Positions 1 through 64,000 of a DNA stretch of 64,000 nucleotides are shown here, piece after piece. How positions within the stretch are numbered: the stretch's first letter is position 1; each line of letters starts with the position of its first letter. The DNA is from Lobosporangium transversale (lineage: Eukaryota): assembly GCF_002105155.1 (NCBI RefSeq), contig NW_019028998.1, positions 186,001 through 250,000 of the forward strand, given 5' to 3'. The translations under genes were made by a program, and so were the position numbers. The notes below the pieces were generated by a model that was not told where the DNA came from, searched no databases, and worked only from the letters and a program-made list of their open reading frames with translations.

Positions 1-13512: not shown

Positions 13513-16500
13513 CTATGAGTATGGTCTATTTTCTATGTGGGTTCTATAAGACATTTCTTTTTCGTGCTCCAGTGCTTGGATCCTATCCAACAGAGCTTTG
13601 TTCTCAGCTCGCATAGCTTCTAGTGACATCTCCAGTCTCTTTACTTTGTCACTCTCGCTCTTCAACCTCTGCTCTAGTTCAGATTTACTAACTTTGGTGG
13701 AAGACAGAGATTTTGAAGAATGATGGCTCCTGTTTGTTGTGCTGATGGTACTGCTAGACTTAAAGCCTCGATGTATGCTGTTTTTATTCATAAAATCGCC
13801 ATTGTTGTCGCCAGTTGTAAAATCACTTGTATGGTTTGAGATATCTTTTTCAAAACATCGACATCGAGACTGACAATCCTCACAGATTTTCCGGGTTGTA
13901 TATTCCGCACAGGCATTCGCGGTGTTGGTTGCTTCTAAGGCTACCGGGCCCATTAATTCAGAAGAGGCACTCAGCTCAAGTCCTTGCAACTTTTCGAGCG
14001 TCTCATTACTCATTCTTAAACCTACTTCCTCAGAAGTGCTGCCTTCTCGACCATAACTGCAGATAATATTAATATCTCTACCCTTTCCTGCTCCTGCTTC
14101 CCGTTGACTTTCATTTGACGCCATGGACGTAACCCCTGAAGGGAAAAGTGGGGACTCTTTTGACTTTCTGATTAAATCAAACTCCAAGATTTCGCGAGCA
14201 GTTGGACGCATACGGGGATCCTCTGCCATGAGCCAGAGCACAAATGCTGCCTCTTTCGGCCAGCGGCTGACAAAATCCGGTGGGAGCTCGCCATTTCGAA
14301 GGTTCCGCAAAACCGTGTGTCGCTCCATGAGCGTTGAGAATGGGTGATAGAGTTCAAAAAAGATAATGCCGAGCGAGTAAATATCAGCCTTCTGGTCATA
14401 TCCAAAGTTTGGCCTTGCCAGTTGCTCAGGAGACGCGTACTTCATGTGTAAGAAAAAAAAAAAAAAAATTAAGGCCTACTCCAACATTTGATGTCTGGCT
14501 AATAAAGACGTCTTCGGTTAGTAACTTACGGTAACGGTCCCAACAGCCGTCGTCCTTGTACGCGAGGACCGTGAGCCTGTGGTCACTATATTGTCCGTAA
14601 AAAAACACTGTGTCAACATGGAATTTTTTTTTTTTTTTTTACGCTACCAAAATCTAAGATTATGCCGATACCTGATGAACTATGTCGTCGTAGGAGCGGT
14701 GCTGCTCCACGCCTGCTTGGACTAGAAGCTGAGGTAGAAGATGCGGCAGCAATTTTTCCCTCGTGCGAGATATCTCCTTCCGATGCAACGCCGCCATCCA
14801 TATCTGTCACAAGCCCAAAATCGCCAATCTTTGGAACCATGGACTCAATGTTCAGAAATAGCTCATGTTGAATATCCTCCTTCGTTAACGACGCTTGCCC
14901 CTTATCCTTTGACATCAAAGTAGAATTGGGCTCCGGATCATCGATACTGATATTCATCGAACCTGGATGTGTTGGAAGCACAGTGGATGAACTAGGACCC
15001 TGATCAGACCAGCCCTGACGAGTCGGCTGTGCGCGATGATGCTCAAACCCAGGAGGCATGCCCAAAAAAATATTCCCAGGCTTTAAATCTCGATGGATCA
15101 TATCCTGGTCGTGTATGTAGGCAACTCCTTCTACGATAGCGTGAAAAATATGCTGATTTACAGCGGGATCAACGAGGTCCATGCGACAGTTCTGCTCTTT
15201 TGGGGATCCGGGAGCGCTGTGTGTTATTTGCTCTGAGAGACGGCTTGTTTTGTTGATCCTCCCCCCTAACTCAGGTGACAAGTCCTTTCTGAGTATCGCT
15301 GAAGGACGCTCATTCCTATAGATGAGGTAGTCCTGCAATGTGGTTTGGCACAGCTGCATTTGGATAAACAACGTTAAATCCCGCATGACAAGTTGCCCGG
15401 CATTGTTGTGAAGCTGTCTTAGACCGCATTCAGGTTTATCGAACCCACACAGCTGCTCCCGCCCTCCATCAATAATTCCTCCCTTGTTGGGCCTGTTCAA
15501 GTCAGGGAACGAATATGGTCGCAACTCATTGCAATTTTCTAGCGCTTTAAGCCCTTGGTCTTTGGGATAGAGGTGGTTGTAACGAGACCCCAGTCCAGAG
15601 TATGATGAAGGCGAGGGCCTCTGGATCTCCTCAATCGAAGAGGAAAGTGCAGAGTACGAGCTTGGTTGATGCCTTTTTGATTTCAGAGAACTCTCAGAAT
15701 CATCCAGATCTTGAGAGCGATCTGCGGTTGCGCTTGGAATGCTGCGGGCCGTATAAGTAGAAAGGGTAGGATTGGCTCGCTCTTTATGTTGATTGTTAAA
15801 GAAACCATCAAATACCGAACCGGGATCGCTACGGTCAGCATTGCTGCTACCTGAACCACTTGCATCTTGCGATGCTACAAATCGAACTTCTTCCTCGTCT
15901 TGCGTGTCGTTAGCTTCTTCCTCGCCAAAAACAATCCTCATAGATAAGTCTTCTGGGTCTGTCGAGCGCCGCCCTTTATAAGAGCTATGATAATCAGCGC
16001 TGGCCCTCCTGCGACGCCCACGTGTGATTGGGTTCCCACGTACGCTTATTGTATTGGTATACTCGTCTTCCTCATATTCATCATCGTAGTCGTCATCTAA
16101 CTCTCCATTGGTATCTACCTGATTGCTATAACCTCTGTCACTATTGTGTGCCCCACGTCGTGAGACAGGGTAATCAGCGTGCTCGAGCCACGATGAATAA
16201 TAGCGAATAACATTTTTGTGGTCTAAGCGTGCCAAAAATTTGATTTCGCGGAAAATCTTTTCGTACTTCATCTTGGCTCCGCCACGAAGACGGACTTTTT
16301 TGATGGCATACTCAATTCCATCGAGCTTGTTCCTCGCTTTGAATACGCTCGCAAACCCCCCTTTACCAAGTTTGCATAATTCTACAAAGTCATGCTTGTA
16401 GCGTGTAGGATCATTATCAAACATATCGCCGAAAGACAAGGTCCGCATCATTAAAGAAGATCCAAATGCAGAATCAGTAGTAGAGGGCGTATGCAAGAAT

Positions 16501-18178
16501 CCTGAGGAAACGATATCCTTGGACGAAAAAGGATCGGGCGGGCCGTGCAATCTTACTGTAGAGCCCAATGATACCTTTCCAGTCACTGTGGGTGTTGATG
16601 GTGGAGCCATAATCCTACGACTTTCTAAAACCGTTTGCTCATGTTTGATGGATGTCAATGCTGAGAGGACTAAGGAACGGAAAGCGCGCTGATAGGACGA
16701 CCGTACAGCACTCATTTCTTCCAGATACTCTTCATCGATGATACCCATGTTACTGAGAGTCTTGCAAATAACTAGTACGTCGCCAATGATGGTCGAAGGC
16801 AAATGTTAATGAATTTTACATAAATGACATGCGAAATGAGCTAAATCCAAATGCTCAAGTCTTTACCATAGAAAAGCTTTCGGTTTCTCTCTGGACTTTG
16901 ATCATATAAGAGGCAAAAATTATCTAACAGCGATACCAGTAACAATTTTCCCTGCCGTCTCTTGTTCTCCAGCATACGTTCTTGATCCCGCCTTTTATTC
17001 TTAGGGATAACTTGGTAAGTATGGTTTTCAAGGCCGATTTGGTCGGATTCTATAAATCATAAAAAAGGGACATTGCGTCAGGTACGGCAAAAAAAAAAAA
17101 AAAAAAAAAAAAGAAATATGAGGCATATAATGATGGCCTTACCGTCAAATTCATTGACTCCAGCAAGCATTTGGAATCTTTCTGCTGCCTCTGAGTAACC
17201 CTCTATTCCAGAAGAATTACCGATACTCTCGTCATCTTCGAAACCCATAGGTGCAAGGAAGTAACTTCCGAGGACATTTTTACTTTTGAGACATCCATAA
17301 TCATCTCTACCTCCATCTTCATTATCATAATTGCCACTGCACCTATTGCTGTAATCTTCTTCTTCTGTCCTATTCTCTGCCTCCGACTCTTCTTCATCAT
17401 ATTGGCTATTGAAATTAGAGTGACCTGACTGGATGTACATTCTCCTACGATCACGACCATTCGAATTGACCTGGTCTTCATCCGATGATCCAGAATGATA
17501 CCAGGCTTTGTTCCGGTTACAGCTCTTTGTAGGATGTCTGTTATCGACAGCTTCAAAGCTGTGCCACACGTCCGATTTGAAGTGAATGTGGTCAACATCA
17601 TCACTGGTAACATTGGTCAATACATTGTCAACAATAATAGAAGTCCTTTCATTCACAACGGGCAAGGCTGGATAATGGGACATTACAAAGTCTCGAGTCT
17701 TCTCCATATCCCTGTCAGAATTAGAGTGCAAAGCCGTGACAGTTGTATCGCGCATTGGCCTTTCTTCTTTAGTATCAGTCAGCAATGCTGATATCGTACT
17801 CTCATAATCCTGCTCAGAATCCGAGTGGGCGGTCATGACCGTTGTACTGCGTATCATACGACTTCTTCTGTTGGCAGATGGGAACGTTCTAGGGGAGGTA
17901 GCCTCGTACTCTGGCTCAGAGTCAGAGTGTAGAGTCATGACGGTGGTGTTTCGCACCAGCCGTCTACTTCTTGTATCAGAAGTGCATGGTAAAGGACCAA
18001 GAGGCCTTTGGCTGGAAGCTTCCCTCAGTCGCGTTCTATTTATTCCGAGAGAGGCGCTTCCAGGATAAGATTGAAGTCTGGATGAAGATGTTGAACTAGA
18101 ATTGCTTTGAGACCATAAATCAATAGTCCTCATAGGGGGGCTGCTTTTGAAGGGCGCGTCCGTAGTCTTGTCAGTCAT
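13513..18178 (-). CDS. eIF2-alpha kinase, HRI-like, multi-exon
   Basis: LGKGGFASVFKARNKLDGIEYAIKK, LDHKNVIRYYSSWLE, long kinase insert, LFIQMQLC, HRDLKPGNIF, KIGDFGL, YASPEQ, DIYSLGIIFFEL. Helical region before the kinase (LLVSLLDNFC...ICKTLSNMGII) resembles HRI; no GCN2 RWD/HisRS domains seen. Confidence 0.85.
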
Positions 18179-18891
18179 GCAGGGTGGTTTTAGTATGGTC
18201 TTTCTAGGAGCGATAATTTCGGAGGAGTTGGAAAGAAAGCTTTAATGCTACGGGGTAGTGGAAAATACAAGTGAAAGAGAAAAAGGGTTTAGAAAGATGA
18301 AAATTGAGAAAGTGTAGGATAGGAAGAACATATCAGTAACTACACGGAAACGACGCGAATTGTCTAATGAAATGACTACGCAGATTCATAGACGTCGTTT
18401 TCATAATACATGATGCACGCGCATCCCTCGTCACAATGATTAACACTGTTGTTTTACTGTGTCACCCACTACATGACACATCATCGCTTTTTTCTGTGAC
18501 GGAAGTAACATGCTTGATGAGTTAAGAATGTTGAGTATGATATTAATATCTACATCATCACATCGACGAACTGAGCAAACTGAAGAGTACACGCATAGGT
18601 GCGTAGAGTATGTAGTTTGTGGATCTTGATGGTGGAGGGATCGATCGAGAAGCGGGGATAAAGAAAAAAATGGAATTTTGTAGAAGGATTTTGCTTTGCC
18701 GTGTGCCCTTTTTTTCTTTACCTTTAAACTCCTAGTAACAATGGTCTTCAACGGTACGAAGACGAAGAGATAATAACCGGTTACAACGGTTCAATTGACC
18801 AACTGTGGTCGACAATAATCATTATCCAGAAAGAATGACCCTAGCTTAATGATAACAATTTTCAATAAGAAAATAATTACAACAACACCAA

Positions 18892-18926
<35 letters not shown>

Positions 18927-19556
18927 GTAAGAAGAGTGGACTAAAGTGTCATGGAGAAAAACGTGGTAGGTGACTAATGAAGACTTGGAAAAGATGAATG
19001 AGCAAGAATGCAATTAGACCAGATCAGATGCAATTGAGAAAAGACTCGTGAAGGTTAGGCGTTTGAATTGGGAAATAACAAATTTCTTTAAGCCCATAAA
19101 ATCGTATCAACGCCCAATAAGAACGTATTCAATGCATGAGATAGCATATCTCTTTCCAACAAAGCTATCACACTGAGGAAATGCAATTGATGTCCCATCA
19201 CCGAAGTGGATTACTTTACAACACAAGTTTTTGAAAGAACGTAAAAACCGTCAGTGGCACAGTAAACTCCTTTTGATGCTTTTGGGACTGAGTGAGCAAT
19301 TAACGTGAATCGTCCGCCTGGATCTGGCAAGGCAAAGCACTCTTTTTATTTGGTAGAAAGGATCCTTGGGACAAAAGCCAATAAGGATTGTGAGTAGCTG
19401 TGAATAGCAACGAAAGCGAAGAAGTTTAGACGATTCACAACATTTAAAATAAACTGTAACCCTTAAGAATAATAGAAAGCAAGGAAGACGATCACCAAGG
19501 ATAAGGGCGTTACTGAGTTTATGAGAAAATGCTATACAAGGAACCGCGATTGAGCA

Positions 19557-19887
19557 TTTTTCGATAACAAGGACCCTCAGAGTTACAGGATTTATTATCT
19601 ACACTTTACGAACAAAATGCCCTAAAGACTATAGACGACAAACAGTTACTGCTGTGCGAATCGTTATAAATAGGTTGGCCCATTTAAGGTCGCAAATAAC
19701 GCGGTATCTAATGACCATAGCCACATCGTTGTACTGCCACAATACAACATCCTGTTCATAAATCATATCAGCATTGAGTGGCCCCTTGATCCGCTGAGAC
19801 TTGTGCCACGGCTCTACTCCCTACTTGGTCTGTTGTGCGCAAAGGTCATCCTTTAGCTGTAGTCCTTAATCATGTCGAGTCCTTTGA
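19557..19887 (-). mobile_element. Decayed 3' end of non-LTR retrotransposon (distal copy, tRNA-Trp stack)
   Basis: Short T5 tail then cGATAACAAGGACCCTCAGAG..GGATTTATTATCTACACTTTACGAACAAAATG, homologous to the 3' UTR at 41272 onward. Adjacent ttataaataggttggcccatttaagg resembles the copy at ~40612-40640. 5' limit approximate. Confidence 0.75.
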
Positions 19888-20432
19888 TTTTTTTTTTTTT
19901 TTTTTTTTTTTTGGTAAAAAGGACCCAGGGTCATGGGATTTATTTCTCACACTCTATGAACAAAATGCTCCAGAAACTATAGTCAATAAACAGTTATCAC
20001 TGCACAACCGGCGAGAGCTGCTGCATCCATGATTTCATAAACCCTGACCGCCGTGGTTGGTACTTAAAGTCCACCTTTCCGACGTGGCCTGTTGCGCAAC
20101 GCGACAAATTATGCACTATCCGTAGCCATCAGAAACTTCATTCCACCCAGCCACTCCATCACGTCCAGTTTAGTTTTCCCAAGGTAGCTGTCCCGGACTC
20201 GGTTATCCGCGATCTTGTAGATTTCTTTTACATTCAGCTTCTGTCTTTGTCTGAGGGAAGGGACAAGGAAATCATTGCTACTACGTCTGTGCTCCCCAAC
20301 ACAGTTGCCTCCTCTAGCGCGTTTGCTCGTAGCAGTGATTCCACGAGTCTTTTCCCATTCAACGGTGACTTTACACCGTTTGTTCCAGATTTCTGTACGA
20401 CCGAATTCTTCTATGGCCTTGACGAAGCGCCC
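19888..20432 (-). mobile_element. 5'-truncated non-LTR retrotransposon (3' UTR plus last ~107 codons of ORF2)
   Basis: T25 tail 19888-19912. Colinear and highly similar (about 90% by eye) to 41259-41793. Encodes GRFVKAIEEFGRTEIWNKRCKVTVEWEK...KLDVMEWLGGMKFL. Homology stops at 20432. Confidence 0.93.
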
Positions 20433-20492
20433 ATGAACGTTTGACAAAAAGTTTTTTTTTTTCACGCACTTACACAAAAAAGATAGGGATCG

Positions 20493-20533
20493 TCAGGATG
20501 ATCACGTGCGGCTCTCGCTCTTGTTTTATACCC
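20493..20533 (+). promoter_or_regulatory. Upstream element of tRNA-Trp: TCAGGATGATCACGTG (E-box/CDEI-like) plus TATA-like TTTTATACCC
   Basis: CACGTG at 20503-20508 and TATA-like element at about -39 to -30; a matching arrangement lies upstream of tRNA-Ala. Confidence 0.45.
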
Positions 20534-20562
20534 TGTTGAGGCCTTCTAGGCTCCGGTTTAAT

Positions 20563-20635
20563 GGAGGATTGGCGCAATTGGCAGCGCGTCCGTCTCCAAA
20601 GCGGAAGGTCGGGAGTTCAAGTCTCTCATTCTCCA
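20563..20635 (+). tRNA. tRNA-Trp (CCA), intronless
   Basis: Cloverleaf: acceptor GGAGGAT/ATTCTCC, D arm GCGC/GCGC, anticodon arm TCCGT-CTCCAAA-GCGGA, T arm GGGAG-TTCAAGT-CTCTC; TTTT terminator at 20642-20645. Confidence 0.95.
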
Positions 20636-20655
20636 ATTTCCTTTTATAAAATGAA

Positions 20656-21246
20656 GGATTAATCTATTTGGCAGCCCATACCAAATATAGTAATTTTTGC
20701 CTCTATTTGGCAGCCTACTTCTGGGGGCTGCCACTTAACTTCGCACTCTTGGGTGGCAGCTGGGCTGCCAAATACATTACTTTTTTTTTTTTTTTTTTTT
20801 GATAAACAGGGTCATAACATCAGTGGTAAAACAAGCAGCGTTCTGTGGATACATTGCCTTGCACAGCTAATGCCGCCGGAGGTACTAAGGGCAGCGGCGA
20901 TGACATCTTCACAAAACAGCCTTCAATGTACACGGTTAGGGAATGGTTTATTGAAGACGTCTAGGTAGTAGGTGAGACGCGTTTGCTCCGAGCGAAAACC
21001 TCTCATAGGCATTGATCTCCAAATGGCACCTCCAAAACTGTATGAGCGACCTACTTGAAAAAAAAAAAAAAATAAATAAATAAATAAATAAATAGTTAGA
21101 GGCCAAATAGCCCTGGGTAGGCTGCCAAGTAAATAATGAATGTTATTTGGCAACTGGGCTGCCAAAGAGAGTCTTGAAAGTTGATTATATTTGGCAATGG
21201 GCTGCCAAATAATATTTAGCAACTAGGCTGCCAAATAGATTAATCC
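20656..21246. mobile_element. Non-autonomous TIR DNA transposon (MITE, Mutator-like), family 1
   Basis: Perfect 21-bp TIRs GGATTAATCTATTTGGCAGCC (20656-20676 / 21226-21246); exact 9-bp TSD TAAAATGAA (20647-20655 / 21247-21255); many subterminal TATTTGGCAGCC / GGCTGCCAAATA repeats; no ORF. Confidence 0.92.
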
Positions 21247-21270
21247 TAAAATGAAATGAAAACAACTTTT

Positions 21271-22070
21271 GATGGAGTTATTTGCACGACTCCATACACA
21301 CCTTATTTACATCGCAAATGATTTTTTATTGGGATGAAGTTATTTGTACGGCCCCCGTGCAAATATCTTTTTCCTTTTTATTGCACGGGAGTGTTTTATA
21401 TGGAAATGTCGGTACCCTTAGTGCTATAGGTAAGGTCACTCATTCCAAACCCAATTGGGCTTGCTTTGTCTGGAACTACTAGCAGGCGCCGAAGAGTAAC
21501 TTATTCAAGTGGGCTTTACGCTTTCTGGCGAATGCTAATAGTTGTAGTTATGTGATGAGTGCAACAAAGCATAGTATGTGACCAATCTAGACAACCTTCA
21601 CTGAGGATAATCCTATGTTGATGGGAAGCACAGGAGCTCCTGTTGAACTTGTTAACATTCAACAAAAAAGGCTCACTGCTGTAGACCAATGTATCTTTTT
21701 GGTCATAACATCCAGCTATAATCCTATAATCCAGTCACAGTAACGGCTAGAGATGCATCAATGTATTTATGTGATCCTAATGTTTCCTGCCTATTGATGT
21801 TTTTATTGAGAGGAAGCTCACCAATTAAAGGCGGATTTTTTCTTGAAGGCTGAAATAATAACTCCTCGTGCGAATAAAAAAAATATATTAATGTGTATGG
21901 AGCTGTACAAATGTCTTTTTCCTTCTTTATTTAGTCCCAGAGTCGCATGAAGAATAACAGCATCTACTCTGGGTTACGTATGACCTTGATAAGATAAATA
22001 TTCTGGTAGTATTTGATGCTTGTGTCGTGGAAGGCTTCCTGGTAGTGGTATTAAAGACTGAATTACATAC
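21271..22070. mobile_element. Fragments of TIR element family 2 (two left ends plus internal segment)
   Basis: GATGGAGTTATTTGCACG at 21271 and GGATGAAGTTATTTGTACGGCCCCCGTGCAAATA at 21332 (identical to 45754). 21928-22070 is homologous to 47158-47325. Confidence 0.8.
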
Positions 22071-23890
22071 CTGATAAATTCCCCCTATTTTGTCGGATAT
22101 GTGGGAAGTTCTCTGAGACGGAACAACATCTGCTCTTCAGTTGTCCCAAGAAGCTGGAAGTGTGGCAGGGCGTTATGAAGAAATTTTTCGGAGAAAACGA
22201 CTGGTCAGCCTTCCTACTGGAGTCGCTATTCTATGTCAACCCGATGAGGATCAATCCACCAACAATGTGCCTGCCTTCTTGTTCTTTAGTACCATCCTGG
22301 CAACAATCCGAAAATATCGCCATATCTGTGTCCTTCAAGGAGAAGACTTTGATGTGCCACGTGTCTTAGCCGGTATCGTATTTCCCTGAGGCAGGTATGC
22401 GAAGTAAGAGGTGTTAAAAACTATAGGGAAATATTACTTTTGTACACAAATATTTGTTTTTCATTTTGCATACCAACTAACAATGCCCTGCTTGTGATAG
22501 TTCAGACTTCGAGCTACCGAATACTATGATGTTAAGCAATAACGTTTAATAGCGAAGCGACGATAATAAAATACCTGTGGTTTACTATAGTACTATTCAA
22601 TTTGATAGGAGTTATATTCCTTCACTTATTATGGGCTTCAGATGGGAAGTTGATGATCTGCAATGAAAATATATGGCTCAGCACAATATCTTCTACAAAA
22701 GCTGACACTTAGATCATAAAATTGGACCGCTACTGTCGATATCCAATATCAAAACCAAAAATGCCATATGGTTTTAACGCTTCTTACTTTGCATACCTGG
22801 CTCAAGGAGAAAGCTCGTTCTACAATACATGTATTGGAGCATCTATGGAGCAAGAGCTTTTATATAGGCGGATCGAGGCTGATAGAAAGCAATGGTTTGA
22901 TTTGTCCGTTTTGAACTTCCATAACTGAGTAAATGACTAGGTATATGTATACTTTCCTTACCAATATTACAATAACAGTGATAGACCATATCCTCCCTAG
23001 CATTTCTTCCACCAAGATCAAAAGGCATCATGCAACCACCGTCCATTGCGACGAGGCAAGTCCTCGTTGAGATATTAAGGTAAAAGTAAAAAATTAAAAC
23101 ATTCACTTAATTCTGTATCCCATTCGTTCAGTAGATATTGTTTTATTATCAATCCGCTCCAGCTAATATTACAATGTTGTGGTCGATATCAAATATTAAT
23201 AGTTAAATATTTGTCATGATTTGGCTAATATTTTAAAGTTTCTTTAATATCATGGGTCAAATCGGATCTTTTGTGCGAAATACGTGTATGGCATAACTTC
23301 GTCCGTATAAAGGGCAAAAATTTCCATTATAAATAAATGAGTTCAAGATCCTGTATTGCCTTAAAACTTTTTTTCGGCGTGTGTATTGCCGGTCAAAATA
23401 AATAACCGAAAACTAACTAAACTAACTGCTATGGAGCCAATCTGACTTCTTTATTTCTCCAAATAAAAATAACTCTTGAAGACTTACACATGATCCTAGC
23501 GTCTGCTTGGTGGCTCCCATGGCATCATTTGATGGTGTTGAGGGCTTGATTTTTATCCGGTATGCTACATGAACTTACAATGTTTAAATTCATCAACCTA
23601 TGATATAGAGTGGAAGCATTATCTTACTCCTTCCTCGCTCGCTCGCTCCTCCCCAAGTTCCATTATTGTTATCACTACCACTTGTTCCTGTATCTTCCCA
23701 TCAACCTTCTTTTCCTGAACAATTCATCTTCTATCTATTCACTTTGAACTTTTAGCCCAGTCATTAAGCAATAAAACAAACAAACAAAAAAGCTCTCTTG
23801 TTTATACTTTTGCTGCTCTTCCCTTCTTTCGTTTCTTTTCATCGCCACTGTATTTCGCTTCCTTCTTTCCCTTTCACTCGGATATTGACC

Positions 23891-24660
23891 ATGGGGCTGA
23901 AGTCCTTCTTCAAACTGGTCGCGAGTCGCGGGGTTTTGCCCTCGGAAACTGATGTGGGCGCTTTCTTGGCGGCAAACTCTGGTCATTTTGCTCATGTAGA
24001 TCTCCTCGGTATGTTCTATTACGACATCCACGTAGAGTTGTCCATGCAAAGGTGAAAAATAAATCAATCATTAAAGTAGGCAGGTCCCTGGTTCTCGAGA
24101 TGGAGAGTCTTTTCAAAACGAACAACCTGACCATACACATTGATGGAAATTCTTGTACTAAGAAAGAAAAAGCAGGAACGGAACGTCAAGCCAGAAGACA
24201 AAGAAATATGAAACCTTGAACAATATGGACACCTACAGGAAAAATCCACGGAACAGTGTTTGGACTCATCCTCAAGTCATGAGACGCATCTAGAAAGGCC
24301 TTCGAGAGGCCTACACCTTGAGCGACCAGGGCAAGGACCAGCTGGCAACAGGCCTTCGCTTTGTCTTCAATGTCTGTCTGGGCGCATATGAAGCGGACCC
24401 ATGCATAGGACGCCATAATGAGAAGAATGATGGAGTTGTGATATCCAAAACTCTTTTTTTTTTGCGTACGAACGAGTCTGCATCCTAGTGTGCCTCCTTC
24501 CACACCATCAGCGGAAGCTTGGAGTTTGTGATGCGGATGACATTATCCAAGCATTAAATCTGCCAACGCACAAACATCTACTTCTATTATTATTCATAAG
24601 GCCAGAACATTGCGTGGCGGTCATAGCGGGCTTAATAAAGGGTTCCCGCCTGGCAACAAT
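23891..24660 (+). pseudogene. Degenerate XPG/PIN-like nuclease N-terminal fragment
   Basis: MGLKSFFKLV...FAHVDLLG, then in another frame LTIHIDGNSCTKKEKAGTERQARRQR and later ADDIIQALNLPTHKHLLLL. Pattern resembles XPG-N (MG.., xD, xDG..K..T..R..RR). Broken by stops and frameshifts. Confidence 0.45.
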
Positions 24661-25162
24661 AATAAAAGTCAACTTTGATCCCTTGATTTTAAGTTTGAAA
24701 AACATCTCAATATGGATAGGTTCTAATCATGCTTTCGTCCCTCACAGCTCGCGTTAAAGTCGTCCAAAGAATCCGGAGAAGAGTACTCCGTTGCCGCCGA
24801 CGTAGAGCGGCAAGCACGTGTGTTTGGTATCAAGGGTCTACAACGGCTTCGATGTTCAATATGCCGCTGCTCCTTCGCACATTGAGTTGGGCCATACGGC
24901 ATATAACAGGCAAAAAAGAAAGTGTGCATTGAAGGATATGCAAGACTCAGTGGCAGATCTGAGGAATGTAATCCATACAATGACAGTGAGCGGTGTTCAA
25001 GTGCCTGAACAAACTAGCTGATATCAGCTGACCTTTGAGTAGTGCCAATGACGTTTCTCTTTATTGATCTGATCAAGCGAGCATATTTGCTTCAAAGTAG
25101 ATCATCCCGCGTTATTTAAGTAGCACTGTAGAGTCGTTTACCACAGCTTCTCTATTGAAAAA

Positions 25163-26536
25163 ATGGAGTCCTATCATACCTATGATTCTATTGTCCTATC
25201 ATTCTGCATTTCCTTAAACTGGTTTCGAGACCATTCTATCCATGATGAGGCCACGATAGAGCTACCTCTGGGGTTTCAAATATTCTTTGCACCGGGAGGC
25301 CCTACTCGGTTGCCTACAGGCTGTATAATGCAACAGCAAGGAGACCTCGGAACGCCGGCACCGAGCAGACTTTCTTTCGAAAATCACAGCATCACCGGTA
25401 CCGCTGTTCAGAGATCTAGCATCTGTACAGCCGCAGACTCAAGCAGCTGTTTCTATCAAAGTAAACCCGAATCTGAGGCCATAGGACTCATACCATCTGT
25501 TCTAGAACTTACGCTAAGATTATCCACCATCAACAATTGGCTTGACCAGAGCTTGAGGGATCGGCTTAACAACTTCAAAGCTTTACATTTTGTGGAGGTT
25601 CATGATGGCAAGAAGGAAATCCAGGCCAGTATCACAATCAGCAGTGAATACGCATTGAAGCGTGGCATCTCCAGTGCGTTGAAGAGGATAAAGAAGCGAA
25701 TCACACTTAATACTTGAACATATTAGATAAGAGATTAATAGCTTTTCAACTGTCCATTTACAGTACTATTAGATGCGGAGAACCTCCTCTCACCACGGTC
25801 TCGCACTTTCGAGATAACGTTGACATCAGAACCTCAAAGACTTTTGGTATCACCAAACACTCTTGATTTGGATAGAGCCAAACCAGGAAAGCAGCCTTTT
25901 GGCCGCGCATTGCTAATCAAGTTTCTCCGAAATGTTAACATGTCTGCGGATATGTGTTATACATCTGTTTCCAAGATTGACGAAACAGCTTCTACTTCTT
26001 CGTCGAGAGGAAATCATTCGCCTATCCAGTCTGCGTTACGCTATACTAGCTCTACTTCACATGTCTCTGCGCATCAATCAATAATGAAGCACTGGCCGGA
26101 ATTCTATAAACTCATACTAAGAACTCCTTCCTTCCAAGCCTATCCAATCGTACATAAACTTGCTGGAATTGATTTGGATGCAATGCAACTTGTGGTCAAT
26201 TTTGTGTACCAAAGACACATAGAGGGACCTGGATTTACAGGAATTGTGGATTGGCGTCGAGTGTTTCAACTTGCTTATCGCTTTAAAATAGATCAGCTTG
26301 TTGGGATTGCATCCACAAAGATATGTGAAGAGGTACAAGCGCAGCATATAGTGCCAATGCTATTCACATGGGTATATCAATACCCGGAACTGGAAGGCAG
26401 GCTTCTGACCCATGTTATGAAGCAGTGGGAGCGCATCTTCAAACCAAGTCTTGATGCAATTTTACGACCATATAGGGCGCATCCAGAGTACTACAGGATC
26501 TTAAAGAGACTTGTAATATTAGAGAACACAAGATAA
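25163..26536 (+). CDS. BTB/POZ domain protein (5' structure uncertain, possibly degenerate)
   Basis: SAHQSIMKHWPEFYKLI...IDLDAMQLVVNFVYQRHI...WRRVFQLAYRFKIDQLVGIASTKI...IVPMLF: BTB fold pattern followed by BACK-like helices. Confidence 0.6.
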
Positions 26537-26663
26537 TATTATTATATAAAACAAGTAACGCCACCAACATTTAGATGCTGTTTACAACAAACGTGTACTG
26601 CACTTAGGGCATTTGAAGTCTCTTACAACTAAACTTGTTGACAAACAGAGACCATCAAAACAT

Positions 26664-29600
26664 ATGGATGAATTCGATTCACTTACTGAGGTGCGGGAAT
26701 CATTACAGCTGCCATTGTATAATATTGATGGACAACCTGCATAATGGGTCTCATTAATCGAATATACTGACTAAATTCATTCTTGGGGGTTGTCATGTAT
26801 AGGCTGTATTCTTGGTCATGCCCAGGGCTGAAGCTGTAGTAAACAGAATCAAAAGAAAAGGCAAAAGAGGTAAGTCTTTCCCTTCATTTCTCTATCTCTC
26901 CTCCTCTTTCTTCCTCATGGAGGCACATTTCAGTTTCTTGGATTTCCTTTTATTGTGGGGCTGACCTGAATGGATGATTCTCGTTTAATGCTAGGCAGTT
27001 TGTTAACCGGAGGAGATCACTTCAAGTTCGATGGATTCCAGCAACTTACAGATGTCAATGAGCCTTGGGAAGCAACTGAAATCCGCCATGCACTGTTCAA
27101 TAAGGAATGGAGTCTGATCTCTTCACGCATTGAGGTATGACTGGCAAGACGTTCATGTAATATTATCCAGTGTTTTTTTTTTTTTTTTTTTTAGCAGGGA
27201 TTCTGATTTCTCATAAAATATTACGATGTGCTAGAATGTCATGCTGAGCATGAATACCATGGTGCTGTCCGCCATCTATGACTTTGTTGAGAAGGCTTAC
27301 ACTCAGAAAATGACAAGGTATTAGCGACTTATAGATTGATAGTATTGCAACAACTCTGCAATTCGAAAATAAACACATGCATTGTTAACATGACTCTGTA
27401 CTTTGCTGTTTCTAGAACTGTCATGCCAATCCAGGAACTTCCGACAGGACTAATATTTGCAGGAATCAATATTCCGGACCACGACTTGTTATTTCAACAG
27501 CTTGCACAGATATTAGCCGCACCAACCTCTCCAATGATTGACACAGAATTGTCCTTGGATATACCAATGGAGACAACTCAGAAAAACGTTAACAACAAAG
27601 TCGTTATCCTACAATCTAAAGACTGCATAAATCTGAAAGCAGCATTGAAGTCAATGATTCAACAGTTTTTAGGATTAAACATGGATGGAGCCATCAACTC
27701 ACTTGAGGTAGGAAAATAGAATAAATACAAAGGCTGTAATAGAACCAACTCGATATTTACTGATTTCGACTTCTCAATTCTACTTTTAAAATGGCTATAT
27801 TTAATGGACATGTTGTCACAGAGTGGGTTAAAACTACAAAATCACGATATGTTTGTTTTGGAGCAATGGTACCGGTCTCTTTGTACCCCCCAAGAGGAGA
27901 AAGTTGCAAATCAGCAGAGGCAGCCGACTCTTGTGGTCATTATTCAAGACTTTGAGAGCTTTGATCAAGATACGCTACAGGATCTGGTTACAATATGTAG
28001 CAATTATCAGGATCGAATCCCGTTTGTCTTTTTAATGGGGTTAGCTACTTCGATAGATGCATTACATCAAGGTCTCCCGAAATCTGTCCTGAGCTTAATG
28101 CAGACAAGAAAGTTTCAGATGCAGCAGTCATCAGAGTGTCTTACAGCCATCATCGAAGATCTCTTCATGCATGGAAATGTGAGTGTTATGATCGGACCTT
28201 TGCCAATGAAACAGCTTATTGACCAATTCATGCATTACAATTTCTCAGTGAGCGGATTCGTTGCCAATTTAAAGGTGAGAGAGAAACACAAAAGCTGAAA
28301 CTCGTTGTTTTAAAGGACAGTATTTGTTCAACAGATCAATAAAAGTAATTGACGCTCATCATATCTCTTCGGGTATAGTACATTGTCATGCATCATTTCT
28401 ATGCCAATCCATTAAGTATACTTTGCGATCGTGCGCTTTCGTCTCAGAGTAGGGCACTGGAACTGCTGGAAGTAGGGCATTATGACCATATTCGGATGCT
28501 TCCTTCGTTTCAACGGTACATATGGCTCTCGTTATGGATGGCTATGTTATTCTTGCCACTCAGAGATGCCTCAGTATTCATTTCATTACTGATATCCTGT
28601 TGTGATATATTGATAGCTATGTCGAATCAAAAGTAGAAGTGGATCCTCAAGAGGGAGAAATGCTATTGCTAGATAATGAGTTTTTGAAGCTTCAGATCCC
28701 TGATATGGTTAGAGATCTCCAGGAGTATCATAGGAACTTTGCGTTAGTATTTGAATTCCTATGGTTTCTTCAGGCACGATTCACGATTGCTATTCTCAAA
28801 AAATCGAAGCGTGCGCTCTATTTCATGGCGCTTGAGGGCACTCTGACAGACTCTACTAGTATTTCTTTCCTTCTGAACCTTGTTAGGTACATTTATGGAC
28901 TCAAGTGAACTCAGTGCTGTTTTGAAAGCACCGAGTTTCGAGCTTGAAAGTTAATGTTCAATTTTTTTTTTTTTTTTTTTTTTTTTGAGAAAACTAATAG
29001 GAAAATGAACTCCAATGAGATGATGATTTTTATCGAGGATTGTTTACAGTTCTTTAAAAAGTCGTCTCGCTGTCGCCCCAAGGCATCGGTAGAGGAGGGA
29101 AATATCATGGATAAGGAATTATTGATTCTTCAGAACATAAGGGATCGTATGGTGGAGCTTCTGGGTGATATCAGCGATGATTCTGTGACCAGTAGCAGCG
29201 ACGTCGAGGATGGTGACCAAGAGATGAAGGAGGGGGACGATACCGAACAAAATGAGGAAGCAACCCAAATGAAAGATTCAGATCGATGGGCGTTAGCTAA
29301 CGGAGGGACCAGTAAAAGGGTACTCAATAGACAAGAAACCGCAGGCGCACCAATATTTATCAAGAAACGAAAATTGGTCAGCGTAAAGGCAAACGTAGCA
29401 GAAGGCCGACAGACGCGAATCGCCAAAAAGACAAGAGAAACAGTTAGAATCCCTAAAGGTGCCTTAGGCACGTACACAGTGCTTGTCACTGAAGTCGTTG
29501 ATCTATTTGAAAGGCTTTTCAAGTAAGGGTGATAGGAGGAAGTAGTATTATGGAGTCATTAGACGGCTGTAATGAGACACTAATTGTTCCAATCTGTTGC

Positions 29601-30261
29601 TACACTCAAGAACATATTTAAGCCATCATAGCATCATGCCTCTTCATGAAGTTTTTTATTATTCGCAAATCAAGATCCAGCAAAAGGCATGTCTTATCCA
29701 ACATTCCTTATTACTAAATCATTCAAGAGTCGAAATACTTACCAATATTGCCTCTGATTTCTGTAGGCATTTTTGCCACAACCACGAGTTTCGATCCAGA
29801 CAGCGCTTGGGCAACCCGAGTTGTACCTTAACTGCAAGTGCTGCCAAGTACCTTCGAACACTGCTGCATTCATTTCACCGGCAGAAATGGTTTTATCTAC
29901 ACAGCATGACACTTGCATCCTTTACAAGTTGTATGTCGAGTGTGGGCGTATGATCAACATGTATGATTGGTTTACGGCCTTTGGCATGATTCTTGAACGG
30001 GGTACTCAATCTGACAACCAACAGGATAGGTCAATGAGTAATGGGGATGAAAGTAATACATTGGCTCATAAACGATCCAAGAAGCGAGGGAAGGTGTCTA
30101 TGGCTGCCAAGAGCAAATCTTTAAAGGAGCAAAACCTGGACCAGAAGGAGGTTCAAGCACGGTTTATTAGTGGGGTGGCCGAACTGCAGTTTATGGGTTT
30201 TATCAAGCCAACGAATCGCAAGACAGATCACGTTCAAAGGTTGACTTGGGGTAATATTTAG
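26664..30261 (+). CDS. ORC3: Origin recognition complex subunit 3, multi-exon
   Basis: ELPTGLIFAGINIPDH, VVIIQDFESFD, IPFVFLMGLATS, MHHFYANPLS, LYVECGRMINMYDWFTAF, ARF...AELQFMGFIKPTNRKTDHVQRLTW. Start MDEFDSLTE at 26664. Confidence 0.92.
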
Positions 30262-30467
30262 TCTATCAAAATCTAATCCTGTGAATTATGTTATAGAGGG
30301 CTCCGCAAAAAAAAAAAAAAAAAAAAAACCAAATCAAATATGCTGTTCTTAATATTTATTTTAACTTCTTGTCGACATTAATGTTGTGAATGAGCTAAAG
30401 CGAATCTGCATGTGAAAATATTTTATGAAAATTACAATTCAGACCCGAGGAGTCTTTAGTCCTGTCT

Positions 30468-33169
30468 TTACATAGCAAGTGTGCCGTGAGTACGGCGCAT
30501 GCCAGGGAGTCTGTCCTGCTCTTTTAATCTCACATCGTTCAGATCGAAAGCAGTGCTGGCCCAAGGTGCGTTGACGTTCATGGCAGCCATAGCATTAGGA
30601 TCCTCCCTAAGTGGCTGACCAACCTTGAGCTCCATGTGCTTAACAGGATCCAAGACACAGAGACCGTTCTGGTCAAAGATTACACGTGATGTACGGTTAT
30701 AGTGTCCACGGTTCCTCTTGCGCTCATTCATGGCCTTGGTCTTCTCATCTGGACTGACTTTGTTGGAGACGAAGGACGTAGCGGAGTCAATTAAAGCACT
30801 AAATGTGTTTTTGCCAGTTCTGATACGAGTGTCACGGATGGTGGTCGCCAGAGCCTTATCACCAGATGATAAAGTCTCTTTGATTTGCGTCTCGAGAGCA
30901 TGGGCAATAGCGTTCTTGACAACGGTTTTGATAAAGGGTTGAGCTAGTGCATACATGAATGAATGCTCCGATCTGCGCATCTTGATCGACAGTGCATGAA
31001 TTTTGACTTTGACGTCTTCAATCGTGAAAAGTGAAGGGGTCTCTTGATCCTCTGGCGTTTTATGGCCCATGATCTTGATGTCCAAGCCTTTTTTGTTGAT
31101 CAAGACATCAGCGATACCTCGGTCTTGGAAGCGGAATCCCTCCTTGGTTTTGACATAGTAATCAACATCACGGATATTGGCCTCAAGACCCTGGATCGTC
31201 ACGCTAAAGTCATGCTTATTAGTGTCAAGCGAGCGATTAGCGTTGCCACGTGGAACCATACGGATTGTATTATTCATGTTCATCTCAAACAGACGAGGAA
31301 GCAAATCGGTACTCGTCAAGATCATATTGTCGAATACAAGATCCACCTTCAAATCTGAGTATTCAATACGAGGGACAGGGATGAACTGGAAGGACTCCAT
31401 CATGGAAGGTAGGAGAACATAGCGGAAGTCATCAAACAAGTGAGGCTTGAATGCTAATTTTCCGTTTCTAAGAGATAAAAAATTAAAAATAAAAAAATCA
31501 GATGTTACCACTCTATACCATTTTAGGAGCCAACCATAGCCCAAAACGCGTGCTATAAGCACGATAAAAAGCCTTACTTATCATAAAAGAGATCATGAGC
31601 GAATTTTTGGAAGTTGGCAGAGACCTCTTGGGAGCGAGGATCCGTATTAAGCTTCTCAATAAAAATCTGTCCTTCCCGCATGATAACATCTGTGTCAGAC
31701 TTGTACTTGACGTTTAAGAGTTGTCGGCCTTCATCGATCAAAATAGACCCATCATTATTGATCGTCTGAGAGGTTACATAGTTCGGCTCACGGAGTGCTC
31801 TGGTCAGGAAATTTGAGACATTGTTGACATATTGGTTCAGTTCTGGATCTACTAGTGTCTTATTCCACATGTTCTGGATGTGGGCAATAATCGGATCCAA
31901 AGCATAACCTTGTGCCCAACGTTGGAGTATTACTTTAAACTCAACAATAGCTGCCTCAACATTAGGATCTAGATTGTTGGATACGAGGTGTTAGAGGATC
32001 AACAGCGTCCAAGTGATTTAAGGGTAAAAAAATCTTTGAGCAACAAAAAATTCAACTAGGGCAACCATAAACTTACCGTGAACGACCTTGTTGGCTTCAG
32101 TGCTGATGTTTCCAGTAGGCTGCTTGGCACGATGGCGCCAAATGCCGACCAAATTCATGATAGAGTCAATTGCAGTTTGGTACTGAGGCTCAGATTGAAT
32201 CTGACTGATGACTAGTTTTAGTCGTTCGATCAAAGCAGATCGTTGCTCTGGAGGCAGCTTGGTGTTGGCATAGTTAATGGCGTCCTGCTGGGTTTGAGAA
32301 GCCCGGGTTTGAGCTTGGGCCTTGAAATCCTGGGCCTGTCTAGCCAATTGCTGTTTCATGTCTTGGGTTTGCTGCCTAGCTGAATCCATTGTGGCATTGG
32401 AATGGTCCATGAATTCTTGGCGTGTATCTTGAGCGACGGCTGTAGGATCCTGTTTTGCACCAAGGGCCACGCTCTGGATCTTATCCGTGACACGGTTAAT
32501 GTTATCTTGAAGCCGAGAACCGCCCGATGCACTTGTGGAGGTCGCGCTCTGTGTAAGGTCGTTGGTTTTGTTGGAGACCCTCTCGCCTACCCCTTGAGCT
32601 GTAGAAGCAACCTTATCGGCACCTTCATTAAAAACCTCCCTGAGTAACTGGAACAGCTCGTTCAAAATGGATCTAAATTCAGCGTTTGTAGTTAGAAGTT
32701 TGGCAACAGCAACCAAATTATCCAAGGTCTCTTGGCCTTCTTGTTTAGCCTTCTTTTGGGAAACACCAACGTCGAGAGAAGGGGCCTGAACATTTTGGGA
32801 AGCCGAAGTTGAAGCCTGGGTACAATGGTAGATAAAGTTCTGGAAAAGCTCTTGCTCGTTCTTCTCATAAATGATGCCACGAGTGGTGCGCATGAGCTCC
32901 TGGAAGTCCTTGTAGAGTGCACGGCCATCTGCTGAGAGCATATGGGCGCGAGCCTCAAGTGAAGGCGAGTTCTGAGCCATAGCCAAGAAATGATCGAGCT
33001 GCTCGTTAGTAGGGAGACGGCCCTTTACGAGTGCTTGGAGGCATTCAAAGAATTTTGTCTTTTGGTTGCGATCGACTTCCTTAATATGTTGAGGGATTTT
33101 GGCACCGCTATCCGCGATAGGGACATTGCGGTATGAGGATTGTCCTTCAGCGGGTCTGTTGTTGGACAT
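30468..33169 (-). CDS. Conserved fungal protein, DUF4449/DUF5923-like, multi-exon
   Basis: GRLPTNEQL, KNEQELFQNFI, GKLAFKPHLFDDFRYVLLP, FIPVPRIEYSD..VDLVFDN motifs as recalled for this family; three large ORFs joined by GT-AG introns. Confidence 0.6.
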
Positions 33170-33941
33170 GGCTGATTAAATTAGGTGGTTAGGGATAGAC
33201 TATAAGTTTATAAACGATAATTATAGCAATAGTGGCAGTATAAGGAATAATCCAAAGAAAGAGGAAATAACGCAAGTAGAGCAAGTGGTAAGAAATAAAT
33301 ATGATAAATAACGTAAAGATGAGATAAGAGAAACTGTGTAGAGTGAGTGGAGGGACAATCGAATAGTAGAAGCGTTAGCTACTTGATCAGGAAAGAAGAC
33401 AAGTACAGTTGCGTGTGTATTGGTTACCTTTAAATAGGTGGATAAGAGATAAAAAAGATTATTTGATTCTAGAGAGAAAGAAAAAGAAGCATAAGACAAT
33501 GAAATTCGCATCAGTCTTTTATATCTAATCGCAAAAGAGTGAAAACATTGACATCACTATGGATCGTTTGTGCAGAATGCAAGATGAATATGGTGAAGGT
33601 TAAAGATAACGACGAGAGGAGGATGAGGATGAACGAGAGCCAGGATGAATATGTAATAAAGGCCAGACTAATTAGCTAGTTAGCCATACACAGATCACGT
33701 AATGATGTGTGTTGCATCCAGACGTTGTCATAGAATGGATAAAGATGTAGCATTTCAAATAAACTAGGACATATAAACTAAGCAGAGTCCAACGATTGGT
33801 CTATACACAGTAAGTAGTATTGTCGCAATGTCACGACCAAAAGGTTAAATAGCAAACAATAGGAAAAAAACAAGGTCTAGAAGATCTAGCGGCGACAAAA
33901 AAAAAAAAAATCCCCGGAGAAAATCTCGTTGGGCGGGTTTT

Positions 33942-34138
33942 TGAGTATAGCCCGTTTCATTTGGTCGCGATACCTTATATTTTTTGAATACTTTCGAGTG
34001 TATTGGCAGCCAATTAGCTCGCTTGTTACGAGTATTGTTGCAAGTCCGTCACGTAGTGAGATGCCACCAGAACAATTCAATCATCGTTTTTAGATTAAAA
34101 ATATAAGGTATCGTGACCAAATAAAATTGGCGATATCA
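33942..34138. repeat. Short imperfect inverted repeat, probable MITE relic
   Basis: ATTTGGTCGCGATACCTTATATTTTT (33959-33984) pairs with AAAAATATAAGGTATCGTGACCAAAT (34097-34122), one mismatch, with weaker extension outward. Confidence 0.6.
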
Positions 34139-34762
34139 TAGATGCCAAATGGCGCCCGTTCGCAAAATAACACAAAGTGATGACGCTACACCGTTTGTCA
34201 TCGTTAAAATAAAGTAAAAATTTATAGTATCTTATCATCATTATTTGCACACACGAAAACACGGTCTATTTGACTTATTCGTTTGATTCATTGGTCCATA
34301 CATCGATCCACCAAAAAGCAATTTTACTGATGAAGGATGGGGGACACAGCAGATGTAGTGACAAAAGGGTTGAAGATATTTGGCAAACGAAGAAAGAATT
34401 AAGGAAAGCATTGACTATGTTTAAATGCATGCCTTTTTGTCTTTCAAGAGTGAACCCATCAAGTTCTAGAAAATATTTGGTTGTTTCTTGTTTTGCTTAT
34501 ACCAGAGGGTGAAATCAAATATCATGTCGATGTCATTATTTAGTGGCTATGGCGTATTTGTTTCGCATTCCTCTTGCTACTAATTATTCTGTGACAACAA
34601 ACTTTCGACTAAAATTAAAGCATACAAAACACAGACCCTGCATTTTAAAGACCATTTGCTTGACACATGATAAATTTGGATACAAAGTGGTCCATGCGGT
34701 TATTGAGAGGTTGCACCAACTATTTCATGAGATGATGGCAGCATCACAAAGAGCCAGAAACA

Positions 34763-34801
<39 letters not shown>

Positions 34802-34885
34802 CAGTGACATTTATTTTCTATATTTGTGAATTTGTGCTGTAAAAGTGAGAGATCCAGCGGGGGAGCGCTAAGGAAATCAAACAAT

Positions 34886-37293
<2,408 letters not shown>

Positions 37294-37503
37294 GATGATT
37301 ATGTTGTGTGGTGTGAAGGGTGGAAAACAGGTGAGTAAAGGAAAAATAAATAAAAAAAGACTTACTTGCCATAAATGTGCTGCTGGCTTAGCAGGACTGA
37401 AGACAAATTGTTTGAGAGAAACACCATTAACAATCCCCCGCTTGCTTCCGCTTCTATTCCTCTGCACCCTTGTATTTTTGCAAAGCTGATGCCCGTTACC
37501 GGA

Positions 37504-37534
<31 letters not shown>

Positions 37535-38402
37535 CTTTTGTGCGTTTGCTTGTTGCTCCACATTTACAACAACTATGCGTCTTTGACTCTTAATCAAAAG
37601 TATCGGGCCGTTTTTATTAATGTGCTTGCCGGTATGGCCCGGTTCATCTAGTCGCGACCTCACAATTACAGACATCTTGAACAATGAACATGTTGCCCGT
37701 GTTTGCAGGCTTTCTCTCCCTTCGTTCTACCTTCTAGGAACGCACAGGGCATACACCTTGGTCGTTATGGTTCATTTCCCAGACCACACCTTTTATTTTA
37801 AAACTACTCCATATCCTGGATCCCGATATGGGAACTAAGAAAAGATCCTAATCTTTGTCCTCCTATTGTCAAAGTGGATAAACACAAAGGCCACGAGTGA
37901 CAGAAATCCTTGCATGCGACATCATGGGCGATGCAAAATCAAATATATTTAGAGCATTCTGTCCCTCTTTCCGCTATTTTATGCGAGGACAAGGTTGAGC
38001 CAAAGACTTTGGGCAAAAAAAAAAAATATTGGCGATGCAAATTCATCATGTTCAGAAAAAAAGTTGGCATGGCTTGAACATCCATTCATCTATCGCTTTT
38101 CAATCTCCCTAATCTCTGTCCTTCTCCCCTATACATACTCCACACCACGTTTCTATTGTGGTTATCAGCCCCACCGCGTGTGAATACACCAGTTAGTCCT
38201 AATATTCTCCGCGTGTTATCCTCGTTGAAAGTCTACCTGTCTATTACCTATCTATCTCATTCATATCACTAGTACAAGTTTTCATATTTACTGAACAGGC
38301 ACTTCATCCAACATCCATCGTTATAATTAATTCCACTCTACCGAAACATCGCCCCAGTCAGCAACGACCTCCTCTTTACTGTCCGCATTTCTTTCTTCAG
38401 GC

Positions 38403-40503
38403 ATGTCTTCAACACTTCCGCAACACCCGACAGTCCCAAAGGGCACAGATATACCCGAACCAGTGGGAAAAATGGCCTATGCCAGTGACGACAGTCAACT
38501 GTTTATCCAGGGTGGCTCTTATGGTTCTGAAAACAAAATATCCAGCGCCTTTAGTCTTAATCTCACTTCCGACTGGTCAGTCGAGGATCCTGCTTGGAGT
38601 AGGCTTGAATTAATTGAAAACTTCTACGGCCAGTCAGGAGTAATGAATCTGGGACGCTTCATAGCCTTTGAAACCGGAAATAACCAAATTAATGTGTCTA
38701 TCTATTCCAAACACTGGGAACGACTAAATCTCTCTCCATCTTTCAACACACCCGACCCAGTGATTGTATCTCGTCAAGATGGGATGGTGTACTTTTTGGG
38801 CAAAAAGGGAGAGGCTCTCTTCATGGACACGAAAAATTGGACCTTTTCGAATTTTAAATCTCCTACATTTGATACATTTGAGCCTACAGGGCAAAGTGCT
38901 TCATGGTCAGCCTATAAAGAGAGCATTTTGATCCCCATCTTCAACGACACAGATGTTGACGTGCATATGTATAATACAAGCTCTCACATATCGCGACCAC
39001 TAAACACAGCTAAAAACCTCAAGATTACGCCTCGGACAGGCTATTGTTTTGTTCCATGTAAGGAGTTTGATATCGGCTTGAAGTTATGATGAATAGATTT
39101 GCAGGCATAATAAGCGAACCGTATTGCTTTTCATAACCCTTGGGATGTACTATAGGTAATGATGGGAAGCAATACTACCTCTTTGGAGGCAGAAACGACA
39201 CTGCAGTATTCGACGACTTGTACTTACTGGATTTGGAGGAAAATACATGGACGCAGCTCGATAACTCTCGCTCTAGTAGATCTATGATGGCATGCGCTGT
39301 CAGAGAAAAGACTTTGGTAGTTTGGGGAGGCAAGTCAACTTGATTGCAAACTACTTGGTGCACCATCGTATAAACTAGGGAAGAATCAAGTTTCTGATAA
39401 CTTTGAATCAACAATCCCTTTTTTTTCTGCGATTAATAGGTTTTTTAGACACGGATAGCACAGCTGTGTCGGATAATAAGCCATTGGTATTCAACGGTAT
39501 TGAATGGGTCACTAAGTACACTGTAACAGGATCTTCAGGAATACCCACCAGGCCCTTTCCGTCCCCCGTAATCCCGTCAACACCCTCCAGCTCCAATGGC
39601 ATAAATGTAGGCATCATTGTTGGTGGCGTCATAGGAGGGGTCGCATTGATAGCACTTGTTGCAGGGCTATTGTTCTATTTAAGAAGGCAGAGGCATCGTT
39701 CTGCAGGGGGTAGCAAAACAACCGTCAAGAAATCAACGCTGAATGACGAGAGTGGTCTCCGAACCTTAGAATTAGGTGGCTACACGACCATCCCATCGCC
39801 CTTCATCTCGGATGAGACATATAACCCACAACAGATGACGCCCTACGCTGCACCGCATGTATCTGGACCGTTGCCGATGATAGAGCATGTTGCAGCATCG
39901 CGAGCGCAGCAACAGCAAATATCACCAGTTCTCTCTCGACCCATCGACACTCTATACCAACGGGATCAGTCGCAGATGTCACAAACCTCCGGAATATCGT
40001 ATGCTTCCATTATTCAGTCGCCATTCGAGGTAGAGCCTCCGGTAGGCCCCCAGCACCCGCTGCTCCAGCAGTCCAGGCATCTTCCGTCGCATCAAAATTC
40101 GCCCACTGGATATCCTTTACAACCAATTTCACAGCTACCAGCATCATCAAATTCATATGCAGGCCCCCTTGGCTACGGTGGGCAAGATGGCAACTATGAT
40201 GAACGGGTGGCAATAATGCCCAGGTCCATGGAGCCTGCTACCGTGGATCTGATCCCTATCAGTGCCAGTGAAGCGGGTGATGATGAAGGTAGCCAGGCGT
40301 CACGATCAAATTCAATAGTGTCCAGTCGATTACCTGAATCCGCAGTGCAATCTGCACCTACACGTATAAAAAGCCATAAAGTTAATAATGTTGAGGCAGC
40401 AGGCAATAGAGGTGACGATAACTGGCCAAATAATAATTTAAGTGGACCTGAGGATAGTCGACGCGACTCAAGCGAGTCACTTACGTATCTTGATATTGAA
40501 TAA
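38403..40503 (+). CDS. Kelch/galactose-oxidase-type beta-propeller, single-pass membrane protein
   Basis: LFIQGG, YYLFGG..FDDLYLLDLEENTW, LVVWGG blades; S/P stalk; TM IIVGGVIGGVALIALVAGLLFYL-RRQR; disordered tail. Start codon uncertain. Confidence 0.8.
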
Positions 40504-40525
40504 ATATTACATACGCCTCTCTTTA

Positions 40526-40896
40526 TTTTTGATAACCAGAGCCCTAAAGGTCATGGGAATTTTTTGCTACACTCTACACTATAGATAATAAACAGCTATT
40601 AGAAGTAGACTCTATAAATGGGTTGCCCTATTACTAAGGGCGCCCAGCCGTTCCATTACTGTCAGTTCTAATTGTCGCCGATAGCTCCCTCGCTACTCTT
40701 TGGTCAGCTTCCGCCCTGATCGCTTTCACGTCAGCTGTTCGTCGTTATCTCAGGGTAGGTCCTAAGAAATCACCTCTGCTACATCTGTGCTACCCAACAC
40801 AGGTACGTCCCCTGGCGCGTTTGCTCACAGAGGTGATGCCTTTAGTTCTTTCCCAGTCGACAGTGACTTTACAGCGTCTGTTCCAGATCTCAGTCC
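40526..40896 (-). mobile_element. Decayed 3' end of a diverged non-LTR subfamily (distal copy A, tRNA-Ala stack)
   Basis: T5 tail then GATAACCAGAGCCCTAAAGGTCATGGGA. Minus strand translates TEIWNRRCKVTVDWERTKGITSVSKRARGRTCVG*HR...DFLGPTLR*...ADQRV / LTVMERLG, homologous to the ORF2 C-terminus at 41470-41760, with stops and a frameshift. Confidence 0.88.
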
Positions 40897-40927
40897 TTTG
40901 CACCTCCAGAGTTCCCCAAGGGTTTGC

Positions 40928-41258
40928 TTTTTTTTTTTTTTTTTTTTTTTTTTTTTCGTGTTAACAAGAACCCACGGAAGCGAGGAATTTATTTCATAAT
41001 CTCGCTCTAAATCAATTATATCGCCCTCAAATCCACTGGCATGTGGATCCAAATCTTGCGGGGTTGGTCTGAAACTTCTACTTGGATTCCGTCAAACTTT
41101 GTGATCATCGCTGTCTTAGTCGAGTCGGTGGATGGGGAGATGTACCGCTGGTTCGGCCGGGGGGTGGAATATATACCTAAGACGTGTGGCCAGCCAGGCG
41201 ACTTAGGGTAGTGTACCCACGATCTTAGCCTTAACGGAAAACACTAGGCTGCCTCGAA
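40928..41258 (-). mobile_element. Short poly(A)-tailed retroelement (middle copy B, tRNA-Ala stack)
   Basis: T29 tail 40928-40956 then TAACAAGAACCCACGGAAGCGAGGAATTTATTTC, related to the family 3' end and carrying AATAAA on the minus strand. The rest shows no visible homology to ORF2. Confidence 0.65.
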
Positions 41259-44200
41259 TTTTTTTTTTTTTGATAACAAGGACCCTCAGGGTCATGGGAT
41301 TTATTTTCTACACTCTATGAACAAAATGCTCCAGAAACTATAGTCAATAAACAGCTATTACTGCACAAACGACAAGAGCCGCTGTATCCATGATTTCATA
41401 AACCCTGACCGCCGTGGTTGGTACTCAAAGTCCACCTTTCCGACGTGGCCTGTTGCGCAACGCGACAAATTATCCGCTATCCATAGTCATCAAAAACTTC
41501 ATTCCACCTAGCCGCTCCATCACGTCCAGTTTGGTTTTCCCAAGGTAACTGTCCCGGACTCGGTCATCCGCGATCTTGTAGATCTCTTTTACATTCAGCT
41601 TCTGTCTTTGTCTGAGGGAAGGGACAAGGAAATCATTGCTACTACGTCTGTGCTCCCCAACACAGTTGCGTCCTCTAGCGCGTTTGCTCGTAGCAGTGAT
41701 TCCACGAGCCTTTTCCCATTCAACGGTGACTTTACACCGTTTGTTCCAGATTTCTGTATGACCGAATTCCTCTATGGCCTTGACGAAGCGCCCTGCCATA
41801 TATGTAGCTATCCTTGTTGTTGTCTTGAAGCCAACTTTCCAACTCTGAGCAATGGACTTGGGCGTAAGTCCATGGTAAATGTCCTGCACAGACCAATCTG
41901 GTGTGTGCTCTCTCTCTTCCTCATCATCGCCGTTCCTATCACCATGGCGTCGTACTTCTCGCACACCATCGATATGCATCTCCAGAGTTTTCCAAATGTA
42001 GTCCTCCTCTGCCGCAGTAAAAGTTGGCTCTTTTGTCCTTGGTGGGTCTACACCTCTCTCTCTGGCCCTTTGTGCTTGCTCCTGCACTGCTTTCAACTCT
42101 TTCCTCCATGTCCTCTCCCCTATCACATTCACATTTTGGATTATCTCCTTCCACTTCTCGGCCTGAGTCTCCATCGTCCTTGGACATCTCCAGATGTGCG
42201 ATGTGTCTTCATCCTCTGTCCCACACACTCTGCAGTTGCCATCTTCATAAAGGTCCGGCCTCCAGTGTCTCATATATGACTGTGTAGGCAACATTCCATG
42301 GAGTTTCTTGATTCTGTGCGCTCGCTTTTGGCAGTCCGCTGGGCTGGTGAAGAGTCCTTTCGGTAGGTTGCTATCATGAACAATGTTCATAGTAGCTCGC
42401 CAATCAATTTTTGTCCAATCCTTAACATGCTCCTGCGTCCTGTTCTGGGCGATCCAAGTGTGATGTGTACGAGTTGTTGACTGTAACTTAAGGATCTGCC
42501 TTAAGTCATCTTCCGCTGGTACACCGTTGAACTTTGCATGGCAGTACATGTCATTATGCTCCGTTATGTTGATATCCCATAGCTCGCCATAATGTCCATG
42601 TTTGCTGCTTCGTCCGCTTCTTCGTTCCCTCTATTGCCGGCATGTCCTTTGACCCACTCGACCGTGACTTCCGATCCTTGTTGAATAAATGCGTTGTGTA
42701 TAGCTGCCCACCATACTGCATACGGTGATCTAATACGTTGTCGCAACGTGCTATCCACTCTGCCTCGGACCAATGCTCGGAATTGAGTCACAACTGCGCT
42801 GTTATCAAGTCGGATTGTCATAGGTCTGTTTCGTGGGCTGATAAGTATTCCTGCCAACAAACCAGCTAGCTCTGCCTTTGTCGAGGATGCGTTGCCTGCT
42901 ACTCTACCAGATAGCGCAGTGTAAAACTCACCCTCTTGTGTCTGGACTACCACACCAAATGCCAACTTACTCTTTCAGTGCCAATATCTTTGAGAGATCC
43001 ATCCGTATAAATGACATTACCCGGCTGGGTATTGTACCGTTCCCTTTGGCGTTGGATTTTCTCCTCGGTATTGGCACTAATGATAACTCCATTTGTGTCC
43101 CTGGCTAGGCCTCTGTTGACTTCAGGGATCACTTTTAGGCACGGTGTCTCGTTGGAATCCAGGTCGACTTTTGCTCTCCTTAGCAGAGCTTGCTCGCTCA
43201 GACCCTCATATCTCCTTGTGTTCTGGGTCCGGCGTCTCCTCGCTTCTTCGCGGGCTCGCATGCGTTCACTATGCCTTCGCTCTCGGTCCTGGTGGCGTTC
43301 TGCTCTTCTGACTATGGCATCTAACTTTGCTCTTTGTCGCCTAAGATTATGTTCTCTGGTTGCTCTGCGCGCCTCTTTCATAACAGCTCCTCGTCTCTTT
43401 TTCCGCTCCTTCTGTTGATCTAGAATCCACTTAATTCCAATTGGTGGCTCAACAGCTTGATTAGCCGGTGATACTGTCAAAGTTCTGTTCGCTGCCTCAT
43501 CTTTTATGAATTGGTTGAGTGCACGAATCGCTTCTCGATCTTCGTCTTCTGTATCCCCGTCTACCGAGCTGACATAACTACTGTCGCTGTTGCTGTCATC
43601 ATCACTGACGTCTAAGAGTGCCAGTTTCCTCCTGTTCCATTCTCTTGCATGCCTACCCACATAATCGTTGTCGAAGCAAAAGTTTTGAAGTTGGTTGAAC
43701 CAGAATGGCGAAACTTTAGGCCCTCCGTAACGGGTCCTGAATGCGTGCCATGAGATCATGTCCTCCTTATCATCCGTAAGTATTTGATCCACAAAGTATA
43801 CCATACGCTTGGTGAGCGCCTTCCATACGTGTGGTAATTCTCCGTTTAGCCATTTCCATGTCGAGAGAGCGTTGTGTGGGAGACCAAATTCGGCTGCGAT
43901 CGATAGGTCGAAAGTAATGTTACGATTCTTCATTTCTTCACAAACATTCGATATAAAGTTGTGGCGATACTTTTTGACACGATGTGGCTCCAAAGTTGGC
44001 GAGACTTCCATCTTATTCCTGTGCTGCAGCATCAGTACTCGTGTCCGACATATCCGTCCCATTACATTGCTGTCATTAAGTCGAAGCGCCAGGGTAGATA
44101 TTTGTTCTTCCGCTTGAGCGTTCGCCAAGTCTTTGATGGCATACAATCTATTGTGGTTCATAGTGCTGTTTGGCGTAGTTGATGGCATACGTGCTTTCCG

Positions 44201-45472
44201 CTTACACAGTGACATATACTTACCAGTCATCTTCTGTAGGAACGTTGGTGGCAACATTTGGGCCGAAATCCTATACAGCACCTTTGGGATGAGCACATTA
44301 TTGACAATATACGTTGTCTGCCGATCTGTCAGGGCTTTGGACCGGAGAATGTTACAGGTCGTTTCTATTTCCTGCTCCACTATTTGCTGTGTTGCTGTTG
44401 GATTTCCTGTTGCTGTGACCCAAACACCAAGAATCCGTACCGATTCATTCTTTTCCACTGGTCGGATCTCTTCTGTAGGTGTCCCAAATTTCAGCGTGCT
44501 CCTCCTATCCTGCTTGCTGTTGATACAGATGACCTGCGTTTCCTTGGCGTTCACTTCCACCCCGTTAAGAATGAAGAATGTCGTTGCAATGTCAAGTATC
44601 TCCTGCATATGTGCTTTGGAGTCCGATATCCATGTAGTATCATCCACGAAAGCAAGGCCAGTAACTGATGGTGTCCCTCTTGGTCCCTCTAGACTATATC
44701 CAGTGCTACTGTCTATAATTTCACACAGGAGTGCATCATATGCTACTCTCCATAAAAGCGGACATTCCACTCCACCTTGATCCAAACCGCACTCTGGATG
44801 ATACTCGTCAGTTGGTCCGTATTCAGTAATCACCCTGTTCACTTTGGAAATGGCGATGTTTTCACATAGGCGTATGAACTGTTCAGGGACCTGGAGCCGT
44901 CTTAGTCCGCGAGAAAGCATCCCATCGGGGGCGCAGTTGACAGAGTCGAAACACCGTTTCATGTCTTGGAGCACAATCCACTGTTCTTTCTTGAACTCTC
45001 TTGCGTCTTCCATTGCCGCTTGCAGGATATGGATTGGATCCTTAGTGGTAGTACCTTTAAGAACAGAGAAGTTTGGTCCTCGTAGAATATCGTGCCTGGC
45101 CATGATCGCGCTTAACCTATTTGTTATTACTGCAAACATTATTTTCCGTGCGTGCTCCAACAAAGCTATCGGCCTTACCTCTGCCATGTTTCCTGACCAT
45201 TCTGGAGCTTTTGGTATGCAATAGAGGAGCCCCGTCTTCCAATCCTTGGGGACGTCTTCTTGCACGATAGTGGCACTTATGATTTGGAAGAGGATAAAGA
45301 GCCCCTGCGGTCCTTGGTGTTGGATCATTTCGTTCGTAATGCCTGACACACCAGCTGCCTTGTTTTTGGGTGCATCCAGGACCACAGCTGAAAACTCATT
45401 TCTGCTTGAGTCACAACTATCTATGAACAAAGGGCTTGCCCATCCTGACCCGAGCGGAGCAGTTGAGTATAT
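41259..45472 (-). mobile_element. 5'-truncated non-LTR retrotransposon: RT + RNase H + CCHC zinc finger, poly(A) tail (proximal copy C)
   Basis: T13 tail 41259-41271 with AATAAA ~30 nt inside. RT motifs PKNKAAGVSGI, RPIALLE, QDMKRCFDSV, GLDQGGVECPLLW, AFVDD, RILGV. RNase H YTDGS, SSTKAEL, LDN, WVKGHAGNRGNEEAD. CRVC..EDTSHIWRC. No endonuclease or ORF1 present. Frame open to ~45472, so the 5' junction is approximate. Confidence 0.95.
41470..45472 (-). pseudogene. Retrotransposon ORF2, split in three by two 1-nt frameshifts
   Basis: ORFs 42947-45430, 42564-42965 and 41470-42549 join into one polyprotein if one base is added near 42963 (ERVS/xAFGVVV) and one near 42601 (EAA/KHGHYGELWDINITEHNDMYC). 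Confidence 0.85.
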
Positions 45473-45518
45473 TCAGAATGTCACGTGAAGCCGCTTGAAC
45501 TATCATAATTATATACCG
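45473..45518 (+). promoter_or_regulatory. Upstream element of tRNA-Ala: TCAGAATGTCACGTG (E-box/CDEI-like) plus TATA-like ATTATATACCG
   Basis: CACGTG at 45482-45487 and TATA-like element at about -39 to -29; same arrangement as at tRNA-Trp. Confidence 0.45.
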
Positions 45519-45546
45519 GGACACTCAGCAGGTTATGAAACCATAC

Positions 45547-45618
45547 GGGGTTGTAGCTCAGTGGTAGAGCGCTCGCTTTGCATGCGAGAGGCCCGGAGTT
45601 CAATCCTCCGCTGCTCCA
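45547..45618 (+). tRNA. tRNA-Ala (TGC), intronless
   Basis: Cloverleaf: acceptor GGGGTTG/CTGCTCC with the G3:U70 Ala identity pair, D arm GCTC/GAGC, anticodon arm CTCGC-TTTGCAT-GCGAG, T arm CGGAG-TTCAATC-CTCCG; T6 terminator 45626-45631. Confidence 0.95.
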
Positions 45619-45648
45619 TCGAACATTTTTTCCTCCTTGTAGGAAGGT

Positions 45649-45730
45649 GGATAAATCTATTTAGCAGCCCATATCAAATATAGTAATTTTTGCCATTATT
45701 TGGCAGCCTATTTTTTGGGCAGCCAAATAA
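45649..45730. mobile_element. Left end of TIR element family 1 (truncated)
   Basis: GGATAAATCTATTTAGCAGCCCATATCAAATATAGTAATTTTTGCC..TATTTGGCAGCCTA aligns with 20656-20717 in the same orientation; no right end seen. Confidence 0.85.
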
Positions 45731-45753
45731 TGTTTTGCAAAACTAATTTGAAA

Positions 45754-47784
45754 GGATGAAGTTATTTGTACGGCCCCCGTGCAAATAAATTTTTGCTTAT
45801 AAAAAAAATTATTTGCACTGCCCCGTACACACTCTATTTACACTGCTCCCCCCGTACAAATAAAAAAAAGTTATTTGCACGGGGGGTCTTTTTTTTATTT
45901 GCACGGGGTCTCTTTTTCATCTACAAGCAGCAACGTGTATCCTACAGACTACATGATTCTGGCTTTATATAAATAAGTGGAGGTGAGTTTAGAGTAGAGA
46001 GGGGTCTGGAATTATTACTGGTGGAAGTTGCAGCGCCGTGGGAGCTGCCAAACAGCTCATTTGTGACATACAAAAATACTACCATTAGACCCATATAGCG
46101 TATACGATGATTTAAATTACCACTCACGTGGGGCAGACAAGAACCCTCTCTTTGTCCTCCTTCTTAGTTGGTGCAATGTTTTAACCTAATTGATATAACT
46201 TATTATGTAATATGGAGCTAAAGTTCAATAAATTTACCCTTTTATTAATGAGGCAATGTGGATAATCACTGAAGTTTTTGGGCAGTACAGGCTGAGGGAA
46301 AACGGCAAGAAATAAGATTGAAGACAGTGCTTCTCTTCATTACCATTTCAAGTGATTGTACAATATGAAGCTGGTCCTTTAGACGCAGTGAGCATCTACA
46401 TGTGCTGCTGAGTATGCAATACTGCGTGCTAAAGACGAACCAAGGTAAGTTGGCTATGATAATAAACTTGGAATGTAATGAGACAAAACTAAGGATTGTT
46501 GCGATTAGCAGTCATTTATATGGGTTTTTACTATAGCTAAGGTTTTTACCCTTTTTATTTAACGAAGATCCCTGGATCATAATAAAGACATCTTTTTTTC
46601 GTTCTCGCTAATTATTATGACCCTGGCATATTTCAATAACAGAAAAGAATATTTATGTCTCTTTTCTATCACTATTAGTCACGGTTATGCTATTAAAGTA
46701 TTTTAGCCACTAAGATATAGAGATATAGGTGATTGTGCACGTTCGGCTTTGAGTGCGAACTGTCACCAACTATCAAAAGACAAGTAATATCGGGTAAGAA
46801 GATAGATATTCCACAAAATAAGCTGAGGTCTACCCATTGCATTTTGATGAATTTGATAAACAGAAAGGGAAAAGAAAGAGAGTAGGTAGTAACACGGCAC
46901 GCTATACATCGTAGAAATGAGTATGATTGTATGATTGTTTGTATATCTACCGAAACAAACTACACGTTAGAGGTTCCTAATAACTGAACTCATCGTTGTG
47001 TGCTTAATAGTGTACGGAAATACCTAAGATATATGCACGCGTTAAATGAAAGAAAGCATCAGGGAACCATCCACAATCTATAACAATGCAACCAACAAAA
47101 GTGCAAAGTAAAGCTGCATAGTATATTTCAATTATAGATAGATCATTTGTAATTCTGTATTTAGTCCCAGAGTCGCATAAAGAATGCCAACATCTACTCT
47201 GAGCTACATACGACCTTGATTAGATAAATATTCTGGTCAGTATTTGATGCTTAGGCAGCGGCTCTAGATCTAAGCCTGTGTCGTGGAAGGCTTCCTGGTT
47301 ATGGTGTTTAGGGCTGAAATAAAGACCCCGTACAAATAAAAAAAAAGACCCCCGTGCAAATAATTTTTTTTTATTTGCACGGGGGGAGCGGTGTAAATAA
47401 GGTGTGTACGGGGCAGTGCAAATAGATTTTTTAAATATTTGTACGGCCCCCATGCAAATAAGAGGTGTACGGGCCCGTGCAAATAAGAGGTGTACGGGCC
47501 CGTGCAAATATCTTTTTTCAATTTGGAAAAGATTGATTGCCTTGTTGCACTCACCATGTAATTACAAATATTAGTGTTTGTCAGAAAGAGTAAAACCCAT
47601 ATGAATAAGTTGCGCTTCGGATAGAGCGACGACAATTGGACTTGAAATGAGTGACTTTGCTTACAGTACCAAGGTATCAACATAAAGAAACACCCCGTTA
47701 TATATATATATATATTTTTTTTTATTTCCATGGGAGGAACAGTGTAAATAAGGTGTGTACGGGGCCGTGCAAATAACTACATCC
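45754..47784. mobile_element. Non-autonomous long-TIR DNA element, family 2 (probably nested copies)
   Basis: Ends GGATGAAGTTATTTGTACGGCCCC (45754) and GGGGCCGTGCAAATAACTACATCC (47784). ~45800-45920 is an inverted copy of ~47316-47435. Repeated GTGCAAATA/TATTTGCAC units, including 25-bp tandem units at ~47452-47510. No TSD and no intact ORF. Confidence 0.8.
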
Positions 47785-48280
47785 AAATATATTGTAAAAA
47801 TATGGTCGCCGTCGCTGCAAAGGAAAAATGGGTCCAAATGAGAACCACCCATTGCCATTTTTATTGTGTTTACTGTCTTCATCCTGATTCGCTGCTGGCA
47901 TTATACATGTCTTCTCTCAATGGCGCGGTTTTATTGATCTTTCATAATAATCAACATGCATTGCAGCGACGACAAAAAAAGGGCGGCTCAGTCTAATCGC
48001 ATTACCAATAGTGAATATTAATAACTAATGCTTCCTTCTTGCATTCTTGAGGAGGAAGAGCTGTCATATATTTCGTCTAAATGGACATTATCAACAACAC
48101 ACGCAGTATACAAAGCAGTTTTCATACAGCGATACAAGATCCTGTTCTGATATCCTATTGCTAATTTATCCTGCGGATCATGTCTATTCATAAAATTGCT
48201 TTCTTATAGCTGGGGCATAAAGAGATCAAAAAACTCGCTGCATGATTATTTAACCAAGGCGTAATATTTTAATGCAATGC

Positions 48281-49556
48281 TTATACGATTCTACGCCCGA
48301 CTCTTCGGTAGGACCGATCATGGTATAACAATGGCTCTTGCTGATCTGGGATCTCGCCATGCAATACCTTTTCTACGTGTCCGATCCACATCTCATGGTC
48401 TCCCACTGCCATCACCTGATGAGTACTACACCGGATCGCCCCTAATGTGTTCAGCAGCACCGGTAAATTCGATTCTGGGTCAATCTTATAACCCAATACC
48501 TCGAAAGGATCAGGGTCTGGCGGTGTACTTGGTGATGTTACAAGTGGTGGCGCTGGAATGCCGTGAAGTGTGCCATTCTTTTTAGCGTTTTGAGAACCAG
48601 TAAAGGCATCAGCCAGAGAAGAATTGCCAATCTCATTGTCGGCTAATATTTGTATGGTTGCCTCCGCAGTCAATTCCTCAATATCCTTGTCATGCGGCAC
48701 CCTTGCTTGAGTTGATCTTGTGAAGGCCTGCGCCCGAGATTCTGATTGTTTGGGAACAATTGATGACGCTGCATCAGTAAGGTTTGACGTAGGAAGGTTT
48801 GTAATGACCTCAGATGGAGGTGGAACTGAGGATGAAAATGCCACTGAGTGAGTTATTTGATCTGAGGCCAGGAATTGAACTATAAATTGGTTTGATTCGT
48901 GCAACATTGTCGAGGCCCTTGAAGGAAGCTTCACACAAAATGCGATCAGGGGAATTGGCTGCAGTGAAATGGACGAAAAAGATGACACGGTAATCCCACG
49001 GCGAACTGATGGGTCGTTTGGCGCAGCAGTACTTACAACAGCAACTATAAGGTCCATTGAAAAAGATGGTAAGAGAGTATGAGTCAGTTGTTGCAGGGTT
49101 GTCCAGGCTGGCCTGTTCCATTCAACAGTCAATGATATAGCTCTTCACACTTACCTGGAAATGGGACTTTTCTTAGTACTCTGCGAAGCTTTTCTGATGT
49201 GCTCGTCTTATCGTTGGATGTACCTAAACGGAATATAGCTACATACTATTAGCACGACGTCATGCTCCTTTAGTGTAAAAACACTCAGTCGCAACATGAC
49301 GAGTACCTTTTTTGGCAATATTCGACGATAATGCATCTGATGAAGTTCCTTCCCTATCCTTGGTATATGATCGATATGATCCACGCAGCATGTGGAGTTT
49401 CCCTTGGATCGTATAATTGAGATCGATAAAGGATCGTCTTTTATGACTGACCAACTCTGCAGCTGATGCATTCCATGGAGGCATATACTGTAATCTGCTG
49501 GTAATGAGGCGACTATAGATTGCATCCATCTGCATCCTTATGCATGAGAAGTACAT
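48281..49556 (-). CDS. Flavin reductase-like domain protein, multi-exon
   Basis: LRRVLRKVPFP-VAVVST, RGITVSSFSSISLQP, VGDHEMWIGHV, EPLLYHDRSYR flavin-reductase motifs. 5' end uncertain. Confidence 0.8.
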
Positions 49557-49739
49557 GTCGGTATGTTACTATCTCTTTCCTGCTGGCGAATAAGGAAGAG
49601 AATGCGCACTGTCAATGTCATAAAGGTCTTCAATGTGGCTTATAAAATGATTTATTTAAATTTAATAATATATATTTATATACAAATGGTACACAACAAC
49701 AGAGTTTATGCTTGATCCTTGCTGCTTCGACTGGATCTC

Positions 49740-52700
49740 CTACTGCGGTGCAGGCTCAGGTGACAAATGGAAAGAATGTTCTCTATCGAACCCCTTTGGA
49801 CGACTACTACCCGTACTCACGTCTCTGGCGTGTTGCATGCGGTGAGAAGCATGGAAGATAGACGAGGCGGCACGCGATAGAACGGGATGGCTCGGTCGTT
49901 TGCCTGATTGGACTACTAACAGACAGCATGAAACCTCTGACGACAGGAACTGTTGTGCTGTAATACCTAAGATGTTGGACACTGCCATTGTCGAGTGATG
50001 GATATCTCGGGATGAAGGCTGGGTCCGAAGAGGATGTCGATGTCGAAGGTTACTATTGTCGCCAGGTAGGTTGTCAATAGGATGCGTTGAAGCGGCTTGT
50101 GAAGAAGTCTGTTGGAACCCATTGTATGCTTCTGGTGAGTATATGGAAGCAGTAGTACTGCGGTGTCCGGCATTGTGAATTGATCCTCGACCCAAGACTA
50201 GCAGATCCCTTGGTCCAAGAGTAGCCTTTGAAAGGCTAATGGCATCCTGGATCGTGGATACCTGGTGGACAAAGACGTTCTCACGAACCTCGATTTCGGC
50301 ACCAGGGCTGTCAGAACTAAATCTCTTACTCAATCGCTTTTCAATATGGATATAAGAGCGATGTCCGAAGTATTCTTGGGCTAGAACATTATTGTCGTCA
50401 GGTAGCTCTGCTCGTTGGTCCTCACCCTGGTCAGAATGGATTGACTGGCCATCGATATCTATTTGAATATCTCCTGTAGCTTCCTTTTGCTTTTGTACCG
50501 CCTCGATGCGCACAATGACGACTTTACATGACTTATTATGACTCAAAACTGATGCAAGTTTCAGAGCTTCTTCATCGTCCTGGGATCCGTAAAGCGGCAC
50601 CATGATTGTCAAAAAGCTTCCAGATCCTCCAAACTCCCTTTCGACAAAAATAGCTATGGCTATTCCAGTGTTTGATGTTGTATTCATGAGCCGAGTGACT
50701 ACTCGTGTGTTAGAAGGAATGAGGGGCTTGGGCAGTATTGTGTTCTGGCTGTCATCCACTGTGCTAGCAGGCGGATCAGGGAGTGAAGTCGAGTTCCAGG
50801 GGAAGATAATAATTCCAGCATCGCTCTCAAGGGCTTCATCATATATACTTTGAGCAAAATCCTCAGGATCAGTAGATAAAGTCATTCGTGGCTTGACCAA
50901 AATACCATTAAGCTTCGCAAATGCTTGGAATACAACCATGAGCGTGTCGCGGCGCAGCACTTCAGCACGCTCGGTAGCGGCCATCAGAACCGACGAGCTA
51001 CGCTCAGTAAGATGCAGAAGGCGAAGAGCGAGAAGAGTCGGACCTACACTTGATGCGTTTGACGCTACAGGATGGCCAGGAAATCCATTGGTGCCTGAAA
51101 TAGGCAGATTTGAGTGATGAGTGGTATGTGAAGGCTTTGGTGAAGCATGATGCAACATGTCGAGAAATGTCATCATGGCTGGAAGGTTCTGAATCTTATC
51201 GAGACACAACATAATACCAGTCTTCGCAGTCTCGGATTTATCTAAAGACTCTGTGCGCTCAGCATCCTTGCTGGCTTTTTCTTTGGCCAATGTGCGCTGG
51301 GCTACTGCGCGCTGATAGTGGACTGGATAAACCCACGAGACACCAGGAGTAGTCATGCAGGTGGTGATCAAACACATCATGACCATGATGACGAAGACTT
51401 TGGCGTTGATGACTCCAGCATCGTAACCAATGTTGAGAACAATTAGTTCGATAAGACCTTTGCAATTCATAAGGACTCCAATAGCGAGGGACTCCCGGAA
51501 CTCCATGCCTTGGAGTTTGGCTGCACCTGTGCATCCAACAATCTTTCCAAAGCAGGCAACAAAGGTTGTCAATATTACCAGTCCCCAAATTCGAGCATTG
51601 TCCAATAGTCCAATCTGTGTCTTGAGTCCTGAGAGAGCAAAATAAATGGGCAGAAAGATAACAGAGACAAGATCCTCGATTCTCTTGGTAACTCCATCTG
51701 CAAAACCTGTGTCATTGGGAATGACCAATCCAACTACAAACGAGCCAAAGATAGCGTGCACACCAATGATATCAGTCATGAAAGCGCTGATCAATACCAC
51801 GACAAGAATGAACGCCATCATGGTCTGACTTGGTTCATCTTGTGACTTTGTAACTCTGATCATGAAGATGATAACAGGGCGAATCAAAAAGACCAAAATA
51901 AGGATCCATGCAATCGATAGAAGGACAACGTAAAGAGGTGTAATTTGACTGGCACTGTTGATGATTGAGACTACGAGGGCCAACAAAATCCATGCAACAA
52001 TATCCCCGACAGCACCGGCGCAAATAGTTAAGAATCCAACCTTAGTTGTCAGCAGCTTCTGCTCAGCGAGGATACGGGCCAGGACTGGGAACGCAGTGAT
52101 GGACATTGCCACACCACAGAAAAGGAGAAACTGACCAAAGCCCACCGTAGTATCAGGCCCAAGCTCTTCATAAAGCACGTAACTGACAGCTGCGCCTACA
52201 CCAAACGGTAAAGCCATACCAGCAAACGATATTCCAAGAGCAAATTTAGCGCGCTTCACGACTTGTGCTGGATCGAGCTCGAGGCCAACAAGGAATAGGA
52301 ATAGCACTAAGCCGATATTGGAGACGAGATTCAGGTAGGACAAACTTGCTGGGTTGAAAATAGTCTCCGTAAAGCCGGGAATACGGTCCATGACGGAGGG
52401 TCCAAGGATGATACCAGCGATGACTTCAGAAATAACACGAGGTTGCTTGAGCCTTCTCAATACAAAATGCAAAAGATAGCATAGCCCGATAATGATGACC
52501 GCCTAGTGAGATTCATAAAAGCTTTGTTATTACCATTAAGGGAAACTACGTCTTCGGCCTATGAAATCAGAAATTCAGACTATTGGTATCGAGCATTACC
52601 TGGATCACAAAGAGAACCAATGGATTTGACGGGTTGACTTCCGTAGGATTGAGGCCAGTGACAATACTCCCTATTGGATGAAATAGCGACAGTCAAATTG

Positions 52701-52802
52701 AACATCGTGAGAGCAATAGTAAATTGTTAGCGAATGGGTACATAATATGAAATACTCTTTTAATACACACTAGGAGGGATACTTGCCAGATGATGACCCC
52801 AT
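49740..52802 (-). CDS. KHA1: K+/H+ antiporter (CPA2 family)
   Basis: QPRVISEVIAGIILGPS, LFLFLVGLE, SITAFPVLARIL, GVHAIFGSF, FLPIYFALSGLKT, MNCKGLIELIVLNIG. Two small 5' exons (MGSSS / GSIVTGLNPTEVNPSNPLVLFVIQ). Confidence 0.92.
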
Positions 52803-55206
52803 GATGGCGATGAACTTAATTGACTCCTTGCAGATGGGACAGATGGTTTTGATGTATTGCCAAGGAAACCAAAAGGAATGAAGAGTGATTAAAAAGAGAG
52901 GCGGCTATCAAGTCATTATAAGGAAGGGTGATGAGTTTTAACAGAGCAAATCGAGAGTAAGCATTTGACTGCTATTCTTCTAAGAGTGCTGGCGTTGAGT
53001 ACATTCAAAAGAAGATAGCAGATGGAAACATGGGTTAAAAATGCTAATGGTCTTTACTTTTGCTCCACCTAATATGGGTGGGTGGCGTGTTACTGTCTCT
53101 GTTCGTTAGGTAGTAACAACTAGGTTTATCTATTCGAATCCAAAGGTTAATAGAACGAAGTTACACTTTTTTTTTTGTGGATGAGGTAAATGAGGGGTTG
53201 AGTGAAAACAAGAATGATTAGTGAAAAAGAGCAAAAGGAGAATAGTTAATGAAAAAGAGCAAAAAGGAATTTTTTTTTTCTCCTTTCTTTAACTGTGCGG
53301 TGATGACTTGACAATTGACAATGCAGGAAAGTTAACCAAGGTGGCCCAGTGACAACACAGAATATCCACGTGTATTCCAGTAAAAGCTGCACGATGATGC
53401 ATACTTTGTCAAGGCCCCCTCTCCCTAATCTCGCCTTTCCACATTTGTTATTGACCAGTTCCAATTGGCTCACGAAGAAGATGCATGTTCTATGGTACAA
53501 ACTGCAGACATTTACACAAATAATGTTGATAGAAAGTAAATCCCTGCTTTTAGACCATATTCGAAAGGTCTTCCCCCCTTTTTCTTGACCTTCTAAACAA
53601 CGAGGGTAGACACTATCAAAAAAGTACATGTACATGTACATTGAACTAATGAAGCCATATTTTCTCTAAAACATCAAGGATACATATGATATGGTCTCGG
53701 TGAATGGCGCGCGTTCAAGGGGCTTCACAACTTTGTGAGCATATTTTGAGTCGTACAAAAAAACATTTCCATCTTTTCTTTTCACATACCCCTGCATTGA
53801 TAAATGCCAATGTGATTGAAGCTTCTGCAGAAGAAGTGGCTGTACCAAACAGACCATGATTAAAATATTAGAACCAACATATTCATGTATAGTTTTCTAT
53901 ACATACACAATTTGTTTGTGGGTGGAAGTTTGCTTGTATTCAAGTCTCGTGAGCTTGCTATAGCTCATAAAAAAATAAGCTATTTCTTCTTTGTGACCAA
54001 GGGCTTCCTCAAAAGAATAAATGTTCATGAAAAAAAATACAAAAGTTGCATGAGGCGATCTGTTGGCTCGTTACCCAGCATCATCAGCCCTCAGAGTCTC
54101 GCTAATGAAGTTGAGCACTGGGGTTTTTGCAGCTCCTAAACTTCCTAGAGATCATTTCTCTACAAGGACTCGTATAAAAATACATTATCATTATCACCAT
54201 CAGGAGAAGTATAACCGCCATCATAATATGAAGCGACAGATATTATGGTTCAAATTAAAATTTCAATTCAGCCCATTTACGTAGCTATTGGGGTTCAGTT
54301 TCATCAGTCCATTTGGCTCATGTCTAGTCCATCAAGAATTCAGTTATGGAAGCATTCTCTTAATCCGCTATTGGCTATTGAGCTAAACTACAATCAAGAT
54401 AAAACGAACGTAAACAGTAAGCATCAGTAGTAATCATTGTATGACACTCGTTCGACGCCAAAGTATTGGCACTCTCTTCGTATAATACCACCAACTGCTT
54501 GAGCTCCAAAAGACCTGAAGATAGTGGCTCGTTAAGAAAACATTCTTGGCCATTTCATTTGCAGAAGATAGTGAATGTATTAGTTGATTTGTTTAAGTTG
54601 CCATCAAATTAGTTCAATCTTGCAATGGACTTTATATGAACATCAAGCAAAACGTTCAAATCTATGAAACTTAACATTTGATTCAAAGGCACATCAGAAG
54701 TGACAACTTCAAGGTCAGAATCGGAAAGATGGTGCTCATGAAATGATACTGGTATGAAAGGCAGGAGTGCTGTTAAGTCGCTTACTGAAGCGGAGAATAC
54801 CCTCCAAATAATGCGGCTGTTAAAAGCAATATTTGTCATAACCACAAGAAAAAAGTCGGATGTAGACATAACTAGTTCGATGGAATGAATGGTTCACGGA
54901 TTAAGTGCTCCTAAGAGTTCAGATCGCTTTTTATGTGGTATGAATATTATTAGTGAGATTACCGAGCAGTTACATTACTAGGATCACATGAAACGAGAGG
55001 GTCCTCTTACTGTGTTCATTGTTAGTTGCGCTTTTCAAGCTACTTGTAAAAAGTTTTTCACGAACAAGTTTTCATATTACCGATCAATAACGCGATAGGC
55101 CCCTTTACATGTATAATGACTCTTATGAATTAAAGTGGAATGAGGTATTTTAGTATTAATCTCGTACGCTCGAGTTCATGTTTATTAATTGTATAGTTGT
55201 ATCAAT

Positions 55207-55847
55207 TTACAGAGGGACCATAGCCAATCCCAAAGAGAGAAGTGCAAGAGTGCCTGTTGAAAGGGACATTTGGATAGCAGAAGCTCCACTTTTAACATCG
55301 TTGGTTGACGCTGGTGGAGATCCCGAGGTAGTGCTGGTATCTTTTGGTCGCTTTCCATCAGGCTTGTAATCACCCGAAACGATCCCAGGTCCAGTAGAGT
55401 TGGTTAGGGGGATGAGATTTCCACACATATTGTAGCTTGAGCCTGTAACAGCCATATACACAGATTTATGAAGGGTTTGTAAAAACTTACAGTTAGCAAA
55501 ACGCCAAACATTTATTCTTAGTCATAAAATATGAATAGTCATTTACCCTCAAAAGTCCTGTTGAATGCGTCCATGCTGACATCTTTTTGCTCACCGCCCT
55601 CCTTCGGTGTGCAGAGGCAAGAAACCTGGAACGAAGTACAGACAAAGTCGTTCGAAAATGTAGACTTGCAAGAGCTTGAGTAGGTGCTATTAGCACCACA
55701 TGCAGCCGGCACGGCACCACCAAGGCAGGCATCTTCTTTGTAAATGTTGCACCATGCAATGGGTAGTTTAGCGGGGTCCACAGGACCAACAGCAGACACT
55801 CCTACGGTAGCGATAGCCAAGGATACAATTGTGATGAAAAGCTTCAT
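55207..55847 (-). CDS. Small secreted Cys-rich protein, probably GPI-anchored
   Basis: Signal peptide MKLFITIVSLAIATVGVSA; Cys-rich domain; one intron with GCTAAC branch site; S/T/P stalk; KSGA then hydrophobic C-terminus LALLSLGLAMVPL. Confidence 0.8.
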
Positions 55848-56654
55848 AGTGGTCGTGGAGTATTGGATTTGGTAAAGGAGGAAGGAGAATAAGAAATAGA
55901 AAGCATTAAGATAAATTGAACTTGTGAATAGGTTTTTATATCCGCTTAGTTGGCGCAATTGATCGGATGTTTTCGTTATCAGATTCTTGAGAAATGATAA
56001 ACAATTAAAATTATCAGATCTTGAAAACCAATGGTTTTTGGTTCTGGAATTTCTTTTCAAAGAGCACAGTTGGGCGTATAGTAGTTGACCCAGATGAAGA
56101 AAATACTATAGCTGGCAATACCCCACTTTTAAGTTTAGTGCCGCAAATACACACGGTTTCTCTTCATGATGAGCCTTTCCAATATCTACTTGGACGTCAA
56201 ACAAACTCAGAGGTGTGCAATGTTCTATACTAAACTGAAGCTTTTTTTTTTTTTTTTTTTTTTTTTTCCTTGTGTCAAACATTGTTTATTTGGAAGACCG
56301 CTTTTGCATGTCACCTTTTTGCCGTGACCCATGAAAAACGACATTTTTGTATACAAATTATACATTATCACCTGGGAAAAACCGTTATCAAATGGTCTGC
56401 GGACACAATATGGTAGCCTCACCATCACTTGGCTATCTGCACCTTGAATGGCGACAGGATTGCGAAACAAAAGTCAACACATAGAGATGAGTTGCTATTT
56501 TTTAACGGCCCAGAAACATTTATGCAATAAGCATTGTCATGGCTAGACTACATCGGCTCTTCGTATAATGATATCGCCTCAGGAGCAACCCGGAAAAACG
56601 TATTTGGCACTCCATGAAACCAACTTTCTAAAAAGAGTGCTTGGAGGCAGAGCG

Positions 56655-59038
56655 GTTGGTTATTGCCGCGCTGTCAACAAGCTCCCGTTACCTCCTGCTT
56701 TCGTGTCCGATACCTCTACTCTTCTACAAAGACATACCCGTCCTTGCTGAAGGCTTGGAGGTAGAATGATCAACGGATGTTCGTGTACAAAATTACAAAC
56801 GCTGTGACCCGCCATCACACTGCGATAACAGAATGCTTGGCACAGAGTGCATATAACCCTTTTGGTTTAGCTATAATAGATAATTGAGGGAATGAGCAGG
56901 TAGGAGAGGGAGAGTGTCAACCAGCATTCATTAGTTATCGACAGCTTATTTATAATCCCCTAGTTCGTATCACTTCTAGGGCGGGGATATTATTAGTGCA
57001 GTTGCTTTTTGAGGTGGTATAGGCACTATGGGCTACAGCCCTTGTAGATCCAAAAGCTCTAGGTAAGCTGTTGAGGCCGTACTTCAAAACCTCACTTCCT
57101 AAGGTAGGCCATCAAGGGCCTTCAACGGTTTGGCAGATAAGTGCATCACAGTTCTGGGCGGGAATAACGTTCGGGTCTTAACAGTTTTTTGTAATTAGCA
57201 CGCCTGCTTCAAATCCATATTCTCTGCCCGTTCAGCTGTACCAGAGGAGGCATGTCGCAAGCGTATACTGCGGACCCAGCGGCCAGTAGCCAGGTTCGAT
57301 AAGGTTTTTCATTTTGCTCATGTAGAGATATTCCTTGACCCTTGCATTTTCTCTTATGTTTCTAGTTCCTTAAGGCACTTTCCGGTACGCCTAAGCGCCT
57401 GAACCCTCTTTGATGCGCTTACGGTGAATTGCCTTTTCACTAGCTTCGGTACCGCTCAGAAACAGAGCAGTATTTCAGATGCTAAAGTCCGCCTTGACTC
57501 GCCTTTGTTGGCATGGGTAATATATATCTTACCGCAAAGTGGCGTATACTTTCCGGATACTCATGAAAAAGCACGTCTGAATGTTTACACAAACACGATA
57601 TCATCAAAATTTGACCGAATCCATATCTAGGACCAGAGTTAAATTTTTGTTTAGAAATGGCTACGAACAAGGGGTGGTCCTATACATATATATTGCAAAA
57701 GGCCCCTTCAACGAAGCTTCATAGCGACGTCCTAGGCTCTTTGGTTTCATCTCCTTAGGTAGCTATATTTGGTTTATATAGCACAGGCAGGGATCGGTGA
57801 TGGAGACCATAACCTTTCCTTTGAAAAAAGTGTCCAAAGGCTATGGATACCTATCTTCTACTCGTGAATGTGCAGAGTGAATAATAAGGATACTTTCCAA
57901 CTTTCTATATGCTTTGATTAAGAAGGTTAACTCAGCCCTACTGTAATTATTTAATCCTACTATAGGCGTCAAGAAAGCTAAGACTCAAAACAGTCAATAG
58001 TGCACTCTACTGAGTCTCATTGCAATTGTCAAAAGAAAAGGAAAGATAAGCGTCGATGGTGATATCATCTATTCAATACTGAACAGTGGTATATGTGCGT
58101 GATAATCTTTTACAGTGAAATGGTGTGAGGTGCTTGGATGCCAAAGAGAGCCGCAAACCCACAATCCAACAGTCAGACGCTTTCAACGATAAATATTACA
58201 AAAACCATATTGCGCTCTGTGAACAGCCGTGATTGATCAAGGAAGAAAGTCGATTTTTTGACCAACACATGCGAAATTATCTATTATAGCTAAACCAAAA
58301 GGCATATACAATTGAAGCAAGCATTCAGCCGTTATCGCCAAATAGCATAACTGCTGCGCCAAAGTGAAGATGAGAGACGGCACGAAGACGTGAGGCAACA
58401 AGGAGAACCATATAGAGGTTAGTCCAATCGAAACGAGCACTGCGGCAGGGAAGTTGGCCCTCTCCATTGGCTACGGTCCTAATTCAAACAGCATCAATAT
58501 AACAGGACCCTCTAGAGCTGATGAAGCTGTACAGATGGAAGAAATATCAAGAGCAACTCAAGAGGTCCAAAGATGAGATGCGTCCAAAAATGCGATCCCA
58601 AAAAGGACAAAGAGGTGAAATAGGGAAGAATAAACTAGAGGATGTAGGTAGGAAAGGGCTGTCGTCAACCGATCGACGCATCTGATCACAACACTCGATA
58701 GCGGGACATTGAAGGCAATCGCTGATAAAGCCTCGAATGATCGCGTAGAGGTTGTTCGTTTTGGCTTTTGAGAGGTCATTGTTGGTGTAAGTGAGCTCCA
58801 TGTTTCCAAGGAGTGCCTAGAGTAGCAGAATTATGGTTATATGCACTCTGTGCCAAGCATTCTGTTATCGCAGTGTGATGGCGGGTCACAGCGTTTGTAA
58901 TTTTGTACACGAACATCCGTTGATCATTCTACCTCCAAGCCTTCAGCAAGGACGGGTATGTCTTTGTAGAAGAGTAGAGGTATCGGACACGAAAGCAGGA
59001 GGTAACGGGAGCTTGTTGACAGCGTGGCAATAACCAAC
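56655..59038. repeat. 204-bp near-perfect inverted repeat (56655-56858 / 58835-59038) around a 1976-bp spacer
   Basis: Base-by-base comparison shows one mismatch in 204 bp (GCCgCGCTG vs GCCaCGCTG). No TSD in the outer flanks; no long ORF inside. Confidence 0.93.
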
Positions 59039-59685
59039 TTGTAGTTCCAGCCATATGTTTCACAAATGCAGCAGTAGTCTTTTTTTTGGGGGATCAATTA
59101 TATTATTGATACCATTTTGAGAAAGAAAGAAGTTCCCACGGCGTGCTTTGGTATAATTGGTCGGCTGAGGATGAAAGTAGCCCATGTTTTGAGAGCCATA
59201 AATATATTCATTGAGAGCACATCTGTGATGAAAGAAAACCAGTGGCTTTGAATGACACGATGATGAGGGGAACACGCGCGGCAAGTGAGCCTAGGCTGAA
59301 AGCGAAGGTCGTGTTCATTTCCTTTTCGGTGCAACTTTCTGTTCTTTCTTCACTTGTCTTTATCCATATTCTTTGGCCCTTAAAGTATATATAAATAGTC
59401 ATGGGTCCACCTCCTGTCGCTTTTTTTTTCTTTTTGTTTCTTATTTTTATTTTCTCACCCTTTTGTTTTAACGTTACCTCTTCATCACCCACTCATTCCT
59501 CCTCTTTCTCACAGTTCTCTGGCGATCAAGAAGACGCGAGCGTTATTGTTGAGAACTTTACGTACTCACCATACAGCCAGAATCGCAAGACTCATCAACA
59601 TCAGCAAGCCTTCGCTGCCCCAATCTCTTTACCCCAATTTACATTTAATTCAACAGATCCCACAGATCCATCAACTCATTCTACC

Positions 59686-62600
59686 ATGTGCAATAAAGCT
59701 GGCTCGAATCCCAACAGAGTGGTCCTTCCCACTAATGTCACCCCTTCGCATTATACTCTCACTATCACGCCCGACCTCAACGAATTCACATTCACCGGAT
59801 ATGTCGAGATTGAGTAAGTTGGTTCCAGCCTGGTCTTTTGTTTTGAATTAGGCCTGATAGAATTCCTAGCATCGTCCCACGATAATATGTTTCCATGTTC
59901 CGAAAAAGACAAGTGTTTAAACAACGGAATTTGAGTCGTGGGTCTGGAAGGACGGGCAATAGATTGAAGAAATCAACATTGATATTGATGGTGATTGCTT
60001 CACATTTTTCGAATTGGTTATTGGGAACATTTTGCTTGATGGAAAGAACACGCAAGAGAAGATATTTGTGAGCATTGGGTGATGAAGGCAACGGTGCTTC
60101 CTCAATCTTGACAACAATATTTAAAGCTTGAGTCTCTTGGTCACGTTGGTGTTTCTCCTGAGGCGCTACATCGGCTCCTTGATATAACGATCAGCAAATA
60201 TAACGCGAATATCTTTTCATTTGCGAGAATTGTTTCCTCAAATGATGACGATTAGTTAACATTGAGTTTCTTCCTCGCATTCATCGTATTGTATAACTTT
60301 AGTTTAACTATTCATGAGGCTACTAAGACCGTAAAGCTCAATACCAAGGACCTGACCATCAAAACTACTAGCATCGAGGTCGACGGAAAATCGTAAGTAT
60401 CATACACATCTGATACAATGGCAATTGAGATCAATTGGTCATAGAAAATAGATGACAGACTAAATTCCCTTACTAAAATCCAAGTATTTGTGCTTACATA
60501 TTGACAGCTACGAGCCTGTCTCTACCGATCATGACGAACACCATGACACCACTACTTTCACCTTTGATACAGACCTTTCCAAGGGCGCTGCTATCCTCCG
60601 CATCCGCTATGATGGCATTTTGAGCGATAAGATGGCTGGATTTTATCGCTCTTCCTATAAGGATGCTGAGGGTAATACGAAATACATGGGTGTTACTCAG
60701 TTTGAAGCCACTGACGCCCGTCGCGCCTTCCCTTGTTGGGACGAACCCGCTGCCAAAGCCACATACACGATCTCATTGGTTGTTCCTACTGAGTTGGTGG
60801 CACTCTCCAACATGCCTGTCTCTTCAGTTACCCAAGTTGAGCCTGAGCAGAAGACTGTTAACTTTGAAAAGACGCCCATTATGTCGACCTACGTATGATT
60901 CTTATTCAGAACTTTTGTGAGTTTATATTTACAAGGCTGTTCCTAAACTAACCTCCTAAAATGACATCTTTCAATTTTATATCTGTAGCTTGTCGCTTGG
61001 GCTGTGGGAGAATTCGAGTATATTGAGACAACTACTACCAAGCTTGAAAAGCCTGTTACATGCCGTGTTTATACTCTTCCCGGCCTGAAGGAGCAAGGCC
61101 GTTTTGCTCTCGAAATCACGCCCAAGGTTCTGGAGTATTTCTCTGAGATTTTTGGAACCGCTTATCCGTTGCCTAAGCTTGATCATCTCGCCGTTCCGGA
61201 TTTTGATGCCGGTGCAATGGAGAACTGGGGTCTTGTTACTTATCGTACTGTCGCTCTCCTCTTTGATGAAAAGACTTCAGACTTGCGTTTCAAGGAGCAA
61301 GTAGCTGTTACTGTCGCTCACGAAATCGCTCATCAGTGGTTTGGAAACTTGGTTACCATGGAATGGTGGGATCATCTATGGCTCAACGAGGGATTTGCTA
61401 CCTGGGTCGGGACATTGGCCGTTGACCACCTTTTCCCTGAGTGGGACACCTGGTCAACATTCGTTGTTGATGATATGCAGCGGGGTATCGGTTTGGATTC
61501 GCTTCGCAGCTCTCATCCTATTGAGGTCCCAGTTAACGATCCTCATGAAATTCATCAGATCTTTGATGCCATTTCTTATTCTAAGGGAGCATCTGTGATT
61601 CGTATGTTGAGTAACTGGTTGACTGTCGATGTCTTCTTAGCTGGAATTCGTCGCTATTTGAAGAAACATGAGTATGAGAATGCAACAACCGATGATCTTT
61701 GGAATGCTCTTTCCGAGGAATCAAAGATCGATGTTCGTGAATTTATGAACACTTGGACGCGTGTGATTGGTATTCCAATCTTGAATGTCACAGAAACCGA
61801 TGGCCTTGTTACGGTTGAGCAACACCGTTTCTTATCCACTAATGACGTCAAAGCTGAGGAAGATGAGACCATCTGGTGGGTTCCTCTTGGTGTTCATCCT
61901 AAGCCAGCTTCTATTGTTGACCCTAACCAGACTCTCAAGAGCCGTTCCCTTTCTTTTGAGATCCCTGAAGGCGCCTACCTATTCAACAAGCACTACAGTG
62001 GTGTTTTCCGCACCAATTACCCCCCCAGTACCATTAAGCGCATCGGCAAAGCCATCTTGGAGGGATCGGATTTAGTCGGATTGAGTGATCGTGCGGGCCT
62101 TGTTGCTGATATCGCCTCCTTGTCCAAGTCTGGTCACACTGCTACAAGCAACTTCCTAGACCTTGTACAGTACTACAAGAATGAGGAAGCTTACGTCGTA
62201 TGGGAGCTCCTTGCCAATCGTGTTGGCGAGATTGCTTCAATTTTTGCTGATGATGAGCGTATCAACCAGGGTATTAAGCACTTCCAGCGTAATTTGGTTG
62301 ATCGAATGGTCAGCAAGCTTGGATGGGAATTCCCCGAGGGCGAGGATTATCTGACCAGCCGTCTTCGAAACGTTATCTTACGTTCTGCAGGTCGCGCTGG
62401 TCACGAGGCTACTGTTGCTGAGGCAAAGCGTCGCTTTGCGTTGTTTGTTTCGGACCCGGCTCATGATTCGATCCTGCATCCCTCGATCCGCCAGACTGCT
62501 TTTGAAATTGTCCTTTCTCAAGGTGGGGAAGAGGAGTTCCGTCATGTTCTCAAGTATTTCCACGCAGCACCCAAACAAGATCAGCAAGTCATTGCTCTCT

Positions 62601-63004
62601 TAGCTCTAGGATTTGTACAGCAACCTGAGTTGATTGCTGAGGTCCAAGCCTTGGCAATTTCGGAGTCCGTCCGTCCTCAAGATATTTTCTATGTCCTTGC
62701 TGGTCTCTCCGCCAATCCTGCCTCGCGACGCCCTACTTGGGAGTGGGTCAAGGCTAACTGGACCACCCTTGCTAATCGTTACAAGTCATCAATGTCCATG
62801 CTAGGTGCTTGTGTTAAGTATCCTTTATCTCAATCCTCAGATGCGTCGCTCATCAAAGAGGTCAAAGAGTTTTTTGCTGATAAAGATACCAAGGACTTCC
62901 AGCGTGCTCTCGATCAAGCGTTGGAAGGCTTGGACATCAATTCTGCCTGGGTTGCTCGTGAGCAGCAAGGTCTTTCTGAATGGCTATCTGCTAACAACTA
63001 CTGA
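59686..63004 (+). CDS. APE2: M1 family (puromycin-sensitive/Ape2-like) aminopeptidase, four exons
   Basis: LPTNVTPSHY, GFYRSSY, TQFEATDARRAFPCWDEP, GAMENWGL, HEIAHQWFGNLVTMEWWDHLWLNEGFA (HEXXH-X18-E), FDAISYSKG. Introns ~59814-60302, 60393-60507, 60893-60988. Confidence 0.95.
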
Positions 63005-64000
63005 AAAAATTCTCTAGATTTCATTATGCTGTTTGACCCCTCCACAAAACACACTGACTAACATGTAAATAAAAAATTTGATTCAAAGATGCAGCTTCAT
63101 TGTTATTAATAGTGTGACAAAAAAAGTTTTCTATGATTGAAAGTTATCCTTGCGTTTGGAATACTTCAGTGACATTTTCGATGAGTCGGCAATTGTAGCA
63201 TAAACAGGCTTCATCAATGGTCGCCTTATGATAATTTCTGTCCTGTCCTCCTGCAGCATGTGGATTGCAGCTTCTATGCGGGGCATTTTAAGTGCGCAAG
63301 CGGTGGGTTATATATCAAGATGGTAATGGCTTTCTTTACTTCTTTTTCACTTATTGTTCCTCGTCATCCATGGCGTACAATGCTGTGTACATCTTGACCA
63401 AAGAGTTGTATCCAGCCATATCTCCACAACGCAATAGATTTGCTATGGATGAAAATATGGCAAAAAAAAAAAAAAATTTAGAGGAAAGTATCAAATCGCC
63501 ACTATTTATAAGGAACAAATGTATTCAGTTACAAACCTGCATCACAATTCAGTGGACTGCTCGGTTCGGGATTCGTAAGGAGTGAGCTGATGGCGACGCA
63601 AACCGACTCTAAAGTCCAGGATGGAGTCCATTCTGATTTCAAGATATCCAAGCAGATCTCTCCAGTCTAGAAAATTCCAAACGGGATCAGAGCGTTTAAT
63701 ACGAAATAAAAGACGGAGCTTATTTGCTTGATTGCTGGCCTCTCTCAAGGCGGGGACCAAATTTAGGATCAGGACACACAACCTCGCGGAAGAGTGTTTA
63801 TGAAGCATGCCAAGACCAAAGTTTCAAATATCACTAAAAAAGCTGCCACTTCTTGCAAACATCGTTTGTATGTTGATTGGGTATTGCATTTCCATGGATC
63901 GGAGGGAGGTGGTTTAATATGCAAATTGTCCATTGCTCCATATGCACGCATAGATAAATAAGAAAGAGTCGCCCCAACAAAAATAGGGATGGTTACCATT

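Follow-up and report, generated by a model that had tools for sequence, protein, structure and literature searches.

Is a LINE retrotransposon directed to tRNA genes in this fungal genome, or do its copies only survive beside them? The question is raised by the DNA upstream of a tRNA-Trp gene, where two truncated retrotransposon copies are stacked one behind the other. It was examined in a window of 64,000 nucleotides, the whole stretch of DNA that was analysed.

The window contains two tRNA genes, both on the plus strand and both called by ARAGORN and Rfam: tRNA-Trp(CCA) at 20563-20635 (Rfam score 64.1 bits) and tRNA-Ala(TGC) at 45547-45618. The spliced genes, among them ORC3, an HRI-like kinase and an M1 peptidase, mark the content as eukaryotic. 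Sequencing-run evidence comes from four runs; one of them, X7, is uninformative, leaving three. Over 20598-21242, X7 differs by C-to-T changes only and the tRNA gene is fully converted, as in a bisulfite library, so that a methylation data set may exist for the species label. Three samples differ at 0-1 positions over 19000-19877 and thus may be one strain. The case for targeting consists of two loci only, in a window that was picked on account of them.

The stack upstream of tRNA-Trp

The inner, younger copy (19888-20432, minus strand) is a 5'-truncated LINE of a subfamily designated A. It consists of a 25-nt poly(A) tail, read as T25 at 19888-19912, and a 520-nt body (19913-20432) made up of the 3' UTR and the last 107 aa of ORF2, which are 92.5% identical to protein P0002. 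Over 535 columns it is 94.4% identical to the 3' end of the LINE at the Ala locus (41259-41793). Past 20432, other family copies run on with the letters of the Ala copy in two runs. The body ends at 20432 and a gap of 130 nt remains before the tRNA gene at 20563, exactly the junction distance given by the first-pass annotation.

The outer copy (19557-19887, minus strand) is decayed and belongs to a sister subfamily, B. It retains the last ORF2 codons, the stop and about 310 nt of 3' UTR; its tail is eroded to T5 (19557-19561) and its homology ends at 19873-19884. Identity to the family end is 82% over the terminal ~96 nt; the remaining 230 nt have no match to the Ala copy as DNA or as protein. 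These 230 nt align to the ORF2 stop and 3' UTR of L001 and L003, two relatives from metagenomes, with scores of 88 and 86 where shuffles reach at most 34 and 39, and also to the outer copy at the Ala locus (score 68; shuffle maximum 36). Multi-copy relatives of 19718-19880 are present in all three informative runs. The match to the L001 and L003 3' UTRs, together with the missing match to the Ala copy, places the outer copy in the sister subfamily and not in the family of the Ala copy. The original description, two antisense copies of one family with 5' ends toward tRNA-Trp, is therefore right as to LINE identity and orientation but has to be amended as to family, given the L001 and L003 alignments.

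The stack upstream of tRNA-Ala

Three minus-strand elements lie upstream of tRNA-Ala. The outermost, a B-like copy at 40522-40927, is 76% identical to the inner copy in DNA and 62% in amino acids, and carries stops, a frameshift, an internal deletion and an eroded tail. The middle element (40928-41258) ends in a T29 tail, and its 3' end resembles the family distantly; the tail profile matches it at E 0.025 although the element was outside the training set. It has no ORF2 homology, and its link to the non-coding partner element of L001, described below, is not significant (7 of 200 shuffles match the score); it is possibly a non-autonomous partner.

The inner LINE (41259-45409) is cut just before the reverse transcriptase (RT) at its 5' side and was delimited by Pfam and by tblastn with a full-length ORF2. 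Its body of about 4.15 kb encodes RT (RVT_1, E 2.4e-19), RNase H (RNase_H, E 7e-9) and a zinc-knuckle-like motif at the C-terminus, in a frame broken near 42965 and 42603. The 5' junction falls at 45406-45409, or -137 to -140: homology to five ORF2 relatives sets in only at 45406, and a residue scan shows that the conserved motif EEWY..M..P, just before the equivalent of 45406, is missing. The position derives from protein homology to relatives about 60-70% identical, with a DNA-level uncertainty of 3-4 nt. An innermost Ala junction near -70, as previously suggested, is not supported by the end of ORF2 homology and the absence of the motif. The stop-to-stop frame extends to 45472; it is open into host DNA by chance and is probably the source of the "-70" value.

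The isotype and the extent of truncation differ between the loci, as first noted, with 0.52 kb retained at Trp and about 4.15 kb at Ala. Family tails of 25, 29 and 13 nt and bodies of 0.3, 0.52 and 4.15 kb combine poly(A) with variable 5' truncation.

The element and its relatives

APE and ORF1 are missing from the window copies by truncation. They are found in a full-length relative, L001/P0042 (64-73% identical), with Exo_endo_phos above the cut-off and an ORF1 with sub-threshold RRM and CCHC matches. The best solved-structure match of this relative is human L1 ORF2p (E 2e-19). Judged by its domains and sequence matches, the element is a predicted LINE of APE-RT-RNase H type, and Mortierellaceae supply its closest named relatives. 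An organism name accompanies 38 of the 85 profile hits: Mortierellaceae in 20 cases and Geosiphon in 18. In a quick tree of 48 rows, all of them search hits, the window RT falls in a 14-row clade (SH-aLRT 98) whose three named members are all Mortierellaceae. The host is accordingly likely a soil fungus of the Mortierellaceae, an assignment drawn from the element and not from a host gene. The viral contig collections contained no relative of the LINE, and prokaryote genomes contained none by protein; 27 motif matches, all in prokaryote records, were taken as chance, since the similarity ended with the motif and ORF2 had no hit there.

From 127 candidates a metagenome scan yielded five loci; in one of the five, L005, the 5' side of the element is bordered by host DNA. 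The element in L001 is full-length, with an ORF1 of 599 aa and an ORF2 of 1896 aa (APE-RT-RNase H). This LINE lies directly behind the poly(A) of a ~890-nt non-coding partner that ends in the common family tail, and in L002 the order is LINE tail, partner, tail; both contigs, which lack a tRNA, are collapsed repeats and show signs of misassembly. The partner (L001 1-910; L002 541-1450) has the first bases of the LINE as well as its 3' tail. LINE and partner both start with an inverted repeat of the 3' UTR, 19 nt long and perfect in the LINE (L001 912-930), through which the RNA ends may pair, unless it is an assembly artefact. The partner's head has a T-arm-like hairpin and A/B-box-like words; there is no Rfam match to a tRNA in it, and the relaxed ARAGORN calls were noise on all four inputs. 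In a Gamsiella protein, P0043, the stretch from RNase H to the C-terminus is repeated in tandem. Like the arrangement in L001 and L002, this shows head-to-tail stacking among relatives.

L005 carries a decayed, distant relative (41% aa identity) that starts at most 279 nt downstream of a tRNA-Trp, on the same strand. That tRNA is 98.7% identical to the tRNA-Trp of the window. The locus supports association with tRNA genes, not the upstream geometry.

Spacers and junction distances

Between the innermost copy and the tRNA lies host DNA on the plus strand. At Trp it spans 20433-20562 (130 nt) and contains a T11 run, ATCACGTG at -62 (20501-20508) and a TATA at -36; at Ala it spans 45410-45546 (137-140 nt), with GTCACGTG at -67 (45480-45487) and a TATA at -37. 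The innermost junctions, at 130 and 137-140 nt, are thus within 10 nt of each other. A narrow modal distance had been predicted, and the two sites agree with one another, but the value is about -130 to -140, not -70.

The prediction of -70 at Trp had depended on T11 (20452-20462) being the tail of a third, very short insertion, a suggestion that did not hold up. When the DNA following A/T runs was compared with the family tail, T11 scored 14, true tails 60, 43 and 20, and unrelated runs 6-12. T11 is one of 41 A/T runs of at least 10 nt in the window. The 130-nt Trp spacer behaves like its shuffles against element ends (in each of ten comparisons its score is reached by between 9 and 196 of 200 shuffles) and is near single-copy depth in the runs. 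Conceivably a very old insertion has left a trace there, but no evidence points to one. In the Ala spacer a 12-nt match to the family 3' UTR was rejected, having been equalled by 22 of 200 shuffles.

The boxes in the two spacers are instances of RTCACGTG, which we take to be the consensus of a bHLH factor of Cbf1 type. Together with the TATA at -36/-37 this motif is a possible upstream element of tRNA genes in the host fungus. It occurs three times in 64 kb, at -62 and -67 of the two tRNA genes and at 30683, and a one-mismatch box lies at -71 of the L005 tRNA (L005 about 179-186). The distance from junction to box (68 nt at Trp, 70-73 nt at Ala) is tighter than that from junction to tRNA (130 versus 137-140 nt). 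Hence the true anchor could be the box, or a nucleosome positioned by it, with tRNA genes being hit as carriers of the box and not through the Pol III complex. We regard this as unlikely. The link is based on n=2, with a Trp-to-Ala spacer match that 11 of 200 shuffles equal; the third site, at 30683, has no LINE copy nearby, and no supporting paper was found in the literature searched. Anchoring at the box is a variant of the targeting model, and its probability is partly counted within the figure given below for targeting.

Copy counts and other repeats

In 64 kb the family 3'-end profile has five matches at E <0.03, each of them on the minus strand and inside one of the two stacks; the profile's training set held four of these five, the Trp outer copy among them. 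The sole other match in the window has an E of 5. Similarly, tblastn with full-length ORF1 and ORF2 gave five segments, each inside a stack. Neither search placed a family copy in the remaining intergenic DNA of the window. All five copies are upstream, antisense and have the 5' end toward the tRNA, and both tRNA genes are occupied. Single-contig depth of 238-246, against 6.7-11.4 for single-copy DNA, corresponds to roughly 21-36 A-type copies, depth being a rough proxy. With the genome taken as 37 Mb (contig letters as proxy), the probability that a given tRNA would by chance have a copy in antisense within 150 nt is 4e-5 to 7e-5. A family member present as a single copy is cut at the equivalent of 19974 and abuts a MITE-like repeat, with no visible tRNA, in all three informative runs, which tells against a strict rule.

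The downstream sides of the tRNA genes are also occupied. A high-copy MITE-like element (20656-21246, strand unassigned), presumably Mutator-like by its hallmarks, has a perfect terminal inverted repeat of 21-22 nt and a 9-bp duplication, TAAAATGAA. It begins 21 nt downstream of tRNA-Trp, and a related fragment (45651-45732) lies 32 nt downstream of tRNA-Ala; self-BLAST finds the element nowhere else in the window, and it may have a tRNA bias of its own. With MITEs gathered downstream of both tRNAs, the two loci accumulate elements of several kinds. Inside the MITE is an insert of 280 nt (20781-21072) bounded by T20 and A15(TAAA)n. Its depth is high in X1 and X4 and zero in X3, which indicates that the insert family is polymorphic. 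The end of the insert is faintly like the LINE tail, with none of the alignments significant.

Several further repeats were noted. Downstream of both tRNAs, over a distance of about 2 kb, a second family of short inverted-repeat elements forms a cluster (21267-21380, 21892-22071, 45754-45932 and 47153-47787). The two arms of a 204-bp inverted repeat (56655-56858 and 58835-59038) are 99.5% identical; the whole spans about 2.4 kb and is probably a DNA transposon of recent origin, bounded by its long terminal inverted repeats. Abutting T-run/A-run pairs at 1321-1353 (T16-A17) and 11928-11967 (T13-A27) are perfect hairpin-forming homopolymers.

The crowding by MITEs bears on the possibility that the LINE integrates at many sites, or in open chromatin, and that its copies survive mainly in the gene-free DNA beside tRNA genes, where MITEs gather as well. 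The MITEs 21-32 nt downstream of both tRNAs, the family copy that abuts a MITE-like repeat and the downstream position of the L005 relative would all suit such retention in a safe harbour. Selection alone, however, gives no reason for one orientation in five of five copies, for innermost junctions within 10 nt of each other or for successive 5' ends to lie 3-21 nt from the tail that follows, and the other intergenic DNA of the window is devoid of copies. Survival without targeting is consequently judged improbable.

Order of insertion

The outer copies are decayed at both loci, with eroded tails and, at Ala, also with stops, a frameshift and a deletion. The Ala inner copy matches the high-depth family letter at 21 of 22 sites, among the sites listed. 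The older 5' end is 3-14 nt from the next tail at Trp and about 13-21 nt at the Ala outer copy. This proximity would put the original landing site of the Trp outer copy at about -133 to -144. It seems, when the order is read from decay, that new copies insert between the tRNA and the older copies.

Decayed copies outside and young ones inside fit landing at a fixed distance and not landing in poly(A) tails. The latter would be a Zorro3-like process in which a founder arrives near each tRNA by chance and later copies enter the tails of earlier ones. All within-stack junctions do run from tail to 5' end, complete 5' ends lie directly behind poly(A) in L001 and L002, and the Trp spacer has A11 on the element's sense strand 19 nt from the junction. 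But insertion into tails predicts younger outer copies, and the outer ones are decayed; the innermost 5' ends have no flanking poly(A); 37 of the 41 A/T runs of at least 10 nt have no family-like tail behind them; and two chance founders at equal distance would be required. Taken together, these points make poly(A) targeting very unlikely.

The two loci also represent separate insertions, as had been argued: isotypes and truncation differ, flanks are unrelated and 27 substitutions separate the inner copies. That both stacks descend from one event copied by segmental duplication or gene conversion is scarcely credible, despite inner copies 94% identical and a B-like outer copy and related downstream MITE at each locus, because isotypes, truncation points and outer-copy structure differ and the spacers and outer flanks are unrelated.

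Target-site duplications (TSDs) are usual, but not universal, in APE-type LINEs. The earlier failure to find a clean one was borne out, the longest shared word being 2-5 nt in eight of eight junction pairs. TTTGA (5 nt), shared at the Trp inner copy, was rejected as a TSD because it is out of register. None of the seven joints listed for the four runs skips a stack to reveal an empty site.

A model for targeting

The occupation of both loci, the single orientation, the similar distances and the decayed-outside, young-inside order make targeted integration likely. We propose that the LINE is probably tRNA-gene-directed and integrates at a roughly fixed distance upstream, with a probability of roughly 70%. 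ORF2 supplied in trans by a full-length copy elsewhere would carry out target-primed reverse transcription, with frequent 5' truncation, as in general LINE biology. By analogy with TRE5-A of Dictyostelium, and given targeting, the chances are about even that the Pol III transcription complex sitting on the tRNA gene acts as the tether of the LINE particle.

Insertion at -130 to -140 is far beyond the expected seat of TFIIIB, which suggests that the nick is made in the first accessible DNA upstream of a protected zone. This zone would comprise TFIIIB at the TATA (-36/-37) and a predicted factor on RTCACGTG (-62/-67), and its outer limit would probably be at the first upstream nucleosome. Each further copy would insert between the tRNA and its predecessor and push the latter outward. 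In the portion of PMC5391098 consulted, the TFIIIB footprint on yeast 5S extends from -40 to +5. A cut at -130 to -140 would therefore need a longer reach, like that of Ty1 into upstream nucleosomes.

A more specific version holds that an RNase H-bearing Mortierellaceae LINE clade evolved tRNA targeting independently of amoebae and other fungi, and that its cut, roughly 135 bp upstream and past TFIIIB, is positioned by an RTCACGTG-binding factor or by the first nucleosome. This is offered tentatively and is, as a whole, doubtful. If true, it would mean a new LINE tethering route, and an undescribed upstream element of fungal tRNA genes common to several subfamilies and their non-autonomous partners. 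Targeting itself, if true, would imply a tether other than simple abutment to TFIIIB. With a young multi-copy family and an intact full-length relative (L001) at hand the model is testable, and it could yield a site-directed insertion tool for Mortierellaceae.

Comparison with known systems

The TRE5 elements of Dictyostelium discoideum insert upstream of tRNA genes with the 5' end facing the tRNA and form tandems without inserting into each other, as described in parts of PMC5391098 and PMC5911963; the latter, in the part consulted, also reports contact between TRE5-A ORF1 and TFIIIB. TRE5-A, B and C, which are L1-group non-LTR elements, are like the LINE described here in upstream site, 5'-facing orientation and tandem stacking, a likeness of placement and domains as far as the available text describes them. 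The TRE5 ORF2 is an APE-RT-zinc finger protein described without RNase H, whereas the LINE clade here has RNase H. According to the same partial sources TRE5 lands 40-54 bp upstream (38-98 across dictyostelids); the LINE lands at 130-140, about three times as far, and its host is a fungus.

Two other dictyostelid elements are NLTR-A (Dictyostelium purpureum) and NLTR-B (Polysphondylium pallidum). They are non-LTR elements that insert upstream of tRNA genes and, in the sections of PMC5006619 consulted, have RNase H downstream of RT, as in the LINE here, the comparison being by description. By the same sections NLTR-A inserts 2-6 bp and NLTR-B 39-64 bp upstream, as against 130-140 for the LINE. 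No dictyostelid is among the named hits of the LINE searches. Table 1 of PMC5911963, in the portion available, lists non-LTR tRNA-targeters only in dictyostelids, at 2-64 bp upstream, and that of PMC5006619, likewise in part, gives upstream non-LTR distances of up to 98 bp. A distance of 130-140 nt is outside all the non-LTR ranges seen in these tables, so that by distance the LINE does not group with TRE5 and NLTR elements.

The fungal systems differ in other respects. Ty1 of Saccharomyces cerevisiae inserts into nucleosomes in a ~1-kb window upstream of tRNA genes via Pol III contacts, according to the part of PMC5911963 consulted. Like the LINE it inserts well upstream, but, on that account, it belongs to the LTR elements, has an integrase and covers a broad window, where the LINE shows a single orientation and what looks like a narrow site. 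Candida albicans has Zorro3, which is, like the element here, a fungal L1-type LINE with a target preference. It targets poly(A) tracts and has poly(A) on both flanks, in the excerpt of PMC7175516 used, whereas the innermost copies here do not. For tRNA genes, the consulted portion of PMC13269885 names Ty1/Ty2 only. The literature searched, which lacked most subscription journals and Repbase, held no report of a tRNA-targeting LINE in Mortierellaceae or any other fungus.

If targeting is true, the LINE would represent another origin of the tRNA strategy, in an early-diverging fungal lineage, or a deep kinship with NLTR-B. Among these systems it probably stands apart by its host lineage, its RNase H content and its unusually long distance from the tRNA gene.

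Follow-up and report, generated by a model that had tools for sequence, protein, structure and literature searches.

A non-autonomous inverted-repeat element behind two tRNA genes of Lobosporangium transversale and its possible targeting by a Mutator-type transposase

The two tRNA loci and their elements

The window (the whole stretch of Lobosporangium transversale DNA that was analysed, 64,000 nucleotides) carries two tRNA genes, tRNA-Trp and tRNA-Ala. Both genes are intact, and insertions of one inverted-repeat family, termed A, lie 20 and 30 nt behind them, respectively. The coordinates of the genes and of the surrounding elements, including those of a sister family (B) and of a non-LTR retrotransposon (LINE), are given in Table 1.

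Table 1. Features at the two tRNA loci of the window
Feature	Positions	Strand	Remarks
5'-truncated non-LTR retrotransposon	19900..20432	-	ends 130 nt upstream of tRNA-Trp; 94% identical to 41259-41793
tRNA-Trp(CCA) gene, target locus 1	20563..20635	+	Rfam RF00005, 64.1 bits; ARAGORN 20562-20636
T4 run, presumed Pol III terminator of tRNA-Trp	20642..20645	+	
Left TSD of A1, 9 bp	20647..20655	+	
A1, MITE of 591 bp with TIRs, complete but non-autonomous, of a young subfamily	20656..21246	+	
Left 21-bp TIR of A1 and subterminal TATTTGGCAGCC-type array, both orientations	20656..20776	+	
Right subterminal array of A1	21111..21246	+	includes 21-bp TIR 21226-21246
Right TSD of A1, 9 bp	21247..21255	+	
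B1a, left end and interior of older B	21270..21578	+	+34 nt of tRNA-Trp after subtraction of A1 and one TSD
B1b, second B left end inside B1a, same orientation	21332..21376	+	+96 nt after subtraction of A1
Longer 5'-truncated LINE copy, RT and RNase H	41259..45406	-	ends ~140 nt upstream of tRNA-Ala
tRNA-Ala(TGC) gene, target locus 2	45547..45618	+	ARAGORN, Rfam
T6 run, presumed Pol III terminator of tRNA-Ala	45626..45631	+	
A2, left end of older A subfamily, without right end	45649..45730	+	30 nt behind tRNA-Ala
B2, short element of family B (168 bp) with its two ends, without visible TSD	45754..45921	+	+135 nt of tRNA-Ala
B3, 472-bp B element, reversed	47313..47784	-	about 1.7-2.2 kb behind tRNA-Ala

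A1 (591 bp) is bounded by a perfect 21-bp terminal inverted repeat (TIR) and has the 9-mer TAAAATGAA on either side (20647-20655 and 21247-21255) as its target-site duplication (TSD), a 9/9 match with a chance of p = 1.5e-5 given the local composition. The spacer from the end of tRNA-Trp to the start of A1 is 20 nt, the TSD begins one base past the T4 run and A1 itself stands 10 nt after that run; the preliminary description, which had reported an element of this length with these repeats 20 nt behind tRNA-Trp and its TSD one base beyond TTTT, was borne out (T4 at 20642-20645, TSD from 20647). Ten matches to the TATTTGGCAGCC-type core were found inside the end arrays of A1, in both orientations, and the left and right arrays are arranged differently; these subterminal arrays are predicted to be transposase-binding sites. 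The interior of ~250 bp is bounded by a T tract and an A tract, and no gene-like long frame was found in it by six-frame translation. A1 was classed as a MITE on the grounds that it is short, has TIRs and a TSD, is without coding capacity and occurs in many near-identical copies. A 9-bp duplication together with TIRs is characteristic of DDE cut-and-paste transposases, and the earlier view of A1 as a non-autonomous cut-and-paste element is supported by its TIRs, its TSD and the lack of a gene. Single-strand folding of A1 (z = -6.3) was discarded as an extra signal because it reflects the inverted repeats only, and a SINE was ruled out by the TIRs, by the TSD round the element alone and by the two different canonical tRNAs.

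The second left end of A, which had been described in the same orientation 30 nt behind tRNA-Ala (45649), was likewise confirmed. A2 is a fragment of ~83 bp (nhmmer), 88.7% identical to the left end of A1 over 71 bp; it starts 17 nt after the T6 run and has no right end, hence no TSD to be assessed. The variants 20702 T>A and 20703 C>T (A1 coordinates) are carried by A2; a subfamily with both was seen in 6-8 contigs per sequencing run, and they mark an older A subfamily. A1 and A2 were regarded as independent insertions because their tRNAs differ, their spacers are unrelated and their subfamilies are different. When the 64-kb window was searched sensitively with the whole element and with each of its ends, no third A copy was found. 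Insertion immediately after the presumed terminator, as originally claimed, holds for A1 (T4, 10 nt) and not for A2 (T6, 17 nt). Measured from the T run, the left ends of A1 and A2 stand at 10 and 17 nt; the corresponding distances are 20 and 30 nt when counted from the tRNA end and 41 and 51 nt when counted from the B box, and the terminator is not favoured as the anchor over either of the others.

Family B had been overlooked in the preliminary description. Its left end shares 12/15 bases with that of A and is followed by its own array of TATTTGCACGG-type repeats, and A and B are interleaved in the window and at other loci. The terminal motif common to both families has six exact matches in the 64 kb (both A1 ends, A2, B1b, B2 and B3; B1a matches with one change), all of which lie in the two tRNA-downstream tracts. 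Five A and B left ends are co-oriented at +20, +30, +34, +96 and +135 nt behind tRNA genes; B3, reversed and ~2 kb from tRNA-Ala, is the exception. When A1 arrived, the +34 position behind tRNA-Trp was already taken by a B left end, and A1 landed 14 nt before it. TSDs were not found for the B copies of the window. A search for Pol III genes beside B3 gave none: the 11 Rfam matches were weak and remained below the gathering score, and the models from relaxed ARAGORN runs were intron-inflated chance ones only. A third repeat of ~150 bp, 74% alike between its copies at 21923-22071 and 47153-47327, occurs in both tRNA-downstream tracts beside B; behind the first of these copies comes a zf-RVT-like remnant of a different LINE (22055-22366).

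On the 5' side of each tRNA gene lies a LINE copy on the strand opposite to the gene, and the two copies are cut at different points of the element. Since they end 130 and ~140 nt upstream of tRNA-Trp and tRNA-Ala, respectively, the tRNA genes are used position-specifically by at least one other element; older LINE 3' ends are stacked further out, near 19557, 40522 and 40718. Among named relatives, the proteins closest to this LINE come from Mortierellaceae (65% identity); an endonuclease domain is present in some of the unnamed protein relatives, and no relative was found in viral contigs. No TSD was found for the LINE copies. This LINE looks like a TRE5/NLTR-type element targeting the 5' flank in a fungus, and no paper on it was found in the mostly open-access literature searched.

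Other features of the window were recorded as well. An element of 2.38 kb at 56655-59038 has 204-bp inverted ends that are 99.5% identical and an internal partial end copy (58275-58338), and no TSD, long frame or nearby tRNA was seen for it; two further inverted-repeat elements, at 33946-34135 (39 bp, 87%) and 22383-22808 (60 bp, 78%), are probably old MITEs. An RNase Z-like gene (tRNA 3' processing; frames judged by eye) lies at 8216-11551 on the minus strand, 9 kb from tRNA-Trp, probably by coincidence. The aminopeptidase gene at 60989-63001 has a best match of 95% identity, and its best 48 of 120 listed matches fall in genera of the Mortierellaceae, by which the host is assigned to this family of fungi.

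Superfamily, copy number and junctions of A

The ends of A1 both start with GGAT, and its 9-bp TSD rests on one complete copy, for which a parse with a 22-bp TIR and a 7-bp TSD also fits formally. The 21-bp/9-bp parse was preferred on three grounds: the base before GGAT in A2 is T instead of A; the terminal GG/CC is exactly where a contig of ~3-copy depth stops (X1 record 6); and GGAT is also the start of family B. The 7-bp TSD is thus disfavoured. Mutator/MULE elements have TSDs of 9-11 bp and TIRs starting with G, and Merlin elements have 8-9-bp TSDs, GG termini and an IS1595-type transposase; the six superfamilies of Mortierellomycotina DNA transposons other than MULE are not known for 9-bp duplications. 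The TSD and the GG termini of A1 fit Merlin too. Seven superfamilies are given for Mortierellomycotina in an excerpt of PMC5751038, with MULE among them and Merlin absent from that list, and the fungal MULEs Hop and Mutyl make 9-bp duplications (excerpt of PMC5014426). Based on the TSD length and on elimination among the Mortierellomycotina superfamilies, A is likely to belong to Mutator/MULE. The earlier assignment to this superfamily stands as likely: the 9-bp TSD, the G-starting TIRs and the elimination speak for it, but no transposase was found in the 64-kb window (ORF translations; 9 selected frames against Pfam). A MULE partner was defined as a DDE transposase with PF10551/PF00872 between the same TIRs.

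Copy numbers and further junctions were taken from public sequencing runs, of which 4 of the 7 listed, from 3 studies, hold more than half of the window words; these runs may come from the window's own strain and are not independent of the window. Contig depths were measured over window positions 20440-21440. In run X3, a contig of 241 bp from the A interior differs from A1 at 2/241 positions and has a depth of 597.8 (record 13), which, with single-copy contigs at a depth of ~10, corresponds to 47-73 near-identical copies. The left array gave 78-121 copies by depth in X3 and 63-124 in X4. Contig depth is an inexact copy number that gives the order of magnitude only, and at that resolution roughly 50-100 copies of A are suggested genome-wide. 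A is a young amplified family, since by depth its copies are many and near-identical.

The junction listing held 12 joint rows with letters and covered 22/141 loose ends and 32/515 pieces. It gives only joints with both sides inside the analysed stretch, and can neither find nor exclude tRNAs. Among the junctions listed, four distinct A-end joints were recognised, and all of them join A to A or B sequence: three join B-like sequence to an A left end (single-depth contigs) and in one an A right end abuts an A array. An older A left end lies 36 nt inside a B left end, co-oriented; an A right end lies ~63 nt inside an A left array, co-oriented; and a further joint matches a site within B3, with A inverted relative to B. 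A tRNA is shown at none of the four, in a table that by its construction is silent on tRNAs. These joints fit repeated use of a narrow zone and MITE-into-MITE nesting equally well. Upstream of an older A left end, a single-depth contig extends for ~390 unread bases, and upstream of another array for 3.4-5.8 kb; nothing there speaks for or against a tRNA. No empty-site contig (the A1 locus without A1) was found among the joints listed.

Several side observations came from the same runs. A short, internally deleted derivative of A (joint 20747/21148) is present in about two copies by depth. A subfamily with a different interior beside the right array (21144-21147) was seen in 4-5 contigs and offers the most promising route to a longer partner that may be autonomous. 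Run X7 looks bisulfite-converted, and one of its contigs spans the tRNA-Trp/A1 junction (window 20598-20682); as C is read as T in the tRNA-Trp end and the left TIR of this contig, the A1 left end appears to be unmethylated. Exact and near-exact A TIR patterns had 0 matches in viral contigs, metagenome contigs and prokaryote genomes. A looser two-repeat pattern matched 42 metagenome loci, of which 0/42 resemble A or B (best E 0.14) and 0/42 contain a tRNA by ARAGORN; as relatives of A or B they were rejected, being tandem or chance matches.

Association with tRNA 3' flanks and rival explanations

Both A left ends of the 64-kb window (2/2) lie within 30 nt behind tRNA genes, at both of its tRNA genes (2/2), and are co-oriented. 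Under uniform placement over 64 to 20 kb, the probability of this position for both is 1e-7 to 1e-6, and that of two or more A copies in one window is 0.004-0.012. Some 16 protein-coding genes were counted in the window (ORF count by eye), none of which is adjoined by A or B; for A, 0/~16 corresponds to p = 0.0065. These values come from a window selected for the tRNA-A pattern and from only 2 tRNA loci, of an estimated 50-100 copies, and the probability margin would seem to exceed by far any plausible look-elsewhere correction. Chance placement was rejected on the value of ~1e-6 under uniform placement. Within the window, the earlier claim that A lies at tRNA 3' flanks beyond chance was upheld by the 2/2 A left ends together with three co-oriented B left ends, and A has a real and strong local association with the tRNA 3' flanks at the two loci. 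Oriented, position-specific targeting of tRNA 3' flanks by the transposase of A, probably a Mutator-type one, is the reading that we adopt with some reserve as the probable one. Targeting is supported further by family B and by the way in which the two families are nested in each other, yet the same features supply its main rival.

According to that rival, no tether exists: the transposase prefers nucleosome-free, AT-rich DNA, harmless copies collect behind tRNA genes, and A and B nest mutually. The A/T-rich flanks, the varying distances (20, 30 and 34 nt) and the fact that 4/4 other A-end junctions among those listed join A or B sequence are in keeping with it, as are rice MITEs, of which more than 10% occur in multimers and some families self-insert (excerpt of PMC5172404). 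However, accessibility by itself gives no fixed orientation, neither A nor B is present at any of the window's Pol II genes (0/~16), and inverted-repeat elements persist away from tRNA genes (56655-59038, 33946-34135), so that intergenic DNA tolerates insertion; nesting accounts for the piles but leaves unexplained that both of them start less than 35 nt from the tRNA end. We regard an untethered preference for open DNA as unlikely, at a level that still deserves attention.

The tRNA 3' flanks might instead have been targeted by B or an older relative, with A merely homing to resident B or A ends. A1 stands 14 nt before a B left end that already occupied the +34 position at tRNA-Trp, and three single-depth contigs link B-like sequence to an A left end, as such homing would have it; at tRNA-Ala, however, the old A2 lies closest to the gene, ahead of B2, while B3 is reversed and at a great distance from tRNA-Ala, and no B TSD proves a clean insertion. 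This account is judged distinctly improbable, and even if it were true, tRNA flanks would be the target of a TIR element, though of one other than A. Coincidence, or duplication of a single ancestral locus, could be read from n = 2 in a selected window and from the order LINE - tRNA - A - B at both loci. The tRNA genes and spacers, the A subfamilies and the LINE truncation points all differ between the loci, however, and the probability of at least two copies (0.004-0.012) is joined by a further 1e-7 to 1e-6 for their placement; an origin of this kind is considered very improbable.

Proposed mechanism and comparison with known systems

Oriented targeting by the transposase of A was worked out as a mechanism from what was observed of A and B, namely the TIRs, the 9-bp duplication, the arrays, the positions, the orientation and the absence elsewhere in the window. 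The arrays of A and B would be bound by a DDE transposase supplied in trans, which, given oriented targeting, is quite probably of the MULE type. The transposase would be tethered by, or cut beside, a protein bound at the tRNA gene. The first guess for this tether is TFIIIC sitting on the B box, with an even chance within this reading, and the second is terminating Pol III. Counted from the initial G of the B-box GTTCAA, the nearest left ends (A1, A2 and B1a) come 41, 51 and 55 nt downstream, a spacing that may correspond to the 3' edge of the footprint of TFIIIC or of terminating Pol III; with three distance points only, the anchor cannot be picked. The first insertion would accordingly be placed 41-55 nt behind the B box, and the unequal left and right arrays would fix its orientation, with the left end toward the tRNA gene. 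Reuse of the same zone would then leave older copies nested and truncated and give rise to the piles of A and B. The benefit to the element would be a multicopy site at which no gene is broken.

In its fullest form, the proposal is that Mortierellaceae harbour a lineage of Mutator-type cut-and-paste transposons with a transposase able to recognise the Pol III machinery, so that any tRNA gene can receive an oriented insertion 20-35 nt behind it. Such elements would be the DNA-transposon counterpart of TRE3 and would share each tRNA gene with the 5'-side LINE, in the manner of TRE5 and TRE3 in Dictyostelium. We hold this proposal to be slightly better than evenly balanced. If true, it would mean that in eukaryotes a host transcription complex can direct a cut-and-paste transposase; downstream targeting of the TRE3 type could be studied in a simple system, and oil-producing Mortierellaceae would gain a natural tool for safe-harbour integration.

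Targeting of tRNA flanks arose many times in retrotransposons. So far, targeting behind tRNA genes has been described for retrotransposons and not for DNA transposons; in the literature searched (mostly open-access, with Repbase outside it), no DNA transposon or MITE targeted behind tRNA genes was found, and no tRNA-linked elements in Mortierellaceae were found in the mostly open-access literature. A 2022 overview (excerpt of PMC8869645) names Pokey, CryptonV and Dada as eukaryotic DNA transposons with a specific target, and all three insert within that target sequence. Dada elements are DDE DNA transposons, distantly related to MuDR, for which tRNA and snRNA genes are multicopy targets; they insert inside the gene at a recognised sequence with a 6-7-bp TSD, and Dada-U6 and Dada-U1 are without TIRs (excerpts of PMC3706591 and PMC8869645). 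A resembles them as a DNA transposon at tRNA genes, but it leaves the gene intact, is found at two kinds of tRNA and uses sites without evident shared sequence. Membership of A in Dada was ruled out by its 9-bp TSD, its perfect 21-bp TIRs and its insertion outside the gene.

Hop (Fusarium oxysporum) and Mutyl (Yarrowia lipolytica) share with A, by description only, a 9-bp duplication and TIRs, those of Mutyl being only 22 bp long (excerpt of PMC5014426); unlike A, they encode a transposase, and no tRNA preference is reported for them in that excerpt. Among bacterial elements of the Mutator family, TnGBS, ISLre2 and ISKra4 insert 15-17 bp upstream of sigma-A promoters, at a fixed distance and in an orientation set by unequal ends (excerpt of PMC3942029). 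A Mutator-type transposase, a site of the transcription machinery and unequal ends are their likenesses to A; the bacterial elements, however, are prokaryotic and target promoter-upstream positions, whereas A lies behind Pol III genes.

The closest parallels in position are retroelements of dictyostelids: TRE3 inserts 40-150 bp behind tRNA genes in the same orientation and spaced from the B box, and the LTR element Skipper-2 inserts 8-23 bp behind them, downstream tRNA insertion of retrotransposons being reported for dictyostelids and not for budding yeast in the excerpts of these sources (PMC5911963, PMC5006619). A likewise lies behind tRNA genes in a fixed orientation at 2/2 loci in the window. 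TRE3 (non-LTR) and Skipper-2 are retroelements with RT, whereas A is a fungal, non-coding TIR element with a 9-bp TSD. As with TRE5 and TRE3, the element behind each tRNA gene is paired with one on the 5' side, here a LINE on the opposite strand.

Follow-up and report, generated by a model that had tools for sequence, protein, structure and literature searches.

Head-to-tail LINE remnants and a probable SINE upstream of two tRNA genes in Lobosporangium transversale suggest position-specific integration

In a 64,000-nt stretch of DNA from the soil fungus Lobosporangium transversale (Mortierella family), dead retroelement copies are stacked head-to-tail on the 5' side of a tRNA-Ala gene (Table 1; 'the window' denotes this whole stretch). 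The initial annotation described three minus-strand units with a common 3' terminus in this order, and E1, E2 and E3 match that description. Its view of them as three copies of one family goes too far. E1 represents a subfamily ∼75% like E3 (144/192 aligned bases match), while E2 has just its last ∼60 nt in common with the LINE and lacks ORF2 homology (best E=0.011). Poly(A) tails are evident in E2 and E3, whereas that of E1 is reduced to five T. A metagenome scan returned four related loci (L001–L004), and E1 matches L002 at 191 of 254 aligned bases; it also matches the full-length protein P0001 (63% identity, E=1e-20, tblastn). Contigs from a sequencing run show that E1-type copies elsewhere extend beyond 40897. 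The 5' end of E3 had been placed ∼75 bp from tRNA-Ala. This distance was wrong; we set the gap at 138 bp, because ORF homology to P0001 begins at 45406, other copies in run X1 continue beyond 45408, and one contig at single-copy depth (45379–45576) covers the E3–tRNA-Ala junction with zero differences.

Table 1. Features of the two stacks, with positions in the window
Feature	Position	Strand	Description
A, outer unit	19557..19887	-	LINE remnant, further subfamily; ORF2 stop region, 3' UTR, 5-nt tail (only 5 T left); 5' end somewhere in 19873-19887
B, inner unit	19888..20432	-	5'-truncated copy of E3 subfamily, 25-nt tail
Spacer, B to tRNA-Trp	20433..20562		130 bp; TCACGTG at -61, TATA-like run at -37
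tRNA-Trp(CCA)	20563..20635	+	ARAGORN, Rfam
E1, outermost unit	40526..40897	-	5'-truncated LINE remnant, divergent subfamily; ORF2 C-terminal end with in-frame stop, 3' UTR, 5-nt tail
Spacer, E1 to E2	40898..40927		30 bp
E2, middle unit	40928..41256	-	5'-truncated non-coding multi-copy unit, 29-nt tail, family 3' terminus
E3, innermost unit	41259..45408	-	5'-truncated LINE, frameshifted; 13-nt tail; 3' UTR 41272-41469; ORF2 remnant with frameshifts near 42600 and 42964, without endonuclease or ORF1
E3 CCHC finger	42184..42234	-	C-terminal, CX2CX8HX3C
E3 RNase H domain	42600..43010	-	Pfam RNase_H E=2.2e-09; P0001 alignment; split by frameshift near 42964
E3 reverse transcriptase domain	44420..45217	-	FVDD motif; Pfam RVT_1 E=2.4e-19
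Spacer, E3 to tRNA-Ala	45409..45546		138 bp; TCACGTG at -66, TATA-like run at -38
tRNA-Ala(TGC)	45547..45618	+	ARAGORN; Rfam 64.5 bits

The only other tRNA gene in the window is tRNA-Trp; further calls from a relaxed ARAGORN search were noise and were dropped. As the initial annotation had claimed, related units in the same orientation precede this second gene. B matches E3 at 492 of 520 aligned bases, and A matches L001 and L003 (blastn) as well as a profile of the family 3' end (E=1e-07).

Judged by its domains, the E3 lineage can be classed as an APE-type non-LTR retrotransposon (LINE). Among solved structures, P0001 best matched human L1 ORF2p (E=2e-19), then R2 (1e-14). The proposal of a LINE-type element in a fungus was borne out by RVT_1, RNase_H and CCHC matches in E3 and by relatives with ORF1 and endonuclease. 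A full-length copy that would give ORF1 and the endonuclease type was obtained in relatives only, the window copies being truncated: the AP endonuclease domain (Exo_endo_phos) is present in 4/4 long ORF2s of the relatives scanned and missing from the window. ORF1 of L001 spans ∼600 aa; its RRM and CCHC matches are weak and below the cut-off. Full-length relatives encode ORF1 and an APE-RT-RNase H ORF2, are widespread in Mortierellaceae (Entomortierella, Benniella, Gamsiella, Podila), and are also stacked. A tree of 100 RT domains, built without named clade references, placed E3 among Mortierellaceae proteins, those of Glomeromycotina being more distant. Truncation at the 5' end is variable, with contig depth falling from ∼2,600–2,800 near 42100–42600 to 836 at 45255–45408 (single copy, ∼120). 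Related loci were found in neither viral contigs nor prokaryote genomes. The metagenomic loci give no backing from a second species, because none of the four shows an intact tRNA gene or reaches unique 5' flank. The tail of L001 matches an interior part of the same locus at 100% identity, which may be an assembly artefact. We claim no conserved RNA structure for the common 3' end, since its consensus helix has only 3 pairs and no covariation.

E2 is probably a SINE. Its contigs lie at ∼30x single-copy depth, other copies extend beyond 41256, and its motifs are collinear with those of a tRNA-headed unit in L004. The alignment score of E2 against this unit was reached by 12/1000 shuffles, E2 being cut before any tRNA-derived head. 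One 16-nt motif, chosen by eye in other copies of E2, recurs at L004 675–690 with one mismatch (0/200 shuffles). The unit itself, found in L001 and L004, is a putative tRNA-derived SINE on sequence grounds, being non-coding, with A and B boxes spaced as in a tRNA and a LINE-like 3' tail. The A/B-box pattern lies at L004 574 and was reproduced in 28 of 20,000 shuffles; within the window, it matches the two tRNA genes only. The unit has no ORF2 homology, its 3' tail matches the LINE, and neither ARAGORN nor Rfam called it as a tRNA. Sequencing run X5 is deep over E2; that X5 is RNA is only a guess, so this was not counted.

To locate family members, we used an nhmmer profile of the 3' end built from four relative 3' ends, with window copies left out. 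Five matches were obtained in the 64 kb at E≤0.002, all inside the two stacks; the next had E=2.2. The family is therefore absent away from the tRNA genes of the window, as first claimed. The same profile ruled out a T-run at 20781 as a member. All five units (5/5) lie antisense to the tRNA, their 5' end turned toward that of the tRNA, and the inner junctions at the two unrelated tRNA genes, at 130 and 138 bp, are 8 bp apart. With the first stack taken as given, the second would end ≤140 bp from the other tRNA gene in the same orientation with a probability of 0.003–0.005, computed over 14–21 kb of non-coding space.

With moderate confidence, we interpret the stacks as TRE5-like position-specific targeting of tRNA genes by a Mortierellaceae LINE and its probable partner SINE; the sites number only two, and they suggest such targeting. 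An unlikely alternative is that a LINE with no Pol III preference (one drawn to T/A tracts, for instance) left survivors only in tolerant tRNA flanks, and that stacking arose by insertion into older poly(A) tails, in the manner of Candida Zorro3, which targets poly(A) tracts (PMC7175516). Such a 'safe island' is a live rival, because further repeats are packed close to both tRNA genes. The downstream side is crowded by a TIR element, a fold-back family and a zf-RVT LINE remnant; unrelated repeats there are common to both genes, and 45611–47647 is high-copy. Relatives, moreover, form stacks where no tRNA gene is visible. Yet of the ten non-coding gaps in the window that measure at least 800 bp, most contain no family copy, nor do dozens of poly(T/A) runs, and the 8-bp agreement and the orientation are left unexplained. 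Poly(A) targeting would also make the outer copy the youngest, yet outer tails are the most decayed: those of E1 and A measure 5 nt, versus 13–29 nt for inner tails (2/2 loci).

Because the outermost copies carry the most decayed tails, the age polarity at both loci fits growth of the stacks from the tRNA side. TRE5-A tandems likewise arise by insertion between the tRNA gene and an older copy (PMC5391098). E3 has 8 differences from the collapsed family contig in about 2,580 bases. When later insertions are subtracted, all five junctions fall 117–168 bp from the tRNA, with that of E1 at 137 bp once a candidate target-site duplication of E2 is counted. At least three LINE subfamilies and one non-coding unit occupy the same spots. 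The duplication, the one candidate in 9 comparisons, consists of the last 10 nt of the E1–E2 spacer, which reappear at 45430–45439 with one mismatch (shuffle rate 0.00095; spotted post hoc). None of E1, E3, A and B has a clear duplication.

Template jumping, in which the RT moves between RNAs during a single integration, is another possible source of spacer-free head-to-tail joins; there would then be two events rather than five, at sites that may still be tRNA-directed. We consider this less probable still. It would account for the 2 nt between E2 and the E3 tail, for the lack of internal duplications for E3 or B, and for L001 and L004, where units directly abut each other's poly(A) and short inverted 3'-end pieces lie at the junctions. 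However, the 30-bp spacer after E1, with its candidate duplication, argues against it, as does the difference in decay between inner and outer copies. An assembly artefact, or segmental duplication of one element–tRNA block, is highly improbable. In favor are the 94% similarity of B and E3 and the downstream repeats common to both loci, but the tRNA isotypes and truncation points differ, the flanks are unrelated, and the single-copy contig crosses the E3–tRNA junction unchanged (its run may be the assembly's own source). Duplication is largely ruled out by the outer flanks, which align no better than shuffles (80/200 reach the score), and the spacers align scarcely above them (67/1000); independent insertions, which unique flanking DNA common to both loci would have contradicted, are compatible with these values.

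Under position-specific targeting, an integration complex would be guided to a set distance on the 5' side of Pol III genes. The Pol III complex, or a tRNA 5'-flank factor, may hold ORF1p or ORF2p in place, either being a candidate tether only. The AP-type endonuclease would nick ∼110–140 bp upstream, outside the protected promoter region, and target-primed reverse transcription would begin on the common 3' end and poly(A). Later insertions would each enter the space that separates the tRNA gene from the older copy, displacing the latter outward.

Several known systems are comparable. Dictyostelium discoideum TRE5-A and its relatives (TRE5-A/B/C) are non-LTR elements with an AP endonuclease and a poly(A) tail, have their 5' end toward the tRNA 5' end, use several tRNA isotypes and form tandems (PMC5391098, PMC5911963). 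They insert 40–54 bp upstream, however, rather than 130–138 bp, and TRE5-A ORF2 is APE-RT-ZF without RNase H, whereas E3 and its relatives have RNase H. TRE5 elements are restricted genome-wide to Pol III genes, with a requirement for the B box and binding of TFIIIB by ORF1p. The TRE5 analogy drawn initially is therefore apt for LINE type, orientation and the use of both window tRNA genes, but its TFIIIB parallel is weakened, because 130–138 bp is far outside the TRE5 ∼47-bp site beside the TFIIIB footprint (PMC5391098). Among the named relatives looked up, there were no dictyostelid proteins. NLTR-A of D. purpureum and NLTR-B of P. pallidum, set beside E3 by description, do carry RNase H behind the RT and lie upstream of tRNA genes, but at 2–6 and 39–64 bp (PMC5006619). 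Yeast Ty1/Ty3 and other fungal LTR elements are position-specific upstream of tRNA genes in fungal hosts, and the Ty1 window of up to ∼1 kb takes in 130 bp (PMC5911963 Table 1); they differ in having LTRs and an integrase, both absent from the E3 lineage. Zebrafish Dewa, a non-LTR element, is also linked to tRNA loci (PMC3706591), but in the spacer of tRNA-Leu arrays, whereas here two isolated, different tRNA genes have distance alone in common. The pairs Mg-SINE/MGR583 and SINE2-1_BG/Tad1-24_BG combine a tRNA-derived head with a LINE-common 3' tail, like the L001/L004 unit and probably E2; they are ascomycete, and the available text of PMC3747384 states no tRNA-gene targeting.

In a 2018 review table, social amoebae are the only hosts in which non-LTR elements are listed as inserting position-specifically upstream of tRNA genes, and no non-LTR element there has a distance of 130–138 bp (Table 1 of PMC5911963). 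No fungal non-LTR precedent came up in our literature search, which did not extend to Repbase, Dfam or the majority of subscription papers. Grem-LINE1 is a Mucor element; no SINE partner in Mucoromycota was found in print. Tentatively, and as a somewhat less than even prospect, an RNase H-bearing Mortierellaceae LINE and its own tRNA-derived SINE may have come to target Pol III genes independently of dictyostelid TREs, at a new distance (∼130–140 bp) that lies beyond the TFIIIB footprint; with a TIR DNA transposon landing 20–30 bp downstream in the same genome, tRNA loci would be hit from both sides by unrelated classes. If true, the fungal case would be an independent origin with another domain set and distance, would allow the tethering mechanism to be compared between kingdoms, and might offer a safe-harbor integration tool for oleaginous Mortierellaceae.

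The E3 subfamily has roughly 24 or more copies (a rough estimate from contig depth), and two loci were examined. Among 6 of 12 loose ends (run X1 contigs, 41480–45630), none joins the element to another tRNA-Ala gene. The contig of a second tRNA-Ala gene stops 155 letters upstream, as if some repeat started ∼125 bp upstream, and was not counted.

Both tRNA genes found in the window, Trp(CCA) and Ala(TGC), have stacks of non-LTR (mostly LINE-type) units upstream of them, an arrangement that is a real feature of this DNA. All five units end 3' in a conserved ∼35-nt motif followed by a poly(A) tail. A profile built only from four relatives' 3' ends found these five in the 64-kb window (E ≤ 0.002) and no sixth family 3' end below E = 2.2. 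Window matches to homologous proteins were also confined to the two stacks, in agreement with the initial annotation, which saw the family nowhere away from tRNAs in 64 kb.

tRNA genes and units stacked upstream of them (window coordinates)
Feature	Position	Strand	Location
tRNA-Trp(CCA)	20563-20635	+	
tRNA-Ala(TGC)	45547-45618	+	
E1	40526-40897	-	upstream of tRNA-Ala
E2	40928-41256	-	upstream of tRNA-Ala
E3	41259-45408	-	upstream of tRNA-Ala
A	19557-~19887	- (5' faces tRNA-Trp)	upstream of tRNA-Trp
B	19888-20432	- (5' faces tRNA-Trp)	upstream of tRNA-Trp

The gap between the inner (tRNA-side) unit and the gene is 138 bp for E3 and tRNA-Ala, and 130 bp for B and tRNA-Trp. An earlier figure of ∼75 bp for tRNA-Ala mistook an upstream stop codon at 45472 for the element end. 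Homology of E3 to P0001, a full-length relative, starts at 45406, and in contigs of sequencing run X1 other copies run on beyond 45408. A 198-nt X1 contig of single-copy depth (120.7) covers 45379-45576 without difference. The contig thus verifies the junction, though not in an independent strain, since the assembly may itself derive from X1.

E3 codes for reverse transcriptase (RT; E = 2.4e-19), RNase H (E = 2.2e-09) and a CCHC finger; frameshifts interrupt it near 42600 and 42964. Among named proteins looked up, its closest relatives are from Mortierellaceae: a Lobosporangium transversale protein (97% over 54% of a C-terminal query) and an Entomortierella parvispora protein (60% in RT). More distant named proteins are from Glomeromycotina (of 20 clusters looked up, 4 had an organism name). 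The full-length relative in metagenome locus L001 has an ORF1 of ∼600 aa and an ORF2 of 1,887 aa (APE-RT-RNase H). X1 contig depth, a rough guide to copy number, drops in steps toward the E3 5' end from ∼24 to 7 times single copy, the pattern expected for 5' truncation. B belongs to the E3 subfamily (492/520 aligned bases identical), and the remnants E1 and A come from other subfamilies. Of the proposal that three copies of one family precede tRNA-Ala, the common 3' motif and poly(A) stand, but E1 is of another subfamily and no ORF2 homology was found in E2.

E2, at ∼30 times single-copy depth, is quite probably a truncated SINE. Loci L001 (1-910) and L004 (541-1445) carry a non-coding unit of ∼900 bp that has a LINE-like tail and whose A and B boxes are spaced as in a tRNA (a pattern arising in 28 of 20,000 shuffles). 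Though not called as a tRNA, this tRNA-headed unit with its LINE-derived tail is a probable SINE candidate of a Mortierellaceae-like host. It has collinear motifs in common with E2 (score reached by 12/1000 shuffles), including a 16-nt motif, picked by eye, seen in 0/200. In both contigs, which are collapsed repeats, LINE and SINE units directly adjoin each other's poly(A), which makes stacking a family habit. No tRNA gene was found in related contigs, and the related loci gave no second species with a tRNA link. The 19 nt that immediately follow the SINE tail in L001 (912-930) repeat the LINE's own 3' subterminal motif exactly, in inverted orientation. Inverted pieces of a similar kind occur at L001 1-15 and L004 1451-1519; these may be a terminal feature, twin priming or an assembly artefact.

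tRNA targeting is likely, on the basis of two loci. From the observed anatomy and positions we infer, as the reading we favor with fair confidence, position-specific integration: a protein tether would steer the element upstream of a Pol III gene, where a nick would be followed by target-primed reverse transcription, with each new copy inserting on the tRNA side of older ones. Once later insertions are removed, all five junctions lie 117–168 bp upstream of the tRNA. Outer copies have 5-nt tails and inner ones 13–29 nt; E3 differs from its family contig by ∼0.3%, and in E1 as well as in E2 at least 5 differences fall within <300 bp. The short outer tails and higher E1/E2 divergence are consistent with arrival on the tRNA side. 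No clear target-site duplications were found for stack units. One candidate, 10 nt at E2, emerged in 9 comparisons (shuffle rate 0.00095); accepting it would place the E1 junction at 137 bp, a low-confidence placement that requires 23 unexplained junction bases.

A permissive island with poly(A) targeting is an unlikely but serious alternative. Against targeting count the small number of loci (two), the missing tRNA link in a second species and the missing clear duplications noted above, and the other repeats that both tRNA genes share. The terminal inverted repeat (TIR) element, further repeats and zf-RVT remnant described below indicate that tRNA flanks collect several element classes, by targeting or tolerance. 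The chance of a second stack ending ≤140 bp from the other tRNA gene in opposite orientation is 0.003–0.005, conditioned on a reader-picked locus and on the premise, rejected by the island explanation, that copies survive equally well throughout non-coding DNA. Somewhat less likely still is a single template-jumping event per locus, to be set against the tail and divergence gradients that fit serial arrival. Duplication or artefact is very improbable: the isotypes differ and, by the initial annotation's own duplication test, outer flanks are unrelated (alignment score reached by 80/200 shuffles) and spacers nearly so (67/1000).

The spacers have in common only TCACGTG (-61/-66; 20502-20508 for Trp, 45481-45487 for Ala; the 7-mer occurs four times in 64 kb) and a TATA-like run (-37/-38), possibly an upstream Pol III promoter element. 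Under tethered integration, the 130–138 bp site could mean that the tether reaches further, or that a TCACGTG-bound factor or the first nucleosome blocks closer sites. TRE5-A inserts ∼47 bp upstream, adjoining the TFIIIB footprint (accessible text of PMC5391098). The suggested TRE5 analogy holds for working mode, but by its distance and its RNase H the family is not a member. In domains the family resembles dictyostelid NLTR-A/B as described in accessible parts of PMC5006619. The non-LTR cases in Table 1 of PMC5911963, as far as accessible, are from dictyostelids only. The accessible parts of PMC7175516, PMC3956500, PMC3706591, PMC3747384 and PMC10386755 describe no non-LTR element of fungi that targets tRNA genes, nor did the literature searched, whose scope excluded Repbase and most subscription papers, offer such a precedent.

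Other repeats lie nearby. A TIR element at 20656-21246, whose perfect 9-bp target duplication is Mutator-like, begins 20 bp downstream of tRNA-Trp, and its left end recurs in the same orientation 30 bp downstream of tRNA-Ala (45649-45710), with no further copies elsewhere in the window; it may be a DNA transposon that targets the downstream side of tRNA genes. Within it, at 20781-21072, a 20-nt T-run precedes sequence loosely resembling the family 3' end, which did not match the 3'-end profile. At both loci the TIR element is followed by a second fold-back family, which contains tandem sub-repeats (21267-21376, 45754-45932, 47302-47790), and 45611-47647 is high-copy. A repeat common to 21916-22366 and 47146-47327 continues at the Trp locus into a remnant, likely of another LINE family, that matches zf-RVT weakly (E = 0.00017, below cut-off). 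Far from any tRNA gene, a 2.4-kb element at 56655-59038 carries 204-bp near-perfect inverted repeats.

Follow-up and report, generated by a model that had tools for sequence, protein, structure and literature searches.

Stacked retroelement copies of several families upstream of two tRNA genes in Lobosporangium transversale

In the 64-kb window of the Lobosporangium transversale genome considered here (the whole stretch of 64,000 nucleotides that was analysed), retroelement copies are stacked upstream of both tRNA genes, and these stacks are genuine. The three copies at the tRNA-Ala gene, called A, B, and C from the outside in, belong to three different families, and A represents a separate lineage rather than an aged form of C. 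The original prediction held that the oldest copies lie outermost and the freshest next to the tRNA gene. This order is found in the Ala stack, where divergence amounts to 0.4% for C, at least 3% for B, and about 8% for A; the stack at tRNA-Trp shows no clear order. We consider it fairly probable that each new copy was inserted about 130–140 bases from the tRNA gene and displaced the earlier copies outward. The order of a stack would then likely record insertions among several coexisting families and not one subfamily series. The "subfamily succession" initially read from the flanks is too simple, as A groups away from C and from E, the innermost copy at tRNA-Trp, and B falls outside the LINE subfamilies altogether.

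Architecture of the two stacks

ARAGORN finds two tRNA genes in the window, tRNA-Trp(CCA) at 20562-20636 and tRNA-Ala(TGC) at 45547-45618, both on the + strand, and a stack lies upstream of each. At the Ala locus, the outermost copy A (40526-40927) is a 5'-truncated LINE of a second lineage, the middle copy B (40928-41258) is a 5'-truncated, non-coding, SINE-like short element, and the innermost copy C (41259-45408) is again a 5'-truncated LINE; a spacer of 138 nt at single-copy contig depth (45409-45546) separates the 5' end of C from the tRNA gene. At the Trp locus, the outermost copy D (19557-19887) is a LINE or a non-autonomous partner of one, and the innermost copy E (19888-20432) is a 5'-truncated LINE of C's lineage, followed by a spacer of 129 nt (20433-20561). 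All five pieces lie on the - strand with their 5' ends turned towards the tRNA gene's 5' end, at both genes, and their poly(A) tails, seen as T runs on the + strand, are directed away from it. Practically no DNA lies between the 5' end of the outer copy and the tail of the next one at the three inner junctions (A/B, B/C, and D/E). The innermost 5' ends, defined as the points where the family contigs cease to fit (45408 for C and 20432 for E), differ by only 9 nt in their distance from the tRNA gene. DNA and protein searches of the 64-kb window with the pieces matched the family at these two loci only. Target site duplications were found for none of the five copies, the longest common word being 4-5 nt against a chance mean of 4.7.

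On the outer side of the Ala stack, a host gene on the + strand, for which a membrane segment is predicted, has its stop codon (40501-40503) 22 nt before the tail of copy A, so that the stack would sit within or against the 3' UTR of that gene (window positions 40479-40525). Downstream of both tRNA genes (20656-22071 and 45649-47787), the same inverted-repeat, MITE-like families occur at very high contig depth, beginning 20 nt after tRNA-Trp and 31 nt after tRNA-Ala. Within them, 20656-20726 resembles 45649-45719 (89%), 21332-21376 resembles 45754-45798 (93%), and 21923-22071 resembles 47153-47327. Also downstream of tRNA-Trp, positions 22091-22279 (+ strand) give a weak tblastn match (E = 0.013) to a cysteine-rich part of ORF2 and are probably a piece of another LINE. 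Elsewhere in the window (56655-59038), 204-nt inverted repeats that are 99.5% alike flank 2 kb devoid of reading frames of at least 100 residues.

Families and individual copies

The measure of age was provided by assembled contigs from public runs under the same species label, aligned to both loci. The contig sets X1, X2, and X4 come from three studies, and the window itself may originate from any one of them. Contig depth served to separate collapsed repeats from DNA present once and was not read as copy number. A further run, X7, in which nearly all changes were C>T and G>A, a unique gene included, is probably a converted library and was left out. At the Trp locus, the unique flanks receive no cover from the contigs of X1, X2, and X4; this was not read as absence, and the letters of that locus consequently stand without an independent check. 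Outside the window, two related loci were retrieved from metagenomes (L001 and L002), and none from prokaryote genomes or viral contigs. Neither L001 nor L002 contains a tRNA gene.

Copy C consists of a T13 tail (41259-41271), a 198-nt 3' UTR (41272-41469), and a remnant of ORF2 in which Pfam recognises RVT_1 (E = 2.4e-19) and RNase_H (E = 2.2e-9). At 42600 and again at 42964 it lacks a single base that every contig there (X1, X2, and X4) possesses, and these frameshifts are either real or assembly errors. At its 5' junction, positions 45409-45480 are single-copy DNA in which the frame is kept open, and a 12-nt likeness to the LINE UTR at 45416-45432 is reached by 15/500 shuffles. The segment 45409-45480 may be junction material, which would bring the end of C up to 70 nt nearer to tRNA-Ala.

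The L001 locus holds a full-length relative with 67% DNA identity to C. Its ORF1 gives weak RRM and zinc-knuckle matches, and a frame of 1931 residues contains Exo_endo_phos, RVT_1, and RNase_H domains. Taken together, C and L001 possess the characters of a LINE: a non-LTR reverse transcriptase, an APE endonuclease, ORF1, a 3' poly(A), and 5' truncation. A target site duplication, a further LINE character, is missing from all five copies in the window. The LINE in L001 starts with about 19 nt (912-930) of its own 3' UTR (8686-8704) in inverted form; this may be a real junction or an assembly artefact, as both ends of the contig repeat inner sequence.

Copy E comprises a T25 tail (19888-19912), a 196-nt UTR, and an open frame of 107 codons, and it is 94.4% identical to C over 535 nt. 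The high similarity and the T13-T25 tails originally ascribed to the proximal copies are thus present. A contig that is 1/286 away from C is 14/286 away from E (p = 0.0008), so E is either much older than C or a sister branch. Of the changes between E and C, 7 are silent and 8 are replacements (p = 0.03 against neutrality), which indicates that part of E's distance arose under selection, in an active lineage, and that its divergence from the majority sequence is not a pure measure of age. An additional small insertion at the T11 run 20452-20462, within the Trp spacer, was considered and found unsupported, as it matches neither L001, L002, nor the window.

Copies C and E cluster with L001, a LINE from an unrelated metagenome, apart from A (bootstrap 100, in an unrooted tree of five sequences). 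It follows that the split between the lineages of A and C is older than that between C and L001, and the distance from A to C is therefore uninformative as to when A was inserted.

Copy A is made up of a T5 tail (40526-40530, after TTTA), a UTR remnant (40531-40642), and the end of ORF2 (40643-40897), while 40898-40927 probably derives from further up the element. Its tail and flank (40000-40635) are matched with 0 differences by one contig each of X1 and X2. Its ORF remnant is shared at 191/254 positions (75%) with L002, 177/254 (70%) with L001, and 169/254 (67%) with C. The stops and the frameshift noticed at the outset are there: two in-frame stops, at + strand coordinates 40790-40792 and 40745-40747, and a single surplus base close to 40691. 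The second stop is a sense codon in all contigs at that site, and the extra base is absent in 38/38 depth units of X2. About 200 nt, running from the last 12 codons through the stop into the UTR, are gone at 40642/40643; a related contig departs from A exactly at 40643, and the deletion is thus private to A. Relatives of the A type occur solely as separate low-depth contigs, and no high-depth twin of A appears among the contigs listed.

Copy D retains the last ten or so codons of ORF2, a stop (19853-19855), a 291-nt 3' UTR, and a T5 tail (19557-19561). It resembles the ORF end and UTR of L002 (66%, E = 2.6e-13), aligned to the long UTR of that locus. High-depth relatives exist for its 5' half; an 18-nt patch is not fitted by high-depth contigs, and 112 nt have no relative at 80%. 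A still older copy outside D, at 19345-19556, was rejected, since likeness to the UTRs of C and D is at chance level (100/500 and 91/500 shuffles). As first noticed, both outermost copies end in T5 and have a segment in common: A 40602-40642 scores 35 against D, reached by 0/500 shuffles, and stays at chance against C (100/500), E (384/500), and B (461/500). A shorter 3' UTR type, also attributed to the distal copies, is not borne out, as the UTR of D is longer than those of C and E, and that of A is short by deletion.

Copy B is an element of another kind. Its T29 tail (40928-40956) is followed by about 70 nt resembling a LINE 3' end and by a body (41027-41256) that showed no LINE ORF homology and no tblastn match. 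The likeness of this body to C is at chance level (96/200 shuffles), while its similarity to a short element in L001 is reached by 1/500 shuffles (control 131/500). That short element (L001 1-911) is non-coding, directly abuts the 5' end of the full-length LINE, and is, in its last 245 nt or so (663-905), 65% like the 3' end of its own LINE. A loose contig end continuing past B's cut at 41256 matches L001 near 135-150 in 15/16 letters, as judged by eye. In the dominant form of B's family, the UTR of C is joined to the B body, the joint from 41458 to 41027 reaching high depth in both X2 and X4. Copy B carries a different tail, found also in other copies (loose ends at 40988), and this difference fits an origin of B before the expansion of C. 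Being short, non-coding, repeated, and furnished with a LINE-shared 3' end, the family has the characters of a SINE, and its sequences suggest a SINE-like partner with changed tails. The head of the B family lies outside the window. In L001, a T-arm-like hairpin in the head (position 77) contains a perfect B box, which only hints at a tRNA origin; such an origin finds no support in Rfam, which returns no tRNA at E<=5, or in the fold, which is no better than that of shuffles (z = -0.26).

Age order and mode of insertion

Copy C differs from high-depth X2 contigs by 17 substitutions and 2 gaps over 3946 nt (0.43%), and copy B differs from its own high-depth contig family by at least 7 substitutions over 230 nt (at least 3.0%) and a 12-nt gap. 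The nearest relative of A among the contigs listed shows 17 differences over 216 nt (7.9%, pairwise). Copy C is clearly the youngest at the Ala locus (C against B, p = 0.0002), and A is, less firmly, older than B (p = 0.03, a pairwise figure set against a lower bound). In the Trp stack, D differs from the majority sequence at 7/137 aligned positions (5.1%) and E at 27/482 (5.6%), so the two do not differ where they can be aligned (Fisher p = 1.0); D looks older than E only through its 18-nt patch and the 112 nt lacking relatives. The age order was tested at two loci with three and two copies, and a perfect order would arise by chance in 1 of 6 cases at Ala and in 1 of 12 for both loci.

The proximal copies were expected to be the freshest. 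This suits C by its divergence, but C has two frameshifts and E lies about 5% off the dominant family, so that the proximal copies are not fresh in absolute terms. Tail length, which was expected to follow rank, does not: from the outside in, the tails measure 5, 29, and 13 at Ala and 5 and 25 at Trp, and the youngest copy, C, has a shorter tail than the two older copies B and E. The window contains 41 A/T runs of at least 10, 17 of them of at least 20, and the tails discussed here are 3 of the 41. Tail length is an unreliable age marker here.

Insertion at a fixed distance, with older copies pushed outward, had been proposed from the start, and it fits the common orientation, the abutting junctions, the distances of 138 and 129 nt, and the order at Ala; the Trp stack yields no clear order. 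Such insertion would repeatedly use one site set by a complex on the tRNA gene, so that every newcomer comes to lie against the 5' end of its predecessor. An endonuclease-RT-RNase H protein resembling the one encoded in L001 would carry it out by target-primed reverse transcription, and the LINE-type 3' end of the B family could allow this family to be mobilised in trans. The tethering would be to a complex on the tRNA gene, either Pol III factors or a protein bound to a TCACGTG box. Contig joints reveal that copies abut at no fewer than two other places in the genome, one of an A-type piece followed by a C-type tail (40835 to 41266) and one of a D-type piece followed by a tail (19835 to 19557); such joints carry no information on nearby tRNA genes. 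A third joint, 41462 to 40597, could represent the reversed order. Among the 15 joints listed out of 29, none represents an empty site for A, B, or C.

The TCACGTG box occurs in both spacers, at 45481 (66 nt before tRNA-Ala) and at 20502-20508 (60 nt before tRNA-Trp), and there are 4 distinct sites in the 64 kb; the spacer pattern was noticed post hoc with n = 2. The innermost elements end 72 nt (C) and 69 nt (E) beyond the box, a spacing steadier than the distance to the start of the tRNA. A TATA-like run also lies near -33 in the Ala spacer and near -35 in the Trp spacer. Tentatively, these features might be combined into a more specific picture, which we regard as possible though not the likely one: an undescribed Mortierellaceae clade of RNase H-bearing LINEs, with at least two old lineages and SINE-like, tail-swapping partners, would insert about 70 nt upstream of TCACGTG, and each flank would be a one-way tape of the bursts of competing families. 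The site would then be set by a box-binding protein or a positioned nucleosome and not by contact with TFIIIB.

A looser explanation is that the open region upstream of tRNA genes is a hot spot that gathers or tolerates insertions at no fixed site, the order at one locus being chance. The sample of two genes, the inseparable ages at Trp (p = 1.0), and the gathering of inverted-repeat elements downstream of both tRNA genes would all suit it. We nevertheless judge it unlikely, since tolerance alone does not yield five of five pieces in one orientation, three gapless junctions, and two distances within 9 nt of each other.

Another possibility is that a single LINE lineage passed from an old type with a short UTR and short tail to the present type, so that rank would read succession and tail erosion would act as a clock. 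The UTR segment common to A and D and missing in C and E (0/500 shuffles), the T5 tails of both, and the restriction of A-type relatives to low-depth contigs speak for it. It is made quite improbable by the UTR of D, which is longer and not shorter, by the high-depth relatives retained for D's 5' half, by B, which is another kind of element, and by the tails of 5, 29, and 13. Moreover, A is closer to L002 and L001 than to C, and C and E group with L001, as parallel lineages would.

Insertion into the resident poly(A) tail, with outward growth and the youngest copy outermost, is very improbable: a T run does stand at every inner junction, and Zorro3 is described as integrating at poly-A without target duplication (PMC3956500), of which there is none here either, but it predicts the reverse of the Ala order, neither of the outermost copies, A and D, is the youngest (stops, a frameshift, and a deletion are private to A, against 0.4% for C), and the remaining 38 of the 41 long A/T runs in the window hold no such element.

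Comparison with known systems

The pushing outward of older copies that we favour is a behaviour published for TRE5-A of Dictyostelium discoideum (PMC5391098). In Dictyostelium, TREs form tandems at tRNA genes that are already occupied, and when a marked TRE5-A was followed, it inserted between a tRNA gene and the resident copy, 44-48 bp upstream of the gene (PMC5391098); the same placement between gene and resident is noted for natural copies in PMC5006619. TRE5-A is an L1-like, tRNA gene-targeted element with an autonomous form (TRE5-A.1) and a non-autonomous one (TRE5-A.2). The majority of TRE5 copies in a genome lie beside tRNA genes, and the targeting of TRE5 needs the B box and binding of ORF1 to TFIIIB. 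As in TRE5, the 5' end faces the 5' end of the tRNA gene in five of five pieces.

The two systems differ in distance, since TRE5-A lies 37-90 bp from its gene (Table 1 of PMC5006619), and 129-138 nt are found here; measured from the mature tRNA start, TRE5 is characterised by a range of about 37-98 bp, and both values fall outside it as well. The landing distance is two to three times that of TRE5. They differ also in ORF2, which ends in a zinc finger in TRE5-A (PMC5911963) and carries an RNase H here, so that the APE-RT-zinc finger order lacking RNase H does not apply. The host of TRE5-A is a dictyostelid and the present one a fungus, and no dictyostelids are among the named protein-search matches listed. 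The element works like TRE5 and yet stands outside it by distance and domain order.

NLTR-A of D. purpureum and NLTR-B of P. pallidum, which carry endonuclease, RT, and RNase H and lie upstream of tRNA genes, as described in PMC5006619, have the same APE-RT-RNase H architecture. Their distances of 2-6 and 39-64 bp are unlike those found here, and the likeness considered here is one of architecture; neither sequence is among the protein-search matches listed. Zorro3 of Candida albicans is a fungal LINE with poly-A at the junction and no target duplication (PMC3956500), as here. Its targets are poly-A tracts, from which an age order opposite to the observed one would be predicted, and RNase H is not among its domains listed there; in the present stacks, the Ala order is the reverse and 38 other runs are unoccupied.

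Among the matches listed, the closest named ones belong to RNase H-bearing LINEs of Mortierellaceae and Glomeromycota. Those annotated as hypothetical proteins in Mortierella, Podila, Entomortierella, Benniella, and other genera reach about 35-73% identity and mark the host as Mortierellaceae-like; matches in Geosiphon and Rhizophagus follow at 25-39%. The entries listed carry neither a family name nor a target preference. In the table of a 2018 review, tRNA-directed non-LTR elements are confined to dictyostelids (PMC5911963). A literature search for Mortierella, Mortierellaceae, and Mucoromycota, which covered mostly non-subscription papers, found no report of such elements among the papers listed, and a search for a published age gradient at tRNA genes found nothing on point in 20 of 35 listings.

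The ordering principle is known from Dictyostelium and follows from any targeting at a fixed distance, so that the gradient itself is to be expected. Novelty would lie in the host and in the elements involved, tRNA-directed non-LTR elements in a fungus. If the pattern held genome-wide, the order of the stacks would be a date-free chronology of several families, both LINE and SINE-like, of an early-diverging fungus, and the determinants of the landing distance could be studied in a second system.
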